Assembly (NCBI GenBank): GCA_964291265.2
Contig: OZ219747.1
Span: 1,568,001 to 1,632,000, forward strand
DNA length: 64,000 nucleotides
Reading direction: 5' to 3'
Source of the DNA: Alphaproteobacteria bacterium
GTDB lineage: Bacteria > Pseudomonadota > Alphaproteobacteria > SP197
A model generated the notes under the pieces. The model was given only the letters and a program-made list of their open reading frames with translations. It did not search any database and had not been told where the DNA came from. This document shows positions 1 to 64,000 of the stretch, in pieces (the first letter of the stretch is position 1; each line of letters starts with the position of its first letter). Made by a program: the position numbers and the translations under genes.

Positions 1-543
1 ATTGGAGCCCTGCTGCTCGATCACCAGATCCCCAAGGCCGCCGGACACGCCGGCAATCTCGATGATGTCGCCGGCCTCGAAACCGGTCATGGTGTCGGCC
101 CCGTCCCCCACCGCGAAGGCGAAGACATCGGCCCCCAGGCCACCATAGAGGTAGTCGTTGCCTCGGCCGCCCGTCAGCCGGTCGTCGCCCTGACCGCCGA
201 ACAGGCTGTCGATGCCGTCACCCCCCTCGAGCGTGTCGTCACCGTTGCCGCCATAGAGCGTGTCGTCCCCAGCGCCGCCGGTGAGAATGTCGGCGCCCGC
301 GCCGCCGTCCAGCGTGTCGTCGCCCGCACCGCCGTCCAGCGTGTCATCGTCCGAACTGCCGGGGTTCATGTCGAGAAAGCTCGCGTCGGCGTCCGGGTTT
401 GCGGTTCCGCCCGTCAGCGTGTCGTCCCCGGCCCCGCCGGTGAGGATGTCGTCTCCGAGGCCGCCGGTCAGCGTATCGTCGCCGATACCGCCCGTCAGCG
501 TGTCATCGCCGGCGCCGCCGGTCCGGGATATATCCTGTGTCAT
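1..543 (-). CDS. RTX/hemolysin-type calcium-binding repeat protein (runs off window start)
   Basis: Hand translation from ATG 543: [43 protein letters not shown]...[33 protein letters not shown]; many GGxGxDxL nonapeptides; purine-rich RBS upstream; absent from ORF track because it is open at the edge. Confidence 0.9.
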
Positions 544-923
544 CGCGCCTCTCCCCCCTTGTGGTCGATCTGCCATGCGGCAGATGAACATGATTCAGTG
601 CCGCAATCCTCTCACATGACCGCGGCCGAGGCAATGCTCCGACGGTCACAAGAGCGTGAGAAGTATGAGTATCCGGCCGGGCCATTGTCTGCTGCAACGG
701 ATTGACCAACAATTCGCCCCATGGAGCGTCATCAACAGTCTCTGGATGCTGACGCGCCGCATGGGAGATTCCCGAACGTGGAATTGGCGGGTTGATGATG
801 ACAGTGCGGGAATGCCTTGGCGGGCTTCTGCGGCGTACTTGCCGCGCCGGTGCGCTGCGAGATCGGCCGGGACTGCTGATTCTTCGTTTCCACGGATATC
901 CAGTCCGAGCCTGCCTACCGCAG

Positions 924-1101
924 GACCATTCTGTTGTCGCGATCGGCGGTGGATAACCGGGTCAGAGGCCGTTCTTGAAGTGGGTGGCACCTTCTCGATG
1001 TCGGAACCGGCATATCGACAACGAAATCCTGTCCCGAATGGACCTCCAGATCTACCTACAACGCCCCTTCATCGGACGAAACCGGACAAAAGAAGAGCCC
1101 T
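924..1101. repeat. ~175-bp dispersed repeat, inverted copy at ~34540-34713
   Basis: GGACCATTCTGTTGTCGCGATCGGCGG...GGCACCTTCTCGATGTCGGAACCGGCATATCGACAA matches the reverse complement of 34540-34713 at high identity. Confidence 0.8.
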
Positions 1102-1140
1102 GCTGCCTACCGGGATTACCGGTGCGGGCCTAAGCGGAAG

Positions 1141-1261
1141 GTAGGCGTTCGGTCACGCGGGGATTGGGGCGATGACCGCGCTGACCGCGATGCGAGTCCC
1201 GGAGCAAGGCTTGGTTGCCACTGTCATCCTCATCATCGTCAACCATTGACCGAGAGCTTCC
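1141..1261. mobile_element. IS66-type MITE (family A)
   Basis: Begins GTAGGCGTTCGGTCACGCGG; degenerate inverted end; homologous to the reverse complement of 16400-16523. Confidence 0.7.
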
Positions 1262-1790
1262 GGCGCGCTGATGCTGACAACAGTTGCGCGGGCGGACTCT
1301 CCCACCGATGGCTCCGGGCCGGCCTTCTGCCACGGCGCGCAGGCAGTGGTCGCGTAACCTGACGGCCTGTTGTCCGCCTGCCCGGACCGGCCGGTTGCCG
1401 CGGCGCAATCCGCCGACCCCCGACCAGGTGCCGCCGGCACCGCCCGGGCGTTATCTTGAGGCAGGACAGCGAGCGCAGGAGAAACATAAGCGCTGCCGAC
1501 CTCCAGCCCAGCTGGAGCGGCCTGAAGGCGCTGGCCACCAAAACAGGCTTCGCTGAGTCGGCCCCGCAGGCCGCGAAGCCTGCCCGAGGAGTGACGCACG
1601 GCGCCGACAGCAGATCGACATCGGCACAATTCCGCCATGCCGTCCACGCGGTTAATCCGGCCCGGGGCCGTGCGGCAACCGATGACGACATTCCGACGCA
1701 CTGCTACAGTCTCTGTGGAAATCGCGGTTGGCTCCACGGGGCGCTCGACGCGGACTCGATGCCGGGGGACGGGGTATTCGGGGGCTTGCG

Positions 1791-4219
1791 CTGCCCTTTA
1801 GTCATAAATCGTGCTGGACAAGATGATTCGGATGGTGCACCCTGCCCTGCATGGAAGCACACATTCCGATCAAACGCGTCCTTGAGGACCAGCTCGATCG
1901 CCTGCAGTCGATCGTCACCGAGAGCGGCGATAGTAGTCAAAACCGCCTGGCGCTGGAAGTGTGCCGGCACTTCGGCCTGCGGGACGCACGGGGACGCGAG
2001 CGGGTATCAAGCTGTGTCGTGGCCCTGAAGCAGCTGGCATCGCAGGGCAGGATCGAGGGCTTGCCGGAGCCCTCCGGTCAGCGGCGTCGGGCACCGCCCC
2101 GCCGACTCGGCGAGGCGGTGGAGAAGCCGCGTGATGTGCCGGCGAGCGTGGCGGCGATCCAGGGTCTGCGGATCCTGCTGGTGCGCACGGATGCCGAACG
2201 GGCGTACTGGAACGAACTGATGGCGCGGGAGCACTTTCTCGGCGCTCCCATTCTGGCCGGTCATCAGCTGCGCTATCTGGTGGATTCCGCTCACGGCTGT
2301 CTCGGCGGTTTCGGCTTTGCCGCAGCGGCGCTGAAGGTGGCGGATCGGGATGCCTGGATCGGCTGGGATGCCGACCGGCGTCGTGCGGAGCGACACCGGG
2401 TGCTGTCGATGAGCCGGTTTCTGATCCGGGTGCCGGTTGCGAACCTTGCGTCGAAGACGCTGTCGATGTGCCTGTCTCGCCTGGGCGCCGATGTTGCGCA
2501 GCGCTACGGGTTCCTGCCATGGCTGGTCGAGACCTATGTCGACCCGACGCGCGACGGTGCGAGCCTGCGGGCGGCGAACTGGCAGCTCGTGGGGTTCACC
2601 CGGGGCCGAGGCCGTCAGGACCGCGCGCGCGAGATGGCCGAGAGCGTCAAGGCCGTGTACATGTACGTTCTGGACCGGGACTGGCGGCACAAGCTGGGGG
2701 TGGCGGAGCCGATGCCGGCCCTGTCCCCGGGGGAGGGTCTGGACGCCTCGGCGTGGGCGCACCACGAGTTCGGGGGAGCGCCGATCGGCGACCGGCGTCT
2801 GAGTGCGCGCCTGGTGGAGATTGCACGAAGACAAGGAGAGAGTCCGATGTCGTCCTACAGCGGTCTGGCGCGCCCGGATCCTGCCGGTGTCCGGGCCTAT
2901 TATCGGTTCCTGGATCAGCCGGAGACGTCGGCGGTGACCCCGGCGAACATCCTGGCGCCGCACCGTCAACGAACGGTGCAGCGGATGTGCGGCCAGCGGG
3001 TGGCGTTGTGCATTCAGGACGGGACGGACCTGAACTTCGCGACCCGTCCGGGCTGCGACGGTCTGGGCATCATCGGCACGAACCAGACGGCCTCGCAGAC
3101 CCTGGGCCTGCACCTGCACGCCAGCTACGTTGTCAGCGGCGAAGGCCTGCCGCTGGGGGTGGCGCGTCTTGCCTTCGACGCTCCTCCCCGCCCCCGGGCA
3201 AAGACCGGTTCGGGCGAGGATGTCGAGATGTCCCGGCGCAAGTCGCAGCGCTGGCTCGACGGTCTCGACGACATCGCGGACCTCGCGGCCCGGACGACCG
3301 GGGTGAAGGTCGTGTGCGTGATGGACCGGGAAGCGGACTTCTTCGAACTGTTCGACCGGTGCCGGCAGCATCGCCGTCTGTCGATGCTGGTGCGGGCTCG
3401 ACATGACCGGGTCCTCAAGCGCGGGGCTGCGAAGCTGTTCACCCGACTACGTACGTCTGCCTGCCGCGGCACCATGCAGATCGACATACCCCGCCTGACG
3501 GCCCGGCCGAAGTCCTCGGGGCGCAAGAAGCAGCCCGGCCGCACTGCCCGGCGGAACGCGGTGCTGGAGTTGCGCTGGTTGTCGACCACGCTGCCGGCGA
3601 CCGCTGGCTGCCCCGATGCCGCGCCCGTGGCCGTGACCGCGCTGCATCTCCTCGAGACGGCCCCGCCGGCCGGGGAAGCTCCGGTGGAATGGTTCCTGTT
3701 GACCGACCTTCCTGTGGACCACGCCGAAGCGGCCCAGGAGATCGTCGGCTGGTACGCGCTGCGCTGGCGGATCGAATGCTGGTTCCGGGTGCTGAAGTCC
3801 GGCTGCCGGGTGGAGCACCTGGCGACGCGCAAGGCCTGCCGCCTGGAACGGCAGATCACCATCCACGCCGTGATCGCCTGGCGTCTTGCCCTGATGACCC
3901 TGCTCGGGCGGGATGTGCCGACGATGAAGCCCGACTGCCTGTTCTCGGACCTGGAACTCCGCTTCCTCGGCGACTATGCCCGGCGATACCGGCTGGACCC
4001 GCCCGACACGCTGGGGGCGGCGGTGAAGCTGGTGGCGATCCTCGGCGGGTATCTGGACCGCAAGCATGATCCGGCGCCGGGCAACCAGACGATGTGGCAT
4101 GGCTATCCGCGACTGGCCACCGCTGCCCTGGCCTATGAATGCCTGCTCGAGGCCCTCGATCTGGATCCGACGTCGGAAGGACACGATCACGTCCTGCACG
4201 ATTTGTGACTAATAGGTAG
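1791..4219 (+). mobile_element. Complete IS4-family insertion sequence
   Basis: 24-bp imperfect terminal inverted repeats (TIRs) CTGCCCTTTAGTCATAAATCGTGC / rc CTACCTATTAGTCACAAATCGTGC; 8-bp TSD GGCTTGCG at 1783-1790 and 4220-4227. Confidence 0.9.
1851..4208 (+). CDS. IS4-family (Tn5/IS50-like) transposase with N-terminal DUF4338 (DruA-like) domain
   Basis: WAHHEFGGAPIGDRRL, IQDGTDLNF, MDREADFFE, YALRWRIECWFRVLKSG (Y-R-E-K signature), AILGGYLDRKHDPAPG; N-terminal HFLG..GHQLRYLV..DRDAWIGW..RFLI..NLAS..PWLVETYVD..AANWQLVGFTRGRGR. Confidence 0.9.
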   Translation: MEAHIPIKRVLEDQLDRLQSIVTESGDSSQNRLALEVCRHFGLRDARGRERVSSCVVALKQLASQGRIEGLPEPSGQRRRAPPRRLGEAVEKPRDVPASVAAIQGLRILLVRTDAERAYWNELMAREHFLGAPILAGHQLRYLVDSAHGCLGGFGFAAAALKVADRDAWIGWDADRRRAERHRVLSMSRFLIRVPVANLASKTLSMCLSRLGADVAQRYGFLPWLVETYVDPTRDGASLRAANWQLVGFTRGRGRQDRAREMAESVKAVYMYVLDRDWRHKLGVAEPMPALSPGEGLDASAWAHHEFGGAPIGDRRLSARLVEIARRQGESPMSSYSGLARPDPAGVRAYYRFLDQPETSAVTPANILAPHRQRTVQRMCGQRVALCIQDGTDLNFATRPGCDGLGIIGTNQTASQTLGLHLHASYVVSGEGLPLGVARLAFDAPPRPRAKTGSGEDVEMSRRKSQRWLDGLDDIADLAARTTGVKVVCVMDREADFFELFDRCRQHRRLSMLVRARHDRVLKRGAAKLFTRLRTSACRGTMQIDIPRLTARPKSSGRKKQPGRTARRNAVLELRWLSTTLPATAGCPDAAPVAVTALHLLETAPPAGEAPVEWFLLTDLPVDHAEAAQEIVGWYALRWRIECWFRVLKSGCRVEHLATRKACRLERQITIHAVIAWRLALMTLLGRDVPTMKPDCLFSDLELRFLGDYARRYRLDPPDTLGAAVKLVAILGGYLDRKHDPAPGNQTMWHGYPRLATAALAYECLLEALDLDPTSEGHDHVLHDL

Positions 4220-4315
4220 GGCTTGCGCCGCCGTGACGGCGACCGGCTTGGAACAGAACCCGCTTACAGTATGCTTGCACCATACCGACCGTACTTTTGC
4301 GCACAGGCCGGAACC

Positions 4316-7300
4316 ATGCCACAAGAAACTGATACAAATACAAAAAACATCCGATCCGAAGGTAAGGTTCGTATCGGGATAGATGTGGGCGGGACCTTCA
4401 CGGACGTGGTGCTGGAAGGAGACGGTGTTCGCTATGCCGCCAAGACCCTGACGACGGCAGCGCCCGCCGAGGGATTCATGACCGGTCTCATGGAGGTGAT
4501 GGAGGCTGCCGGCGCCGTTGCCGGTGACGTGGGTCTCGTCCTTCACGGCACGACCCTGGCAACCAACGCCCTGATCGAGCGCAAGGGGGCCGTCACGGCA
4601 CTTTTCGTCACCGAGGGCCACCGGGATTCCCTGGAGATCGCCTACGAGAACCGTTTCGACCAGTATGACATTCTGGCCGACCGCTCCCGCCCCCTGGTGC
4701 CGAGGCGCCTCAGGCTCCCGGTGCCCGAGCGGATCAACGCCAGAGGTGAAGCGCTGGTGCCGCTCGACGAGGAGGCCGTCGCGTTCTGGATCGACCGCCT
4801 TGTCGAACTCGGTGTCGAGAGTGTCGCCGTCGGTCTGCTTCACGCCTATGCCAATGCGCAGCACGAACGGCGCATTGCCGACATGATCGCCGAGCGGTTG
4901 CCCCACCTGGCGGTCTCGATCTCCAGCGACGTCTGTCCCGAGATCAGGGAGTACGAACGCCAGACGACAACCGCGGCGAACGCCTACATCAAGCCTGTCA
5001 TGGCGGCCTACCTCGCCGATGTGGAACACGCCCTCGAGGAAGCGGGATTCACCTGTCCGTGTCTTCTCATGACCTCGGGCGGCAGCCTCGTCACCATCGC
5101 GACGGCGCGGGCGTACCCGGCAAGGCTGATCGAGTCGGGGCCTGCGGGAGGGGCGATACTGGCCGGTCACATTGCCCGGACCATGAGGGACGACAAGGTC
5201 GTCAGCTTCGACATGGGAGGCACCACGGCCAAGATCTGCCTGCTCGATCACGGTGAACCGCTTCTGGGCCGCCATTTCGAGGTCGACCGGGCCCATCGCT
5301 TCATGAAGGGAAGCGGCATACCGCTCAAGATTCCCGTCGTGGAGATGGTCGAGATCGGCGCCGGCGGAGGTTCCATCGCCTCCGTCGACCAACTGGGCAG
5401 GATTCAGGTGGGACCGCAGAGTGCCGGCGCCGAACCCGGACCGGCATGCTATGGCAAGGGCGGCGCCGATCCCGCGGTCACGGATGCCAACCTCGTCCTG
5501 GGGCGCCTCGACGCGGCGGACTTCGCCGGAGGCGCCTTCAATCTCGATCCGCGAGCCGCGGCTCAGGCGGTTCTGGGGGGCGTCGGCGAGCCGCTGTCGC
5601 AGACTGCCGTCGAGGCGGCGCTGGGCATCGTCGAGATCGTCGACGAGAACATGGCTGCGGCGGCCCGCGTGCATGCGATCGAGCGAGGCAAGGAGATCGA
5701 GGACCGCACCATGATCGCCTTCGGCGGCGCGGCGCCCGTTCATGCTCTGCGCGTCGCCGAGAAACTGGGCATTCGCAAGGTCGTCGTTCCGGTCAACGCC
5801 GGCGTCGGATCGGCTGTCGGACTGCTGCTTGCTCCGGTGGCCTACGAGGTGGTGCGCAGCCACTACCAGCGCCTTTCCCGTTTCGATGCCTCCACCCTCA
5901 ATGTGCTCTTCGACGCCATGAGCCGGGAGGCGCACGACGTGGTGTCCCGGGGCGCACCGGGGCAGGCGGTGAGAGAGCATCGCCACGCCTTTGCCCGCTA
6001 CATCGGGCAGGGTCACGAGATCCGAATCGATCTTCCGGACCGGGCGCTCGCCGACGGGGACGCAGGTTGGATCGCCGATGCCTTCGAGGACGCCTATCGA
6101 CAGCAGTTCGGCAGAACGGTTCCGGGTCTCGAGGTCGAGGTGCTGACCTGGTCGCTGACGGCCGTGGCCCGCGTGGACCGTTCTCCCGCCGGCCGGATGG
6201 CGTCGGCGGGGATCACCGGGGCCGGCGTGAGGTCGTTCCGTGGAATCGTCTTCCCTGGGGACGACGAGGCGAGCAGGACCGCTGTTTTGCCGCGTCATGC
6301 GCTGGCGCCGGGAGAGGAGGTGACCGGTCCTGCAGCGATCGTCGAGAGCCAGACCACGACCATCGTGTCGTCCGGCTGGCGGGGTTCCCTCAAGGCAGGC
6401 GGACATCTCGTTTTCGAGCATGGCAGGGATGTCACCGCGCATCTGGTGGCGGGACTGCGGCATCAGGTGCTGTGGGACCGGCTCGTCGCCGCCGTCGAGG
6501 AGCAGGCGCAGGCGATCATCCGCACGGCCTTTTCGACGACCGTGCGCGAAGCAGGCGATCTGTCAGCAGGCATCTTCGATCTCCAGGGGCGCATGCTGGC
6601 CCAGGCGGTCACCGGGACGCCCGGCCACGTCAACGCCATGCCGGCGGCGGTCGGCTTCTTTCTCGAAAAGTACCCCCTCTCCTCCATGAAGGAGGGTGAC
6701 GTCTTCGTCACCAACGATCCCTGGCACGGTACCGGGCACCTCTTCGACTTCACGGTCGTGACCCCGTGTTTTCGCAACGGCGCCGCGGTAGGGCTCTTTG
6801 CTTCGACGGTTCATGTCGTCGACATCGGGGGGCCGGGTTTCGGTCCCGACTCGGGCCAGGTGTACGAGGAGGGCCTGTGCATTCCGATCATGCGCCTCTT
6901 CGATGGCGGCGAGGCCAACGAGAGCGTGTTCGAGATTATCCGGGCCAACGTGAGGGAACCGGTCCAGGTCGTCGGCGACCTCTATTCGCTCGCCACCAGC
7001 AATGATGTGGGCTGCCGGCGCCTGAGGGAGCTGATGGACGAGTTCACGATGAACGGTCTCGAGGAGATCGCCGATCACATCATCACCACGTCGAAGAACG
7101 CCATGCTGGAGATCATCGGCGCGCTTCCTCACGGAACCTGGACCCATGCGATGACGGTCGACGGCTACGACGACCCGGTCGATCTCAGGGCCTCCCTGAC
7201 GGTGTCGCGGGACGGCATCGATATCGATTTTGCCGGAACGTCTCCCATGTCGCCCTACGGTATCAACGTGCCGATCACCTATACCCAGGCCTACGCCACC

Positions 7301-8035
7301 TTCGGCGTACGGTCCGTTGTCGGCCGCGACGTTCCCAACAACACGGGTTCGCTGGAAACGGTCAGGGTCGCCGCGCCGGAGTACTCCATCCTCAATGCGC
7401 CGCGGCCGGCGGCCGTGACCGTGCGCCACGTCATCGGCCAGATGCTGCCTGACGTGGTTCTGGGCTGTCTCGGTCAGGCGTTGCCCGGACAGGTGCCGGC
7501 CGAGGGAAGTTCGAGTCTCTGGAATCCCTCGTTCATAGGCGGTCACGGGGTCACCGGGAGCCACGACTACGGTAACGCGACGCCGTTCTCCGTTACCGTC
7601 TTCCATTCCGGCGGCACCGGCGCCAGGCCCGGAAAGGACGGCCTGTCGGCGACCGCGTTTCCTTCGGGAGTGCGGAACACGCCGGTCGAGATCACCGAAT
7701 CCATCGCGCCTCTCATCTTCACCCGCAAGGAACTGCTCCTGTACTCCGGCGGCGAGGGCAGATACCGCGGTGGAGACGGACAGGTCATCGAAGTGGAGCA
7801 CGCCGAAGGCGCCCCCTTCGCCGTCCTGGCGCTGTTCGACCGTATCGATCATCCCGCCCGCGGCCGTGACGGCGGCGGCAGCGGCGCGCCCGGAGCCATC
7901 CGTCTTGCCGGTGGAGAGAATCTCAAGGGCAAGGGGAAACAGATCGTGCCTGCAGGGGAACGGCTCATCCTAGAACTCCCGGGGGGCGGCGGTCTGGGAG
8001 CGGCAGGGCCCGGGGAGACCGATGCCGCCGGCTGA
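4316..8035 (+). CDS. Fused hydantoinase A/B (5-oxoprolinase-family) ATP-dependent amidohydrolase
   Basis: IGIDVGGTFTD, HGTTLATNAL, ESGPAGG, DMGGTTA, GAGGGSIA, FGGAAPVH; HyuB half AFSTTVREAGD, NDPWHGTGHLFD, PVEITE, PGGGG; start approximate. Confidence 0.92.
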   Translation: MPQETDTNTKNIRSEGKVRIGIDVGGTFTDVVLEGDGVRYAAKTLTTAAPAEGFMTGLMEVMEAAGAVAGDVGLVLHGTTLATNALIERKGAVTALFVTEGHRDSLEIAYENRFDQYDILADRSRPLVPRRLRLPVPERINARGEALVPLDEEAVAFWIDRLVELGVESVAVGLLHAYANAQHERRIADMIAERLPHLAVSISSDVCPEIREYERQTTTAANAYIKPVMAAYLADVEHALEEAGFTCPCLLMTSGGSLVTIATARAYPARLIESGPAGGAILAGHIARTMRDDKVVSFDMGGTTAKICLLDHGEPLLGRHFEVDRAHRFMKGSGIPLKIPVVEMVEIGAGGGSIASVDQLGRIQVGPQSAGAEPGPACYGKGGADPAVTDANLVLGRLDAADFAGGAFNLDPRAAAQAVLGGVGEPLSQTAVEAALGIVEIVDENMAAAARVHAIERGKEIEDRTMIAFGGAAPVHALRVAEKLGIRKVVVPVNAGVGSAVGLLLAPVAYEVVRSHYQRLSRFDASTLNVLFDAMSREAHDVVSRGAPGQAVREHRHAFARYIGQGHEIRIDLPDRALADGDAGWIADAFEDAYRQQFGRTVPGLEVEVLTWSLTAVARVDRSPAGRMASAGITGAGVRSFRGIVFPGDDEASRTAVLPRHALAPGEEVTGPAAIVESQTTTIVSSGWRGSLKAGGHLVFEHGRDVTAHLVAGLRHQVLWDRLVAAVEEQAQAIIRTAFSTTVREAGDLSAGIFDLQGRMLAQAVTGTPGHVNAMPAAVGFFLEKYPLSSMKEGDVFVTNDPWHGTGHLFDFTVVTPCFRNGAAVGLFASTVHVVDIGGPGFGPDSGQVYEEGLCIPIMRLFDGGEANESVFEIIRANVREPVQVVGDLYSLATSNDVGCRRLRELMDEFTMNGLEEIADHIITTSKNAMLEIIGALPHGTWTHAMTVDGYDDPVDLRASLTVSRDGIDIDFAGTSPMSPYGINVPITYTQAYATFGVRSVVGRDVPNNTGSLETVRVAAPEYSILNAPRPAAVTVRHVIGQMLPDVVLGCLGQALPGQVPAEGSSSLWNPSFIGGHGVTGSHDYGNATPFSVTVFHSGGTGARPGKDGLSATAFPSGVRNTPVEITESIAPLIFTRKELLLYSGGEGRYRGGDGQVIEVEHAEGAPFAVLALFDRIDHPARGRDGGGSGAPGAIRLAGGENLKGKGKQIVPAGERLILELPGGGGLGAAGPGETDAAG

Positions 8036-9620
8036 TTCCTCCGGAGAGCGCCTGCCAGGGAATATCCGGCGTATCGGCGCCTGCGTGTCCTTCCATGCCG
8101 CCGACGGGGGCGATCGCGAGGCGGTTGTCGCCGGGACCGTCAGGATGACCTACCGGGATCTCGACCGATCGGTGCGGCGCTGGGCGAAGGCGTTTCTCGC
8201 CGCCGGACTGGGACGCGGTGACAGGGTGGCCATGCTGGCGCCTGCCTCGACGGAATGGCTGGCGGTCATGCTCGCGGTCACCGACATCGGTGCCATCTGG
8301 ACAGGATTCCATCCGCGCTATCGTCTTCCGGAGTTCCGTCACGTCACGGCGTTGACCAGGCCGAAGGTGCTTGTTGTCTTCCGCCATATTCACGGCAGGG
8401 ACTATGCCGCGGAACTTCGTGCATTGCGGGAAGAGACATCGACGCTCGTCGACATGGTGATGGTCGACGAGCCCCTCGACGATGCGACCGTGGCCGGGAC
8501 CTTCCTGGAAGCGGGCGCCGCCATCAGCGATGCGGTCCTCGCCCGCCACCGGGACGCCGTGACGATCGACGATACGGCGGTCCTCATCTTCACGTCCGGC
8601 ACGACGGGTCGGCCCAAGGCGGCCATGGTGCGCCACCGTGCGCTTCTCGTCGGCGCCATGGTCGAGAACGAGCACTGGCCCATGATACGCCCGCGCATGC
8701 TTCACATGATGCCCGTCAACCACATCGCGGGGATCGGCATGACGGCCGTCTTTGCCCTGTGGACGGGTGGAACCCTTGTCTTCCAGTCCAGGTTCGAGGC
8801 GGGCGATCTGCTGCGTCTGATCGAGGAGGAACGGATCGATCACGTTCTGGGGTCACCGGTCCAGTTTCACATGATGGCCCATCACGCGGACTTGGAGCAC
8901 CGCGACCTCGGGAGTCTGAAGTACATCACGTGGGGAGGCGCACCGATGGCGGCGTCCCTGGTGGAGAGGCTGAACAGGCTGCCGGGCCACTTGTGCACCA
9001 GTTTCGGCATGACCGAACTCGGGCTCTACGTCACCTTCACCAGGCCCGACGATGACTTCGAGGTCCTGAGCAGCACCATTGGCAAGCCCCACGCCGGTTT
9101 CGACATCCGCATTGCCGATGCCGAAGGATACATTACGCCACCGGGAGGCCGCGGAGAGATCCAGGCAAGGGGGCCATGGCTTCTCGCCGGTTACTGGGGC
9201 GATGAAGAGGCGACGCGTCAGGCCTACACGGCTGACGGCTGGTTTCGCACGGGCGATGTCGTGCGGGTGCGCGAGGACGGCAACCTGGAGATCGTCGGGC
9301 GGACGAAGGAGATGTACCTCTCCGGTGGATTCAACATCTATCCGCGGGAAATCGAGGTGGTTCTCGAGGAGCATCCCGATGTCGGCCTGGTGGCCGTCAT
9401 GGGTGTTCCCCACGAGGTGTTCGGCGAGGTCGGCCACGCCTTTGTCGAACCCCGTCCCGGCGCCCGGCCCGGGACCGGTGACCTCGATCGCTGGTGCCGC
9501 GAACGCCTTGCCAACTACAAGGTGCCCAAGACCTTCGAAGTCGATCGCGAACTGCCGCGCCTGCCCATCGGGAAGATCGACAGGCAGGCCCTCAAACGGC
9601 GCCTGGAGGCAAGGAGATGA
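8022..9620 (+). CDS. Class I adenylate-forming enzyme (acyl-CoA synthetase)
   Basis: FTSGTTGRPKA, FGMTE, GWFRTGD, GGFNIYPREIE, LANYKVP, GKIDR. Confidence 0.92.
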   Translation: MPPADSSGERLPGNIRRIGACVSFHAADGGDREAVVAGTVRMTYRDLDRSVRRWAKAFLAAGLGRGDRVAMLAPASTEWLAVMLAVTDIGAIWTGFHPRYRLPEFRHVTALTRPKVLVVFRHIHGRDYAAELRALREETSTLVDMVMVDEPLDDATVAGTFLEAGAAISDAVLARHRDAVTIDDTAVLIFTSGTTGRPKAAMVRHRALLVGAMVENEHWPMIRPRMLHMMPVNHIAGIGMTAVFALWTGGTLVFQSRFEAGDLLRLIEEERIDHVLGSPVQFHMMAHHADLEHRDLGSLKYITWGGAPMAASLVERLNRLPGHLCTSFGMTELGLYVTFTRPDDDFEVLSSTIGKPHAGFDIRIADAEGYITPPGGRGEIQARGPWLLAGYWGDEEATRQAYTADGWFRTGDVVRVREDGNLEIVGRTKEMYLSGGFNIYPREIEVVLEEHPDVGLVAVMGVPHEVFGEVGHAFVEPRPGARPGTGDLDRWCRERLANYKVPKTFEVDRELPRLPIGKIDRQALKRRLEARR

Positions 9621-10534
9621 CAGAAGACCGACGACCCGTCCCTCAGCGTGACATCACCGGACTGCAGGAGAGTGTGAGACGCCATGGCTTCGGCATGTAT
9701 CTCGATGCCGTCGACAGGGAGACGACGGCATCCGTTCGCGAGCGTGTCCTGGAGCAGGCGGCAGCCGAACGACAGGTCGACCTCCACACCACCAAATCTG
9801 CGGTGGAACCCGAAGACGACGTCAACCAGTGGGTCGTCTTCCTGCCCAACAAGGGGCGCGTCTTTCGCCGCCTCATCAACAACAAACCCTGCCTCGACAT
9901 CGTCCGCTTCGTTCTGGGACGGCAGGCCATCCTCTCCGAGTTTTCCGCCCACATCACCTGGCCCGGCAACCGGGAGATGCCGCTCCACATCGACCAGTGG
10001 TTCATGCCCCACCCGGTAGAGCCCGGCGCGGACTATCCGCGTCCTTCCGACATCACGCGAAGCCGTCAGCGCTGTGGCGACCCTGTGCCGGCCACCGGAC
10101 CCGTCAACCCGCCGGTGGTCTGCAACGTCATGTTCGCCATCACCGACTTCACCCTGGAGAACGGCGCCACCCGCCTGGTTCCGGGAAGTCACCATTCGGG
10201 CTGCCATCCGGATCCCGCACAGCCCTGCGCTTCTGTTCACGCGGAGGTCCCGGCCGGAAGTTTCGTTGTCTGGGAGGGTCGCACCTGGCATGCCGCAAGC
10301 CTCAACACCGGAACCGGCCCCCGCATCGGCATCACCACCTACTGGTCGGCGCCCTTCCTGCGCCAGTTGCTCAATTTCCCCTATGGTCTGCGCCCGGAAG
10401 TCGCCGCCGACCTCACCGTGCACGAGCGCGGCCTCATGGGCTTCAGGACCTGGAGCACCTATGGCACAAGCGACGACTTCGAGTCCGAATGGGCGCGGCC
10501 CGGCTGCGAAAACACGGGCCCGCTTTCCCGCTGA
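9617..10534 (+). CDS. Phytanoyl-CoA dioxygenase (PhyH) family Fe(II)/2OG oxygenase
   Basis: LHIDQ (HxD), DFTLENGATRLVPGSH, GRTWHA; ATGA overlap with upstream gene and AGGAG RBS. Confidence 0.88.
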   Translation: MTEDRRPVPQRDITGLQESVRRHGFGMYLDAVDRETTASVRERVLEQAAAERQVDLHTTKSAVEPEDDVNQWVVFLPNKGRVFRRLINNKPCLDIVRFVLGRQAILSEFSAHITWPGNREMPLHIDQWFMPHPVEPGADYPRPSDITRSRQRCGDPVPATGPVNPPVVCNVMFAITDFTLENGATRLVPGSHHSGCHPDPAQPCASVHAEVPAGSFVVWEGRTWHAASLNTGTGPRIGITTYWSAPFLRQLLNFPYGLRPEVAADLTVHERGLMGFRTWSTYGTSDDFESEWARPGCENTGPLSR

Positions 10535-11440
10535 ACCCGGCAGGGAACTCCGATGCGGCAGCGTGTCGCCGGGTTCCAGTCCGTCAGTGTTCCGAACGCC
10601 ACGGTGGCGACGATGACCTCGAACCATCTCACCTTGCGGCCCTGGCCATCCGCCGGCCTTGCCGGAACGGACTGCGACATCGACGTCACACGACTCCGGC
10701 AGCACGCTGGAACATCGGTCGGCCCGCTTGCGGCATGTGTCCGTGAACCTGGTCTCCTCAAGGCGCTGGGCTTCGCTACAGGAGTGCGTGGATGACAGAG
10801 GTGCAACGGAACACGGACGCTGACCATGGACCAAGGCCTGCCGAGTCGAGGTCTCGCTGTTGCCGCGGGCCTGGCGGAGCTCGTGACCGATGACGCGCAG
10901 GTGCTCAAAGACGCCTCGAAGCCGTCATCGGCGAGCGCATTTCGGCGCTCGAAGGCGTCGGCGAGGACCTGTAACGGGAGGGCGAGGCGGGCCAAGAAGT
11001 GGGTCCGGACGGCACGGAACGTGGACGCGACCGGGTCATGGACTCTACCATCCGGCGGTTCGAAGCGGCCTGCGGGCGCGACGAGAAGGCCACCCGGGAG
11101 ATGGCGCCGGTCCGCGACCGATCCGCGCGCCCGTCGCCGGACCGGACGCTGACCGCGAGGCGCCCGAGCCCGAACCGCCGACTAAGACGGGGTTAGAGCG
11201 AGATGGACCTCGGCCGGCAGGCACGGGGCCGCGAGTTCGCCACCTCCTTCTGCTGTCTCGAGGAACCGGTCTGTCCGTCCGGGATGTGCGCGGTGCCGGG
11301 GGATCCATTGTCAGGATCCTGGCCGAACAGCACCGGTGTCGATTCCGGGAACGGAACCTCGCTCCTTCGCGCCGCACGGTTTGACCGATACGGCAAGGCA
11401 TGTCAGTATCGGACATGATCTGACGTGGCGTGATTCCACG

Positions 11441-11683
11441 ATGCCGAATGTTCACCTGACCGACCAGATGCGCCACTACGCTCAGGGACAGATCGACGCT
11501 AGCGCCCATGCCAACCTGAGCGAAGTCGTGCGCGCCGGGCTGCGGCTGCTCATGGAGCGCGATGGCGCACGGCAATTCCATGCGCTGAAGGGAGAGCTGG
11601 AGGTTGCCGTGCGGTAAGCGGAAGCCGGAGGGTTCGAGGAATTCGACCCCGTGTCCGACGAGCCGGACGTGGGATCGAGGTAG
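11441..11683 (+). pseudogene. parD: ParD-family type II antitoxin, premature stop
   Basis: MPNVHLTDQMRHYAQGQI...NLSEVVRAGLRLLMERD; TAA at 11615-11617, with in-frame AEAGGFEEFDP continuing after it. Confidence 0.75.
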
Positions 11684-11693
11684 CCGCCGCGCC

Positions 11694-12012
11694 GTGACGA
11701 TCCGGCTGTCGCGCCGGGCGCGCCGCGATCTGGACGAGATTCGGCGCTATACCGTCGAAACCTGGGGCAGCGAACAGTGGCTCGGCTGCTGTGAGGGGCT
11801 GGTGCGCACCTTCGAACGGGTCGCGGACGACCCGGGCGGTGGGGCGCGACCGGAGTCTGTTCGCGTCCGGACTGTGCTCCCTGACCTACCGGCGGCACGT
11901 GGTGTTCTTCGCCGGGATTGCCGCGGCCGACGATGCGCCGGTGATCCTTCGCATCGTCCATCAGCGCCGCAACCTGCCCGCGCTTGCGTATTTCGAGGAC
12001 ATCGGCGGCTGA
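11694..12012 (+). pseudogene. parE: ParE/RelE-family toxin, frameshifted
   Basis: IRLSRRARRDLDEIRRYTVETWG; after a frame change near 11840, GRDRSLF...RHVVFF...VILRIVHQRRNL. Confidence 0.78.
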
Positions 12013-12439
12013 GTTCACCGCCCGAACCGTCACGCCGGGTCTTCGCCGAGGGCATCCGCCATCGCCAGGCGTCCGTCCTTGGCGTGTTGCCGAGTTGCTT
12101 CCTGCGCTGATCGCGGAGCAATTTCCTGGCTTCGGAGCCAAGGTCAACAGGCAAACGCCGCGGCAGGTGTCCCCGATCAGCGCGGGGTGACCGGGCTTGA
12201 TCGCGGCCCCGGCGGTCGAAGGCACCACGGCAAGCGGAAGCTCACAGCCTTCGAAGAAGGCACGGCGTTCGGCGAAGGGACGAACCTGCCACCATGGCGA
12301 GGGGGCGCCTGTGGGCGTCCATGAGGATGGTGGACGAAGTCTCTCCCTGGTCCGACACAAGGGCTCCTGTGGTCTGGTGCGCGAAGGCGCCGGGCTGGGT
12401 TCATCAGCGTTGCGACGCGCGAGGACTGTTCTGTCGCAA

Positions 12440-12993
12440 GGATGCTTGTGCATGTCGTAGGCATGCCGGCGTCTGTTGACGAGTTCCGACCTTTGTGCGC
12501 CGATGTCGAAGACAGGGACCGGGACTTCTGGAGACCGCTCGACATGCTGCTCCATCAAGATTGTCACGTTTTCGTCTCGGCATCTGAGCTTGGACCTCGG
12601 GTCGCCCCTGATGTGTGGTCTGGAGACCGTGAGGATGGCATGGCCGAAGGGGAGAGCGTCTTGTTGCGGGCAGGAAGGACGGCAGCTGGCGGATGGAACC
12701 CGAAGACGGCGGGGTCTTGTCCGAGCCCCATGCCAACAAGGAAGTTCACGGTCCGGCGACCTGCGACCACGCCAGCGGCACGTGCATCGAGGGTGCCACG
12801 AGAAGAGTTCACGGCTCGTGGACGTTCCGCCACCCGGGTCGCTACAGCGCGGGCCCCTGCGAGACGGACCACAAGCGCGGAACATGGACCTGCTTGCGGG
12901 TCCGACGGCGTGTACGCTCGGGTGCCATGCGAGAACGGCGTGGTGCATGGCGAGTTGATGGTCAGCCGCCCTGAAGGGACTTGGGGACGCTGA
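12440..12993 (+). pseudogene. Degenerate MORN-like repeat protein remnant
   Basis: Fragments HGPATCD, HGSWTFRH, KRGTWT, PCENGVVHGEL resemble MORN 'GxxHGxW' units spread across frames. Confidence 0.35.
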
Positions 12994-13030
12994 TCTACCG
13001 GCAAGGTACAAGATCCGGCGGAAAGTTGAC

Positions 13031-14437
13031 ATGGCGCGAGTCGAAGGGGCCGGGACCGGCTGGGCTGATCTGTTTCGTGAAGGTCGCGCACCGCTCGTCC
13101 TCGCCCTGACACTGGGTATCTGGCTACACGCCGCCGACAGCTTGCTGGTCGTCACCACGCTGCCCAGCGCGGTCGCCGAAATCGGCGGCGACGCCTACGT
13201 GCCATGGGCCTACACGCTCTACATGCTGGCCACGATCATGCTCAGCGCCTTGACCGGCCTGATTGCCATGACCTTCGGCTTGCGGTGGTCCTTCATTCTT
13301 GCCGGCACCCTCTTCGCAGCCGGGTGCGTGATCTCCGCGCTGGCGCCCGACATGGCGGTGATGCTGGTGGGCCGTTTCATCCAGGGTATGGGCGGCGGCA
13401 GCCAGGTCGCGCTGGTCTACGTCGCTCTCGACCGTCTGTTCCCCAAGGCCATGTTGCCCAAGCTGGTGGCGCTCATCTCGGCAGTCTGGAGCATGTCGGC
13501 ATTCTGCGGCCCGCTCGTGGGCGGACTGTTTGCCAGTCAGGGAATGTGGCGCAGCGCATTCTGGGCCTTCGCGCTGCAGGGCGTTCTCTTCGTCGCGCTG
13601 GTCGCCGCCACCGTGGCTCATGGTCGGCGCGCCCGCAGTCCGGAGGCGACGGGAGGCATTCCGGTCTTCCGGCTCGCGCTGCTCGCCGGCGGCATTCTGT
13701 CCGTGTCGCTGGCGGCCGCTGATCCCGATCCCCTGATCACACCAGCCATGACGATCACCGCCCTTGCCGCCTTCGCGTCGTTCCTGTGGCGCGATGCCCG
13801 ATCCGGTGACAGGCGCATGCTGCCGCTGCGCCCGTTCTCGACGGCCACGTCCTACGGCTCGGGACTTCTGCTTGCGGTCCTGCTTGCCACGGCCACCAGT
13901 TCGTTCTTCACCTACGGTCCCTTCCTCCTGGAGCGCCTGTTCGGACTGTCGCCGCTCGAGTCCGGCTATGTCGTCGCCATCGAATCGGTGGCCTGGGGCG
14001 TGGCCGCGGTCGCCATCGCCAACGTTGGACAGATGACAGAACGCTGGCTCATCCGCACAGCTCCCGCCGTTGCGATCGTCGCGCTTGCAGGTCTCTCCTT
14101 CACCATGCCCATCGGACGGGTCTGGGCTGTCGTTCCGTTCGTTGTCCTGCTTGGCGTGTGCTTCGGTCAGATGTGGGGCCTGGTGATCCGGCGGGTAACC
14201 GAGGCGGCGGTTCCGGCCGACCGCGAGCGGATATCGGCCGCCATCCCCACCGTGCATCAGTTCGGTTACGCCCTCGGCGCGGCGCTCTGCGGCCTGATTG
14301 CCAACACGCTGGGTTTCGCAGAAGACGCGCCCCTCGAGACCTTGCGCACGATCGGCGCGTGGGTCTTCGCCGCTTTCGTTCCGTTCGCCGTGGCCGCGGC
14401 CTGGCCGGCCTGGCGGATGGGCCGGAAACGGTCCTAG
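13031..14437 (+). CDS. MFS transporter
   Basis: ~14 hydrophobic segments; LVGRFIQGMGGG, GPLVGGLF. Confidence 0.9.
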   Translation: MARVEGAGTGWADLFREGRAPLVLALTLGIWLHAADSLLVVTTLPSAVAEIGGDAYVPWAYTLYMLATIMLSALTGLIAMTFGLRWSFILAGTLFAAGCVISALAPDMAVMLVGRFIQGMGGGSQVALVYVALDRLFPKAMLPKLVALISAVWSMSAFCGPLVGGLFASQGMWRSAFWAFALQGVLFVALVAATVAHGRRARSPEATGGIPVFRLALLAGGILSVSLAAADPDPLITPAMTITALAAFASFLWRDARSGDRRMLPLRPFSTATSYGSGLLLAVLLATATSSFFTYGPFLLERLFGLSPLESGYVVAIESVAWGVAAVAIANVGQMTERWLIRTAPAVAIVALAGLSFTMPIGRVWAVVPFVVLLGVCFGQMWGLVIRRVTEAAVPADRERISAAIPTVHQFGYALGAALCGLIANTLGFAEDAPLETLRTIGAWVFAAFVPFAVAAAWPAWRMGRKRS

Positions 14438-14669
14438 CAGTTCAGTCTTTCGGCGCGACGACCGCCGCATAGTCCATGGCGGCCGTTGTTGAAAAGCTCT
14501 CCTTGCCGTCCTTCATCGCAATGCGTCACGACAGCCTCGCCTTGCGCTCGCTCGTCCGTTCGTGGAACCCGTTGGCCGGGATCAGGCAACGGCGTGATCT
14601 CCGGGCAGGCGCAGCGCGAACTGCGTGTGCGCGGCCTCCAGGTCTGGCGGCTGCGAACAGCTGGACAGG

Positions 14670-14770
14670 CAGTTCTCCCTGAACGCGCCCTTCAAGGGGT
14701 GGAACCGGCAGCCGGGCAGGCCATCAGGCTTCGAGTTCCTCCAGCAGCGCCGCGAGCTTAGGCAGCGTGC
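14670..14770 (-). pseudogene. HigB/RelE 'plasmid maintenance killer' toxin fragment
   Basis: LPGCRFHPLKG resembles the conserved HigB PG.RLHPLKG motif; the rest is degraded. Confidence 0.4.
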
Positions 14771-15126
14771 ATGTCGCGACCGAGGTGACTGCCCTGACTG
14801 ACAGGTTTCGGAAAGCTCGTGCGTGTTCGCAGTCAAGGCCGGCGTCGGCTCGTTGCGCACCATCGTGGATCAACTGGAAACCGTAGAGTGGTTCGCGGTC
14901 CGTCTCCACCGGTGATCAGCAACCGGTGAGACGACTTGGTTCGTCGAGGGCATCGCCGTCTGTGACAAGGCTGGCCTGGAGGAGGGAGTATGGGGTACCT
15001 TCGACCGGATCGCGGAGGAAATCGTACCCGTCGCGGCGGCATGGCCGCCGGATCATGGGGGCTCGCGCGACACGTACGGGTAGCGACCGGTTTACTGACG
15101 ATGACAAGATCTTCCGGGAGTGGAAG

Positions 15127-16290
15127 GTGACGAACGGCGCCTCGGCCCATGCCATCGCGAACCAGCGCCACCTCTTCGACATTCCGGACGAGGTGGCCTA
15201 CCTCAATTGCGCGTACATGGGCCCGCTCATGCGCTCGGCAGTCGAGGCGGGCGACTGCGGGATTCGGGCGAAGGCGCGGCCGTGGGGCATCTCCCCCGAC
15301 GACTTCTTCGCACCTGGAGAGTGCGCCCGGGAGCAGTTTGCCCGGATTATCGGCGCGGACGCGGAGGGCGTGGCCCTAGTCCCGTCTGCGAGCTACGGGC
15401 TCTCGTGCGCGGCGCGGAACATGGATGTTGCGCCGAACGCCGAACTCGTGGTCCTTGCCGAGCAGTTCCCCTCGATCTTCTACACGTGGAAGGAGCTGGC
15501 AAAGACGCGGGGCGCCTCGTTGGTGACCGTCGTCCGTCCTGAGGACGACGACTGGACGCGGGCCACCCTTGATGCGGTCAACGAGCGAACCGCCTGCGTC
15601 GCGTTGCCCCACTGCCACTGGACGGATGGCGGATATCTCGACCTCGTCCGGATCGGAGCCCGGTGCCGCGAGGTTGGCGCCGCGCTCGTTCTGGACCTCA
15701 CCCAGTCGGCGGGAGCGCTGCAGTTCGATGCGGGCGCGGTGCAGCCCGATTTTGTGGTGTGTGCGGGCTACAAGTGGCTCCTCGGCCCGTACTCTCTCGG
15801 ATTCCTTTGGGTGGCCCCGGAGCGCCGCGACGGCCGGCCGATCGAGTTCAACTGGATCGCTCGGGCGGGGTCCGAGAACTTCGCGCGCCTCATCGACTAC
15901 CGCGAAGACTACCAGCCCGGCGCCCGCCGTTTCGACGTGGGGGAACGTTCGAACTTCATCCTGGTCCCGATGCTGAATGCCGCGCTCGAGCAGATCCTCG
16001 CGTGGGGGGTCGGGGCCATCGAGGCGACCCTTGCCGCGCGGACCGCGGTCATTGCAGCCCGCGCCACGCGTCTTGGCCTTGGCTCGGCGCCCACTGCTCT
16101 TCGCGCCGGACATTTCCTCGGCCTGCGTTTCCCGGGCGGCGAGTTGCCGGCCGGACTCCTTTCCGCTCTCGCTGCGGAGCGAGTTCACGTCAGCGTGCGG
16201 GGAGCGTCGTTGCGGGTAACGCCACATGTCTACAACACCGACGAGGACATCGACCGCCTCTTCGCAGCTCTCGAACGGGTTCTCGACTGA
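15127..16290 (+). CDS. Class V PLP-dependent aminotransferase (kynureninase/cysteine desulfurase/epimerase-like)
   Basis: YLNCAYMGP, LDLTQSAG, GYKWLLGP (PLP lysine), RVTPHVYN. Confidence 0.9.
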   Translation: MTNGASAHAIANQRHLFDIPDEVAYLNCAYMGPLMRSAVEAGDCGIRAKARPWGISPDDFFAPGECAREQFARIIGADAEGVALVPSASYGLSCAARNMDVAPNAELVVLAEQFPSIFYTWKELAKTRGASLVTVVRPEDDDWTRATLDAVNERTACVALPHCHWTDGGYLDLVRIGARCREVGAALVLDLTQSAGALQFDAGAVQPDFVVCAGYKWLLGPYSLGFLWVAPERRDGRPIEFNWIARAGSENFARLIDYREDYQPGARRFDVGERSNFILVPMLNAALEQILAWGVGAIEATLAARTAVIAARATRLGLGSAPTALRAGHFLGLRFPGGELPAGLLSALAAERVHVSVRGASLRVTPHVYNTDEDIDRLFAALERVLD

Positions 16291-16399
16291 TGGACCGGGA
16301 GGTTCCGGAAGCATAGCCAGATGAGCCTTGATTCACCCGCCTGATGCCTCTCAACATGCTACATCCATATAGGGATCTCATTCCCGTCATCTCTCGCCG

Positions 16400-16523
16400 A
16401 CAAGCGTTCGGTCGAAGGGTGACAATGATGGGGACGACATTGGCAAGTGCGCATGGCCCCGGGACTCGCCTGCATTCGCTCAGTGCTGTCATCGCCCCAA
16501 TCACCGCGTGACCGAACGCCTAC
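16400..16523. mobile_element. IS66-type MITE (family A)
   Basis: Ends ACAAGCGTTCGGTC...GACCGAACGCCTAC; homologous to 1141-1261. Confidence 0.72.
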
Positions 16524-16599
16524 ACGGCGCTGCTTCTCGGCAGGGGTGAGGTCAGGATGTCTGAATTCATCCTGACATGGCAGGCCTTGGCGGAATGAG

Positions 16600-16801
16600 C
16601 CTGCCTCCAGCGCCTCGTCGTCGAGAGATCACGGGCCTGCGCACGATCCAGGCCCGAGACCGCAAACCGCTCCAGCGTCTGCCACACCGAGCGTTGCGCC
16701 ATGCCGCAGTGCCGGGCCATGGAACGGCCGCTGCGTCCGTCATCGAGGTGAAACGACAGAACCCTCTTCACCTGCCTCATGGGTCGTCTCTCCTGTGCCA
16801 T
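16600..16801 (-). pseudogene. istA: IS21-family IstA transposase N-terminal remnant
   Basis: MAQERRPMRQVKRVL...SGRSMARHCG...LERFAVSGL, typical IstA HTH start; truncated. Confidence 0.7.
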
Positions 16802-17138
16802 CCCGCGTTTCCTGGATCGATCGCGACAATCCAGACGACGGAACAGCTCCTCGGGTCGAACGAAAACGTTCGCTCCAGGAGGTGGCTATCAGCGTGAGAT
16901 TCCGCAGGCCGACAGGCGTCATTGTTGAAGCCCGGCCCTGACTGTCGGCATCCTGCAAGTCGTCGTCGACTGCGCTGGTTGCAACCGCCTGGGCAAGGAA
17001 TTCGATCGCCGAGCGATGTGGCGCTTCGGCTTGCCGGTCGCATGGCCGGAGCAGGAGGAAACCGTTCCCATGGCCATTGACAGGCACGTGCGCGGGTGAT
17101 GCGCCAAGCCCTCTGCAAGAAGGGGAAGGGCCGTTCCT

Positions 17139-18188
17139 TCATCCCCACTTCGTGATCGACACGACGGACGGGGAGGTTCCCTGCCTGATCGCAACGGTGA
17201 CCGGACGGTCCTCTTCGAGGGATGCCGACAGTGCGTCGAGCACACGTATGGCGGCCAGCGCCTCGTGGTAGTCCTGAACGAAGGGGGCGGAGGTCTGGAC
17301 GGACTCGGCGAAATGCATGAGTTCGTCCCTGAGATCGCCCGTTATCCGCCCGTTGATCTCGGGCCAGAGGTGTGTGTCGGCGGCCTTCGGACCTTCCGCC
17401 GTGATGACCTGAAAACCCTGGTCACGCACGTCCAGCAGGACGGCACTGTCTGTTCCGACCACCTCGAACGCGGCATGGTAGCCGGCGGGCAGGCCATCCG
17501 GCCATGCCCAGCTGTAATCGAGGATCCCGACTGCTCCGTTGGCGAAGTTGACCACCGCGTAGAGCGCGTCCTCGTTGCCGTTGGAAAGTTTCCTCACCGA
17601 CTGGGCGTACACCCGCACGATGGCAGAGCGGGCAACCCACTGCATCATGTCGATGTCGTGGACGCCGAGATAGAAGAGGATGGACGAGGCTGCGCCGATT
17701 CTCTCGGCCAGACTGCGGACCGCGTTGCGCTTTGCCCGAAGATGGATCGGTTCGCCCAGTCGCTCCGGGTGTGCCGCAGTGTGGAGCTGAACATAGCGCG
17801 GGTCGAACCGGAGAACATGGCCGACCATCAGCCTGATCCCTGCTTCCTCGACCACGCGCGCGATCGTCTCCGCAGCTCCGGCTTCGTGCGCCATGGGCTT
17901 TTCCAGAAGAATATGCTTGCCGGCGCGAGCCGCCGCGGTCGCCGGTTCGACGTGAAAGCGATCAGGAGTGACGATGCTGACTGCGTCGATGTCGTTCCGT
18001 TCCAGCAGGGAGAGCGTTTCGCGGTGGTAGGCGACTCCCAGACTGTCCGCCAATCCCTTGCCGGCCCGCGCGTCCGGGTCTGCAACCGCGACGAGTTGTG
18101 TGTTCGGAAGTTCACTCCAGACCCGTGCGTGCAGACTTCCCATGAAGCCGGCGCCAAGGACACCCATACGCAGACGTTCACGGGTCAT
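17139..18188 (-). CDS. Gfo/Idh/MocA family oxidoreductase
   Basis: GVLGAGFMG, LLEKPMA, VGHVLRFDP, GVHDID. Confidence 0.92.
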   Translation of the reverse strand: MTRERLRMGVLGAGFMGSLHARVWSELPNTQLVAVADPDARAGKGLADSLGVAYHRETLSLLERNDIDAVSIVTPDRFHVEPATAAARAGKHILLEKPMAHEAGAAETIARVVEEAGIRLMVGHVLRFDPRYVQLHTAAHPERLGEPIHLRAKRNAVRSLAERIGAASSILFYLGVHDIDMMQWVARSAIVRVYAQSVRKLSNGNEDALYAVVNFANGAVGILDYSWAWPDGLPAGYHAAFEVVGTDSAVLLDVRDQGFQVITAEGPKAADTHLWPEINGRITGDLRDELMHFAESVQTSAPFVQDYHEALAAIRVLDALSASLEEDRPVTVAIRQGTSPSVVSITKWG

Positions 18189-19285
18189 GCTGATGGCACT
18201 CCTTCGTGCTTGGGGTGGGGGAGGACGTTTCCCGCCTGATCGAACAACAGGCAGTGCGCAGGGTCCGGCGCCGCATGGAGTCGGTCGCCGAAACGGCCCG
18301 CAAATCCGGGTTCCACCAGGGCGTGCAACTTGTTGCGACGGTCGTCCTCAAGGATCACCACCGATTCTCGTCCGAGGTGCTCGACGGCGAAGACAGTGAC
18401 CGGCAAGGCATCGTCCCCGGGCTCGTCACGGACATGCAGATGTTGCGGGCGGATGCCGAGTGTTGTCGGCTTGGCAGCGGCGACGGGGCGGTCGGGCTCG
18501 ACGACGAGGTTCCGGGCGACGAACCGGGCGCGCCCCTCCTGTGCGACGATCTCTCCCTCGATCAGGTTCATCGGAGGCGAGCCCACGAAACCGGCCACGA
18601 ACAGCGTGGCCGGGCGGTTGTAGATCTCGTCCGGCGTACCGATCTGTTCCAGTCGGCCGGCGTTCATGACCGCGATCCTGTCGCCCATGGTCATGGCCTC
18701 CACCTGGTCGTGGGTCACGACGATCATCGTTGTTCCAAGCCGCTTCTGGAGATTGACCAGCTCGGCGCGCAGGGTGAGCCGGAGCGCAGCATCGAGCGCG
18801 GCCAGGGGTTCGTCGAGAAGAAAGGCGCGCGGCTGGCGGACGATGGCCTTGGCGGTGGCGACGCGCTGGCGTTCCCCGCCCGAAAGCTGACTCGGCGACT
18901 TGTCAAGCAGGGCCTCGATGCCGAGGGTCGACGAGGCTTCTGCGATCCGCCTGTCGGCTTCCGCCCGCTTGAGTTTCTGCTTGGCGAGGCTCGTGCGAAT
19001 GTTCTGCCGTGCCGTCATATGCGGGTAGAGCAGCGACGACTGAAACACCATGGCAATGTTGCGCTGGTGCGGCGACGCCGTGGTGACATCGTCACCGTCG
19101 AACAGAACACGTCCGGAGGTAGGCGTTTCCAGGCCTGCGATGCAGTTGAGCGTCGTCGTCTTGCCGCAGCCGGATGGCCCTAGGAGCACGAGGAGTTCGC
19201 CATTCTCGACCATGAGATCGAGGTCGCGCACGGCAACGTGGCGATGGAAGGCCTTGTGCAGACGATCGAGCTGGATACGGGACAT
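18185..19285 (-). CDS. Carbohydrate ABC transporter ATP-binding subunit (MalK-like)
   Basis: GPSGCGKTT, LSGGERQR, LLDEP, VTHDQVEAMTMGD, FVAGFVGSPPMN. Confidence 0.95.
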   Translation of the reverse strand: MSRIQLDRLHKAFHRHVAVRDLDLMVENGELLVLLGPSGCGKTTTLNCIAGLETPTSGRVLFDGDDVTTASPHQRNIAMVFQSSLLYPHMTARQNIRTSLAKQKLKRAEADRRIAEASSTLGIEALLDKSPSQLSGGERQRVATAKAIVRQPRAFLLDEPLAALDAALRLTLRAELVNLQKRLGTTMIVVTHDQVEAMTMGDRIAVMNAGRLEQIGTPDEIYNRPATLFVAGFVGSPPMNLIEGEIVAQEGRARFVARNLVVEPDRPVAAAKPTTLGIRPQHLHVRDEPGDDALPVTVFAVEHLGRESVVILEDDRRNKLHALVEPGFAGRFGDRLHAAPDPAHCLLFDQAGNVLPHPKHEGVPSA

Positions 19286-19288
19286 GGC

Positions 19289-20155
19289 TCAACGCACCGG
19301 GTCGACGAGATTCATGTCAGCGATGTGCCTCTGGAGGAAGAACGCCACGAGCGCCGGCGGCACCATGGTCAGGACAATCGCTGCAGCGAGGTGAGAAGGT
19401 TCGGGATGCTGGAACAGGAAACCGGAAATGGCGGTCGGCAGGGTGTTGGCAGTGGTGCCGTTCACCAGTATCAGCGCATAGGTGTATTCGTTCCAGGAGA
19501 AGAGGAAGGCGATCACGGCGGCAACGGCGACGCCGCTTCGTCCCAGCGGCACGATGATCTTGACGAAGGTCTCGAAGCGCGAGAAGCCGTCGATGCGGGC
19601 CAGCCGCTCCACCTGGGGTAGATTGCGGAAGTATCCGATCAGCATCCACGTCACGAAGGGAACGGTGATCGTGAGTGTGACGATGATGAGGCCGACGAGC
19701 GTGCCCGAAAGGCCAAGCCGCACGTACATGGCGTAGAACGGGATCAGGGTCGAGACCGGGGGCAGGGCCACCGCCAGCAGGATCGCGAAGAGCAGCTTGT
19801 TCTTGTGGGGAAAATCAAGGCGCGCGAAGACATAAGCCAGCGGCAGCACCACGAATAGCGTCACGACCGTGACGACCGCCGAGACGATCAGGCTGTTGCC
19901 GAGTCCCCGGATGATCTGCTTGGCCTGCCCGGAGCCACGTCGGAGCAACCCGTTGACCATTTCGTAGTCGAACCCGAAGATGTTGAAGAAGGCCGCCGGC
20001 GTGGGCTCCAGAGGATAGAGGGGCTGCGGGAAGCGTGCGATCTCGTCCGGTGTCAGCAGGGAATTCTTCAGGAACCAATAGATGGGCAACAGCGTCCAGA
20101 CCAGGACGACCGCCAACGCCAGCCATGCCCACACCGTGGAGATGCGAATGCTCAA
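19289..20155 (-). CDS. Carbohydrate ABC transporter permease
   Basis: NSLIVS, ARIDG EAA-like loop, FLFSWNEY; TTG start overlapping the upstream stop. Confidence 0.92.
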   Translation of the reverse strand: MSIRISTVWAWLALAVVLVWTLLPIYWFLKNSLLTPDEIARFPQPLYPLEPTPAAFFNIFGFDYEMVNGLLRRGSGQAKQIIRGLGNSLIVSAVVTVVTLFVVLPLAYVFARLDFPHKNKLLFAILLAVALPPVSTLIPFYAMYVRLGLSGTLVGLIIVTLTITVPFVTWMLIGYFRNLPQVERLARIDGFSRFETFVKIIVPLGRSGVAVAAVIAFLFSWNEYTYALILVNGTTANTLPTAISGFLFQHPEPSHLAAAIVLTMVPPALVAFFLQRHIADMNLVDPVR

Positions 20156-21051
20156 GTCGATCGCGCCTCTCGCCGCCCCCAGAGGAAATAGAGCAGCAGT
20201 GTCGTGCCGAGGATCAGTGCAAGCAGCATGAAGGACATGGCGGCGCCGTAACCGAGATCGAGGTCCTTGAAGCTCTCCTTGTAGATCCGGTAGGTGAGTG
20301 TTGCCGACGCCGTGCCCGGCCCACCGCCGGACAGCACGAAGATGAAGTCGAAAAGCTTCATCGAAAGCACGGTCGTGATGCACGTGAAGACAAAGAGCGT
20401 GAAGCGGAGCGGCGGCAGGGTGACGTTCAGGAATGTTCCCGGCCCCGACATGCGGTCAATGGCCGCGAGATCGTACAGCCGGCTCGGAATCGTCTTGATA
20501 TTGGCGAGCAGAAAGAAGGCGACAAGCGGCGCCATGTTCCAGGCATTGCCGATCGCGAGGACCTCGATCACCCACTGACGACTGACGACATTCATCGCCT
20601 CTTCGATACCCAGCGTGTAGGCGATGGCGGTGCCAATTCCGGTTTGCCCCTTGGCGAGATGGGAGAAGATGATCCCGGTACCGTAGAGCGAGATGCACCA
20701 AGGCAGGATGACAACGGTACGCACCAGGCCGGCGCAACGCATCTTGCGGTTGAGCACCAGGGCGATCATCAGGCCGATCACCATCGCCATCACCACCGAT
20801 TCGAGGGTGAAGCGGACGGTGATCCAGAGTGATTGCTTGAATTTTCGATCGCGCATGACGTCGGCATAATTCTCGATGCCGACGAATGTCGCCTTGTAAC
20901 CGCCGAAAAAGCTGATTTCGTGAACACTCATCCACAGCGCGTAGCCGAGCGGATAGGCGACAACGAGAACGAGGAACACCAGAACAGGTAGCGCGAGCAG
21001 AAGGGAGAACTGAAGGTTGGACAACTCGGCGGTGTACTGTTTGAAGCTCAT
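20152..21051 (-). CDS. Carbohydrate ABC transporter permease
   Basis: FVGIENY, LYDLAAIDR, FDFIFVLSGGGPG, GYGAAMS. Confidence 0.92.
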   Translation of the reverse strand: MSFKQYTAELSNLQFSLLLALPVLVFLVLVVAYPLGYALWMSVHEISFFGGYKATFVGIENYADVMRDRKFKQSLWITVRFTLESVVMAMVIGLMIALVLNRKMRCAGLVRTVVILPWCISLYGTGIIFSHLAKGQTGIGTAIAYTLGIEEAMNVVSRQWVIEVLAIGNAWNMAPLVAFFLLANIKTIPSRLYDLAAIDRMSGPGTFLNVTLPPLRFTLFVFTCITTVLSMKLFDFIFVLSGGGPGTASATLTYRIYKESFKDLDLGYGAAMSFMLLALILGTTLLLYFLWGRREARST

Positions 21052-21070
21052 CTGGGCAGGGATGGCGCAT

Positions 21071-21100
21071 CGGCGGGCGGTTCCGTCGAACCGCCCGCCG
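21071..21100 (-). terminator. Intercistronic stem-loop after the solute-binding gene
   Basis: Perfect 13-bp stem CGGCGGGCGGTTC-CGTC-GAACCGCCCGCCG; no U-tract, so more likely an mRNA-stabilising hairpin. Confidence 0.6.
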
Positions 21101-21111
21101 GCGTCTCGGTG

Positions 21112-22440
21112 CTACAGTCCGTACTTCTCGTTGAGACCGGCGATCTGCTCGTTGATCGCTTCGATGGTCTCGATGATGTCCGCGTCGTCCTGCAGGAACT
21201 CCTGCAGCGTCTCCTTGAGCCAGCTGTTGAATTCCTCCGCCCAGACGACACTCCAGATGCCCTTCGGGTACGGCGTCGCTGCGTAGACTTCGAGCACGGC
21301 CACGATGTCCTGCGGACGCGCGAGGGCGTTCTTCATCCGTTCGGCCGCAGCATCGCTTTCCATCACCGACCTGTAGCCGGAGAAGAGCATGGATTCCTGC
21401 ATCCAGCGGTTGCCGACGAAGACGTTGCCGGTTTGGTCCTGATAACCATACCAGCTCGCGAAGCGCTTGACGTCATCGGTGTGGGCGTCGTCCCGCTCGC
21501 GGCTGGTCATCAAGTAGACAGCGGAATCGAGCAGGCCCCAGCTCTGGCCCTGATAGGGCAGAAGGCTGGCGTGGCCAGCGATCTGGGAGCGATCCTCGCG
21601 ATTGAAGGTTTCCAAGTCGTAGAGCTGCTGTGGACTGAAGACATACCGACCCGACGCGTAGGCATCAATGTAGGAACTCTCGTTGTATGTCAGCACCTCT
21701 TCCGGCACCAGGCCGTCGTTCCAGATGCGCTTCCAGTCCTCGAGCGTCTTGTAGGCCGCGCCGTCGGTGTCGGTGGTGAGCAGGGGTTCGTGGGTGTCGG
21801 GATGCGCAATCTCGCCTCCCCGGTTCATGACCTCGAAATCGAAGGCCCAGGAAATGCCGTACCACTCGTTGATCCAGTGCGGCAGGAAGGGTTGATCGAC
21901 GCCTTTGCCACGGATTTCGTAGAGCTGGTCGTAGAGGGCGTCCCAGTTTGCAGGAAAGTCCGCATCACCGTAGCCGAGTTCATGGTACTTCTTCAGGTTG
22001 ACATGCATCACGCCGCGGGTGCTCACGAAGTAGGAAAGCCCCAGCAGATTGCCCTTGTAGGTCCAGGCATCGAGGATGTTGGGGTACATGTCCGCCTTGA
22101 TCGCGTCGATGTTGGGTAATGCTTCGGCCGGCATGATCCAGCCGCCGTCGAAGTAGCGGCCGGCCTGGGACGGGTTGGCGTAGAGCACATCAAGCTCTCC
22201 GCCCGCCATCAGGCTCTGTTCCATGATCGCAGGGTAGTCGCCGGTGACGGTTGCGTAGTCGACGTTGCCGCCCTGTTCATTGTTGTAGCGATCGACATTG
22301 TCCTGCACGATGTCGGTCTTGTACTGCCAGCCGCGGAAAAAGACCGGTTCGCCGCTTCGGGCTTCCAGCCCACTGTCCGCGAGCGCGTCACCGGTCATCA
22401 GCACGAGTGCGCCCGCAACCGCCATTGCCCAGAGTTTCAT
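21112..22440 (-). CDS. ABC transporter extracellular solute-binding protein
   Basis: Signal peptide MKLWAMAVAGALVLMTGDALA; first gene of the ABC operon; GGAG RBS. Confidence 0.88.
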   Translation of the reverse strand: MKLWAMAVAGALVLMTGDALADSGLEARSGEPVFFRGWQYKTDIVQDNVDRYNNEQGGNVDYATVTGDYPAIMEQSLMAGGELDVLYANPSQAGRYFDGGWIMPAEALPNIDAIKADMYPNILDAWTYKGNLLGLSYFVSTRGVMHVNLKKYHELGYGDADFPANWDALYDQLYEIRGKGVDQPFLPHWINEWYGISWAFDFEVMNRGGEIAHPDTHEPLLTTDTDGAAYKTLEDWKRIWNDGLVPEEVLTYNESSYIDAYASGRYVFSPQQLYDLETFNREDRSQIAGHASLLPYQGQSWGLLDSAVYLMTSRERDDAHTDDVKRFASWYGYQDQTGNVFVGNRWMQESMLFSGYRSVMESDAAAERMKNALARPQDIVAVLEVYAATPYPKGIWSVVWAEEFNSWLKETLQEFLQDDADIIETIEAINEQIAGLNEKYGL

Positions 22441-22559
22441 CGACTTTCTCCTCTTTCCCGGGGTTCGTATGGTCACCTCATCTGGATTGGCGGTCACCCG
22501 AGCATGCTGCAGGACTGATCGCCTCACTGACCGGCAAGCATACTCCGGCTCCCGCGGAG

Positions 22560-23230
22560 TGTAAAAAGGCCGGTTGCGTCTGCTGTCGGAGCCGCCGCCA
22601 TCGGCCGTGATGAGGACCCTGCGGTGTGTCCCGGAGGCGATCCATGCTCCGCCACAACCGCCGCACGTTCTCCACCTGCGAACGACGCGGTGTCGTGTTC
22701 GGTTCCGACGCTGACCCAGTCCTTGTCGGCCGTCATGTCACAGACGCCACAGAGCATCGCGTTGCCGAGCCCCGGGTCGGCACAATCGTGGATGCTGACC
22801 TCCTCGGGGGCGCCATTCCCTGGCGCCGTCGTGACGGTGGCCGACAAGCTCCTCTTCTGCGTGTCGACCGGGATGACCGGCTGGCCCGGCTTCTGGAAGG
22901 CCCGCACCCTGCGGTCGATGCGCCGGAACTGCGCGTCGCTGGCGGTTCTCCACCGTCTTGCGGCTGGATTGCAAGCTGCAGCCGAGGGAACGGAGCAGCC
23001 GGTTGACCGTGCGTTCGCTGACCATATGGCCTTCGGCGCCGAGGGCGTCGGCAAGGCGGCGCGCGCGCCAAGCGACGTCCAGCGCAGCGGACGTTCCGGA
23101 TCGCCGCGCGTCGTCGGTCCGAGATGAAGTTCCAGCGCCCTCACAAGGTCCGGGTCTTCCTCGCACAGGCGCTTGCGGTCACCGCCGGGACGACGGGTCC
23201 GCGTGGTCGGCTCCGGCGCCGCCGCCGCGC
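22560..23230 (-). pseudogene. ISAzo13-family transposase remnant
   Basis: RRPGGDRKRL..DPDL, TRGDPERPLRWTS, DAQFRRI, PVIPVDTQK, WVSVGTEHDTASFA; several frameshifts. Confidence 0.82.
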
Positions 23231-23234
23231 CTGC

Positions 23235-23908
23235 CCGGAAGCGATCGAAGATATCGGCATCATCCCGCTCTTCGAGGGCGTCCTGATCCACGACTGCTGG
23301 GCTGCCTACATGGGCTACGATCAGTGCCGCCACCAACTGTGCGGCAGCCACCTCCTGCGCGAGATGACCTTCGTCGTCGAGTCCGACGGCGACCGCTGGC
23401 GCGATTGATGAAGAGCCTTCTGCGCGAGGCATCCCGCAGGGTCAACAAGAGCGCATCCAAGACCTTGAACGAGGCCGACCGCCGGGCCGTGCGCAAGCGC
23501 TACCGCACCATCCTCACCCAGGGTGCCAGGGAACTGCCCGACATCCCGCCACGGACGATGAGGAACACGTGGACGCATCACAAAGTCCGACGCGCACAAC
23601 CTGCATGAACGTCTCGTGAAACACGAGAAATCCGTCCTGCGCTTCATGAAGGACCCCAATGTCAGTTTCACAAATAATACCGGAGAGCAGAAGATCGGGA
23701 TGACAAAGGTCAAGATCAAGGTGTCTGGATGTTCCCGCACCATGCTCCATGCCAAAGCATGGTGCCGGGGCTCAAACTACCTCACCACCATGGACGCACT
23801 CGGCTACAACCCTCTCGTCGCCATCCACATCGCCCTCGACGGAAAGGCCGTAGACATCCTCAACGAGCACTACGGACAACCAGACCCCAACAAGTGGTGA
23901 GTAGTTAC
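23235..23908 (+). pseudogene. IS66-family transposase C-terminal remnant with right end
   Basis: IHDCWAAY, HQLCGSHLLRE, VLRFMKDPNVSFTNN..KVKIKVSGC; ends GTGAGTAGTTAC (rc GTAAC). Confidence 0.85.
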
Positions 23909-23922
23909 AATGTATGTTGCCA

Positions 23923-23943
23923 TATCCGCATGTAAGGCGGATA
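23923..23943. promoter_or_regulatory. Inverted repeat upstream of abiEi, candidate operator
   Basis: TATCCGC-N7-GCGGATA, 7 bp before the ATG; AbiEi proteins are known to autoregulate through promoter inverted repeats. Confidence 0.4.
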
Positions 23944-23950
23944 CTTGGTC

Positions 23951-24276
23951 ATGCCTCACGATCGGCGATCCGCCCTGTCAGGTTACGTGAGCGGTCTGCT
24001 CTCCACCGGCCGAACGGTCTTCACCGCCGACCGCGTTGTCAGTGGTCGTGCAGCGGCCTGTCGTACAGCGTCTAGGGTATCTTCTGGACCATCTCGGCCA
24101 TGACGAACTGACGGGGCCCATGCAGGGGTTCCTGAGAGCACGAGGGTCGCTGCCCTGGACCGAGCTCGATCGGCAGGAGGCAGGAGGCGCGGGATCCGGA
24201 CTTCGCGTCCGAACCGCTCCAACGCGATGTCCGGTGGCGGATCATCGCGCGCCGGCTACCCCAGGCCGACGCATGA
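23951..24276 (+). pseudogene. abiEi: Type IV TA AbiEi-family antitoxin, internally deleted
   Basis: N-terminus MPHDRRSALSGYVSGLLSTGRTVFT joined out of frame to C-terminus VVQRLGYLLDHLG...RWRIIAR; ATGA overlap with abiEii. Confidence 0.72.
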
Positions 24277-25137
24277 TCCCGGCGCAGAATGTCGTCGCCT
24301 GGGGCAACGTCGTTCCCTGGGCCGATCAGCGACAGGTCGAACAAGACCTCATCATCGGCCGTGCTCTGGTGGAGATCTTCTCCGACGACATGCTGCACGC
24401 CGCAGTGCGGGTTCGCGGCGGAACGGCGCTCAACAAGCTGCACTTCCCGAAGCCGATTAAGCTATTCCGAGGACATCGACCTGGTCCGGACTTCCGGTGG
24501 GCCAATCGGTCCCATCCTCGATCGGCTGCGTGTCGTTCTGGAACCGTGGCTGACGCGCGCGCGGTTCGATCAGAGTCCTGTCGCACCGAAGTTTCGCTTC
24601 CGGGTCGATGCCGAAGACGGCAGTGGCGTGCCGATCCGGCTGAAGGTCGAGATCAACACCCGCGAGATTCAGGCTTTCGACGGCCCGGCGGCGTTGCCGT
24701 TGAAGATCGATAATCCCTGGTTCTCGGGCGAGGCGGCCATTTCGACGTTTACGCGCGAAGAGATGCTGGCGACCAAGTTGCGTGCATTGTCGCAGCGTGA
24801 CCAAGGGCGCGATCTCTACGACCTCGCGCACGCGCTGGAGGTCTTCGAGAACCTCGATTTAGGCGGTATGGTCGAGATGTTCGAGCGGTATCTCGACCTT
24901 TCCGGACAGACGATTTCCCGGGCTCAGGCCGAGCAGCGGATGTTCGCCAAACTGGCCAACCCACACTTCTTGCTCGACCTGCGCCCCCTGCTGCCGGCTG
25001 TTCAGGCGCAGGCTCTGACGGAAGAGACAACAGCGGATTCCTTTCGCCGCGTGTTCACGATGCTCATCGATCGGCTGCCCGGCGATCCCTGGCGGAGGAC
25101 GCAGGCCATGAAAGAACGCTTCGGAATCTCATGGTGA
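24273..25137 (+). pseudogene. abiEii: AbiEii/AbiGii nucleotidyltransferase toxin, frameshifted near 24460
   Basis: QVEQDLII, RGGTALNKL, then YSEDIDL in another frame, LKVEIN, TKLRAL.QR..GRDLYDL. Confidence 0.85.
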
Positions 25138-25144
25138 CACGAGC

Positions 25145-28100
25145 GTGGTCAACCATGCTCATCCGTTCCGACAGGTCATGACACGTCGACTGTATTCCGG
25201 GCTCTACGAAGACCTGCTGACCTCCGCTCTGGAGGCGGAAGTCAATGCCCGAACGGCGGAGGGCTGGTGGGTTGACATCGCCCCGGCGAACTCAACTGTT
25301 CGTCCCGAGCTCCTGGCCCGTCATGTTTATCACCTCCTTCGACGTGCGCTCGAAGGGATTCCCGAAGAAGACGGTGCGCAGCCGGCCAACCAGGTCGCCC
25401 TGGCGAATCGACTGGTGGAGGTCCTCGTCGAACATGGCGCAATGGCCGACGATCGGGTTGCAGACGCCGCGCGCCTGCTCCTGGAAGCTGTGGAAAGCGG
25501 AGCATTGGGCGGTACGCAATCGACAATTCCGCGCCCGACACTCTCGCTTCGTCGGACCGGCCTGCTCGTCAATGGCCGGCGCGACGTCCAGATCGCGAGC
25601 GAAATCGCGCGGGAGATCCCGAGTGCCGATCGGATCGACCTCCTCTGCGCATTCGTGCGGCATTCGGGGTTGCGGCTGTTCCGCTCCGAGCTTGCAGAAC
25701 GGGTAGGAGAGGGTGCGCGGGTGCGCGTGATCGCAAGCGTCTATACCGGGTCAACCGAACGCCGAGCGCTGGACGCGCTTGTCCATCTCGGTGCGCACGT
25801 GAAGGTCTCCTACGACGTGGCGCGGACCCGGCTTCATGCCAAGGCGTGGCTGTTCCACCGGCACAGCGGTCTGCACACCGCCTACATCGGTTCGTCAAAT
25901 CTCACCCACACGGCACAGGTCGACGGCCTCGAATGGAACGTGCGCGTGAGCGCGGCCGAGAATCCGGAGGTGATCGAGCGCTTCCAGGCGACCTTCGAAC
26001 AGTACTGGCGAGAGCCCGAGTTCGAGGACTATAAGCCCCAGCGTGACAGTGAGCGTCTCGACCACGCGCTCTCGAGACAGCGCGGCGATTCCGGAGTAGA
26101 CGACGGCACAGCGCTGTCTCTGCTGGTCGACGTCACACCGAAGCCTCACCAGGCTGTCGCGCTGGAGGCCCTCGAAATAGAGCGTCTGCGCGGATACCAC
26201 CGCAACCTCGTGGTCGCGGCGACCGGCACCGGCAAGACCTGGATTGCGGCATTCGATTTCAAGCGGCTGCGCGATCAGGGTGCGGCTCGTTCCTTGCTCT
26301 TCGTCGCGCACCGCGACGAGATCCTCCTTCAGAGTCAGCAAGTCTTTCAGCTCGTACTGCGCGAGCCGGGGTTCGGTGAGCGGCTGGTCGGCGGCGAGCG
26401 TCCACGCGCTGGTCACCACATCTTTGCCTCGGTGCAGTCTCTTGTCAACCGCATCGACGAAATCGATCCGGAAGATTTCGACGTGGTCATCGTGGACGAG
26501 TTTCATCATGCTGCCGCCACGAGCTACGAGCGCCTGCTGTCACGTCTGAGACCGAAAGTGCTCCTCGGACTCACGGCCACGCCGGAGCGCGCTGACGGCC
26601 AGTCAGTGCTGCAGTGGTTCGACGGCCGCAAAGCTTCGGAGTCCCGGCTCTGGGATGCCCTTGACCAGGGGCTGCTCTGCCCGTTTCATTATTTCGGGGT
26701 GAACGACGCGACCGATCTCTCGGCGGTCCGTTTCGAGCGCCGACGATATGTGTCTGAGGAGCTCGACAACGTGTTTACGGGCGATCACGTTCGAGCGGTT
26801 CGGATCCTCCAGGCTGTCGAGGAATTCGTGACCGACCCGCACCAGATGCGGGCGCTGGGATTCTGCGCAGGCATCGGTCACGCCCACTTCATGGCGAGGC
26901 AGTTCACCGGTTTCGACTACCCGACAATGGCGCTCGATGCCAGCACCCCCGGGGACGATCGTCGAGCGGCGCTCGCGAGACTGCGGCGCGGAGAACTTCG
27001 AGCCGTTTTCGCCGTCGATCTCTTCAACGAGGGTGTCGACCTTCCCGAAGTCGACACCGTGCTCATGCTGCGGCCGACCGAAAGCGCCACGGTGTTTCTC
27101 CAGCAGCTCGGAAGAGGGCTGCGGTGGGCCGAGGGGAAGCGGGTTCTCACTGTCCTCGACTTCGTGGGCCAGGTTCGGCGTGAGTACCGCTACGACGTGC
27201 GCTATCGAGCCCTGCTGGGGGGCACCCGCCATCAGGTCAAGCACGCCATCGAGGCGGACTTTCCACGGCTCCCACCGGGATGTGCGCTCAAACTGGATCG
27301 CGTCGCCAAGAAGACGGTGCTGCGCAATCTGAAAGAGGCGGTGCAAAATGCTCGTGCAAGCCTCGCCGATGACCTGCGCGCTCTCGGACCTGAAACACGG
27401 CTCCGCGGCTTCATGGTGGACGCCGGTGTCGAACTCGAAGAAATCTACGCACGACCCGGTTCGGGACACTGCTTTACCGAGCTCCGTCGGCGGGTTGGCT
27501 TCGAGCAGAGCGCTGTCGAAGACTCTCTCCTCAAGGCTATCGGCAAACTACTTCACGTAGACGATCGCGAGCGGATCGAGTTCTGGCGAGACCTCCTGCT
27601 GGGGGATCGTTCCAGCGGCATCGCGGAACTCGAGGGCCGCAAGCATCGCCTCGGCCTCATGTTGTTCGCGCTTCTGGGCAGCCGTCGTCAGGCGATCGAC
27701 GAGGTTGATCAGACATTGGAAAGTGTCCGTGGCTCTTCAGAATTGCGTCGCGAGACCGGCGACCTCCTGGAGATTCTCGCGGACCGCATTCGCACGGTCT
27801 CCCAGCCGCTTGATCCTGCCAGCGATGCTCCCCTGGCCAGCCACGCCACCTATACCCTGGGCGAGATTGCCGCGGCACACGGGCACACTGACAAAGGTGG
27901 CGCGCTGGTGTTTCCGCAGGGCGGGGTTCTTTGCTGTGAAACATTTCTGATCCCTGCGACGCCTTTTGTTGAACAGGGCGCGAGCGACCTGTCGGTCAGG
28001 CGCATGCCTGACCGCCGTGTGGTGGTTCTGGCTGACGCCTGTTGACGAACCTTGGACCTTTCCGGCTACCCCGCGTCTATGGCCATCAAGGGTCTGGTTC

Positions 28101-28639
28101 GTTCAGGCGTCAGAACATCATCGAAATGCAAGCGTCCTCGTCACCCACCTCCACCTGCTCGCATGATCGTGCACCAATACGCCGGATCAACGCACTTGTC
28201 CAACGGCCACAACAGGCTCACGTTTCATGGCGCGGGGTGAACAGGCACGCCGACGTTCATGACTGTTTGGAACAATGAGACGCAGACGGATCTGCTGTTC
28301 GTCACACTGGAGAAGTCGGACGGGGATTACTCTCCCACGACTCGCTACGCCGACTACCCGATCTCGCCGACCCTGTTTCACTGGGAGTCGCAGAACACCG
28401 CGTCACCCGATACGCTGACCGGGCGCCGTTACATCGAGCAACCAGACCGAGGCACGAACGTCGTCTTGTTCGTGCGCGAACGCAAGACAGATGGCCGGGG
28501 CGAAACCCTTCCGTACCACTGCCTCGGCCGTGCCCATTACCGCAGTCATGAGTCCGAACGGCCTATGAAAATACTGTGGGAGCTCGAACGCCCTATGCTC
28601 GGATGGCTCTACCAAGCGGGGAAAGTGGTAGCGGGTTGA
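25145..28639 (+). pseudogene. PLD-nuclease / SF2 helicase / DUF3427 protein split by a 332-bp insertion
   Basis: LHAKAWLF..GSSNLT..EWN (PLD), ATGTGKT, DEFHH, GLTATPER, DLFNEGVD, QQLGRGLR; C-terminus LFVTLEKS..FHWESQ resumes at 28270; joined ORF is 1053 codons. Confidence 0.9.
27934..28265. mobile_element. 332-bp non-coding structured insertion flanked by TTTG direct repeat
   Basis: Removal restores GGG GTT CTT TGG AAC AAT (GVLWNN); TTTG at 27930-27933 and 28266-28269; strong internal hairpins. Confidence 0.8.
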
Positions 28640-28669
28640 TGTACTTATGAAGGAACCCCACGATCCGCG

Positions 28670-28921
28670 CGAAGGTCGATTTCCTGCTCTGCCTGGGCGG
28701 TGAAATGGTGGCGGTCAAGGTCAAGTCCCAGCCTCGCTATCACACCGGCATGCTACTGTGGCTGCGCAATCCGTGGAGCTCCCGGGATTGGCGCGAAGTG
28801 TGCTGATCTACGGCGGCAGGCGGTCTTTCCGACCGGGGACGGGATCGATGTGTGGTCTACCGAAACGGCTGCAACAGGCCCTCGCCGAGAACGCTCTGTG
28901 GTCCTAGGCTCAGACCGGTGA
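28670..28921 (+). pseudogene. DUF4143-like (AAA ATPase C-terminal PD-(D/E)xK) remnant
   Basis: KVDFLLCLGGEMVAVKVKS, then GDGIDVW in another frame. Confidence 0.5.
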
Positions 28922-29840
28922 CCTGACAGGTGGGCTGTGAGGAAGGAAGTTCAACAACTTCGCCGCAAGGCGGTCAATTCGCTGGTGCTCTCGATCGAGC
29001 ACTTCAATTGCCCGTGGGACCGCGGGAGAAGCGAAGCCGTACTCATCTTGCTCGATCACGGCTTCGAGATGCTGCTGAAGGCGGCAATCCGACACCGCCA
29101 GGGGAAGATTCGCAAGCCGGGAGAGAAGCAGACAATCGGATTTGGTGCGTGTGTCCGAAAGGCGCTCACCGAAGCCAGCGTGAAGTTCCTGAGCGACGAG
29201 CAGGCGCTGATGCTGCGGTCGATCAACGGGCAACGCGATGCGGCGCAGCACTATCTGATCGACATGTCGGAGCACCAGCTCTACTTCTACGCGCAGGCGG
29301 GAGTAACGCTGTTCCGAGATATCCACGACGACGTGTTTGACGATGAACTCGTTGTGGAACTCCCCGAGAGAGTTCTGCCGGTGTCGACGACCGCACCCCG
29401 CGACCTGACGGCCCTGTTCGACAACGATGTGGAGGAAATCAAGGGGCTGTTGGTGCCGGGCACCCGAAGGAAGTTGGACGCGCTCGCGAAAGCGCGATGC
29501 CTGGCGGTGCTCGAAGGCGCCGTGAACGGCATCTATGAGCAGCCGAGCGACAGAGAACTCGGGAAAATCTGCACCCGCTTGGCTCGCGGCGAACACTGGA
29601 CCGCTGTCTTCCCGGGTGTTGCCTCCATCAACATCACGGCCGAAGCTGACGGACCGTAAGCGTTCGGCCGTGCGGTGACGGCTGATTTTGGTGGGTTTTG
29701 GGACTGGCTGACAACCGTCTGAGAAAGTGCTGGCAAGCATCCTCAACCGGTCGAATATCGTAACTGCCCAGGTCTGATTTTGCCGAGTCCTGACGGGAGG
29801 TGGATTGATGGCACCGGTCTGGTGGCGCCGAGGAGGGATG

Positions 29841-31383
29841 TCAGAAGCGCAGTTTCGGGATCAGCTGTATGGGATCGGGGTGGGCCAGTGTTTCGAGGAC
29901 ATTCCAGCCCTGCTTTCGGGCGGTGGAGATGACGGATCGCAGGTTGGCGAAGTCGCTCAGCACCCTGCATGGATCGGAAGCCGCCCGAGATTTTCTGGCG
30001 CACCTTGATCATCCGGAAGTCGCGCTCGGCCTGGTTGTTGGAGAACGGGACTTGCGGGTTGGTGAGGAAGCGCAGGCAGCCGTCCTTGTGTTTGCGGAGG
30101 CGGAGCGCGAGGTTGTGGCCGATGCGGCGTTTTCGTCGTCCGCGCTTTCCGGGCTGGAGTGGCGGCCTCTGTTCGTGGGAAGCGATGGCCTTCTCGAGGA
30201 TCCTGTCCCAGGCTTGCGAGATGCGGGCGAGGAGTGAAGCGGGGATGTCGCGGTCGTTCTTGCGGGCGAAGCGGGCGGCTCTGTTGGCACGGGTGAGGAG
30301 CCTGTGCATGGCGGTGGCCCAGTCTTCCTTCTCGATTTCGATCAGAGCCTGGAGTTCGCGCGAGCGATGGGCGTTGCAGGCACCGTGGCGCACGCCCTCG
30401 AGAGTGAAGTAAGTGGCCAAGCGTCATGGATGACGATGCCGTTGAGTGTCTCGTCGATGTGTTTGCGCCCGGTGGCGAGGCGCAGGATGGTGAGCAAGGG
30501 GGTGCACAGCACATGGAGCCAGTGGGTCTCGCCGTTGATGCGGATGCCGGTCTCGTCTGTGGTGTTTGACCGGGGCTTGGGTGCGGATGATCTCTGCGAC
30601 ATGATCGAGGAAGCTCTCGAAGCGCCGGGCGGTGCGCCTGCCCATGGCGGCGATGGTGGCGGTTGAGATCCTGACGGCGAAGAGGTCGCTCATGACCTCG
30701 GCGACGCGCTTCTCGGGAATGAACTGGGCGTGCAACAGGTAGGTCACCCAGGCGGTGATGCGCGGCCCGTACTGGACCGGGGCGCTCACGCCGTGCGGGA
30801 AGGCGGCTGTTGTCACGGCGCCGCAGGCGGCGCAGAGACAGCGATGGGCGCGATGTTCGGTGACCTCGAGGGGCTGCGGCTCGGGCATGTCGAAGACCTG
30901 CCGACAGACGGGTTCTGCGTGACGGTCATCATCCGACAGCGGCGCGCCGCAGCCCTTACAGGCAGACGGAGCATGATCGACGACGTGGTCCGGGTTCTCG
31001 GCCTGCTTCAGGGTGGTTCCCTCGTGGCCGCGCTGACCGCCACTGGGCCTGTCGGACTTGCCGCGCTGGCTCCGGGTGCGCTTCTGTCGGTTTCCGCTCT
31101 TCTTCTTCGGACCGTCGCTGGCCGGTGGCTTGGAGCTGGTGGAGCTGTCGAGCGCGGCGCTGCGCTCGAGTGCATCAATCCGTTCGCGCAAGCCGGTGTT
31201 CTCCCGCTCCAGCGCCTCGATCTCCCCGACCAGCGCCGCGCTCAGGCGCAACATCCCCTGGCCCCATTCCCGGAGGGCCTTGACGGCAGTCACGGCGAAG
31301 GGGTGTGGACTGAACAGGTCCTGAAGGCCCACGAAGGCCTCGTCCTGGGCGGCGATGTCCTCGCGCCAGCGCGAGACGGTCAC
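29841..31383 (-). pseudogene. IS66 TnpC-type transposase, frameshifted
   Basis: DSSTSSKPPASD, GGQRGHEG, CxxC zinc finger, DETG, HGACNAHRSREL, PFSNNQAERDFRMIKVRQKISG. Confidence 0.88.
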
Positions 31384-32049
31384 GAACCCTCCCCGGCCTC
31401 GACGGCCATGATCGCCGCCAGCACTGCCAGACGTTCCCCCGGCGGCATGGCCTCGTAGCGCCGCCCCCAGTTGGCCGCCTTGCGCTTGATGCGCTGGCGG
31501 GCGGTGAAGTTCCGCCCCGCGTAGCGCGACCAGTGCACCCGGTCGGGAGCAAAGTTGAACCATACCACCTCGGTCCGCACCTGGGCCTAGGTCGTCACCT
31601 GCAGCGCCACCCGGCGCCAGCCCGCCAGAAGATCGTCATAGAGCGCTTCACGGGTGGCCCGAGACCATCACCTGGCAGGGCAGGCCCTTGAGCAGTTCAA
31701 GGAGCGCAACATGGTCCACCTCCTCGTACTCGAAGCGGTAGCGCCGCGACGAACGCCGCGTCGCGTGCAGATAGGGCGGATCGCTGTAGACCAGCTCCGG
31801 ACCCAGAAACGGGAACGAAGCCAGGAAGGAGTGAGCACAGCCGTGCACCAACTCCACCGGATAGTCGCACTCAAAGGCCCCAAGCGCACGCTCATCACGG
31901 TCAATCCCGATCGAGCGCACAGACGCAGGCTTGCGCTTCATCAGCGCGCCGCCCCCCAGATGGCTCTCGATATAGACAGAGTGCGGCGGCATCAGCGCAA
32001 TCAGCGCCTGGCACAAACCCGGCGTCGCCTTCGATCCGAAATACCCCAA
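31380..32049 (-). pseudogene. Dam/D12-class N6-adenine DNA methyltransferase, disrupted
   Basis: YFGSK, YIESHLGGGA, YSDPPY, VMVSG, RTEVVWFN; frameshift near 31650 and TAG near 31588. Confidence 0.85.
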
Positions 32050-32242
32050 CGGCCGCTCCCCTCATGACAGAGGGCCACTCATAGGCTCACGGGCCTAGCA
32101 AGTCAAGACGCGCAGAATCAACAAACCGGCGGCACCAAAACGGCACCCAACGCAACCAACGTCAACACAGACTCAGACCTGACGAGGTACCTGGGCAGTT
32201 ACCGAATATCACCAACAATCACCGCGCGACCGAACGCTTACC

Positions 32243-32373
32243 CCGAAGCCATGTTGGCAGGAAAGGACGCCCGGGAGACCTCAAGCACGATGACCTGCAA
32301 GCGTCCGGTCTTGCCCCGGTTTTCGATCGGCATTCTCCCAAGCGCTGTCATCCCCTCATGAGCGAACGCTTAC
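32243..32373 (+). repeat. ~130-bp direct repeat copy 1 (IS66-type end)
   Basis: CCGAAGCCAT...GGCAGGAAAGGACGCCCGGGAGACCTC...CGAACGCTTAC, nearly identical to 33777-33907. Confidence 0.9.
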
Positions 32374-32672
32374 CGCTGCCTGGGCCTGGCGGCCAGCACA
32401 TCATCAAGACTTGGGGCGGCCAGCACCGCCTCCGCCCAGGCTTCCAGTTCGGCGGCCGACGCGCCGCGCACCCGCTCGCGGAACGCATCCGGCACATCAC
32501 CGAAGCGCAAGGACAGTTGACGAAGAAGAAGTTCCGCGAGGGCCTCGCTCCGGCCTCGTTCAAGTCCCCTCTCGAGTCCCTCGGCTCTTCCTCTCTCGAT
32601 TCCCTCGGCTCTTCCCCTCTCGATACCCTCGGCTCTTCCCTGTTCGACCCAGGTTTGTGCGATCGTGCCCAT
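32370..32672 (-). CDS. Putative internally translated small Rpn protein (RpnS)
   Basis: GGGAGG-TGTTG-ATG immediately before MGTIAQTWVEQG; 100 aa, intact. Confidence 0.55.
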   Translation of the reverse strand: MGTIAQTWVEQGRAEGIERGRAEGIERGRAEGLERGLERGRSEALAELLLRQLSLRFGDVPDAFRERVRGASAAELEAWAEAVLAAPSLDDVLAARPRQR

Positions 32673-33417
32673 CAACACCTCCCAATGGTCCGGCTTCGTC
32701 CGGCGCAAAGACGCCTCCAGCATGGCCGGCGTCAGGCCCTTGTGCTCGGTCATATAGCGCACAATATGGTGCTCGAAGTCGCTCCCTGCAAGCAGCCCGT
32801 CCATGATCACGTCGAGAAGATCGGGCGGTACTTCCTCGGCAAAGGCAAACCTGAGCGCCAGAAGAGCGGACCGCACCTCGGGCGAGGTCGACGGCCGGTC
32901 CGGCGCCATCTCCCCGAGGTCGTGCACCACATAGGCGAACTCCCTGACGAACGACTTCAGCTTCTCGGGCGCGTCGATCATCTCCAGCACCGAGCGCGCC
33001 GCCTTCCAGCGACCCCGGCCGTGATAGAAGACCAGGGGGATGATCGCCGGCAGCTTGATGTCGTTCCCGCCGCCCTCGCTCTTGCTCCGCTCGCTCTTGC
33101 TCCGCTCGATCTCGCGCCGCCAGATGTTGACCATGTATCCCAGGAGCTGGAGCGGCGTCGCGGCGTCGACGTAGCTCTTGTGTTCGAGCAGCACGTAGAG
33201 GCTTAGCATCTTTGCCGTCCTTCAATCTCACCCGGAACAGCGCATCGCACTGGGTGGTACGGGCGGCCTTGTCGACGAAACTCTCCCCAACCGCCTCGAA
33301 CGGCGCCTCGGGATCGAGGAGTTCAGCCACCTTCCGCGGCAGGTAGTCGGTGAGCAGAGAAGCGGCACGGGACGGTTCGGAGACCAGTGCCCGGAACAGC
33401 GTATCGTGTCGATTCAC
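32370..33417 (-). pseudogene. Rpn/YhgA-family (transposase_31) nuclease, frameshifted near 33205
   Basis: RHDTLFRAL, SFVD..CDALF, YVLLEHKS, QLLGYMVNIW, LPAIIPLVFYHG; C-terminal EGRAEG repeats and DUF4351-like LLRQLSLRFG...LEAWAEAVL. Confidence 0.85.
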
Positions 33418-33582
33418 CGGAAGTCTCACCGAGCGAGACCCCGGCGTTTCAACGGGCATCGTGCTCACGGGTTGGAAGGGGGAAGGTGTTCGTCATGGCG
33501 GCACCCTACGCCGAACAGCACCAGGGCGGCAATCGCGGCGCCTGACCCGGGGTGAGGCCTGCCAGGCGTCAAGACCTCGATG

Positions 33583-33716
33583 GCGCTTGTTCCTCAGGTC
33601 GCCGCCATGCCCGTACTTCACTCGGGTGGCCTCAGCCCAAGCTATGGCCCCTCCCTATGCTGGGTTGTGGAACTGATAGAAGACCAGTGATCACCCGCGA
33701 TTTTGGCAACAAACTT
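33583..33716. mobile_element. MITE family B
   Basis: Ends GCTTGTTCCTCAGGTCG / CGATTTTGGCAACAAAC; core CTCAGCCCAAGC.ATGG and GTGATCACCCGCGA shared with 51252-51394. Confidence 0.65.
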
Positions 33717-33776
33717 CAAGGTCACCAACCCGCCCTCGTCCCCGCCTTCGATACCTCAAGACCGCTTCGCTGCCTG

Positions 33777-33907
33777 CCGAAGCCATAGTGGCAGGAAAGG
33801 ACGCCCGGGAGACCTCATGCACGATGACCTGCAAGCGTGCGGTCTTGCCCCGGTTTTCGCTCGGCATTCTCCCAAGCGCTGTCATCCCCTGATGAGCGAA
33901 CGCTTAC
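33777..33907 (+). repeat. ~130-bp direct repeat copy 2 (outer IS66-type end)
   Basis: Matches 32243-32373; followed by TSD GACGGACC. Confidence 0.9.
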
Positions 33908-34539
33908 GACGGACCGAGCATCAGCCTGCGACTGACGAAGAACGAAGGGATGCCCGTGCAGCTCCTGAAGGAAGGTGAAGGAGCCGGTGCCGTGGTGGCG
34001 GTGCGCAGGGTGGACGAACTTGGGTACTACAGCCTCGGAGCGAAGCGACTCGCCAGTAAGTTGGGACTGACGCCGCCCAAGTGCCGTGCCGTGATCGACC
34101 ACCTGGGGCTGAGAGAAGACGTTGAATGCTTCAGGGAAATCAGAATTGGCAAGTCGACGTTCGGACGCTACGCGCCTGCCGCGATGCGGAGAATCAACGC
34201 TGCACTCGAAGTCGAATCGATCGAACAGATCTGGGCGCGAGACAGAGCGAAACGACGAGGTGCGAGATTAGCAGGCTCCGCGATCGTAGGGTGGCGCCGG
34301 GGGAGGTAGGGGAAAACCACTCTCAGGTGCGCACGAATCTATTCGCAGGCGAATACCGAATATGGTATCTGGCGCCCGCCCGGAAATAGACCGTTTCGGC
34401 TGACCTTTCGGCGAAGCTTCGGGTTTGATCGCCCCACGGAGCCGCCTGAGCGCTCCGTTTTCGAGGCTTGTTCCTGCCGATTCATGGCGGCATCAGGACT
34501 GTCCCAGGCAAGAATCCGGACATCGGGGCGAGCGTTTGC

Positions 34540-34713
34540 CAGGACTATTCGCTTGTCCGATTTCGTCCGACGAGGGGACGTTGCAGGCAGATCTGGAGGG
34601 CCATTCGGGACCGGATTTCATTGTCGATATGCCGGTTCCGACATCGAGAAGGTGCCACCAAGAACGGCCACCGACGCGATTGTCCGCCGCCGATCGCGAC
34701 AACAGAATGGTCC
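34540..34713. repeat. Inverted copy of the 924-1101 repeat
   Basis: Direct sequence comparison with 924-1101. Confidence 0.8.
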
Positions 34714-34826
34714 TTGCCCCAGGTCCACTTTGCTTCGTCCCGGTTGTTGCTGGGTGTCCATCGTGATGGATCCATCTCGGGACCGCATGGCGTCAGGCGT
34801 GCGCTGAGCCTTGATTGGCCGGGGGA

Positions 34827-35723
34827 TCAGTCGATCCAGTAGGGGTTGGACCAGCCCTGCTTGCCGGCGGTGTCGGTGACGGTGACGCGGAACCAGCTGT
34901 TGCGGAAGCGCCGGGTGTCGAATCGGGCGTGCGTGAGCCCGTCGCCGTCGACATAGGCGGCACGCGACCCCTTGCCCTGGACGGAGATGCGCCGCGCCGG
35001 CGTGCAGCGGACGTCGATGTGGCCGTTGTCGACGGTGATGTCGTGGAAGTCCGGCCCCTGGCTCGAGTAGTAGCGTCCCGACTTGAGGCCGGCGAGCAGG
35101 GCATCGGGCTCGTTGTCCTCGGCCTGGACCATGACCCAGCCGCCGAGCCAGTCGTCGACCAGCTTGTGGGCGTCATCGACGGCATAGCCCGAAAGACGCC
35201 AGCCCTCGTTGAGCAGGACATCGAGGAAGGCCCAGCTGTATCCCCGGTCGACCTCGATCTCGGATCCGTGGTTGTAGACCTCGACCGCATGGGCAAAGGG
35301 AAGCCTGTGGGCGTCTACTTGGGTCAGTCCGTACCATGTCGGATGCACCATGCCGATGAAGGCGCCCGCCTCCCAGGCCCGGCGGGCGACCTCGGGTCCC
35401 GTCTCGTCCTTGCGCAGCGCCTCGAAATCGAGGGGAAGGCCGACGGCCTTGATGTGCCAGATCTCCCCGGCCTCGGTCTCGGGGGCATGCAGTTCGGCGC
35501 CGATGATGGTCGTGAAATCGTCGGTCCGGAAGGGCCGCGTGTCCGTGACGCTGAACCCGTAGACCTCCATGAAATGATCGGTCAGGACGAGGAAGTCGTA
35601 TCCCTCTTCACGATAGGCCCGACAGACGTCACGAGCCGCATGGCGGCCGTCCGACGAGGTGCTGTGGGTGTGGATGTTGCCCTTGTAGAATCGTCCCGGC
35701 CTGCCGAAATCCAGGTTCTCCAT
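34827..35723 (-). CDS. PHP-domain metal-dependent phosphoesterase (CehA/McbA-like)
   Basis: KGNIHTHSTSSDG, LTDH, HPTW, VEVYN, DDAH; GGAGG RBS. Confidence 0.85.
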   Translation of the reverse strand: MENLDFGRPGRFYKGNIHTHSTSSDGRHAARDVCRAYREEGYDFLVLTDHFMEVYGFSVTDTRPFRTDDFTTIIGAELHAPETEAGEIWHIKAVGLPLDFEALRKDETGPEVARRAWEAGAFIGMVHPTWYGLTQVDAHRLPFAHAVEVYNHGSEIEVDRGYSWAFLDVLLNEGWRLSGYAVDDAHKLVDDWLGGWVMVQAEDNEPDALLAGLKSGRYYSSQGPDFHDITVDNGHIDVRCTPARRISVQGKGSRAAYVDGDGLTHARFDTRRFRNSWFRVTVTDTAGKQGWSNPYWID

Positions 35724-35819
35724 GATGCCGCCCTCCAGTGGGGTCCGCGAATCGACAGTGTCATCATGTTGACGCATCATGACAACAGCGTTAACGGGGA
35801 CTTGTGTGAGGGACGGGAC

Positions 35820-36659
35820 ATGACGGCAGACGGGTCCGCAGGCGGCATGAGCCAATGGAAGTCGGAAACCGGCGAGTACACCTATCCCTATGACACGCGG
35901 ATGGACCGCAAGACCTACGAGAGACGCAAGGCGGAACTTCAGGTCGAGCTTCTCAAGGTCCAGAGGTGGGTCAAGGAATCGGGTCAGAAGATCGTCGTTC
36001 TCTTCGAGGGCCGCGATGCTGCCGGCAAGGGCGGCACCATCAAGAGATTCATGGAGCACCTCAATCCCCGGGGGGCCCGCGTCGTCGCACTCGACAAGCC
36101 GACGGAACGCGAACGCGGCCAGTGGTACTTCCAGCGCTACGTCGCCCATCTGCCGACGGCCGGCGAAATCGTCTTGTTCGACAGGTCCTGGTACAACCGT
36201 GCCGGGGTCGAGCGGGTCATGGGATTCTGCACCGACCGCGAGTATCTCGAGTTCACGCGCCAGTGCCCGGAGGTCGAGCGCATGCTGGTCAACAGCGGAA
36301 TCAGGCTCTTCAAGTACTGGTTTTCGGTGACCAGGGACGAACAGTCCCGGCGTTTCAATGCCCGACTGAACGACCCGCTGAAGCAGTGGAAGCTCTCGCC
36401 GGTCGACCGAGAATCACGAGCCAAGTGGGAGGCCTACACCCAAGCCAAGGAGGCGATGTTCTTCTACACAGACACGGCTTCCGTGCCCTGGGTCATCATC
36501 AAGTCCAACGACAAGAAGCGGGCCCGTGTCGCCTGCATGCAGCACTTCCTCTCCAGCCTCCCCTATCCGGACAAGAATGAAGACGCCGTGACCGGACCTG
36601 ACCCGCTGCTCGTCACGACGCCGGATCTCTCGACCCTGCCGGGCGCCGTTCCGCATTAG
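35820..36659 (+). CDS. ppk2: Polyphosphate kinase 2
   Basis: FEGRDAAGKGG, QWYFQRY, FDRSWYNRAGVERVMGFC, KQWKLSP. Confidence 0.96.
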   Translation: MTADGSAGGMSQWKSETGEYTYPYDTRMDRKTYERRKAELQVELLKVQRWVKESGQKIVVLFEGRDAAGKGGTIKRFMEHLNPRGARVVALDKPTERERGQWYFQRYVAHLPTAGEIVLFDRSWYNRAGVERVMGFCTDREYLEFTRQCPEVERMLVNSGIRLFKYWFSVTRDEQSRRFNARLNDPLKQWKLSPVDRESRAKWEAYTQAKEAMFFYTDTASVPWVIIKSNDKKRARVACMQHFLSSLPYPDKNEDAVTGPDPLLVTTPDLSTLPGAVPH

Positions 36660-38059
36660 TCGAGCTGTGCGACATGGAGCGTGTTGGTCGCGCCGGGGGT
36701 GCCGAAAGGAACCCCTGCCATGATGACGACGCTCTCTCCGCTTCGCGCGAATCCTTCCCGTGCGGCGAGTACGCAAGCCCGTTCCACCATCCCTGAGAAC
36801 GACCGCGCATCGTCCGTGTGCACCGAGTGCACCCCCCAGGCGAGAGCCAGGCGACGGGCGGCCGTGATGCTCGGCGTCAGGCCCAGGATGGGCACCTCGG
36901 GTCTGACTCGCGATGCCCGCAAGGTCGTCTTCCCCGACACCGAGTAGGTGACGATGGCACTGGCGCCCAGTGTTCCGGCAACCTGGCGTGCCGCCGCCGA
37001 GATGGCGTCGGCTCCGGTGGCTTCCGGCGCCCCGGCCTGGGGGTCGTAGAACGGATCCTGTTCAACCGTCGACATGATGCGGTCCATCATGGAAGCAGCG
37101 TCCACGGGAAAGGCGCCCACGGAGGTTTCTCCGGACAGCATCAGGGCATCCGCGCCGTCATAGACGGCGGTCGCCACATCGTTCACCTCGGCGCGGGAGG
37201 GCGACGGCGCGAACACCATGGAATCCAGCATCTGCGTGGCAACGATCACGGGCTTGCCCGCTTCCCGGCACATGCGGATGACCCGCTTCTGGACGCCGGG
37301 GACCTCTTCGGGCCTGAGTTCCACGCCAAGGTCGCCGCGCGCCACCATGATGCCGTCGGCGAGATCGACAATGCCTGCGAGGCTGTCGATGGCGGCCGGT
37401 TTCTCCAGCTTGGCGATGATGTTGACGCCGTTACCGGCAAGCTCTCTCGCCTCGGTGATGTCGTCGGGGCGCTGCACGAACGAAAGCGCAATCCACTCGA
37501 CGCCGAGTTCACGGGCAAAGGCAAGATCCTCCCTGTCCTTGGGCGTCAGGGCGGCGATGGGGAGCCGCACCCCGGGAAGATTGAGGCCCTTGTGATCGGA
37601 GAGGCCTTCCCCGGCTTCGACGACGGTGGCGACGTGGTCCTCGCCGCTCGCGACAACCCTGAGCACCACCTTGCCGTCATCGAGCAGGATGGTGTCGCCC
37701 TCGCCGATGGCGGCGAAGACTTCCCCATGGGGAGTTCCCACACGCGTTTCGTCGCCGGGCCTGGGATCGAGATCGATGCGGAACTCCTGGCCCCGTTCAA
37801 GGGCGACGCCCGCATCACGGAACACTCCGATGCGCAGCTTTGGCCCCTGGAGGTCGGCGATCATGCCGACGGGCCGGGCAGACGTTGCCTCGAGTTCCCT
37901 CAAGGTCGTCCACCACTGCCGCCACTGATCGCGGTCGCCGTGGCTCATGTTGAATCGGAAGACGTCTGTTCCGGCTTCGAAGAGAGCCGCGATGATGTCA
38001 CGGGACGAGGTGGCCGGTCCCAGTGTCGCCACGATCTTGGTCTGCCGGTTTCGGTGCAT
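36656..38059 (-). CDS. pyk: Pyruvate kinase
   Basis: TKIVATLGPAT, DLQGPKLR, MVARGDLGVE, ATQMLDSM, DGADALMLSGET. Confidence 0.97.
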   Translation of the reverse strand: MHRNRQTKIVATLGPATSSRDIIAALFEAGTDVFRFNMSHGDRDQWRQWWTTLRELEATSARPVGMIADLQGPKLRIGVFRDAGVALERGQEFRIDLDPRPGDETRVGTPHGEVFAAIGEGDTILLDDGKVVLRVVASGEDHVATVVEAGEGLSDHKGLNLPGVRLPIAALTPKDREDLAFARELGVEWIALSFVQRPDDITEARELAGNGVNIIAKLEKPAAIDSLAGIVDLADGIMVARGDLGVELRPEEVPGVQKRVIRMCREAGKPVIVATQMLDSMVFAPSPSRAEVNDVATAVYDGADALMLSGETSVGAFPVDAASMMDRIMSTVEQDPFYDPQAGAPEATGADAISAAARQVAGTLGASAIVTYSVSGKTTLRASRVRPEVPILGLTPSITAARRLALAWGVHSVHTDDARSFSGMVERACVLAAREGFARSGESVVIMAGVPFGTPGATNTLHVAQLD

Positions 38060-38075
38060 GACGCCTCCCTGGAGG

Positions 38076-39332
38076 TCACGAGATGAGAATGGCGCGGAAA
38101 TCATTGACATTCGTACATGTCGGTCCGGTGACGATGTGGTCGTCAAGCTGTCGGAAGAGGTGACCGCTGTCCTGTACGGCCAGCACCTCTGCTGGTTGCA
38201 TGCCGCAGCGGCGGGCGCGGTCCAGGGTTCCAGGATCGATCACGGCACCGGCGGCCGGGGTACTGCCGTCGATGCCGTCGGTGTCGCAGGCCAGCGCATG
38301 GATGCCGTCCTCGCCGTCGAGGGTGACGGCAAGGGCCAGGAGGTACTCCTGATTGCGGCCGCCCGTTCCGCTACCGGTGCGGGTCACGGTGGTCTCGCCG
38401 CCCGAGAGGATCACGTGTGGCCGCGGGAGTCGACTTGCGGCGATGTCCCGCGCCAGGCTGGCGTGGCGGCGGCCAAGGGTGCCGGCCTCGCCCTCGAGAT
38501 CGTCGCCGAGAACGGTGACACCGACCCCGCAGCTGACCGCGTGTCCGGCTGCCGCCTCGAGGGCGTCCCGGGCCCTGGCGAGTATGATGAAGGACGAACG
38601 GTCGAGAGCATTGTCGCCGGGCTTGGGCGTCTCGCTTGCCGGGCTTTCCAGCCAGGCCCTGACCGGACGCGGCACATCAAGGCGGTAGCGCTCGAGAATC
38701 GCCAGGGCATCGTGCCTGGTCCCGGGGTCACCCACCGTGGGCCCCGAAGCGATCACCGCGGGATCGTCGCCCGGAACGTCGGAGATGGCGAGGGTGACGG
38801 TCTCGGCCGGCCAGGCGGCGGCGGCAAGCCTGCCCCCCTTGATGGTCGAGAGATGCTTGCGCACGCAGTTCATCTCGTCGATGGCCGCACCGGACCGCAG
38901 CAACCCTTCGGTCACGGTTCGCTTGACGGCAAGCGTCAGGCCCGGCGCCGGCGCGACGAGCAGGGACGATCCGCCGCCGGAGATGAGGGCCAGCACGCGG
39001 TCATCCGCATCAAGTCGGCGAACGAGGCCGAGAATGCGCCGGGCCGCGTCGAGGCCGGCCTCGTCCGGCACCGGATGGGAAGCCTCGACCGTCTCGATGC
39101 GCCGGGTGTCCATGCCGTGGCCATAGGGCGTGACGACGAGTCCCTCGAGGGGATCGCTCCAGGTCGATTCCACGACGCGGGCCATGGCCGAGGCCGCCTT
39201 GCCCGCGCCCACGACGATCGTCCGCCCGGTGGCCGGCGCCGGCAGGACGCCCTCCAGGCGCCGGTCGGCCCGTGCCGCCCCCACGGCCGCATCGAAGAGC
39301 GACATCAGGAATGATCTCGGATCATCAATCAT
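38076..39332 (-). CDS. ttuD: Glycerate 2-kinase (MOFRL/TtuD type)
   Basis: GAGKAAS, HPVPD, ISGGGSSL, SDVPGDD, SGGETTV, GGRNQE, TDGIDG, TNVND. Confidence 0.92.
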   Translation of the reverse strand: MIDDPRSFLMSLFDAAVGAARADRRLEGVLPAPATGRTIVVGAGKAASAMARVVESTWSDPLEGLVVTPYGHGMDTRRIETVEASHPVPDEAGLDAARRILGLVRRLDADDRVLALISGGGSSLLVAPAPGLTLAVKRTVTEGLLRSGAAIDEMNCVRKHLSTIKGGRLAAAAWPAETVTLAISDVPGDDPAVIASGPTVGDPGTRHDALAILERYRLDVPRPVRAWLESPASETPKPGDNALDRSSFIILARARDALEAAAGHAVSCGVGVTVLGDDLEGEAGTLGRRHASLARDIAASRLPRPHVILSGGETTVTRTGSGTGGRNQEYLLALAVTLDGEDGIHALACDTDGIDGSTPAAGAVIDPGTLDRARRCGMQPAEVLAVQDSGHLFRQLDDHIVTGPTCTNVNDFRAILIS

Positions 39333-39386
39333 GACAGGGCTTGTTGCACGGGGCCGGCCGGTGAGGCAACCGACAGTGACCTTGTG

Positions 39387-40055
39387 TCAGGGCGACGTGC
39401 GCCGGACGATGCGAACATCGCTCGTGATGTCGCCACGTTCCGGCTGGCGGCTCCGGCATGCGGCCTCGCCGCCAGGCTCCAGGCTGCACGTGATGATGCG
39501 CTGGAAGATGTAGGAGCCGTTGGAGCAGTGGACATCTCCGTGATCTTCGATGCGCAGGCGGCCGTCTTCGAGAAATCTCGCGGTGACCGGTTCGGAACAT
39601 GTGGCACCGTCCGACATCACGATTTCCTGATCACCGCGTCCATGGCTGTCAAAGCACATCTCCCATGCCACGGCATCACTCACCTCACCCGTGTCGATGT
39701 CCTCGAAACTCAGATCGGACGCCAGGGACCAGCATCCATCGAGGAGAGTGATGTCGCTTTCCTGCCATCTCTCGGCATCCAGCCTGTCGGGATCGGGGAG
39801 TGGTTCCCGTGGCGGGCAGTCGGGAAGCATGGCGAGCTGTCGCTGCAACCCGTTGAGCCGGTCCGTGAGAAGGGCCTGGCGCTCGATCTCCGTGTCCAGG
39901 CCCGCCGACCTCGCGGATGCGGAAGGGCAATGGTCCAGCCGGCCCAGCGGGCCGAGGTCGACACCGCAGGCGGGGACGATGAGCAGGGCCGCGCATGCCG
40001 CCACTCCGGCAAGGAGGGCAGTGCCGAGAAGGGCCAGAATGGTCTCGACCCTCAT
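39387..40055 (-). CDS. Hypothetical membrane-anchored Cys-containing protein
   Basis: N-terminal hydrophobic helix, short coiled coil, paired cysteines; co-oriented with ttuD-pyk. Confidence 0.65.
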   Translation of the reverse strand: MRVETILALLGTALLAGVAACAALLIVPACGVDLGPLGRLDHCPSASARSAGLDTEIERQALLTDRLNGLQRQLAMLPDCPPREPLPDPDRLDAERWQESDITLLDGCWSLASDLSFEDIDTGEVSDAVAWEMCFDSHGRGDQEIVMSDGATCSEPVTARFLEDGRLRIEDHGDVHCSNGSYIFQRIITCSLEPGGEAACRSRQPERGDITSDVRIVRRTSP

Positions 40056-40156
40056 GGGCTCCGGTTTCGGAAACGGCCTGCCATGCCGGTCACCATAGCA
40101 TGGTCCGGGTGTGCCGGACCCTTGATCGCGTTCACTGCCTGATATAGGTCACACCC

Positions 40157-40993
40157 ATGTCAGCGGAACACTCCCGACATCGCCCGCCTGCATTCGAAGG
40201 TCACGGATTTCTGGGCCTCGACGATCCGCCTGCCGTCGAGATCGTGAACGCCCGAGGTGCGGCGTCGGCGGTCCTGCTGTGCGATCATGCAAGCAACCTG
40301 GTACCGGCCGCCCTTGATTTCCTGGGTCTGCCGGGCGGTGAGCTTGAGCGCCACATCGCCTGGGACATAGGGGCTGCAGCGGTCACGCGACACCTTGCCC
40401 GCCTGCTTGATGCGCCGGCCGTGCTGTCGGGGTTCTCGCGTCTCGTGATCGACTGCAACCGGTACCTGTGGGACGTGCAGTCGATACCCGAAACAAGTGA
40501 CGGGACCGGTGTTCCTGGCAACAGGAACGCGAGTCCGCGGGATGTGGAGGATCGCATCCGGCACTGTTTTGCGCCTTACCACGAGGCCGCCTCGCGCATG
40601 ATCAGCGGCATCGAGGGACGCTGGAGACCGCCCGCCGTCATCTTCATGCACAGCTTCACACCCTCCCTCAACGGCGACATGCGGCCATGGCACATCGGAG
40701 TCCTGTGGGAGCGGGACGGTCGCATGGCGCTGCCGGCGCTGGACGCCCTGCGACAGCGCGGCGACCTTGTCGTCGGGGACAATGAACCCTATTCGGCCCT
40801 CGAACCGCGCGGCTACAGCATGCCCCATCATGCAACCCGAGACGGGCGGCCTGCCATCCAGTTCGAGATCCGCCAGGATCTTGTCGCCGATGAAGGCGGC
40901 GCCGAAGCGTGGGCCGGCATCGTCGCCGATGTGCTGAAGCCGCTGCTTGCCGACGACACGCTCTATCAACGGTTGCCCCGGCATGGAGAATGA
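40157..40993 (+). CDS. N-formylglutamate amidohydrolase family
   Basis: CDHAS, HIAWDIGA, SRLVIDCNR, HSFTP, GDNEPY, EIRQDL. Confidence 0.92.
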   Translation: MSAEHSRHRPPAFEGHGFLGLDDPPAVEIVNARGAASAVLLCDHASNLVPAALDFLGLPGGELERHIAWDIGAAAVTRHLARLLDAPAVLSGFSRLVIDCNRYLWDVQSIPETSDGTGVPGNRNASPRDVEDRIRHCFAPYHEAASRMISGIEGRWRPPAVIFMHSFTPSLNGDMRPWHIGVLWERDGRMALPALDALRQRGDLVVGDNEPYSALEPRGYSMPHHATRDGRPAIQFEIRQDLVADEGGAEAWAGIVADVLKPLLADDTLYQRLPRHGE

Positions 40994-40996
40994 CGC

Positions 40997-41326
40997 ATGG
41001 ACGAGACCACACGTACCGAAATCGAGGCTGCCGTCTTCCGGCGGTTGCGCGATCACTTCCAGCGCAAGCCCGGAATCCAGAACATCGATCTCATGAACCT
41101 GGCGGATTTCTGCCGCAACTGCCTTTCGAAGTGGTATCGGGCCGAGGCCGGGGATCGCGGCATCGCGATGTCCTACGAAGAGGCGCGCGAGATCGTCTAC
41201 GGCATGCCCTACGGCGACTACAAGGAGCGCTACCAGGAAAAGGCATCGCCGGAGAAGATGGCCGAGTTCGAAGCCGGTGAAGAACGCCGCGCCGCCGAGG
41301 CCGCGGCGCGCGACGAGACCCTGTGA
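40997..41326 (+). CDS. DUF1244 family protein
   Basis: EAAVFRRL, QNIDLMNLADFCRNCLSKWY, AREIVYGMPY. Confidence 0.9.
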   Translation: MDETTRTEIEAAVFRRLRDHFQRKPGIQNIDLMNLADFCRNCLSKWYRAEAGDRGIAMSYEEAREIVYGMPYGDYKERYQEKASPEKMAEFEAGEERRAAEAAARDETL

Positions 41327-41330
41327 CGCC

Positions 41331-42059
41331 CTACCAGCGCTCGACGGCGGGACGCAGGTCGATCTCGTGACTCCAGGCGGTCGGATGCTGGCCGTGAAGA
41401 TCGAGATAGGTGGCGGCGATGGCATCGGGATCGAGCAGTGTGTCGAGACCCCGTTCGGGGACCTCGTGGGCATGCTGCGGGCCATTGATCTGGCCGTCGA
41501 TGTTGACCAGGGCCACGTGAACGCCGGCTGGTCCCAGTTCGCGCGCCATGGACTGTGCCAGGGCCCGCAGACCGAACTTGCCCACCGCGAAACCGGCGAA
41601 GTGCGACGATCCCTTGTAGCAGGCGGTGGCACCGGTGAAGATCAGGGTGCCGTTGCCCCGTTCCACCATGGCCACAGCGGCGGCGCGGCCGACCATGAAG
41701 GCGCCAAGGCAGGTGACCTGCCACTGCCGGGTGAGTTCCTCTGCCTCGATGTCGAGAATCGACTTTCTCAGGAACCCGCTGGCGTTGTAGACCACGAGTG
41801 ACGGTGCGCCGAGTTCGCCCGTGACCGCAGCGAAGAGGCCGGCGACATCCGCCTCCCTTGTGGCATCGCAGGCAAAGGACCTGACGGGGCCGCCGGTGAT
41901 CCCGGCGATGCCGGTGGCCACGCGTTCCGCGTGGCCGGAATTGCGCGAGGCGACGGCAACCGTCATGCCTGCTGACGAAAACTGGCGCGCCAGACCGGCG
42001 CCAAGGCCTTCACCGGCACCGACGATCAGTGCCACGCCCTCGAATGAGCGGTTCATCAA
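41331..42059 (-). CDS. SDR family oxidoreductase
   Basis: GAGEGLG, FTGATA, KFGLRALAQSMARELGP. Confidence 0.9.
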   Translation of the reverse strand: MMNRSFEGVALIVGAGEGLGAGLARQFSSAGMTVAVASRNSGHAERVATGIAGITGGPVRSFACDATREADVAGLFAAVTGELGAPSLVVYNASGFLRKSILDIEAEELTRQWQVTCLGAFMVGRAAAVAMVERGNGTLIFTGATACYKGSSHFAGFAVGKFGLRALAQSMARELGPAGVHVALVNIDGQINGPQHAHEVPERGLDTLLDPDAIAATYLDLHGQHPTAWSHEIDLRPAVERW

Positions 42060-42103
42060 CGTGTTCCTTCTTCAGGGATGGGAGGGATCAGCCACGACCT
42101 GCA

Positions 42104-43870
42104 TCACCCGTAGAGAGCATCGAGGCGGGCGCCGAAGCGCTCGCGCACGACATGACGGCGGATCTTGAGGGTTGGGGTCATCAACCTGTTCTCCACCGTG
42201 AAGGGTTCCGGCGCCACCATGATGCGCCTGACCTTCTCGATGGGCGTGAGGTTTGCATTGGCGCGGTCCACGGCCTCCTTCATGGCAGTGTCGAGAGCGT
42301 CATGACCGGCGAGGACGGCGAGGTCGGCGTCAAGACCCCTTTCGCGGGCGAATTCGGCAAGCCAGGTGTCATCGGGCACCACGAGCGCCACGAGATGGGG
42401 TTGACGATCACCGTCCACCATGCACTGGGCGATCTCCGGTTCCACGTTGAGGATGCCTTCCACCCGCTGTGGTGCGATATTGTCACCCCCGGAATTGACG
42501 ATGATGTCCTTCTTGCGGTCGGTGATGCTGAGGAAACCGTCATCGTCGAATTCGCCGATATCGCCGGTATGGAGCCAGCCGTCCCTCAGCGCCTCGCCGG
42601 TGGCCTGCGGATTGTTCCAGTACCCGTCCATGAGGAGGCCGCCGGCGACGAGAACTTCTCCGTCATCGGCAATCCGGACCTCGACCTCCGGGAGAGGCCT
42701 TCCCACGCTTGCCATCCTGGTGTGCCCGGGAAGGTTGCAGGAGACCACCGGTGCCGCCTCCGTCTGGCCGTAGCCCTGGAGCAGCGTGAGGCCGAGAGCC
42801 GAAAAGAACGTTCCGACCTCCGGATTGAGGGCGGCGCCTCCCGATATCATGGCCGTGAGGCGGCCGCCGAAACGGGCGCGCACCTTGTCGCGGACGAGCT
42901 TGTCAAGCACGCGATCCTGGAGGCGTTCGATGAGGCCGAGTGACTCACCCCTGAATCGCCTTCTTCCCAGTTCGACGGCCTTCTCGAAGAGTCGTTTCTT
43001 CATGCCGCCTTCGCGGGCAATGCCGGCGAGAATGCGCTGGCGCATCACCTCGTAGAGCCTCGGGACGCAGGTCATGATGGTGGGACGCGCCTCGGGCATG
43101 TTGGTGATGAGCGTGTCGACGCCTTCGGCGTAGCGGATTTCCGCACCGATCGAGATCGGGAAGAGGAAGCCGGCGGTATGCTCGTAGGCATGCGAGAGCG
43201 GCAGGAAGGAGAGAAAGGTGTCGATGCTCGACAGCATGGGCCTGACACCCATCCAGATGCTCTTGAGGTTCGACAGCAGCGCGTGGTGGGAGAGAATGAC
43301 CCCCTTGGGGAGACCCCCCGTTCCCGATGTGTAGATCAGGCACGCCGTGTCCTTGCGTTCGAGGGCGGCGATTCGCGACTCCACCTCGGCCGTATCGTCG
43401 GCCGAGGCATCGGACCAGGGAATCACCTTGACGTCACCGATGGCCGTGACCTTGTCCATGGCGATGACGCAGGCGACATCCGCGGCGGCAGCGGCGGGAA
43501 GGAAGGTGCGGGCCAGTCCTTCACCGGAGACGAACGCCATCGTCGCGCCGCTGTCCTTCATGAGATGTTCGTGAAGTTCACGGGTGTAGGTCGTGTAGGC
43601 GGGAACGGTGATGCCGCCTGCCGACATGACGGCAAGATCGGCCATGGCCCATTCCGGCCGGTTCTCCGATGCCAGGACAACGCGGTCACCGGGTTTCAGC
43701 CCGAGAGCCACCAGTCCGGCAGCAAGCCTGCGCACGTCTCGTGCGACCCTCTCCCAACTTCGCGGGCGCCATGTGCCGTCCTCCTTGGCCCACAGGAAGG
43801 GACGGTCGGCACACTGCTCGGCCATGTCGAAGAACATGGATGGGATGCCGGACCAGCTGTCGTACCGCAT
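42104..43870 (-). CDS. Long-chain fatty acid-CoA ligase (AMP-dependent)
   Basis: YTSGTGGLPKG, FLPLSHAYE, GYGQTE, GWLHTGD, DRKKD, TPTLKIRR. Confidence 0.93.
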   Translation of the reverse strand: MRYDSWSGIPSMFFDMAEQCADRPFLWAKEDGTWRPRSWERVARDVRRLAAGLVALGLKPGDRVVLASENRPEWAMADLAVMSAGGITVPAYTTYTRELHEHLMKDSGATMAFVSGEGLARTFLPAAAAADVACVIAMDKVTAIGDVKVIPWSDASADDTAEVESRIAALERKDTACLIYTSGTGGLPKGVILSHHALLSNLKSIWMGVRPMLSSIDTFLSFLPLSHAYEHTAGFLFPISIGAEIRYAEGVDTLITNMPEARPTIMTCVPRLYEVMRQRILAGIAREGGMKKRLFEKAVELGRRRFRGESLGLIERLQDRVLDKLVRDKVRARFGGRLTAMISGGAALNPEVGTFFSALGLTLLQGYGQTEAAPVVSCNLPGHTRMASVGRPLPEVEVRIADDGEVLVAGGLLMDGYWNNPQATGEALRDGWLHTGDIGEFDDDGFLSITDRKKDIIVNSGGDNIAPQRVEGILNVEPEIAQCMVDGDRQPHLVALVVPDDTWLAEFARERGLDADLAVLAGHDALDTAMKEAVDRANANLTPIEKVRRIMVAPEPFTVENRLMTPTLKIRRHVVRERFGARLDALYG

Positions 43871-44014
43871 CGTCGCCTCCATCCGCCGGGACAGGCAGGG
43901 ATCATACCGATGCCGGCGAAGCATCGGCAAGGACAGCGAGCGATCGTCCGCGTCGGCCATGACATTGTCAGACGAGGCGCCGGAGGATAAGGATGGTGTG
44001 CCGCAACCCGAAGG

Positions 44015-45796
44015 ATGCAAGGCGTGATCGAGGCATCCACTCTCCCTCGCTGGGATCTCTCGGATCTCTATTCCGGACCGGAAGATCCGGCGATTGCTGC
44101 AACCCTCGAGAGGCTTTCCGGGGAGGCGGATGCGTTCGCCAGGGACTACCAGGGGCGGCTTCAAGGACTGTCGACTCGGGCCTTCGCCGACCTCATCGAG
44201 CGATACGCGGCCCTCGTTGAGAGCATGGGCCGCGTTGAGAGCTACGCCGACCTGCTGTTTGCCGTCAACAGGAACGATGCCGGTGTCGCCAGACTGCACC
44301 AGATGGTCCGGGAACGGCTGACGGAGGCCAACACGGCGCTGGTCTTCCTGGGGCTGGACATCAACAGGCTTGACGAGGAGACGGTGAAGCGGCTGCTCGG
44401 CGATCCGGGTATCGCACGCTACCGGACCTGGTTCGAGGCCCTGCGCAGCTTCAGGCCGCATCAACTCTCTGACGAAGCCGAGGCGATGCTCAATGAACTC
44501 TCCGTCGTGCAGGCCGGCGCCTGGGTGCGCCTCTTCGATCAGACTATCGCTTCCCTGACCTTCTCGATCGATGGCGAGGACCTGTCGGAGGCAGAGGCGC
44601 TCGACCGTCTGTCCTGGGTCGACGCCGGGGTCAGACAGCGCACGGCGCGGGAACTCGCCGATGTCTTCAACCGGAACGCCAGGCTCTTTTCCCACATCAC
44701 CAACACGCTCGCCAAGATGAAGGCGATCGAGGACGGCTGGAGGTCGTTCACCCGGCCGATTTCCTCGCGCAACGTCGCCAACCTGATTGAGGATGAGACC
44801 GTCGACGCCCTCATCGGCGCCGTGCGCGAGGCCTATCCGCGTCTGTCGCACCGCTACTACGCCCTCAAGGCCGGCTGGTTCGGCGGTGACACACTCGACT
44901 GGTGGGATCGGAATGCACCCTTGCCCGGCATGGATGAGCCTTCATATGGGTGGGACGAGGCCCGCGACATCGTGCTCGATGCCTTCGGCGGGTTCTCGTC
45001 CCGCATAGCCGGTATCGCGGCGGACTTCTTCCAGAAGCGGTGGATCGACGCACCTGTCCTGCCGGGCAAGGATGGAGGAGCGTTCTCCCACCCGACCGTC
45101 CCCGCTGCCCATCCCTACATTCTTCTCAACTACCAGGGCCGGACTCGCGACGTGATGACGCTGGCCCACGAACTCGGCCACGGCGTCCATCAGGTTCTTG
45201 CCGCACCACAGGGTCCACTGCTGGCGCCGACACCCCTGACACTCGCCGAGACGGCATCGGTGTTCGGCGAACAGCTCGCCTTCCGGCATCTCCTCGAACG
45301 CGAGCACGATCCCCGGACCCGCAGGAGAATACTCGCCGGCAAGGTCGAGGACATGCTGAACACGGTGGTGCGGCAGATTGCCTTCTGCGACTTCGAGACG
45401 AGGCTCCATGACGCCCGGGCGGAAGGCGAACTGACCCCTGACGACATCGGTGATCTGTGGATGACCACTCAGTGCGAGAGCCTGGGGCCTGCCGTGCGTC
45501 TTGACGACGACTACCGCAGTTTCTGGTGCTACATTCCGCACTTCATCCATGCTCCCTTCTATGTCTATGCCTATGCCTTCGGCGACTGTCTCGTGAACGC
45601 CCTTCACGTGCTTCATCGCCAGGGCACGACCGGTTTCGAGACGATGTTCCTGGCCATGCTGGAGGCAGGGGGAAGCAAACATCATCGCGAGCTTCTCGCA
45701 CCCTTCGGACTCGATGCGACGAAGAGGGAGTTCTGGGCAGGGGGACTCCAGACGATCAGCGACATGATCGACGAACTCGAGGCAGAGACAGCGTGA
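44015..45796 (+). CDS. pepF: M3-family oligoendopeptidase F
   Basis: HELGH zinc motif, AETAS, HFIHAPFYVYAY. Confidence 0.92.
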   Translation: MQGVIEASTLPRWDLSDLYSGPEDPAIAATLERLSGEADAFARDYQGRLQGLSTRAFADLIERYAALVESMGRVESYADLLFAVNRNDAGVARLHQMVRERLTEANTALVFLGLDINRLDEETVKRLLGDPGIARYRTWFEALRSFRPHQLSDEAEAMLNELSVVQAGAWVRLFDQTIASLTFSIDGEDLSEAEALDRLSWVDAGVRQRTARELADVFNRNARLFSHITNTLAKMKAIEDGWRSFTRPISSRNVANLIEDETVDALIGAVREAYPRLSHRYYALKAGWFGGDTLDWWDRNAPLPGMDEPSYGWDEARDIVLDAFGGFSSRIAGIAADFFQKRWIDAPVLPGKDGGAFSHPTVPAAHPYILLNYQGRTRDVMTLAHELGHGVHQVLAAPQGPLLAPTPLTLAETASVFGEQLAFRHLLEREHDPRTRRRILAGKVEDMLNTVVRQIAFCDFETRLHDARAEGELTPDDIGDLWMTTQCESLGPAVRLDDDYRSFWCYIPHFIHAPFYVYAYAFGDCLVNALHVLHRQGTTGFETMFLAMLEAGGSKHHRELLAPFGLDATKREFWAGGLQTISDMIDELEAETA

Positions 45797-47199
45797 CCGA
45801 CAGGGGCCTCAAGGACACCAACCGGTTGACCGGGCGGGCGGCGCGCTACGCGAAAGTCGGCGCAGCGGTCGGCCGCGTCGGCGCCAGGGCCATGACCGGG
45901 CGCGTCCTGGGAAGCCGTTCGGACAATGTCGAGATGGCGGTCAATCTCAAGAACGCGCTGGGCGGACTGAAGGGGCCGCTGATGAAGGTGGCGCAACTTC
46001 TGGCCACCATTCCTGATGTCCTGCCGCCGGAGTACGCCACGGAACTCGCCAAGCTGCAGGTCAACGCGCCGGCCATGGGGTGGCCGTTCGTACGCCGGCG
46101 GATGGCCGGTGAACTCGGCGCTGACTGGCAGGAGAAATTCACGTCCTTCGACCGCCAGGCATCGGCCGCCGCGTCGCTTGGCCAGGTGCACCGGGCGACC
46201 ACACCGGACGGCGTCGAGCGGGCCTGCAAACTCCAGTATCCCGACATGCAGTCGGCGGTGGAGGCGGATCTGAAGCAACTGAAGGTGCTGTTCGCGCTCT
46301 ATCACCGCTACGACAGGGCGATCGATCCAAGCCGGGTCTACGAGGAGATATCCGAGCGCTTGAGGGAAGAGCTCGACTACCGCCTGGAAGCGCGCCACCA
46401 GCGGCTCTACCGCGCCATCCTGGCGCAGCAGTCCAGGATCAATGTCCCGGCCGTCATCGACGAGCTATCCAGCGACCGCCTGATCACCATGGACTGGATC
46501 GAGGGGGTGCCGCTGATGTCGATGACCGAAGCCGACGCCGGGTCAAGAAACGAGATCGCGATGTCGATGTTCCTAGCCTGGTACGAGCCGTTCTACGGCT
46601 ACGGCGTCATCCACGGGGACCCCCATCCGGGCAACTACAAGGTGCGGCCCGACATGGGCATTCACCTGCTCGATTTCGGCTGCATCCGCATCTTTCCTCC
46701 ACGCTTCGTGACCGGAGTGATCAATCTCTATCACGCGCTCGGCAACGACGATCGCGATCTTGCCGTTCACGCCTACGAGACCTGGGGGTTCACGGGCCTC
46801 AGCGGCGAGGTGATCGATACCCTCAACATGTGGGCTGCCTTCGTCTACGCGCCCCTTCTCGAGAACCGGCCGCGGGTCATCCAGGACGAGGGGTCGCGCT
46901 ACGGGGCCCGGGTGGCATCGAAGGTCCATGCGCGCCTGAGGGAGCTGGGTGGGGTCACCGTGCCGCGGGAGTTCGTGTTCATGGACCGTGCCGCTCTTGG
47001 ATTGGGCAGCATCTTTCTTCATCTCAAGGCCGAAGTGAACTGGCACCGTGTCTTCCACAACCTCATCGACGGTTACCGGGAAGAGGATCTCGCCCGCCGC
47101 CAGACCCGAGCACTGGCCTCGGTCGGTCTGGGGGAGGGAGTGTCCCCGGCATTTGCCGAGGCAGCCGGAAACGCTGCGGGTCAGCAGATGCTTCCATGA
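45793..47199 (+). CDS. ABC1/UbiB/AarF family atypical kinase
   Basis: LKGPLMKVAQ, AAASLGQVH, KLQYP, EELDY, HGDPHPGN, LDFGC. Confidence 0.92.
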   Translation: MTDRGLKDTNRLTGRAARYAKVGAAVGRVGARAMTGRVLGSRSDNVEMAVNLKNALGGLKGPLMKVAQLLATIPDVLPPEYATELAKLQVNAPAMGWPFVRRRMAGELGADWQEKFTSFDRQASAAASLGQVHRATTPDGVERACKLQYPDMQSAVEADLKQLKVLFALYHRYDRAIDPSRVYEEISERLREELDYRLEARHQRLYRAILAQQSRINVPAVIDELSSDRLITMDWIEGVPLMSMTEADAGSRNEIAMSMFLAWYEPFYGYGVIHGDPHPGNYKVRPDMGIHLLDFGCIRIFPPRFVTGVINLYHALGNDDRDLAVHAYETWGFTGLSGEVIDTLNMWAAFVYAPLLENRPRVIQDEGSRYGARVASKVHARLRELGGVTVPREFVFMDRAALGLGSIFLHLKAEVNWHRVFHNLIDGYREEDLARRQTRALASVGLGEGVSPAFAEAAGNAAGQQMLP

Positions 47200-47272
47200 T
47201 CCGTTCGCCGTCTGCACCGACGGCAGACAGACCGCTCATCGAACATGACCGCCCAGCAGGCAGGTCGCCCGG

Positions 47273-48955
47273 TCACGCGATCCATTCGCTCACGGGTGCC
47301 GCGCTCTCTTCAAGCGGCTGGGCGATGATATCGAGGAGCGCCGGTCCATCGTGATGCAGCAGGTCCTTGAGGGCGCCTTCGAGGTCACGCGATTCCGTCA
47401 CCCGCCGGGCCTTGATGCCGAAGGCTGCGGCAACGGCAGCATGATCCGTCGCCATGAAGTCGACACCGAAATAACGGCCGTTGAAGGAGGCCTTCTGGCC
47501 TGCCTTGATCCAGCCGAAGCCGGCGTTGGAAAGGACGATGAAGAGAATCGGCAGGCCAAGGCGCCGGACGGTCTCGAGTTCCCCTGCACTCATGGCAAAG
47601 CTGCCGTCTCCCATGACGGCCACGACCTGTCTTTCGGGCTGGGCAACGGCGGCGCCGATGGCCGCAGCGAGGGCGTATCCCAGTGCGCCATGAGCGCGGT
47701 TGGTGATGATGGAGCGGCCCGGCACGCGCACCTCGAAGTACGCCGCAACATAGGGGCAGGGCGTCCCGGCATCGGCGCACACGATGACATCGTCCGGCAG
47801 GGCGCGGCGCATCTCGACCATGATCCGTTCCGGCCGGATCGGTGCTCCGTCGCCCGGTCGTGCGAGTTGGCGTCTTCGCGCTTCCCGCACCGAGCGGGCG
47901 AGGCGGGCGCCGTGGTTGCGGACCGGTCCGTCGATGACCTCGAGCAATGCTTCCAGGGCGAGGCGGGCGTCGCCGTGAAGCGCCGCATCGCAGGCATAGT
48001 TGGCGCCGATCACGCCGGCATCGACATCGATGTGGATGGTCCGGGTTCCGGGATGCGGGAACTGCCAGCGTTCCGTGGTGACGGAGCCGGCGCGACAGCC
48101 GATGAAAAGGACGCAGTCGGCCTCGGCGACCGCGGCCCGCGTGGCCGGTATGCCGCCGTTGGATCCGACCACACCGAGTGACAGGGGATGGGTTTCGGCA
48201 AGGCTGCCCTTGCCGCTCACCGTGGTGGCCACCGCCATCCCGGTCCGCTCCGCCAGTGCGCCGAGGGCGTCCATGGCGCCGGACAGCAGGACCCCGCCAC
48301 CGCAGATCGCCAGGGGCCGTTCGGCACCGGCGACGATCGCGGCGGCACGCTCCGTCTCGCTGGCTGCCGGTGCTCCGGGGCGGCGATCGGACCGGGGGTC
48401 CGCCCGGATGCCGTCCGCCGGCACCGGCGCCTGCTGGACATCGAAGGGAAGCGATAGGTGAACGGCGCCCGGACGCCCGCTCGACGCCTCGCGAAAGGCC
48501 CGGCGGACGCCACGCGGCAGGGCGGCGCCTTCGTCGAGGATCGCGTTCCACTTGGTGACGGGCCGAAAGAGAGCTTCCTGATCGAGTTCCGTGAGGGTGA
48601 ACCGGCCGCGTGACGAGCGGGCGACGTCGCTGGTGATGGCCACCAGGGGGATCGCGCTTTCCTGGGCTTCGACGACTCCGGGAAGAATGTAGGTGGCGCC
48701 TCCGCCTGACGGTCCTTCGCAGACACCGACCCGGTCCGTGAGCTTGGCATAGGCGTCGGCCATGTAGGCGGCGTGACGTTCGTCGCGGACGAGAACATGG
48801 CTGATCGCATGATCAAGGCGAGCGAGAGCATCGTAGAAGGGAAGCGAGGTATCGCCGCACAGACCGAAGATGTGCCGCACGCCATGGAGCTCGAGCAGGC
48901 GCACCAGCGCCTCGGCGCCGTTGGGTTCGTTGCCTGATCCCGTGGTTCCCTGCAT
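47273..48955 (-). CDS. Thiamine-pyrophosphate-dependent enzyme (acetolactate synthase large-subunit-like)
   Basis: FGLCGD, RDERHAAYMADAYA, RPGAVHL, GDGSF...N TPP motif. Confidence 0.9.
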   Translation of the reverse strand: MQGTTGSGNEPNGAEALVRLLELHGVRHIFGLCGDTSLPFYDALARLDHAISHVLVRDERHAAYMADAYAKLTDRVGVCEGPSGGGATYILPGVVEAQESAIPLVAITSDVARSSRGRFTLTELDQEALFRPVTKWNAILDEGAALPRGVRRAFREASSGRPGAVHLSLPFDVQQAPVPADGIRADPRSDRRPGAPAASETERAAAIVAGAERPLAICGGGVLLSGAMDALGALAERTGMAVATTVSGKGSLAETHPLSLGVVGSNGGIPATRAAVAEADCVLFIGCRAGSVTTERWQFPHPGTRTIHIDVDAGVIGANYACDAALHGDARLALEALLEVIDGPVRNHGARLARSVREARRRQLARPGDGAPIRPERIMVEMRRALPDDVIVCADAGTPCPYVAAYFEVRVPGRSIITNRAHGALGYALAAAIGAAVAQPERQVVAVMGDGSFAMSAGELETVRRLGLPILFIVLSNAGFGWIKAGQKASFNGRYFGVDFMATDHAAVAAAFGIKARRVTESRDLEGALKDLLHHDGPALLDIIAQPLEESAAPVSEWIA

Positions 48956-48999
48956 CCTTGCCACGGTCCCGAAAATTCCGGGAACGTCAAGCACCGGAG

Positions 49000-49661
49000 G
49001 AGGGCGGTGATCGTCCAGGGGGCAAGGCCGTTTACGGGGCGGCTCCGGGTTCCCGCGCATTCCGGGCGACATGGGCCATGCCGGCACCTGGCCCTTTCCG
49101 GTGCTCTACCGGGTCGTGCGCGGCGCCTCGCCGGACCGGATGGTGCGGCACGACGCACCGGTTCTTTTCGAGGCCTTTCTCGCCGCCGGAAGAGAACCGG
49201 TGCGCGACGGAGCGGACGCCATCACCACCAATCGCGGCTTCCTCTCCGTCCTCCAGGAGCCTCTGGCGCGCCGTCTCGACGTTCCGGTCGCCGCGTCGTC
49301 CCTGATGCAGGTGCCGCTTGTGGCTGCCACCCTGCCGCCGCAACGGACCGTCGGCATCGTCAGCGTCTCGAAAGAATCGCTGACCCCCCGCGCACCTCGC
49401 TGCAGACGGCGCCCTTGCCGGGACCCTGCTCGGCAATCGCCCGGAGCTCGATGTCGCGGCAGCCCGCACGGAGGTGGTCGGGCGGCGATGGACCTGAAAC
49501 GCACCGTGCCCGGCCTTGGCGCCGTGGTGTTGGAATGCACGAACATGGACCCCTATGCCGCCGATATCCGCAAGGTCACCGGAGTGCTGGTCCACTCGAT
49601 CAGGACCTGCATGGCGTGGTTTCGCGTGTCCCTGGAACCAGCGCACTTCGCCCCGGCATGA
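49000..49661 (+). pseudogene. Asp/Glu/hydantoin racemase-family remnant
   Basis: GDMGHAGTWPFPVLYRVVRGASP, AITTNRGF, VVLECTNM; N-terminus missing, internal frame disruption. Confidence 0.7.
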
Positions 49662-49970
49662 AGGGCCTGGAACCCCGTGCCGGATCCCTCATTGCCCCTG
49701 GAGGTCCGCGAGGTTCATCCGCATCTCAAGCGTCCGGCCGACGTTTCGGTGCGGATGGCGCGATCATCCCGGGGGCCGCCAGGGAGGTATTCGGGCACGG
49801 CATCGCGTCCATCTGCCATGGCCGCCCCGCACCGGCATCCCCAGAAGATATCCTGAGCGGCCCGGGCAGGGAGGTGGACCATGCATCGGCCGGTCGCACG
49901 ATCCTCCCTCGGTCGATTCCGTCCGGCCTCGCTCGATGCTTGCGTGCACCCGAAGCCGGATGACGGGCGA

Positions 49971-50615
49971 TCAGTCGTCCTGGACCCGGTCGTGGACCTG
50001 GCGGCGGGGTTTCTCGAAGACCCGGTTGAGCGCAGGCATGAAGGCCTTGAGCGGCATGGTGTCGTAGGCCGGGTCGAAGGCAGCCTGGTCATAGTCGTCG
50101 CAGAACCGCCGGCAGGCCTCGAAGTGGGGGTGACCCCGCAGCGACTCCCTTGCGTGCCTGTCTCCACCGAGATGGTGGAAGAAATGATAGCCCTGGAACA
50201 TCTCGTGGTGCTTGACGATCCAGTAGACCTGGGGCCGCACGTAGGGCTTGAGAACCGCGGCACAGAATTCGCCGTGGTTGTCGCGGGCAAAGAAGTCGCC
50301 GATATCGTGAAGCAGGGCGGCAGCGATGATCTCGTCATCGTCGTCGTGTCCGTCACGCCAGGCGCGGCTGGCGGTTTGCAGGCTGTGTTCGTAGCGGTCG
50401 ACGGGATAGACGTGATCGGGCGCACGCAGCATGTCGAGATGTTCGAGGCACAGCTCCAGAACCCGGGAAGGTTCATGAGCTCCGTACTTTTCGATCGCAG
50501 CCCAGTCCTCGACCGTCGACTCCTCGAAACAGGTGAATGTCGCCTTCTTCCTGATGGGTCCGCCCTCGGCAATGAGGTCGTGGGCGGTCCTGCGCCGTTC
50601 CGCAACGAGGGTCAT
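49971..50615 (-). CDS. HD-domain metal-dependent phosphohydrolase/oxygenase
   Basis: HSLQTA, ALLHDIGD, NH, HHEMFQG, DQAAFDP. Confidence 0.85.
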   Translation of the reverse strand: MTLVAERRRTAHDLIAEGGPIRKKATFTCFEESTVEDWAAIEKYGAHEPSRVLELCLEHLDMLRAPDHVYPVDRYEHSLQTASRAWRDGHDDDDEIIAAALLHDIGDFFARDNHGEFCAAVLKPYVRPQVYWIVKHHEMFQGYHFFHHLGGDRHARESLRGHPHFEACRRFCDDYDQAAFDPAYDTMPLKAFMPALNRVFEKPRRQVHDRVQDD

Positions 50616-50989
50616 GGGGTGGACTCCCGGTGTTCGTGTGGATGCTCATCATGAAACGCCACGGGACTGTCTGTCCACCCAGTTCGCCGAGCGTTACTCC
50701 GGACACATGACTGCTGGTGGCCTGGCAAGGATGCGTCGATTGCGGTCATAGATCGGACACTCTGACCTGATCACCTGAGGTGGTATGTCGCATATCCCAG
50801 GAAATCCACTGTTTTCCCGTGTTTCCGGCTGTTCCGGTGCGGATCTTGCTGAACAGGTGGTGACGGGAACATCCAGTACGTGACGTTCCGCCATGAGCCT
50901 GTCATGACGCCCTGCCCGCCGTTCCAGGGCGCCGATGCCACACGACACGGGTCGCGCCGTTGCCGGCGAGTGACCGCGCGGTCACGCCG

Positions 50990-51225
50990 GGGCCGTCGTC
51001 ACAGCACAAGCAGGCCAACTGGTGGAATGTTGCCGGGTGCAAGCTCCGGCAGGAAGAGAGATGAACCACCACTTTCTCCGTGAACCATGCGTCGGGCGTC
51101 GTAAGGCGAAGCGTTGGTGAGCGGCAGGCGTGGGCCGGGCCATTGAGCCACGAAATGCAGTGAAACCGGAGTGCCGAGGTCGTCCGCTTGGCCGAAGGCA
51201 ACACCCTCGGAGTCGCGTTGGCGAG
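50990..51225 (+). ncRNA. Probable group II intron 5' fragment (domain I region)
   Basis: GCCGGGTGCAAGCTCCGGC, GAACCATGCGTC..GCGAAGCGTTGG, GGCCGGGCCATTGAGCCACGAAAT, GAGTGCCGAGG..CGAAGGCAACAC resemble bacterial group II domain I motifs; no RT ORF or domain V found. Confidence 0.6.
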
Positions 51226-51251
51226 GCAAGCAGGGGCTCGGCGGGGTCCGA

Positions 51252-51394
51252 GAGTTTGTTCCTTATGTCGTCGCTATGCCTATACTGCGCTTAGGTTGGT
51301 CTCAGCCCAAGCCATGGTACCTGACTACATGTGGTATTGTGTATCCAACAGAATACCATGATTCGTGATCACCCGCGACTTTAGGAACAAATTC
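51252..51394. mobile_element. MITE family B directly upstream of mukF
   Basis: TIR GAGTTTGTTCCTTATGTCG / rc GAATTTGTTCCTAAAGTCG; homologous to 33583-33716. Confidence 0.7.
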
Positions 51395-51396
51395 AC

Positions 51397-52755
51397 ATGC
51401 CTCGACATCGCTCATCGGCAACGGGGCACAACGACGAAAGAATGAACGTGTCAGTGGATTCATCCCGGCTTGTCGCTTCGCTGCACCATCTCGGGGCCGC
51501 GCTCGATCTCAAGACAATCGATCTCTGCTTCCTCGCTGCCCTCTACGCCCGGGGCAACCAGCAGGGCCTCAGCGCCCTGGAAGACGAAGACATGGTCGCC
51601 GTGTTCGAGCAGGTCTGCGACCTCGTCGAGCCCGGCGCCGAAAACCCGCGCAGACGGGCGACGCTCGCTATCCAGCGTCTGCGCGAACAGGGTCTCCTCG
51701 CCCGCATCGACGGCGATGGACTGGCCCGGCCCGGTGATTACAGCCTGACGCTCCTGTCCACCGGCATCGTCGAGTTCTTCATTGCCGATAGCCGCGACAT
51801 TCTCGACAGGGACTCCCTCGACCTCCTCACCGGCCAGGTCATAGCCGCTCTCACCGAGGTCCTGAGCGCAGCCCGCCAAGCGCGGACCGGCCAGGAGCGG
51901 GCCGATGCCGTCGTCGGTCCGCTCCGAATCACTGTCAGGGACCTGGTGACGGGCATCGACCGCCGCCAGCGTGGCCTGGAACGCCAGCAGGAGGACCTCA
52001 AGGCCCGCATTTCCGACCTGCTGGCCAAGGACTGGTTCGCGGCCATAGATGAATGCGAGGGTCTGCTCTCGGATTCCGCCAGAGCCCTCGCCGAACTGAA
52101 GACAGTGCTGCTCAGCCGGGTCCACCAGATGCAGGGCCTTCTCCAGGACATCGAACAGGTGGCCGAAGACCAGGACTTCCCCGGAGCCGCCCAGGAGGCC
52201 CAGGAGGTCGCCAGCCATCTCGACCGCATCGCGGCCTGGGGCAATGCCCGCCAGAAGTCCTGGTCCGACTATTACGAGTACATCCATGGCTATCTGCGCG
52301 ATGTCGTGCGCCTGGACCCAGACCGGGCCCTCAGCGAACGCCTGCGCGACCAGGTTGCCGGCTGGCCAGGCAACCGGTTCTTTCTGATCATCCCGCAGCC
52401 GCAGCCCATGCGGGTCCTGCGCGATATGGAGACCCGTATTGAGCGGCCGCCGGTCGTCCGCCCGAGCAAGGACCGCGAGGCCGACCTCGACGACGTGCCG
52501 GACGGCCCGGACCCCGCCGAAATCGTGCAACGGGCCACCGACGCCCTTGCCCGATCACCGGACACGCTCGCAAGCGTGGTGCGCGAGGTCCTGGCCGGGC
52601 TCGACGAGAACCGGCGCTACCCGGCGATTGGAGAGGTCGCAGCCCTGGTCGCAGAGCGTGCCGCGCTGCCGCCCGGCAAGGACCGCCCGTGGGTGACGCT
52701 ACCCGGCGGATACGAGATCGAGGACTGGCCACTGCGCCGGGAGGCCGGGAAATGA
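51397..52755 (+). CDS. mukF: MukF-like kleisin (JetA equivalent)
   Basis: LDLKTIDLCFLAAL, AIQRLREQGLLARID, IDRRQRGLERQQ, DWFAAIDECEGLL, LDRIAAWG, HGYLRDVVRLD..RALSERLR; the true start may be 51441. Confidence 0.88.
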   Translation: MPRHRSSATGHNDERMNVSVDSSRLVASLHHLGAALDLKTIDLCFLAALYARGNQQGLSALEDEDMVAVFEQVCDLVEPGAENPRRRATLAIQRLREQGLLARIDGDGLARPGDYSLTLLSTGIVEFFIADSRDILDRDSLDLLTGQVIAALTEVLSAARQARTGQERADAVVGPLRITVRDLVTGIDRRQRGLERQQEDLKARISDLLAKDWFAAIDECEGLLSDSARALAELKTVLLSRVHQMQGLLQDIEQVAEDQDFPGAAQEAQEVASHLDRIAAWGNARQKSWSDYYEYIHGYLRDVVRLDPDRALSERLRDQVAGWPGNRFFLIIPQPQPMRVLRDMETRIERPPVVRPSKDREADLDDVPDGPDPAEIVQRATDALARSPDTLASVVREVLAGLDENRRYPAIGEVAALVAERAALPPGKDRPWVTLPGGYEIEDWPLRREAGK

Positions 52756-53421
52756 GCGAAGAGAGGTTCCGGCGCCTGGAAGACGTCGTCACCGACTCCC
52801 TCTTCGCCGAGGTCGATATCGGCCTGCGCCGGGGGCGGCACATCAACGCCCATGATGGGGAGCAGTACGGGTTCCTGCGCGATGCGCAGGCTTGGTTGGA
52901 GGACTTTTATGGCCGGTACGATTGCGAGCTGCGCCATGCCGCGGACGGCTACTTCCACCTGGTCCCGTGCGGAGACCGGCTCGGCCGCGCCCGGCTGTCC
53001 GAGGCCGAGATGCTCGTCGGCCAGACGCTCGCCCTGTTTTACCTCGATCCCCGGATCGCTAGCGTCGGCGGCGTCCTGAAGGACGACGAGCTGGTCCGCA
53101 GACTTGAAGCCCTGGTCGGCAGGGGACGGCTGATCTCCGAACTCCGGGGCGGACGCCAGAAACGCAGCGCGGAGAGGGTCGATGAGGAGGGCGTACGCAA
53201 AGCGGTCACGCGCCCTGCGCAGCCTGGACGACCTCGGGTTCGTGGCTTACTCGGCGGACGAGCACGAGATCCGGCTGTATTCGGCCCTGCTCCGGTTTGC
53301 GGAACCGGTCCGGTCGCTTGAGGATCGGTCCCGGGCTCTGGAACGGCTGGTCGCCGAGGGCTCGGTCGAGACCGTCGACACCACAGATGACGACGCCGAC
53401 CTTGCGGAGGAGGAACCATGA
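52752..53421 (+). pseudogene. mukE: MukE-like kite subunit (JetB equivalent), frameshift near 53208
   Basis: FAEVDIGLRRGRHI, LEDFYGRYDCEL, DGYFHLVP, LSEAEMLVGQTLALFYLDP; C-terminus RALRSLDDLGFV..ALLRFAEPVR in another frame. Confidence 0.85.
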
Positions 53422-56400
53422 AACTGGCCTGCAAACGGGTCAGGGCGGCCCAGCTTGCCCTCGTCAACTGGCGCGGTGTGTTCTACGAGCGCTACGAGCT
53501 CAGCGGCACCGTCACCGCTCTGGAAGGGGCGAACGGGGCCGGCAAGACGACGGTCCTTATCGCCGCGTTCGTCGCCTTGCTTCCCGATATGAACCATCTG
53601 CGGTTCACTGCGGCTGGCTCGGGTGGAGACCGCGGGATCTGGGGGCGTCTCGGCGAGGCGGGACGACCGGCCTACGCCGTGCTCGACTTCGCCCTCGCGA
53701 ACGGCGAGCGCTTCCTCGCCGGCGTACGCCTGGAGCGGCGCGCCGAGCCGGCCGTGGAACTGACCCCGTTCTTCATCGAGGACTTTCCGCATGGCGCGCG
53801 GCTCCAGGATCTCCTGCTCCTGCGCGGGACCGAAAAGGACGCTGTCCCGGAGATAGATGAAATCCGGGCGCAGGCCGGCCGCCACGGAGCGAACTTCCAT
53901 GTCTGTGCAACGGCGAAGGAATATTTCGGTGCTCTGTTCGATCGCGGCGTGTCCCCGCTGCGCCTCGAGCGCGAAGGCGATCGCCGGAAGTTCGCAGAGA
54001 TGCTTCGCACCAGCATGACCGGTGGAATGTCGCAGGTCCTGACCACCGGGCTGCGCGCCTTCCTGTTGAAGGAGGAAGGCGGTCTCGCCGCCACTCTGAA
54101 GCGGATGCGCTCCACTATCGACGCCTGCCGGCGCACGCGCGCCGAAGTCGATGACACCCGCAGGCTCGAGGCTGAGATATCCCTCGTCTTGGAGGCGGGC
54201 CAGAACATGTTCCGGGCCGCTGCCCAGGCCACCGAACAGGCCGCCGAGGAAGCGGCCGGAGGCATCGCCGAGGCCGAGGAGGCGCTGCGCCTGGCCGAGC
54301 ACCAGGTCACCGCCGCCGACACGGAACTCGATTCGACCGAAAAGGAGGCCCGCGCGCTTGGCGAGCGTCTGAAGACGCTCGCATCCGCCCTGAAGCAGGC
54401 CGAGGAGCACCGCGGGCGGCTGGAGACCGGGCGCGGCCAGCAGGAGCGCATCGAGCGGGTCGGCGCGGAGATCGAGACCCTTTGTCAGACCCATGGCTGG
54501 GACGGTGACATTCACGCTGACGGCTATGTCGACGTCCGCCGCCGGACGTTGTCCGGCCAGCGCGACGAGGTCCGTGACGAAGCTGCCCGGCTGGAAAAGG
54601 CGCGCAAGGAGACCGAAGCCCGGCTGCGTTCCCTCCAGCAGGCCGGCGGCAGTTTGCCGGCCGCCATCCGCGCCATCGCGGCCCGCCTGGGTGTGCCGAC
54701 GGCCGTGGAGAGGTTCGAGGATATCGCGATCGGCGATGCCGGTGCCCGGCAGGCCCGGCTCGGCCCGCTCGTCGAGGCGGTCCTGGTGGACGACCCGCAG
54801 GCCGCCGCCCGGACCGTGGCTGAAATCGAAGACCGTCCTGACACGGTCTGGCTGGCCCGCCCGGAGGCTCTGGACGGAGGGAAGTCAGGAGACACCGCGC
54901 AGGCTGGCTCTGCCAGCGGTTCCGTCATCGTCCAGAGCGGTCCGGACGTGGTGCGGGTGAGCCGGATCCCGGACCAGCCCGTGCTCGGGCGCCGGGCTCG
55001 CGAGACCCGCATCCGGGCTCTCGAAGACGAATTGGCCCGCACCGCCGCCGAAATCCGGGCTCTGGAGGGCCGGTTCGCCGCTCTTGACCGCGAACGCGAC
55101 GCTCTCGACAGTCTCCAGAGGAAGCAGGCCGATATCACCGCCGCCCGCAACACGCTTGCCGGACTCGGCATCGAGAATGCGGGCGAAGCGGCCTTGGCGA
55201 GCGCCCGCGAACGCCTCGACGAGTGCCGCCGCAGCCACGGCGAAGCCGACAGTCTGTCGCGCAAGCTGCAAAGCCGGCAAGCGGTGCTTCAGCACAGTCT
55301 GGAACAACGGCGTCAGGATCACACCCAAGCCCGTCAGGCCCTGAACGAGCGTCGTGCGACCGCAGAACCCGCGCGGCAGCGCTGGGAGCGTCTGCGCGCC
55401 GAGGCCGACGGCCTGCTTGCCGGTCTGTCCGGTGCGAGGGAAGCGCAGCGGGCCGCCGTGCGCGGCAGCGTCGCACTGTATGGCGAAGCACGCGCCCATG
55501 CCGAGAGGCTTCACGAGCGTCTCACCCGTGCCGAGCCAGGCGGCGAAGCCGCCAACGTGATCGACGGGCTTTTCCGTCTTGAGGACGGAGCCCGGTCGGG
55601 TGTGGCTTACCTGCGCGCCTGGCGCGAGGTGTGCGTCTGGATTCAGCGCCGCGTCCCCGCTCAGATCGCCCAGATGGACGACCCTCTGGAGGCGCTCACG
55701 AGGCTCCGCAGCCAGCTGGGTGATCTTCAGGATCGTCTCGTGCGCCAGGAAGCCGACCTTCAAGGCAACACAGCTGACGTGGCCAATGTGATCGGGGTGC
55801 ATATCCGCGGGGCGGACCGGGAGGTCGCCAAGCTCAACATGGACCTCGCCGGGGTCCGGTTCGGCAGCATTGCCGGGGTCAGGCTGCGGCTGGGCCGCGT
55901 GTCGGAGATGATCAACATCTTGGACGCCCTCCGGGAGAGAGAAGACCAGGGCAGCCTGTTCGCTGCCGATCGTCCCCTGGAAGAAACTCTGGACGACCTC
56001 CTCCATAAATATGCGGGCGGGCGGGCGCAGGGAGAGCGGCTGCTCGATTATCGCGAGTATGTCGACCCGCGCGTCGAGGTCCAGCGGAATTCCGGGATCG
56101 ACTGGGAAGCCGCAAACCCCAACCGCCTCTCAACCGGAGAGAGCATCGGAATCGGGGCGGCCCTCATGATGGTAGTGCTCACGGCATGGGAGCACGACGC
56201 CCGCCCGTTCAAGGCCCGGAGCGCTGAAAGCACGCTCAGGCTTCTCCTTCTCGACGAGGCGAACCGGCTTGACCGCGACAATCTTGGAATGCTCTTCGAC
56301 CTCTGCGCCAGCCTCGACCTTCAGCTGCTGGTAGCGTCCCCCGAGGTCGTGCGGGCGGAAGGCAACACGACCTACCGCCTGGTGCGCGTAGCCGACGGCG

Positions 56401-56453
56401 AGCGCGGCGGAGAGGTCCGGGTCACCGGCCGGCGCGCTGTCCGGGCCGCGTGA
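53418..56453 (+). CDS. mukB: MukB-like SMC ATPase with shortened arms (JetC equivalent)
   Basis: LVNWRG, Walker A GANGAGKTT, LLPD, MukB-type hinge (..FEDIAI..ARLGPLVEAVLVDD..VLGRRARETRI), LLDYREY, signature LSTGESIG, Walker B LLLDEANRLD, QLLVASPE. Confidence 0.92.
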   Translation: MKLACKRVRAAQLALVNWRGVFYERYELSGTVTALEGANGAGKTTVLIAAFVALLPDMNHLRFTAAGSGGDRGIWGRLGEAGRPAYAVLDFALANGERFLAGVRLERRAEPAVELTPFFIEDFPHGARLQDLLLLRGTEKDAVPEIDEIRAQAGRHGANFHVCATAKEYFGALFDRGVSPLRLEREGDRRKFAEMLRTSMTGGMSQVLTTGLRAFLLKEEGGLAATLKRMRSTIDACRRTRAEVDDTRRLEAEISLVLEAGQNMFRAAAQATEQAAEEAAGGIAEAEEALRLAEHQVTAADTELDSTEKEARALGERLKTLASALKQAEEHRGRLETGRGQQERIERVGAEIETLCQTHGWDGDIHADGYVDVRRRTLSGQRDEVRDEAARLEKARKETEARLRSLQQAGGSLPAAIRAIAARLGVPTAVERFEDIAIGDAGARQARLGPLVEAVLVDDPQAAARTVAEIEDRPDTVWLARPEALDGGKSGDTAQAGSASGSVIVQSGPDVVRVSRIPDQPVLGRRARETRIRALEDELARTAAEIRALEGRFAALDRERDALDSLQRKQADITAARNTLAGLGIENAGEAALASARERLDECRRSHGEADSLSRKLQSRQAVLQHSLEQRRQDHTQARQALNERRATAEPARQRWERLRAEADGLLAGLSGAREAQRAAVRGSVALYGEARAHAERLHERLTRAEPGGEAANVIDGLFRLEDGARSGVAYLRAWREVCVWIQRRVPAQIAQMDDPLEALTRLRSQLGDLQDRLVRQEADLQGNTADVANVIGVHIRGADREVAKLNMDLAGVRFGSIAGVRLRLGRVSEMINILDALREREDQGSLFAADRPLEETLDDLLHKYAGGRAQGERLLDYREYVDPRVEVQRNSGIDWEAANPNRLSTGESIGIGAALMMVVLTAWEHDARPFKARSAESTLRLLLLDEANRLDRDNLGMLFDLCASLDLQLLVASPEVVRAEGNTTYRLVRVADGERGGEVRVTGRRAVRAA

Positions 56454-57441
56454 TGTGGGACCGGGATGAGAACAGGCTTGCGCTGGTCGAGCTGGTTCAC
56501 GAGGGACGTCTGAGCCTCCGGGAGGGATAGAGAGCCGCATGGGAGTTTGCCGCCGGTCTTCGCTGGACCAGGACCACGGGCCGACGCAACGAACTCAAGC
56601 TTGTCCCTGCGCTCCGGGCCGATGCCGAGGACATGCTCGACGGACGCTGGCCCGAATGGCGCGCCGTCCGGGCGCGACTGGTCGATGCCGGCCTGCCGGT
56701 AACCCACGAGGGCTGGAAGCGCCTCCGGGATCAGGACCGGGCCTCCCGGGCCGGGGTTCTGCCGGGGCGCCTCAACGCCAGGACGGCGGCCGCCCTGGTC
56801 GGGCCGCACTCGAAGGCCGGGCTCACCGGTGCGCGCCGTGCGGGTCTCGACGGCATCGAGCTCACGGATGATGGCATCGCGCGGCTTCGTCCGAACCGGG
56901 GCCTGATTCTCCAGACCGCTTCCTGTCGGGTTGCAGCGTCCCTGCTCGTTGGGGTCGCGGGCGAGGTTGCGCTGAACGAAAGGGCGCTCCGGGACGGCAC
57001 CCGACTCGCGGGGGACCGCCCGCGCGCGGTTCTGACCGTCGAAAACCTCGGGCCGTTTATGGACATCCAAGCATCTGCCGACTGGATGGTCGTTCACGTC
57101 CCCGGATGGAACACCGCCACGGCCATGCGGGTTCTGGACCAGGTTGAGGACACCCCCCTGGTTCATTTCGGCGATCTGGATCCTGAGGGGGCCCGGATCG
57201 TGGGACACCTGAGGCAGCGCTACCCTCGGCTGCATGGGCGGCGCCAGACTTCTGGAGGGAATGTCTGCCGGATCGAGCACAACGCAAGCTATGGCCCGAT
57301 GGCCTGGATCTCTCCGGGGCGCCCGGCCTCGTGCAGGACCTGCAGCACCAAGGACTGTGGCTCGAGCAGGAGACAATCACCCTGGATCCGCGGCTACCGG
57401 GAGCCCTCGAGGCGTTCGCGCTGTCTGGAACCTGTTTCTGA
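56453..57441 (+). pseudogene. jetD: JetD/MksG-like Toprim nuclease (DUF2220), disrupted
   Basis: TGATG-coupled to mukB; VLTVENLGPF, PGWN, HFGDLDPEGARI, terminal WLEQE; TAG at 56528-56530 and frameshift near 57232. Confidence 0.85.
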
Positions 57442-57459
57442 ACGGGGGGTCTGGCTGCA

Positions 57460-57540
57460 TGGGGAGTGGTATCCCCACTTCCACTGCCTCGTTCCCAACG
57501 GCGGCTTCAACATCAACTCCGGAGCGTGGAAGGCGGGGCT
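57460..57540 (+). pseudogene. IS91-family HUH transposase micro-fragment
   Basis: WYPHFHCLVPNGG matches the IS91 'HPHxHxLVxxGG' motif. Confidence 0.5.
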
Positions 57541-57587
57541 CCCATTCCTCATGGGTCACAATGCACGGCCTCCTCAGGCAGGCCGAG

Positions 57588-58469
57588 TTAACAGTGCCCG
57601 TTGCCGGGTTGCCAGTAGACAATTTCCATCGGTAAGTTCTTCGAGTCGCACCTTGATTGCTTGGGAAGAGTTTCAAATTGACTCAACCATCCCCTCTTGG
57701 CGGTTACCGCCGCTGCCAGTGCGTCAATCACGTCAGTTCTACCAACACCCTTTCCAGACAAACTGACACGGCCGTCCTCAACTATATGCTTTGACTTTTT
57801 CTCGACCCTATGAAGGGCATCGAGTCGCTCCTTTTTCCCTTCGGTTTTCCTCTTCCTGTGCAGCATGGGTCTTCCATTGTTCAGTGCGAAAAAGCAGATT
57901 TCAGGATGTGTTTCCCTGACCCTTGGGCCATCAGGGCGCGGCAACAAAACATCAACTTCGGCAATTTTATCTGCGATTGCCAATGTTTGTGCAGAAAGGG
58001 ATTTCCCTGTGACTTGACGCTGAATACTCCTGGCGACTGCATGGCGAATTTGCCTGGCTATCTGGCGCCTGGCATCCTGAGCGATATCTGGCTTCAATTG
58101 CTTGTATGGCATCGCCTTCATGACTTGATATAGGTGACATTGGACCGCCTCGATGATATCTCCACAACAGGAAAAGTCCTGATAATACTTGATAACGGCT
58201 CTGACAGGAGTCGGGAAGACGGTGGACCCCCTTCCGTGCCCGCTCTGATTCAGCAATTTCCTGGCTTGCTTGTCACAGCACCTTTCCTCTCCACCATCTG
58301 GCAATCCAATTGGGATATCCACCAAGATGAGTTGGGCGCTCTTGTAGTGTTTCAGCAAGTTGTCGAATCTGGAAAAAGTTTTTAACTCATAGTTTTCATT
58401 GGAATCAAGGCCGACGCTGAACCAGCCGGCGGGACATCCGTCCACTCCCACAAACTGACTGTCGGGCAT
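57588..58469 (-). CDS. DUF429 family (RNase H-like) protein
   Basis: VGVDGCPAGW, VDIPIGL, CDKQARKLL, ETHPEICF, DVIDALAAA, PMEIVY; visibly lower GC than the flanks. Confidence 0.85.
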   Translation of the reverse strand: MPDSQFVGVDGCPAGWFSVGLDSNENYELKTFSRFDNLLKHYKSAQLILVDIPIGLPDGGEERCCDKQARKLLNQSGHGRGSTVFPTPVRAVIKYYQDFSCCGDIIEAVQCHLYQVMKAMPYKQLKPDIAQDARRQIARQIRHAVARSIQRQVTGKSLSAQTLAIADKIAEVDVLLPRPDGPRVRETHPEICFFALNNGRPMLHRKRKTEGKKERLDALHRVEKKSKHIVEDGRVSLSGKGVGRTDVIDALAAAVTAKRGWLSQFETLPKQSRCDSKNLPMEIVYWQPGNGHC

Positions 58470-58567
58470 GCCATTATCCCCTCGCGCATCGTTCGAGCTC
58501 ACCTTAAGTCGCGTACGTGCACGAAGACAAGGTCTATGTCCGTATCCGGTTTTGGTAAGGTGCGACC

Positions 58568-59326
58568 ATGCACTGCGCGAGTCATGACGAAAGGGTAGTG
58601 GCACCATCGTACGTGCGGTTGCACCACTCGTGGCCTCCCATCCCGGGGGATGTCTGGAAAGTACGGCGTGAAATCCGCTGCATCTTCAACGACGCCGTCG
58701 CCCTCCTCACCGCACGCTCCGGCGGCAAGGGGCCGAGAACATCGCCACACTGCGAGGAAGCCTGGCACGCCGTACGCCACTACCTCGCCCATGACCGCCG
58801 CCTGCCAGACCGTTGCCTGGACGCTTGCCGACAGCACGGCCTCGTCGCCGCCGACGAACGCAGAAACGCCGTCTTCACATGCACCAACGCACAAAGAGAT
58901 ATCTCCGGCGCCGAGATCGTCGGTACCGTCCCCAACGCAGACGGAAAGCAGTACAGAGCCATGGCGCGTGGATCACGCAAGGCCGCCGGCAGCTTCTGGA
59001 TCCCCGTGGACCGCTCCATGCCACGCACCATCATCATCACCGAAAGCGCCATCGACGCCCTCTCCGCATGGTGCCTCAAGGAATGTCGGCAATCCGCTAC
59101 CGTGATCCTGTCAACCGCCGGCATCGCTTACCGTCTCCCAACATGGGCCGAAGCCTGGACGCCAAAGCGCATCCTCGTCGCCTTCGACGCCGATCCCGTC
59201 GGAGAACAGGCCGCCGAGCGCCTCGTCAGCCAAGACCCAAGAGCTCTCCGCATGAGACCCCCAGACGGACACAAAGACTGGAACGACGTCCTCAAGGCAC
59301 GAACACCAGCCTTCCCTTCCAAGTAG
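58568..59326 (+). pseudogene. Toprim/DUF3991-type primase-like protein of plasmid/ICE origin, probably 5'-truncated
   Basis: VRHYLAHDRRLP, NAVF, GAEIVG, ESAIDALS, STAG, AFDADPVG, KDWNDVL. Confidence 0.7.
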
Positions 59327-59379
59327 CCTTCAAGAACCGCAAACCAAGCGCAGCGCGAAAGCTCATGTCCACTAAATTG

Positions 59380-60231
59380 CCCGATCAACGCATCATCAAT
59401 CTGCCTGAAGGCGCTCAGGCGCAGTGCCGTCAGCTCGCTCTTCTGTTCAGCATTCTGGCACTTCAGAGCGTCCCTTTCCCGCTCCAGCGCCTCCGCCAGG
59501 GCCTGTCCCCGCTTCACCTCCCGGCGAGCCTTTTTGAGCTGATCACGAGTGCGGTCGAGATGAAACTTGAATGTGCCCGCACAGGCACGGGCAGAATTCT
59601 TCGCACAGCACAATTCCGCATGCTCGCATCCGCCGCATCCGCACGAACCGGGAGCGATTCTCATACGGGGTAATTTTGTTTAATGTTTCCCGAGTGTTTC
59701 ATCATATGGGCCATGCCGCCGTCCTTCTCGGAAACATCTACGTAAGTTCCTCATAAGTCGCCCTTTGACAGTCTTCGGAACACCTTTGAACCAATAGTAC
59801 TGATGAAACGTAGCCGTGATGACAACCGCCAGGCACGGGTCAAATTAAGTCCGAATATGCGTCTAATTCCTGAATCTTGATACAGCACTCAGAAAAATGC
59901 GGGCAGATAACAGGCAAACAGCGAACTTTACAAGTACATAACTGGCACAAACAACGAACATATTACCCCGTACGAGAACCACACCCCACGAACCCGCTCC
60001 GCTTCATAGAGCGCACGCCAGTCAGACGCCTCGCATGACAAGGCCGCTGGCGCCCGACATAGGCCGTCGCCACCTCCCGTCAGATGCTGTGTCGCTCCGC
60101 GTGTCTCGGTAAAAGTCTCCATGCCTCGGCCATAATCGAGACCAGGCCGACTTACCGGCCCTTTCTCAGACGATTGTCAGCGAGCCCCAAACCAACCAGA
60201 ATCAGCCATCATCGCGCGGCCGAACGCCTAC
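59380..60231 (-). pseudogene. IS66-type left end and coiled-coil transposase N-terminus, interrupted by a MITE
   Basis: End GTAGGCGTTCGGCCGCGCG at 60231 homologous over ~90 bp to 29656 onward; METFTET...DWRALYEAERVR; coiled coil continues below 59650. Confidence 0.6.
59656..59980. mobile_element. AT-rich MITE family C (~325 bp)
   Basis: TIR GATTCTCATACGGGGTAAT / rc GGTTCTCGTACGGGGTAAT; no ORF; no clear TSD. Confidence 0.7.
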
Positions 60232-60235
60232 TGGT

Positions 60236-60445
60236 TCATCTATGGATAGGATGATACCGGAAAGGATCGCTCGGTCCTCCCAGTCCCTTACGCTCCACCA
60301 GATTGCGACTTATCAACAGCCGGCAATCGCCATTGACACGTTGTTGATAGCTGCCTGGACCGAATAGAACCTTGGCCAACTCGCTCTCGGTGAGTCCCGG
60401 TTTTTTCTCGATCAAGTCAAGCAGTCTTTCAATAATGGTAGCCAT
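60236..60445 (-). CDS. Small winged-HTH-like hypothetical protein
   Basis: MATIIERLLDLIEKKPGLTESELAKVLFG..QQRVNGDCRLL..LVERKG; lower GC; AGGA RBS. Confidence 0.6.
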   Translation of the reverse strand: MATIIERLLDLIEKKPGLTESELAKVLFGPGSYQQRVNGDCRLLISRNLVERKGLGGPSDPFRYHPIHR

Positions 60446-60743
60446 CGACGTTCCTTGTACAAGGGGTTGGATCGATAGTGCTCGAAGGGTCTTGCAACGG
60501 CATCCGGCGTCGGATTGGGATCATCGTCTATACCGTGTTTGGTTGCCGAGAGCCAGCCTTCTATCGCGCCTGAATCAAGCGGCGCTGCGTCCAGCAACGG
60601 CGCGTCATGCGCTGGGTCCGGCGATAGCGCGACGACATGGAGTCCCGGATCTTGTGCTCTGCACAGGCTCGGCCCAACGGACACAACCGGCATGCGAGAC
60701 GGAAGCCGGCCTTCGTCCAGACATTGCTTCAGTCGAGGGCCGG

Positions 60744-61538
60744 TCAGGTCAGGAACTTGGTGAAGCCGCCGTCGACGTTCCAGCAGGCGCCGGTCACGAA
60801 GCTCGCCCGTTCCGACGCGAGGAAGGCGACGACGCCGGCCACCTCGTCCGGCCGGCCGTAGCGCTTGATCATCAGCATCTGGGCGGCGAGGTTGCCGAAC
60901 ACCTCGTCGACGTTCTCGCCGGCCGTGCCGACGAAATTGTCTTCCGCGATGCGCTCCCACAGTGGCGTGTGGATGAGCGCCGGGTTGACCGCGTTCACCC
61001 GGATGCCCTCGTCCGCCAGGTCCTGAGCCAGGGTCTTGGTCATCGCAAGCATCGCCGCCTTGGCGGAATTGTAGTCCGCCATGCCGGCGAGACCGCTGTG
61101 GCCGCTCACCGAAGCGACATTGACGATTGAGCCGCCGTTCTGCTTGCGGATCAACGGCACCGCGGCGCGCGTCGCCCGGACCGCGCTCCAGAAATTGATG
61201 TTGTGGGTCTGCTCCCAGACCTCGTCCGGGTCCTCGACGGTCCGGCCGACCGCGGCGTCTCCGGCGTTGTTCACCAGAATGTCCAGCCGACCGAAGTGCG
61301 CAGCGGTGTCGTTGACGAAACGCTCGATATCGGCGCGCTCGCTCATGTCGGCGACGCAGGAGAAGACCTCGCCGCCAGCCGCCTCGATCACCGCTCTGGT
61401 CTCGTCGAGCGGGGCCTTGCGGCGCGCGCAGATCGAAACCCTGGCGCCTTCCCGGGCCAACTCCATCGCGATCGCCTGGCCGAGGCCCAGGCTCGAGGCC
61501 GTCACGGCGGCAACCTTGCCGTTCAATCCGAGATCCAT
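60744..61538 (-). CDS. SDR family oxidoreductase
   Basis: TASSLGLG, LVNNAG, YNSAK, IRVNAVNP, VDGG. Confidence 0.93.
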   Translation of the reverse strand: MDLGLNGKVAAVTASSLGLGQAIAMELAREGARVSICARRKAPLDETRAVIEAAGGEVFSCVADMSERADIERFVNDTAAHFGRLDILVNNAGDAAVGRTVEDPDEVWEQTHNINFWSAVRATRAAVPLIRKQNGGSIVNVASVSGHSGLAGMADYNSAKAAMLAMTKTLAQDLADEGIRVNAVNPALIHTPLWERIAEDNFVGTAGENVDEVFGNLAAQMLMIKRYGRPDEVAGVVAFLASERASFVTGACWNVDGGFTKFLT

Positions 61539-61588
61539 TGTCCGTTTCCTTTGCAGTGTGGTCCTCAGGTTCTGACCGGGCGCTTTCC

Positions 61589-62581
61589 CTAGAAGGCCGG
61601 GCTCAACCGGTGCTTGGGATACTCCGCCCCGACGACATGCTGAATGGTGATGGCGCGTACCATCTGGTAGGTCCGGATGCGGAAGGCCGGGTCGCAGGAC
61701 ATGCGGATGTAGGTGTCCTGAGGTTTGACGCCGTAATCCTCGCTCAGCCAGTCGATCATGTTGGCGCAGGCGTCGTAGACGGCCTGCTCCATGGGCAGGT
61801 TGATGCCGACAGCGACGATGCTCTCCGGCTTGACGATCCGCACGGTCGGCTGGCGCCTGTTCTTGATGACGGCGCAGTTGAGCTGCACGGTAGCGCGCGT
61901 CTCGTCGGCGATGCCGGTGAACTCCGTATCGCCCTGCCCGCCGTGGATGTCTCCGATGTAGAGCAATCCGCCCTCGTGGTAGGAATTGAGCAGGATCGTG
62001 TGGCCGGGCGCCACATCGCGACAGTCGATGTTGCCACCGAACGGGCCCTGGCCGAGCAGGGAGGTGAACACTTCGCGCTCGGGCGCGGTCGCGAGCGTTC
62101 CGCAGAAAGGCTCCAGATCCCAGGTCAGCTTGTCGGAGTACTTGCCCTTGCCGTCCCGCGTCTTGCCGCTCGGACCGGGCAGGTGTTCGATGACCTGGAC
62201 CCGCGGCTCGGCGCACTGACCTCCCCAGCGGGACGACTCGCCGTAGGGCCCGATGCCGGGGAGGATGCCCGAAAAGCCGTAGCGCCATGGGTCGATGAAC
62301 TCGAGGTTCACGGCGAGGACATCGCCGGCTTCGCAGCCCTCGACGTAGATCGGACCGACCACGGGATTGTACTTGGGCGGCCATGCCGCGTTCAGCGCAT
62401 CGACATGGGCATCGCCGACGAACTGGTGCACCACGGGGTTGTCGCTGTCGTCTTCGATGAGGCCCGACAGCGCGTCATCGGTCTCGATCTGGAATGACTC
62501 GTCCTGCCTGACGCGAAGCACGGGCTCGTCCCGCGCATCGAATGCGTACTTCGTGACTTCGCCCCGCTTGATGATCTGCAT
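61589..62581 (-). CDS. Acetamidase/formamidase family protein
   Basis: GPIYVEGCEAGDVL, GGNIDC, GGLLYIGDIHGGQGDTE; AGGAGG RBS. Confidence 0.9.
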   Translation of the reverse strand: MQIIKRGEVTKYAFDARDEPVLRVRQDESFQIETDDALSGLIEDDSDNPVVHQFVGDAHVDALNAAWPPKYNPVVGPIYVEGCEAGDVLAVNLEFIDPWRYGFSGILPGIGPYGESSRWGGQCAEPRVQVIEHLPGPSGKTRDGKGKYSDKLTWDLEPFCGTLATAPEREVFTSLLGQGPFGGNIDCRDVAPGHTILLNSYHEGGLLYIGDIHGGQGDTEFTGIADETRATVQLNCAVIKNRRQPTVRIVKPESIVAVGINLPMEQAVYDACANMIDWLSEDYGVKPQDTYIRMSCDPAFRIRTYQMVRAITIQHVVGAEYPKHRLSPAF

Positions 62582-62769
62582 CGATCGGCCTCCTTGGGTT
62601 CGATGGATGGCCGGACTGCGGTTCGACCGGCACGTTGCGTGTTCCGTATCAGTGAAACCATACGATACCGAGCGCACCGAAGTAAACTTCGCCTTGTGTC
62701 TCGAAGCGCCGCCGGCCGGAGAGTCCCGCGGCACGGCACTCCGGCGCAGTCTGCCGATGCGCTGAGCCA

Positions 62770-63020
62770 GCCGGCTTTGGTGGGTCGCGGCCCGGATGAA
62801 GGACATGAACAGGAAGTCCGTCGCAACAGGGCGACTCCTCGGTTCGCAACCGTACGCCGACGAGCCAGGGTTGGCCCTCCAGCTCGACGATTTCCGGCAG
62901 CGCGCGCCGTCTGACGGACAGGCCGGAGAGGCGCAGGCCCGCCGCCTCCAGCCGCTCGCGACAGGCGATGTTGACCTCGCAGCGGTGGCGCTCGCTGATC
63001 GTGGTCTCGACGGAGAGCGC
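62770..63020 (-). pseudogene. pyrG: CTP synthase (pyrG) C-terminal fragment
   Basis: ISERHRCEVNIACRERLEAAGLRLSG..LPEIVELEGQPWLVGV, then FMSFIRAA; degenerate match to the PyrG glutaminase C-terminus. Confidence 0.75.
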
Positions 63021-63054
63021 ATCTGGCTGAATCAGCAAGCCGTGTGGCGAGGCG

Positions 63055-64000
63055 TCAGCGGCGTGACGCCCAGGCGATGGCGGCGAGGCATGCCGCGCCC
63101 GAGATGGCGAAGGAGCCCATGAGGACGAAGAGGGTGCCGTCGTAGAGGTAGCCGATCAGCCCCCCCGCGGGCACGGAAACGAGAGTGGAGATCAGAGTGA
63201 CGATGGCCGCTCCGACGCCGGCGATGTTGCCCAGGGGCTGCATGGCAAGGGCGTTGAGGTTGCCGAAGAGCAGTCCCACCCCGCCGAAGATCACCAACAG
63301 CGATGCCAGGAAGAGCCACAGCGGCGGAACTCCGTCGAAGGTGAAGGTCAGCCCCCAGATGACGGCGGAGCCGACGGTCACGACGATGGCCGCGATGACG
63401 GAGAGCCGCAGTATGCCGTAGCGCATGACGAGATGACCGTTGACGAGAACGGTGACACCGAAGGAAAGGGCGAGTCCAGCGAAGTAGAGGGGAAAGAGGA
63501 GGCCGACGCCGTACGTCACCTGAAAGATCTGCTGTGCGGTGCCGAGATAGGCGACAAAGGGGGCGAAGATGCAGCCCAGCGCCAGCGTGTAGGCGAATGC
63601 CTCGCGGGTTCGTGCCACCATGGCGGCCGATCTCGCGATCGCCGTCACCGAGAATGGCAGGCGACGCTGGCGGGGCAGTGTCTCCGGCTGGCGGATCAGG
63701 AGCCATAGGCCGGCGATGCCGGCCACGACGAAGAGGGCGACGAAGATGGCCCGCCACTCGGCGACGAGCAGGAGTCCCTGCCCCATGGCCGGGGCCACCA
63801 TGGGGACGGTGATGAAGACAGCCATCACGAAGGACAGGATACGCGCCATCAGGCGTCCCTCGTACTGGTCGCGCACCAGGGCCATGGAGACGACACGGGG
63901 TGCGGCGGCCCCCACTCCCTGGAGCACGCGCCCGGCGATCATGATCCAGAACTCCGTGGCGGCGATCGAGATGACGCAGCCCGCCATGAAGAGCGCCAGA
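63055..64000 (-). CDS. Bcr/CflA-family multidrug MFS transporter (5' end outside window)
   Basis: GRVLQGVG, VRDQYEG..MARILS, APAMG, WRAIF, PETL. Confidence 0.9.
   Translation of the reverse strand, partial: LALFMAGCVISIAATEFWIMIAGRVLQGVGAAAPRVVSMALVRDQYEGRLMARILSFVMAVFITVPMVAPAMGQGLLLVAEWRAIFVALFVVAGIAGLWLLIRQPETLPRQRRLPFSVTAIARSAAMVARTREAFAYTLALGCIFAPFVAYLGTAQQIFQVTYGVGLLFPLYFAGLALSFGVTVLVNGHLVMRYGILRLSVIAAIVVTVGSAVIWGLTFTFDGVPPLWLFLASLLVIFGGVGLLFGNLNALAMQPLGNIAGVGAAIVTLISTLVSVPAGGLIGYLYDGTLFVLMGSFAISGAACLAAIAWASRR

What the first reader, a model, noticed from the sequence alone, without database searches (positions are those of the whole stretch)
51397..57441. MukFEB condensin operon coupled to a JetD nuclease: MukBEF-type Wadjet-like system
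Seen: four genes linked by ATGA/ATGA/TGATG overlaps. The first three carry motifs of true MukF, MukE and MukB rather than generic JetABC/MksBEF; the fourth has JetD Toprim motifs (VEN, HFGDLDPEG, LEQE). The locus lies in a mobile island in an apparently non-gammaproteobacterial genome. Established: housekeeping MukBEF of enteric gammaproteobacteria has no nuclease partner, whereas Wadjet JetABCD cleaves plasmids. Inference: a horizontally moving anti-plasmid system bridging Wadjet and MukBEF. Related Muk-like Wadjet loci may have been noted in other phyla, so novelty needs checking.
Basis: partly seen in the sequence, partly recalled or inferred. Interest (0 to 1): 0.85.

Follow-up and report, generated by a model that had tools for sequence, protein, structure and literature searches.

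The report
Elbow-less MukBEF-type Wadjet operon, broken copy
Four overlapping genes join relatives of the E. coli chromosome-folding proteins MukF, MukE and MukB to a JetD-type nuclease gene, likely a plasmid-cutting defence system of an already catalogued kind, but this copy has two broken genes and its MukB belongs to a conserved lineage with arms half the usual length that lacks the elbow region.

Summary
In detail: mukF-mukE-mukB-jetD overlap as described. The arrangement is not new. At least 8 such 'FEBG' operons stand in Data S1 of Bürmann 2025, and this scan noted it before on other DNA. jetD follows mukB in 40 of 41 complete metagenome loci. The host has smc and scpA; 0 of 60 relatives carry this mukB. 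This copy is likely dead: mukE has a frameshift, jetD a stop and a frameshift. The lesions recur in one run's contigs; a ~98% sister copy has both frames open. It belongs to a clade of 24 sequence clusters that lack the E. coli-equivalent stretches ~363-614 and ~826-1032, apparently in register and spanning the elbow. Arm length is about 227 aa against 459, below all MukB and MksB values in a 2017 survey. I found no report of it. Best reading: a MukBEF-clade Wadjet that likely cuts small circular DNA with a naturally elbow-less motor. Function is untested.

The parts
51442..52755 (+). mukF-type kleisin, 437 aa, intact (the ORF also opens at the upstream ATG 51397)
   Evidence: Pfam MukF_M and KicB, NF003615 281 bits; 94% identical to L001
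52752..53421 (+). mukE-type KITE gene, broken by a 2-nt deletion at ~53208
   Evidence: MukE hits on both sides of the shift; alignment to intact L001; run X1 carries the lesion, X2 does not
53418..56453 (+). mukB-type SMC ATPase, 1011 aa, intact Walker A (GANGAGKT), signature (LSTGE) and Walker B (LLLLDEA); short-arm clade
54470..54510 (+). approximate junction of the ~253-aa N-strand arm deletion (after codon ~357; E. coli-equivalent ~363-614)
   Evidence: the position is uncertain by several codons
55110..55150 (+). approximate junction of the ~209-aa C-strand arm deletion (after codon ~570; E. coli-equivalent ~823/826-1029/1032)
   Evidence: the position is uncertain by several codons
56453..57441 (+). 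jetD/mksG-type Toprim nuclease gene (329 codons), broken by TAG at 56528-56530 and a 1-nt deletion at ~57233
   Evidence: JetD_C hit; acidic residues invariant and aligned to MksG E236/D279/D281/E349/E351; lesions
50693..63044 (.). variable insertion site between the HD-domain gene and an MFS transporter; holds the operon and unrelated cargo
   Evidence: five congeners match up to ~50692 and again from ~63044; the two flanks lie ~130 bp apart in G010
51041..51256 (+). group II intron fragment (domain I-IV piece) just upstream of mukF
   Evidence: Rfam RF02005, 111.6 bits

Best explanation
This is a MukBEF-clade Wadjet operon (mukF-mukE-mukB-jetD) whose intact form would likely load on DNA, extrude a loop with ATP and trigger the JetD-type nuclease when a small circle has been fully pulled through, and this copy is likely inactive because mukE and jetD are broken. 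Shown: gene identities, overlaps, lesions, conservation of jetD after mukB, host smc and scpA, patchy distribution, and two conserved deletions in MukB that remove the region holding the elbow in E. coli MukB. Inferred from Wadjet I/II and MukBEF: dimer-of-dimers assembly, loop extrusion, activation of JetD on complete extrusion, plasmids as the target. Inferred from the alignment and published register points: the two deletions are in register and leave a short arm with a MukB-type channel-less hinge. Such a motor would still extrude and cut naked circles but would likely pass large DNA-bound obstacles poorly.
For: Profiles: MukB 653 bits against JetC 68 bits; JetD_C above cut-off. jetD follows mukB in 40 of 41 complete loci. 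Catalytic E197, D241, D243, E305 and E307 are invariant in 95 of 95 JetD rows and align to MksG E236, D279, D281, E349 and E351. Defence context: 11 of 12 long-family loci chosen for long flanks have a PADLOC hit at E<=1e-8, 7 of 12 a multi-gene system; CBASS-like genes flank the Burkholderia plasmid copy. Host smc is over the cut-off and scpA is present; L001's genome also has smc. mukB not found in 60 of 60 relatives, PF04310 not found in 400 of 400 class genomes or in 25 family genomes of L001's host. dN/dS window vs L001 is 0.21-0.39 for the four genes. Short arm: 24 of 24 clusters share both gaps; monophyly on head domains alone 99/96; segment lengths around both junctions are identical in 23 of 23 rows; E. 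coli elbow segments match the long-family profile collinearly (13-26 bits) but not the short one (<=5.3 bits). The AlphaFold model keeps long helices across the arm and its hinge matches the MukB hinge (TM 0.75 on 2wmm). [quoted passage not shown]
Against: No member of this family has been assayed in anything I read. The N-terminal half of this JetD matches no known JetD model, so its coupling to the motor may differ. The defence-neighbour count has no background control, three of the loci are close kin, and none is of the short clade. The in-register claim rests on a few published or construct-derived register points, not on coordinates; 26 of 88 pairwise alignments split the gaps differently. 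The model's pTM is only 0.39. B. subtilis Smc works only at certain arm lengths. Arm dN/dS is 0.56-0.58, higher than in the heads. The window's own neighbours are not a defence cluster.
Confidence: 0.7

Rival explanations
1. The intact system is a defence nuclease complex whose main target is not plasmids but phage DNA or replication intermediates, possibly acting by killing the cell.
For: In three related loci it lies in one run with Lamassu and type III restriction genes; the JetD N-terminal half is unlike known JetD; T7 gp5.9 targets MukBEF.
Against: The Wadjet I and II systems that were tested cut circular, not linear, DNA; the four-gene layout and catalytic residues are those of Wadjet.
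Confidence: 0.12
2. The arm deletion abolished processive loop extrusion, and the short clade works as a static DNA clamp or sensor that switches on JetD, or it is slowly decaying.
For: Arms are shorter than every MukB or MksB value seen in the 2017 tables; several cluster members are fragments; this copy is broken; arm dN/dS is ~0.57.
Against: ATPase motifs are intact, arm segment lengths are fixed across sequences as little as 53% identical, the length is near the permitted 238-aa Smc mode, and engineered Wadjet I without the elbow-to-hinge part still cleaves.
Confidence: 0.1
3. The operon is an auxiliary chromosome organiser like MukBEF or MksBEF, with jetD a passenger.
For: The subunits are closest to MukBEF among solved structures; in this copy jetD carries two lesions while mukF and mukB are intact.
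Against: mukE is broken too; the host has smc and scpA; distribution is sporadic; jetD is kept in 40 of 41 loci with invariant catalytic residues; no cmoM-type housekeeping context as in E. coli.
Confidence: 0.05
4. The window's copy is really intact, and the three lesions are assembly errors or are bypassed by recoding.
For: A ~98% identical copy in run X2 has open frames at both indels.
Against: Run X1's contigs bridge all three places with 0 differences from the window. X1 may be the source sample, so this checks the assembly and is not an independent strain. Three lesions in two genes would need three separate recoding events.
Confidence: 0.03

Closest known systems
'FEBG' Wadjet-group operons with MukB-type SMC in Bürmann et al. 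2025 Data S1 (PMC7617805), e.g. Sorangium cellulosum So ce56 CAN95859-56, Bradymonas sediminis AWV89346-43, P. aeruginosa NCMG1179 GAA19675-72
   Same: Gene order F-E-B-G, ~440-aa kleisin, ~325-aa nuclease, the same N-terminal MukB motif.
   Different: The 8 that I retrieved have MksB of 1445-1482 aa (from the table's coordinates); here it is 1011 aa with both arm strands shortened. The window's copy is broken.
Canonical MukBEF (E. coli, Photorhabdus thracensis)
   Same: MukF, MukE and MukB domains, order mukF-mukE-mukB, MukB-type hinge; best structural matches are MukBEF.
   Different: It has no nuclease gene, sits after cmoM on the chromosome and replaces Smc-ScpAB; its arm is 452 aa with an elbow at 427/970. 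Here: jetD present, host keeps smc, arm ~227 aa, elbow region absent, scores below the NCBIfam equivalog cut-offs.
Wadjet type I JetABCD (E. coli GF4-3, P. aeruginosa PA14) and MksBEFG (C. glutamicum)
   Same: Four-gene kleisin-KITE-SMC-Toprim layout; nuclease catalytic residues conserved.
   Different: No JetA hit, JetB 17 bits, JetC <=72 bits, JetD matched only in the Toprim half; type I has a hinge channel and an elbow.
Wadjet type II (Neobacillus vireti)
   Same: Channel-less, MukB-like hinge and a MukBEF-like dimer geometry; next-best structural match after MukB.
   Different: Type II has a tandem KITE and long arms (~410 Å); here a single ~223-aa KITE and an arm I estimate at ~250 Å.

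Membership tests
Wadjet/MksBEFG group (broad) | Co-directional kleisin, KITE, SMC and Toprim nuclease genes | tested here: met
   40 of 41 complete loci
Wadjet/MksBEFG group (broad) | SMC with Walker A, signature and Walker B, longer than 890 aa (Bürmann's filter) | tested here: met
   1011 aa
Wadjet/MksBEFG group (broad) | JetD/MksG metal-binding and distal acidic residues | tested here: met
   E197, D241, D243, E305, E307 invariant in 95 of 95 rows and aligned to MksG
Wadjet/MksBEFG group (broad) | ATP-dependent cleavage of circular DNA and plasmid restriction | not testable with these tools
   needs an assay of an intact operon
Wadjet/MksBEFG group (broad) | All four subunits intact in this copy | tested here: not met
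   mukE frameshift; jetD stop and frameshift; met by L001
Wadjet types I-III (PADLOC models) | Type-specific JetA, JetB, JetC and JetD profile matches | tested here: not met
   JetA none, JetB 16.7 bits, JetC <=72 bits, JetD <=33 bits on the intact twin; window
Wadjet types I-III (PADLOC models) | Head domains group with JetC | tested here: not met
   72 Muk-type rows form one side (SH-aLRT 95) apart from 6 JetC-like rows; quick tree with long branches, and no type II or III reference was chosen as such
Canonical MukBEF | MukF, MukE and MukB domains in the order mukFEB | tested here: met
Canonical MukBEF | NCBIfam equivalog cut-offs and membership of the enteric MukB clade | tested here: not met
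   281<407, 653<699; canonical MukB is a separate clade, 100/100
Canonical MukBEF | No nuclease gene; replaces Smc-ScpAB | tested here: not met
   jetD present; smc and scpA present; scpB not searched
Canonical MukBEF | Long arm (~452 aa) with an elbow at 427/970 | tested here: not met
MukB-type FEBG operons (Bürmann 2025 Data S1) | MukB-type head with FEBG order and a ~325-aa MksG | tested here: met
   head tree joins short and long families, 100/100 against MukB
MukB-type FEBG operons (Bürmann 2025 Data S1) | Position in the published tree | not testable with these tools
   the figure is not held, and a search of Data S1 for CAN95857 gave no hit in the tree file
MukB-type FEBG operons (Bürmann 2025 Data S1) | MksB of ~1445-1482 aa, as in the 8 retrieved (typical, not a stated criterion) | tested here: not met
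   1011 aa

The most novel reading that the evidence does not exclude
The short clade is a working, naturally elbow-less MukBEF-type motor: one in-register excision halved the arms (about 459 to 227 aa) while keeping MukB's channel-less hinge. It would be the smallest Muk/Mks-type motor in the surveys I could check, an exception to the published trend that channel-less hinges go with long arms, and a Wadjet that stalls at, and perhaps cuts next to, DNA-bound obstacles that the long form threads through.
Probability: 0.45. Interest if true: 0.72.

Novelty: new variant of a known kind. Interest (0 to 1): 0.5.

Why it matters
Two open questions become testable with one natural pair. First, whether MukBEF descends from a plasmid-cutting Wadjet: this family is the closest nuclease-bearing relative of MukB in my tree, and I found no assay of it. 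Second, what the SMC elbow and arm length are for: the short clade and its long sister group differ by a clean ~253/~209-residue excision, so they are a natural test of elbow-dependent models of loop extrusion and of obstacle bypass by a motor with neither a hinge channel nor a long arm. Practically, PADLOC's Wadjet models barely see these operons, so such systems are probably under-counted. The window's own copy is a fresh pseudogene; L001 is the one to study.

Tried and rejected
Short MukB as decay of this copy: rejected, since 24 clusters share the same gaps. Lesions as assembly error: largely rejected; whether X2 or X3 carry the jetD stop was not visible because the table was cut. Nesting of the short clade inside the long family: the free tree nests it (98/100 with a long sister group), but the AU test does not reject the long rows being one clade (p=0.33); derivation by deletion rests on E. 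coli MukB and the long family sharing the long arm. 14 near-duplicate rows and all JetC and Smc rows were dropped; L126 was dropped. No match in 50,697 phage records; 1 family-level match among 17 hits in the plasmid collection. No RNA holder listed. The genome-contig scan with a single protein gave only L001. The first AlphaFold model (23 rows, pLDDT 60.5) was too weak. No complex prediction of JetD with MukE and no VIA alignment were available, so neither binding nor the structural register was tested. A Data S1 motif search with other words returned mostly unrelated SMCs. Deep 2022 and the journal version of Bürmann 2019 are not held. A recalled 'type IV Wadjet' label was not borne out's listing or (0 occurrences). 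Congeners hold unrelated cargo at the same site (Fic/DUF4172, PhzF-like, molybdopterin-binding), so the site is not a defence hotspot on this evidence.
Full report
Observation. Four co-directional genes overlap as described: ATGA at 52752, ATGA at 53418, TGATG at 56451. Profiles call them MukF (MukF_M 80 bits; NF003615 281 bits), MukE (84 bits), MukB (N-terminal domain 211 bits, hinge 99 bits; NF003422 653 bits in three stretches) and JetD_C (34 bits, cut-off 22). PADLOC's Wadjet models see them poorly: no JetA hit, best JetC 68 bits, best JetD 31 bits, and much the same on the intact twin. The mukF start is probably 51442.

This copy is broken. Against L001, an intact operon 89% identical in DNA from a record titled Alphaproteobacteria, the window lacks 2 nt in mukE at ~53208 and 1 nt in jetD at ~57233, and has TAG at jetD codon 26, where 38 of 40 rows have Gln. 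Contigs of run X1 bridge all three places with no difference from the window; run X2, about 98% identical, has open frames at both indels. X1 may be the source sample. dN/dS against L001 is 0.21 (mukF), 0.27 (5' mukE), 0.39 (mukB) and 0.30 (jetD to the shift), so the loss is recent.

Context. The genome has smc over the TIGR02168 cut-off and scpA; scpB was not searched. The MukB was not found in 60 relatives, 22 of them congeners, and PF04310 not in 400 genomes of the class. In the phylum sample 26 of 400 genomes carry it, at canonical-type scores. Five congeners match the window up to ~50692 and again from ~63044, and in G010 the two flanks lie ~130 bp apart, so the operon sits in a 12-kb variable site. 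Its neighbours there are a group II intron fragment, DUF429, a DUF3991/Toprim piece, a short-chain dehydrogenase and an amidase. Beyond repeats, the likeness to L001 covers only 51413-57410, and L001's copy lies among transposases. A related short-arm copy at ~90% identity is in run X4, labelled sponge metagenome, whose contig crosses the N-strand junction without gaps.

The family. MukF homologues at ~50% identity occur in myxobacteria, planctomycetes, Burkholderia and Xanthomonas by source names; 449 cluster representatives match at E<=0.001. Of 80 metagenome loci fetched, 41 reach at least 300 nt past the end of mukB, and 40 of these have jetD next. The nuclease keeps E197, D241, D243, E305 and E307 in 95 of 95 rows. 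By counting along the alignment these equal MksG E236, D279, D281, E349 and E351; E236A and D279A impair MksG (PMC10123090, passages). Its N-terminal half matches no JetD model. Of 12 loci picked for long flanks, 11 have a PADLOC hit and 7 a multi-gene system (restriction types I and III, Lamassu, AbiE, Gabija); three are close kin and there is no background control.

What is known. Bürmann et al. 2025 (PMC7617805; passages, supplementary legends and searches of Data S1; figures and tree not seen) place MukBEF in the Wadjet group and map nuclease loss on a tree. Their table lists at least 8 FEBG operons whose MksB has the MukB-type N-terminal motif, with MksB of 1445-1482 aa. My motif search is not exhaustive: an earlier scan note names a Shewanella row that it did not retrieve. 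The hypothesis that MukBEF is a domesticated Wadjet appears in PMC10586767, 10.1101/2025.03.10.642339 and 10.1101/2022.10.04.510915 (passages); the type II preprint still names three Wadjet types. At least six earlier notes of this scan describe this operon type on other DNA, five of them at 6.5-7.6 kb.

What is new: a half-length MukB. Of the 120 best MukB homologues listed, 96 are 1439-1485 aa and 24 are short: 21 at 1010-1020 aa, two with C-terminal extensions and one partial. All 24 lack the same two blocks, E. coli-equivalent ~363-614 and ~826-1032. In 62 of 88 pairwise alignments there are exactly two gaps, with medians 253 and 209 aa; the other 26 split them. The E. coli elbow maps to residues 427 and 970 and the elbow crystal construct is 333-526 plus 893-1053 (10.1101/464701, passages). 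From these points 363 pairs with about 1023-1034, and from the hinge ends 614 pairs with about 815-835 (my arithmetic; the hinge-construct ranges are partly recalled), so the deletions look in register. As a control, E. coli segments inside the deleted blocks match a profile of the long family collinearly (13-26 bits) but not a profile of the short clade (<=5.3 bits), while the hinge and two flanking segments match both; two short segments beside the junctions match neither. A long sister protein aligns to MukB in one stretch, the short profile in three. On head domains alone the short rows are one clade (99/96), sister to four long rows (98/100); an AU test does not exclude their lying outside the long family (p=0.33). 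Segment lengths around both junctions are the same in 23 of 23 rows, and the hydrophobic 3-4 pattern runs on across the C-strand junction. With the arm measure of Bürmann 2017, which my mapping reproduces for E. coli (452), the long family is 459 and the short clade 226-228.5. The lowest values in that paper's tables are 323 for MukB (n=179; I saw the first 6 and last 59 rows of a descending list) and 240 for MksB (all 75 rows) (PMC5344682, supplement); prokaryotic Smc has a mode at 238. The second AlphaFold model (120 rows, pLDDT 76.7, pTM 0.39) gives helices 223-359, 370-408, 525-582 and 590-662 around a hinge that matches the MukB hinge (TM 0.75); its top seven structural matches are MukBEF chains. 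The breaks at 360-369 and 583-589 now lie close together and might form a new bend; this is untested. jetD follows the short mukB in the window and L001; for 12 of 22 other short clusters a JetD homologue has the same longest-contig length, a proxy only, and one of the 12 is L001 itself. Paper searches and scan look-ups returned no description of such a short MukB. Subscription papers, among them Petrushenko 2011 and Deep 2022, and bioRxiv supplements were not seen, and a short member could hide among Data S1 rows that I did not retrieve.

Mechanism. Inferred from Wadjet I and II: the MukF dimer holds two MukB-MukE motors, which load on DNA and extrude a loop; on a small circle they meet and stall, and JetD cuts; chromosomes and linear DNA escape. 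Liu et al. 2025 (PMC12647877; passages and section 13) show that Wadjet I still cleaves without its elbow-to-hinge segment but loses obstacle bypass, and note that SMCs with channel-less hinges, MukBEF among them, tend to have long arms, save a few Wadjet III cases. That makes a working short MukB plausible, and less surprising than it would have been, and it makes the short clade an exception to the trend. I put 0.7 on plasmid-cutting Wadjet with this copy inactive, 0.12 on another DNA target, 0.10 on a non-extruding or decaying short form, 0.05 on a chromosome role and 0.03 on the copy being intact.

Verdict. Real; a new variant of a known kind. The operon type is catalogued but, in what I read, unnamed and unassayed. 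The elbow-less short-arm clade appears undescribed and gives a natural test of arm length and elbow function. Interest 0.5.

Noticed in passing
L015:3822-7257, L028:6510-9945, L038:7580-9939: A Lamassu system (LmuA/LmuC/LmuB), itself SMC-like, and type III restriction genes lie upstream of mukF on the same strand; in L028 and L038 lmuB ends just before mukF.
   Followed up: partly
L084:8460-15141: The only one of 41 complete loci with mukFEB (MukB 1493 aa) but no jetD hit after it: a possible independent nuclease loss.
   Followed up: partly
L085:7457-14168 (Burkholderia plasmid NZ_CP091309.1): CBASS-like genes (nucleotidyltransferase, ThiF, Mov34, SAVED) and a WYL gene precede a long-family operon carried on an 880-kb plasmid.
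   Followed up: no
L020, L027, L040, L061, L065, L074: Several long-family copies are split or truncated in mukE or mukB, and several short-clade cluster members are fragments, so decay of this system seems common.
   Followed up: no
window 51041-51256: Group II intron fragment; related pieces occur in congeners and near L001's operon.
   Followed up: partly
window 58568-59326: DUF3991 plus Toprim primase-like piece of a mobile element, with many short matches in G005.
   Followed up: no
window 57588-58607 (-): DUF429 gene in a lower-GC stretch, facing jetD tail to tail.
   Followed up: no
window ~23250-23910 and ~29760-32110: Stretches 69-81% identical to repeat and IS66-type sequence beside L001's operon, a hint that the two hosts share mobile elements.
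   Followed up: no
G000 C2, eight places: ARAGORN calls eight 101-nt 'tRNA-Arg(acg)' items of equal length, probably a repeat family and not tRNAs.
   Followed up: no
PMC5344682 supplement, MukB sheet: Five entries classed as MukB have arms of 323-329 aa, an intermediate length class that I did not identify.
   Followed up: no
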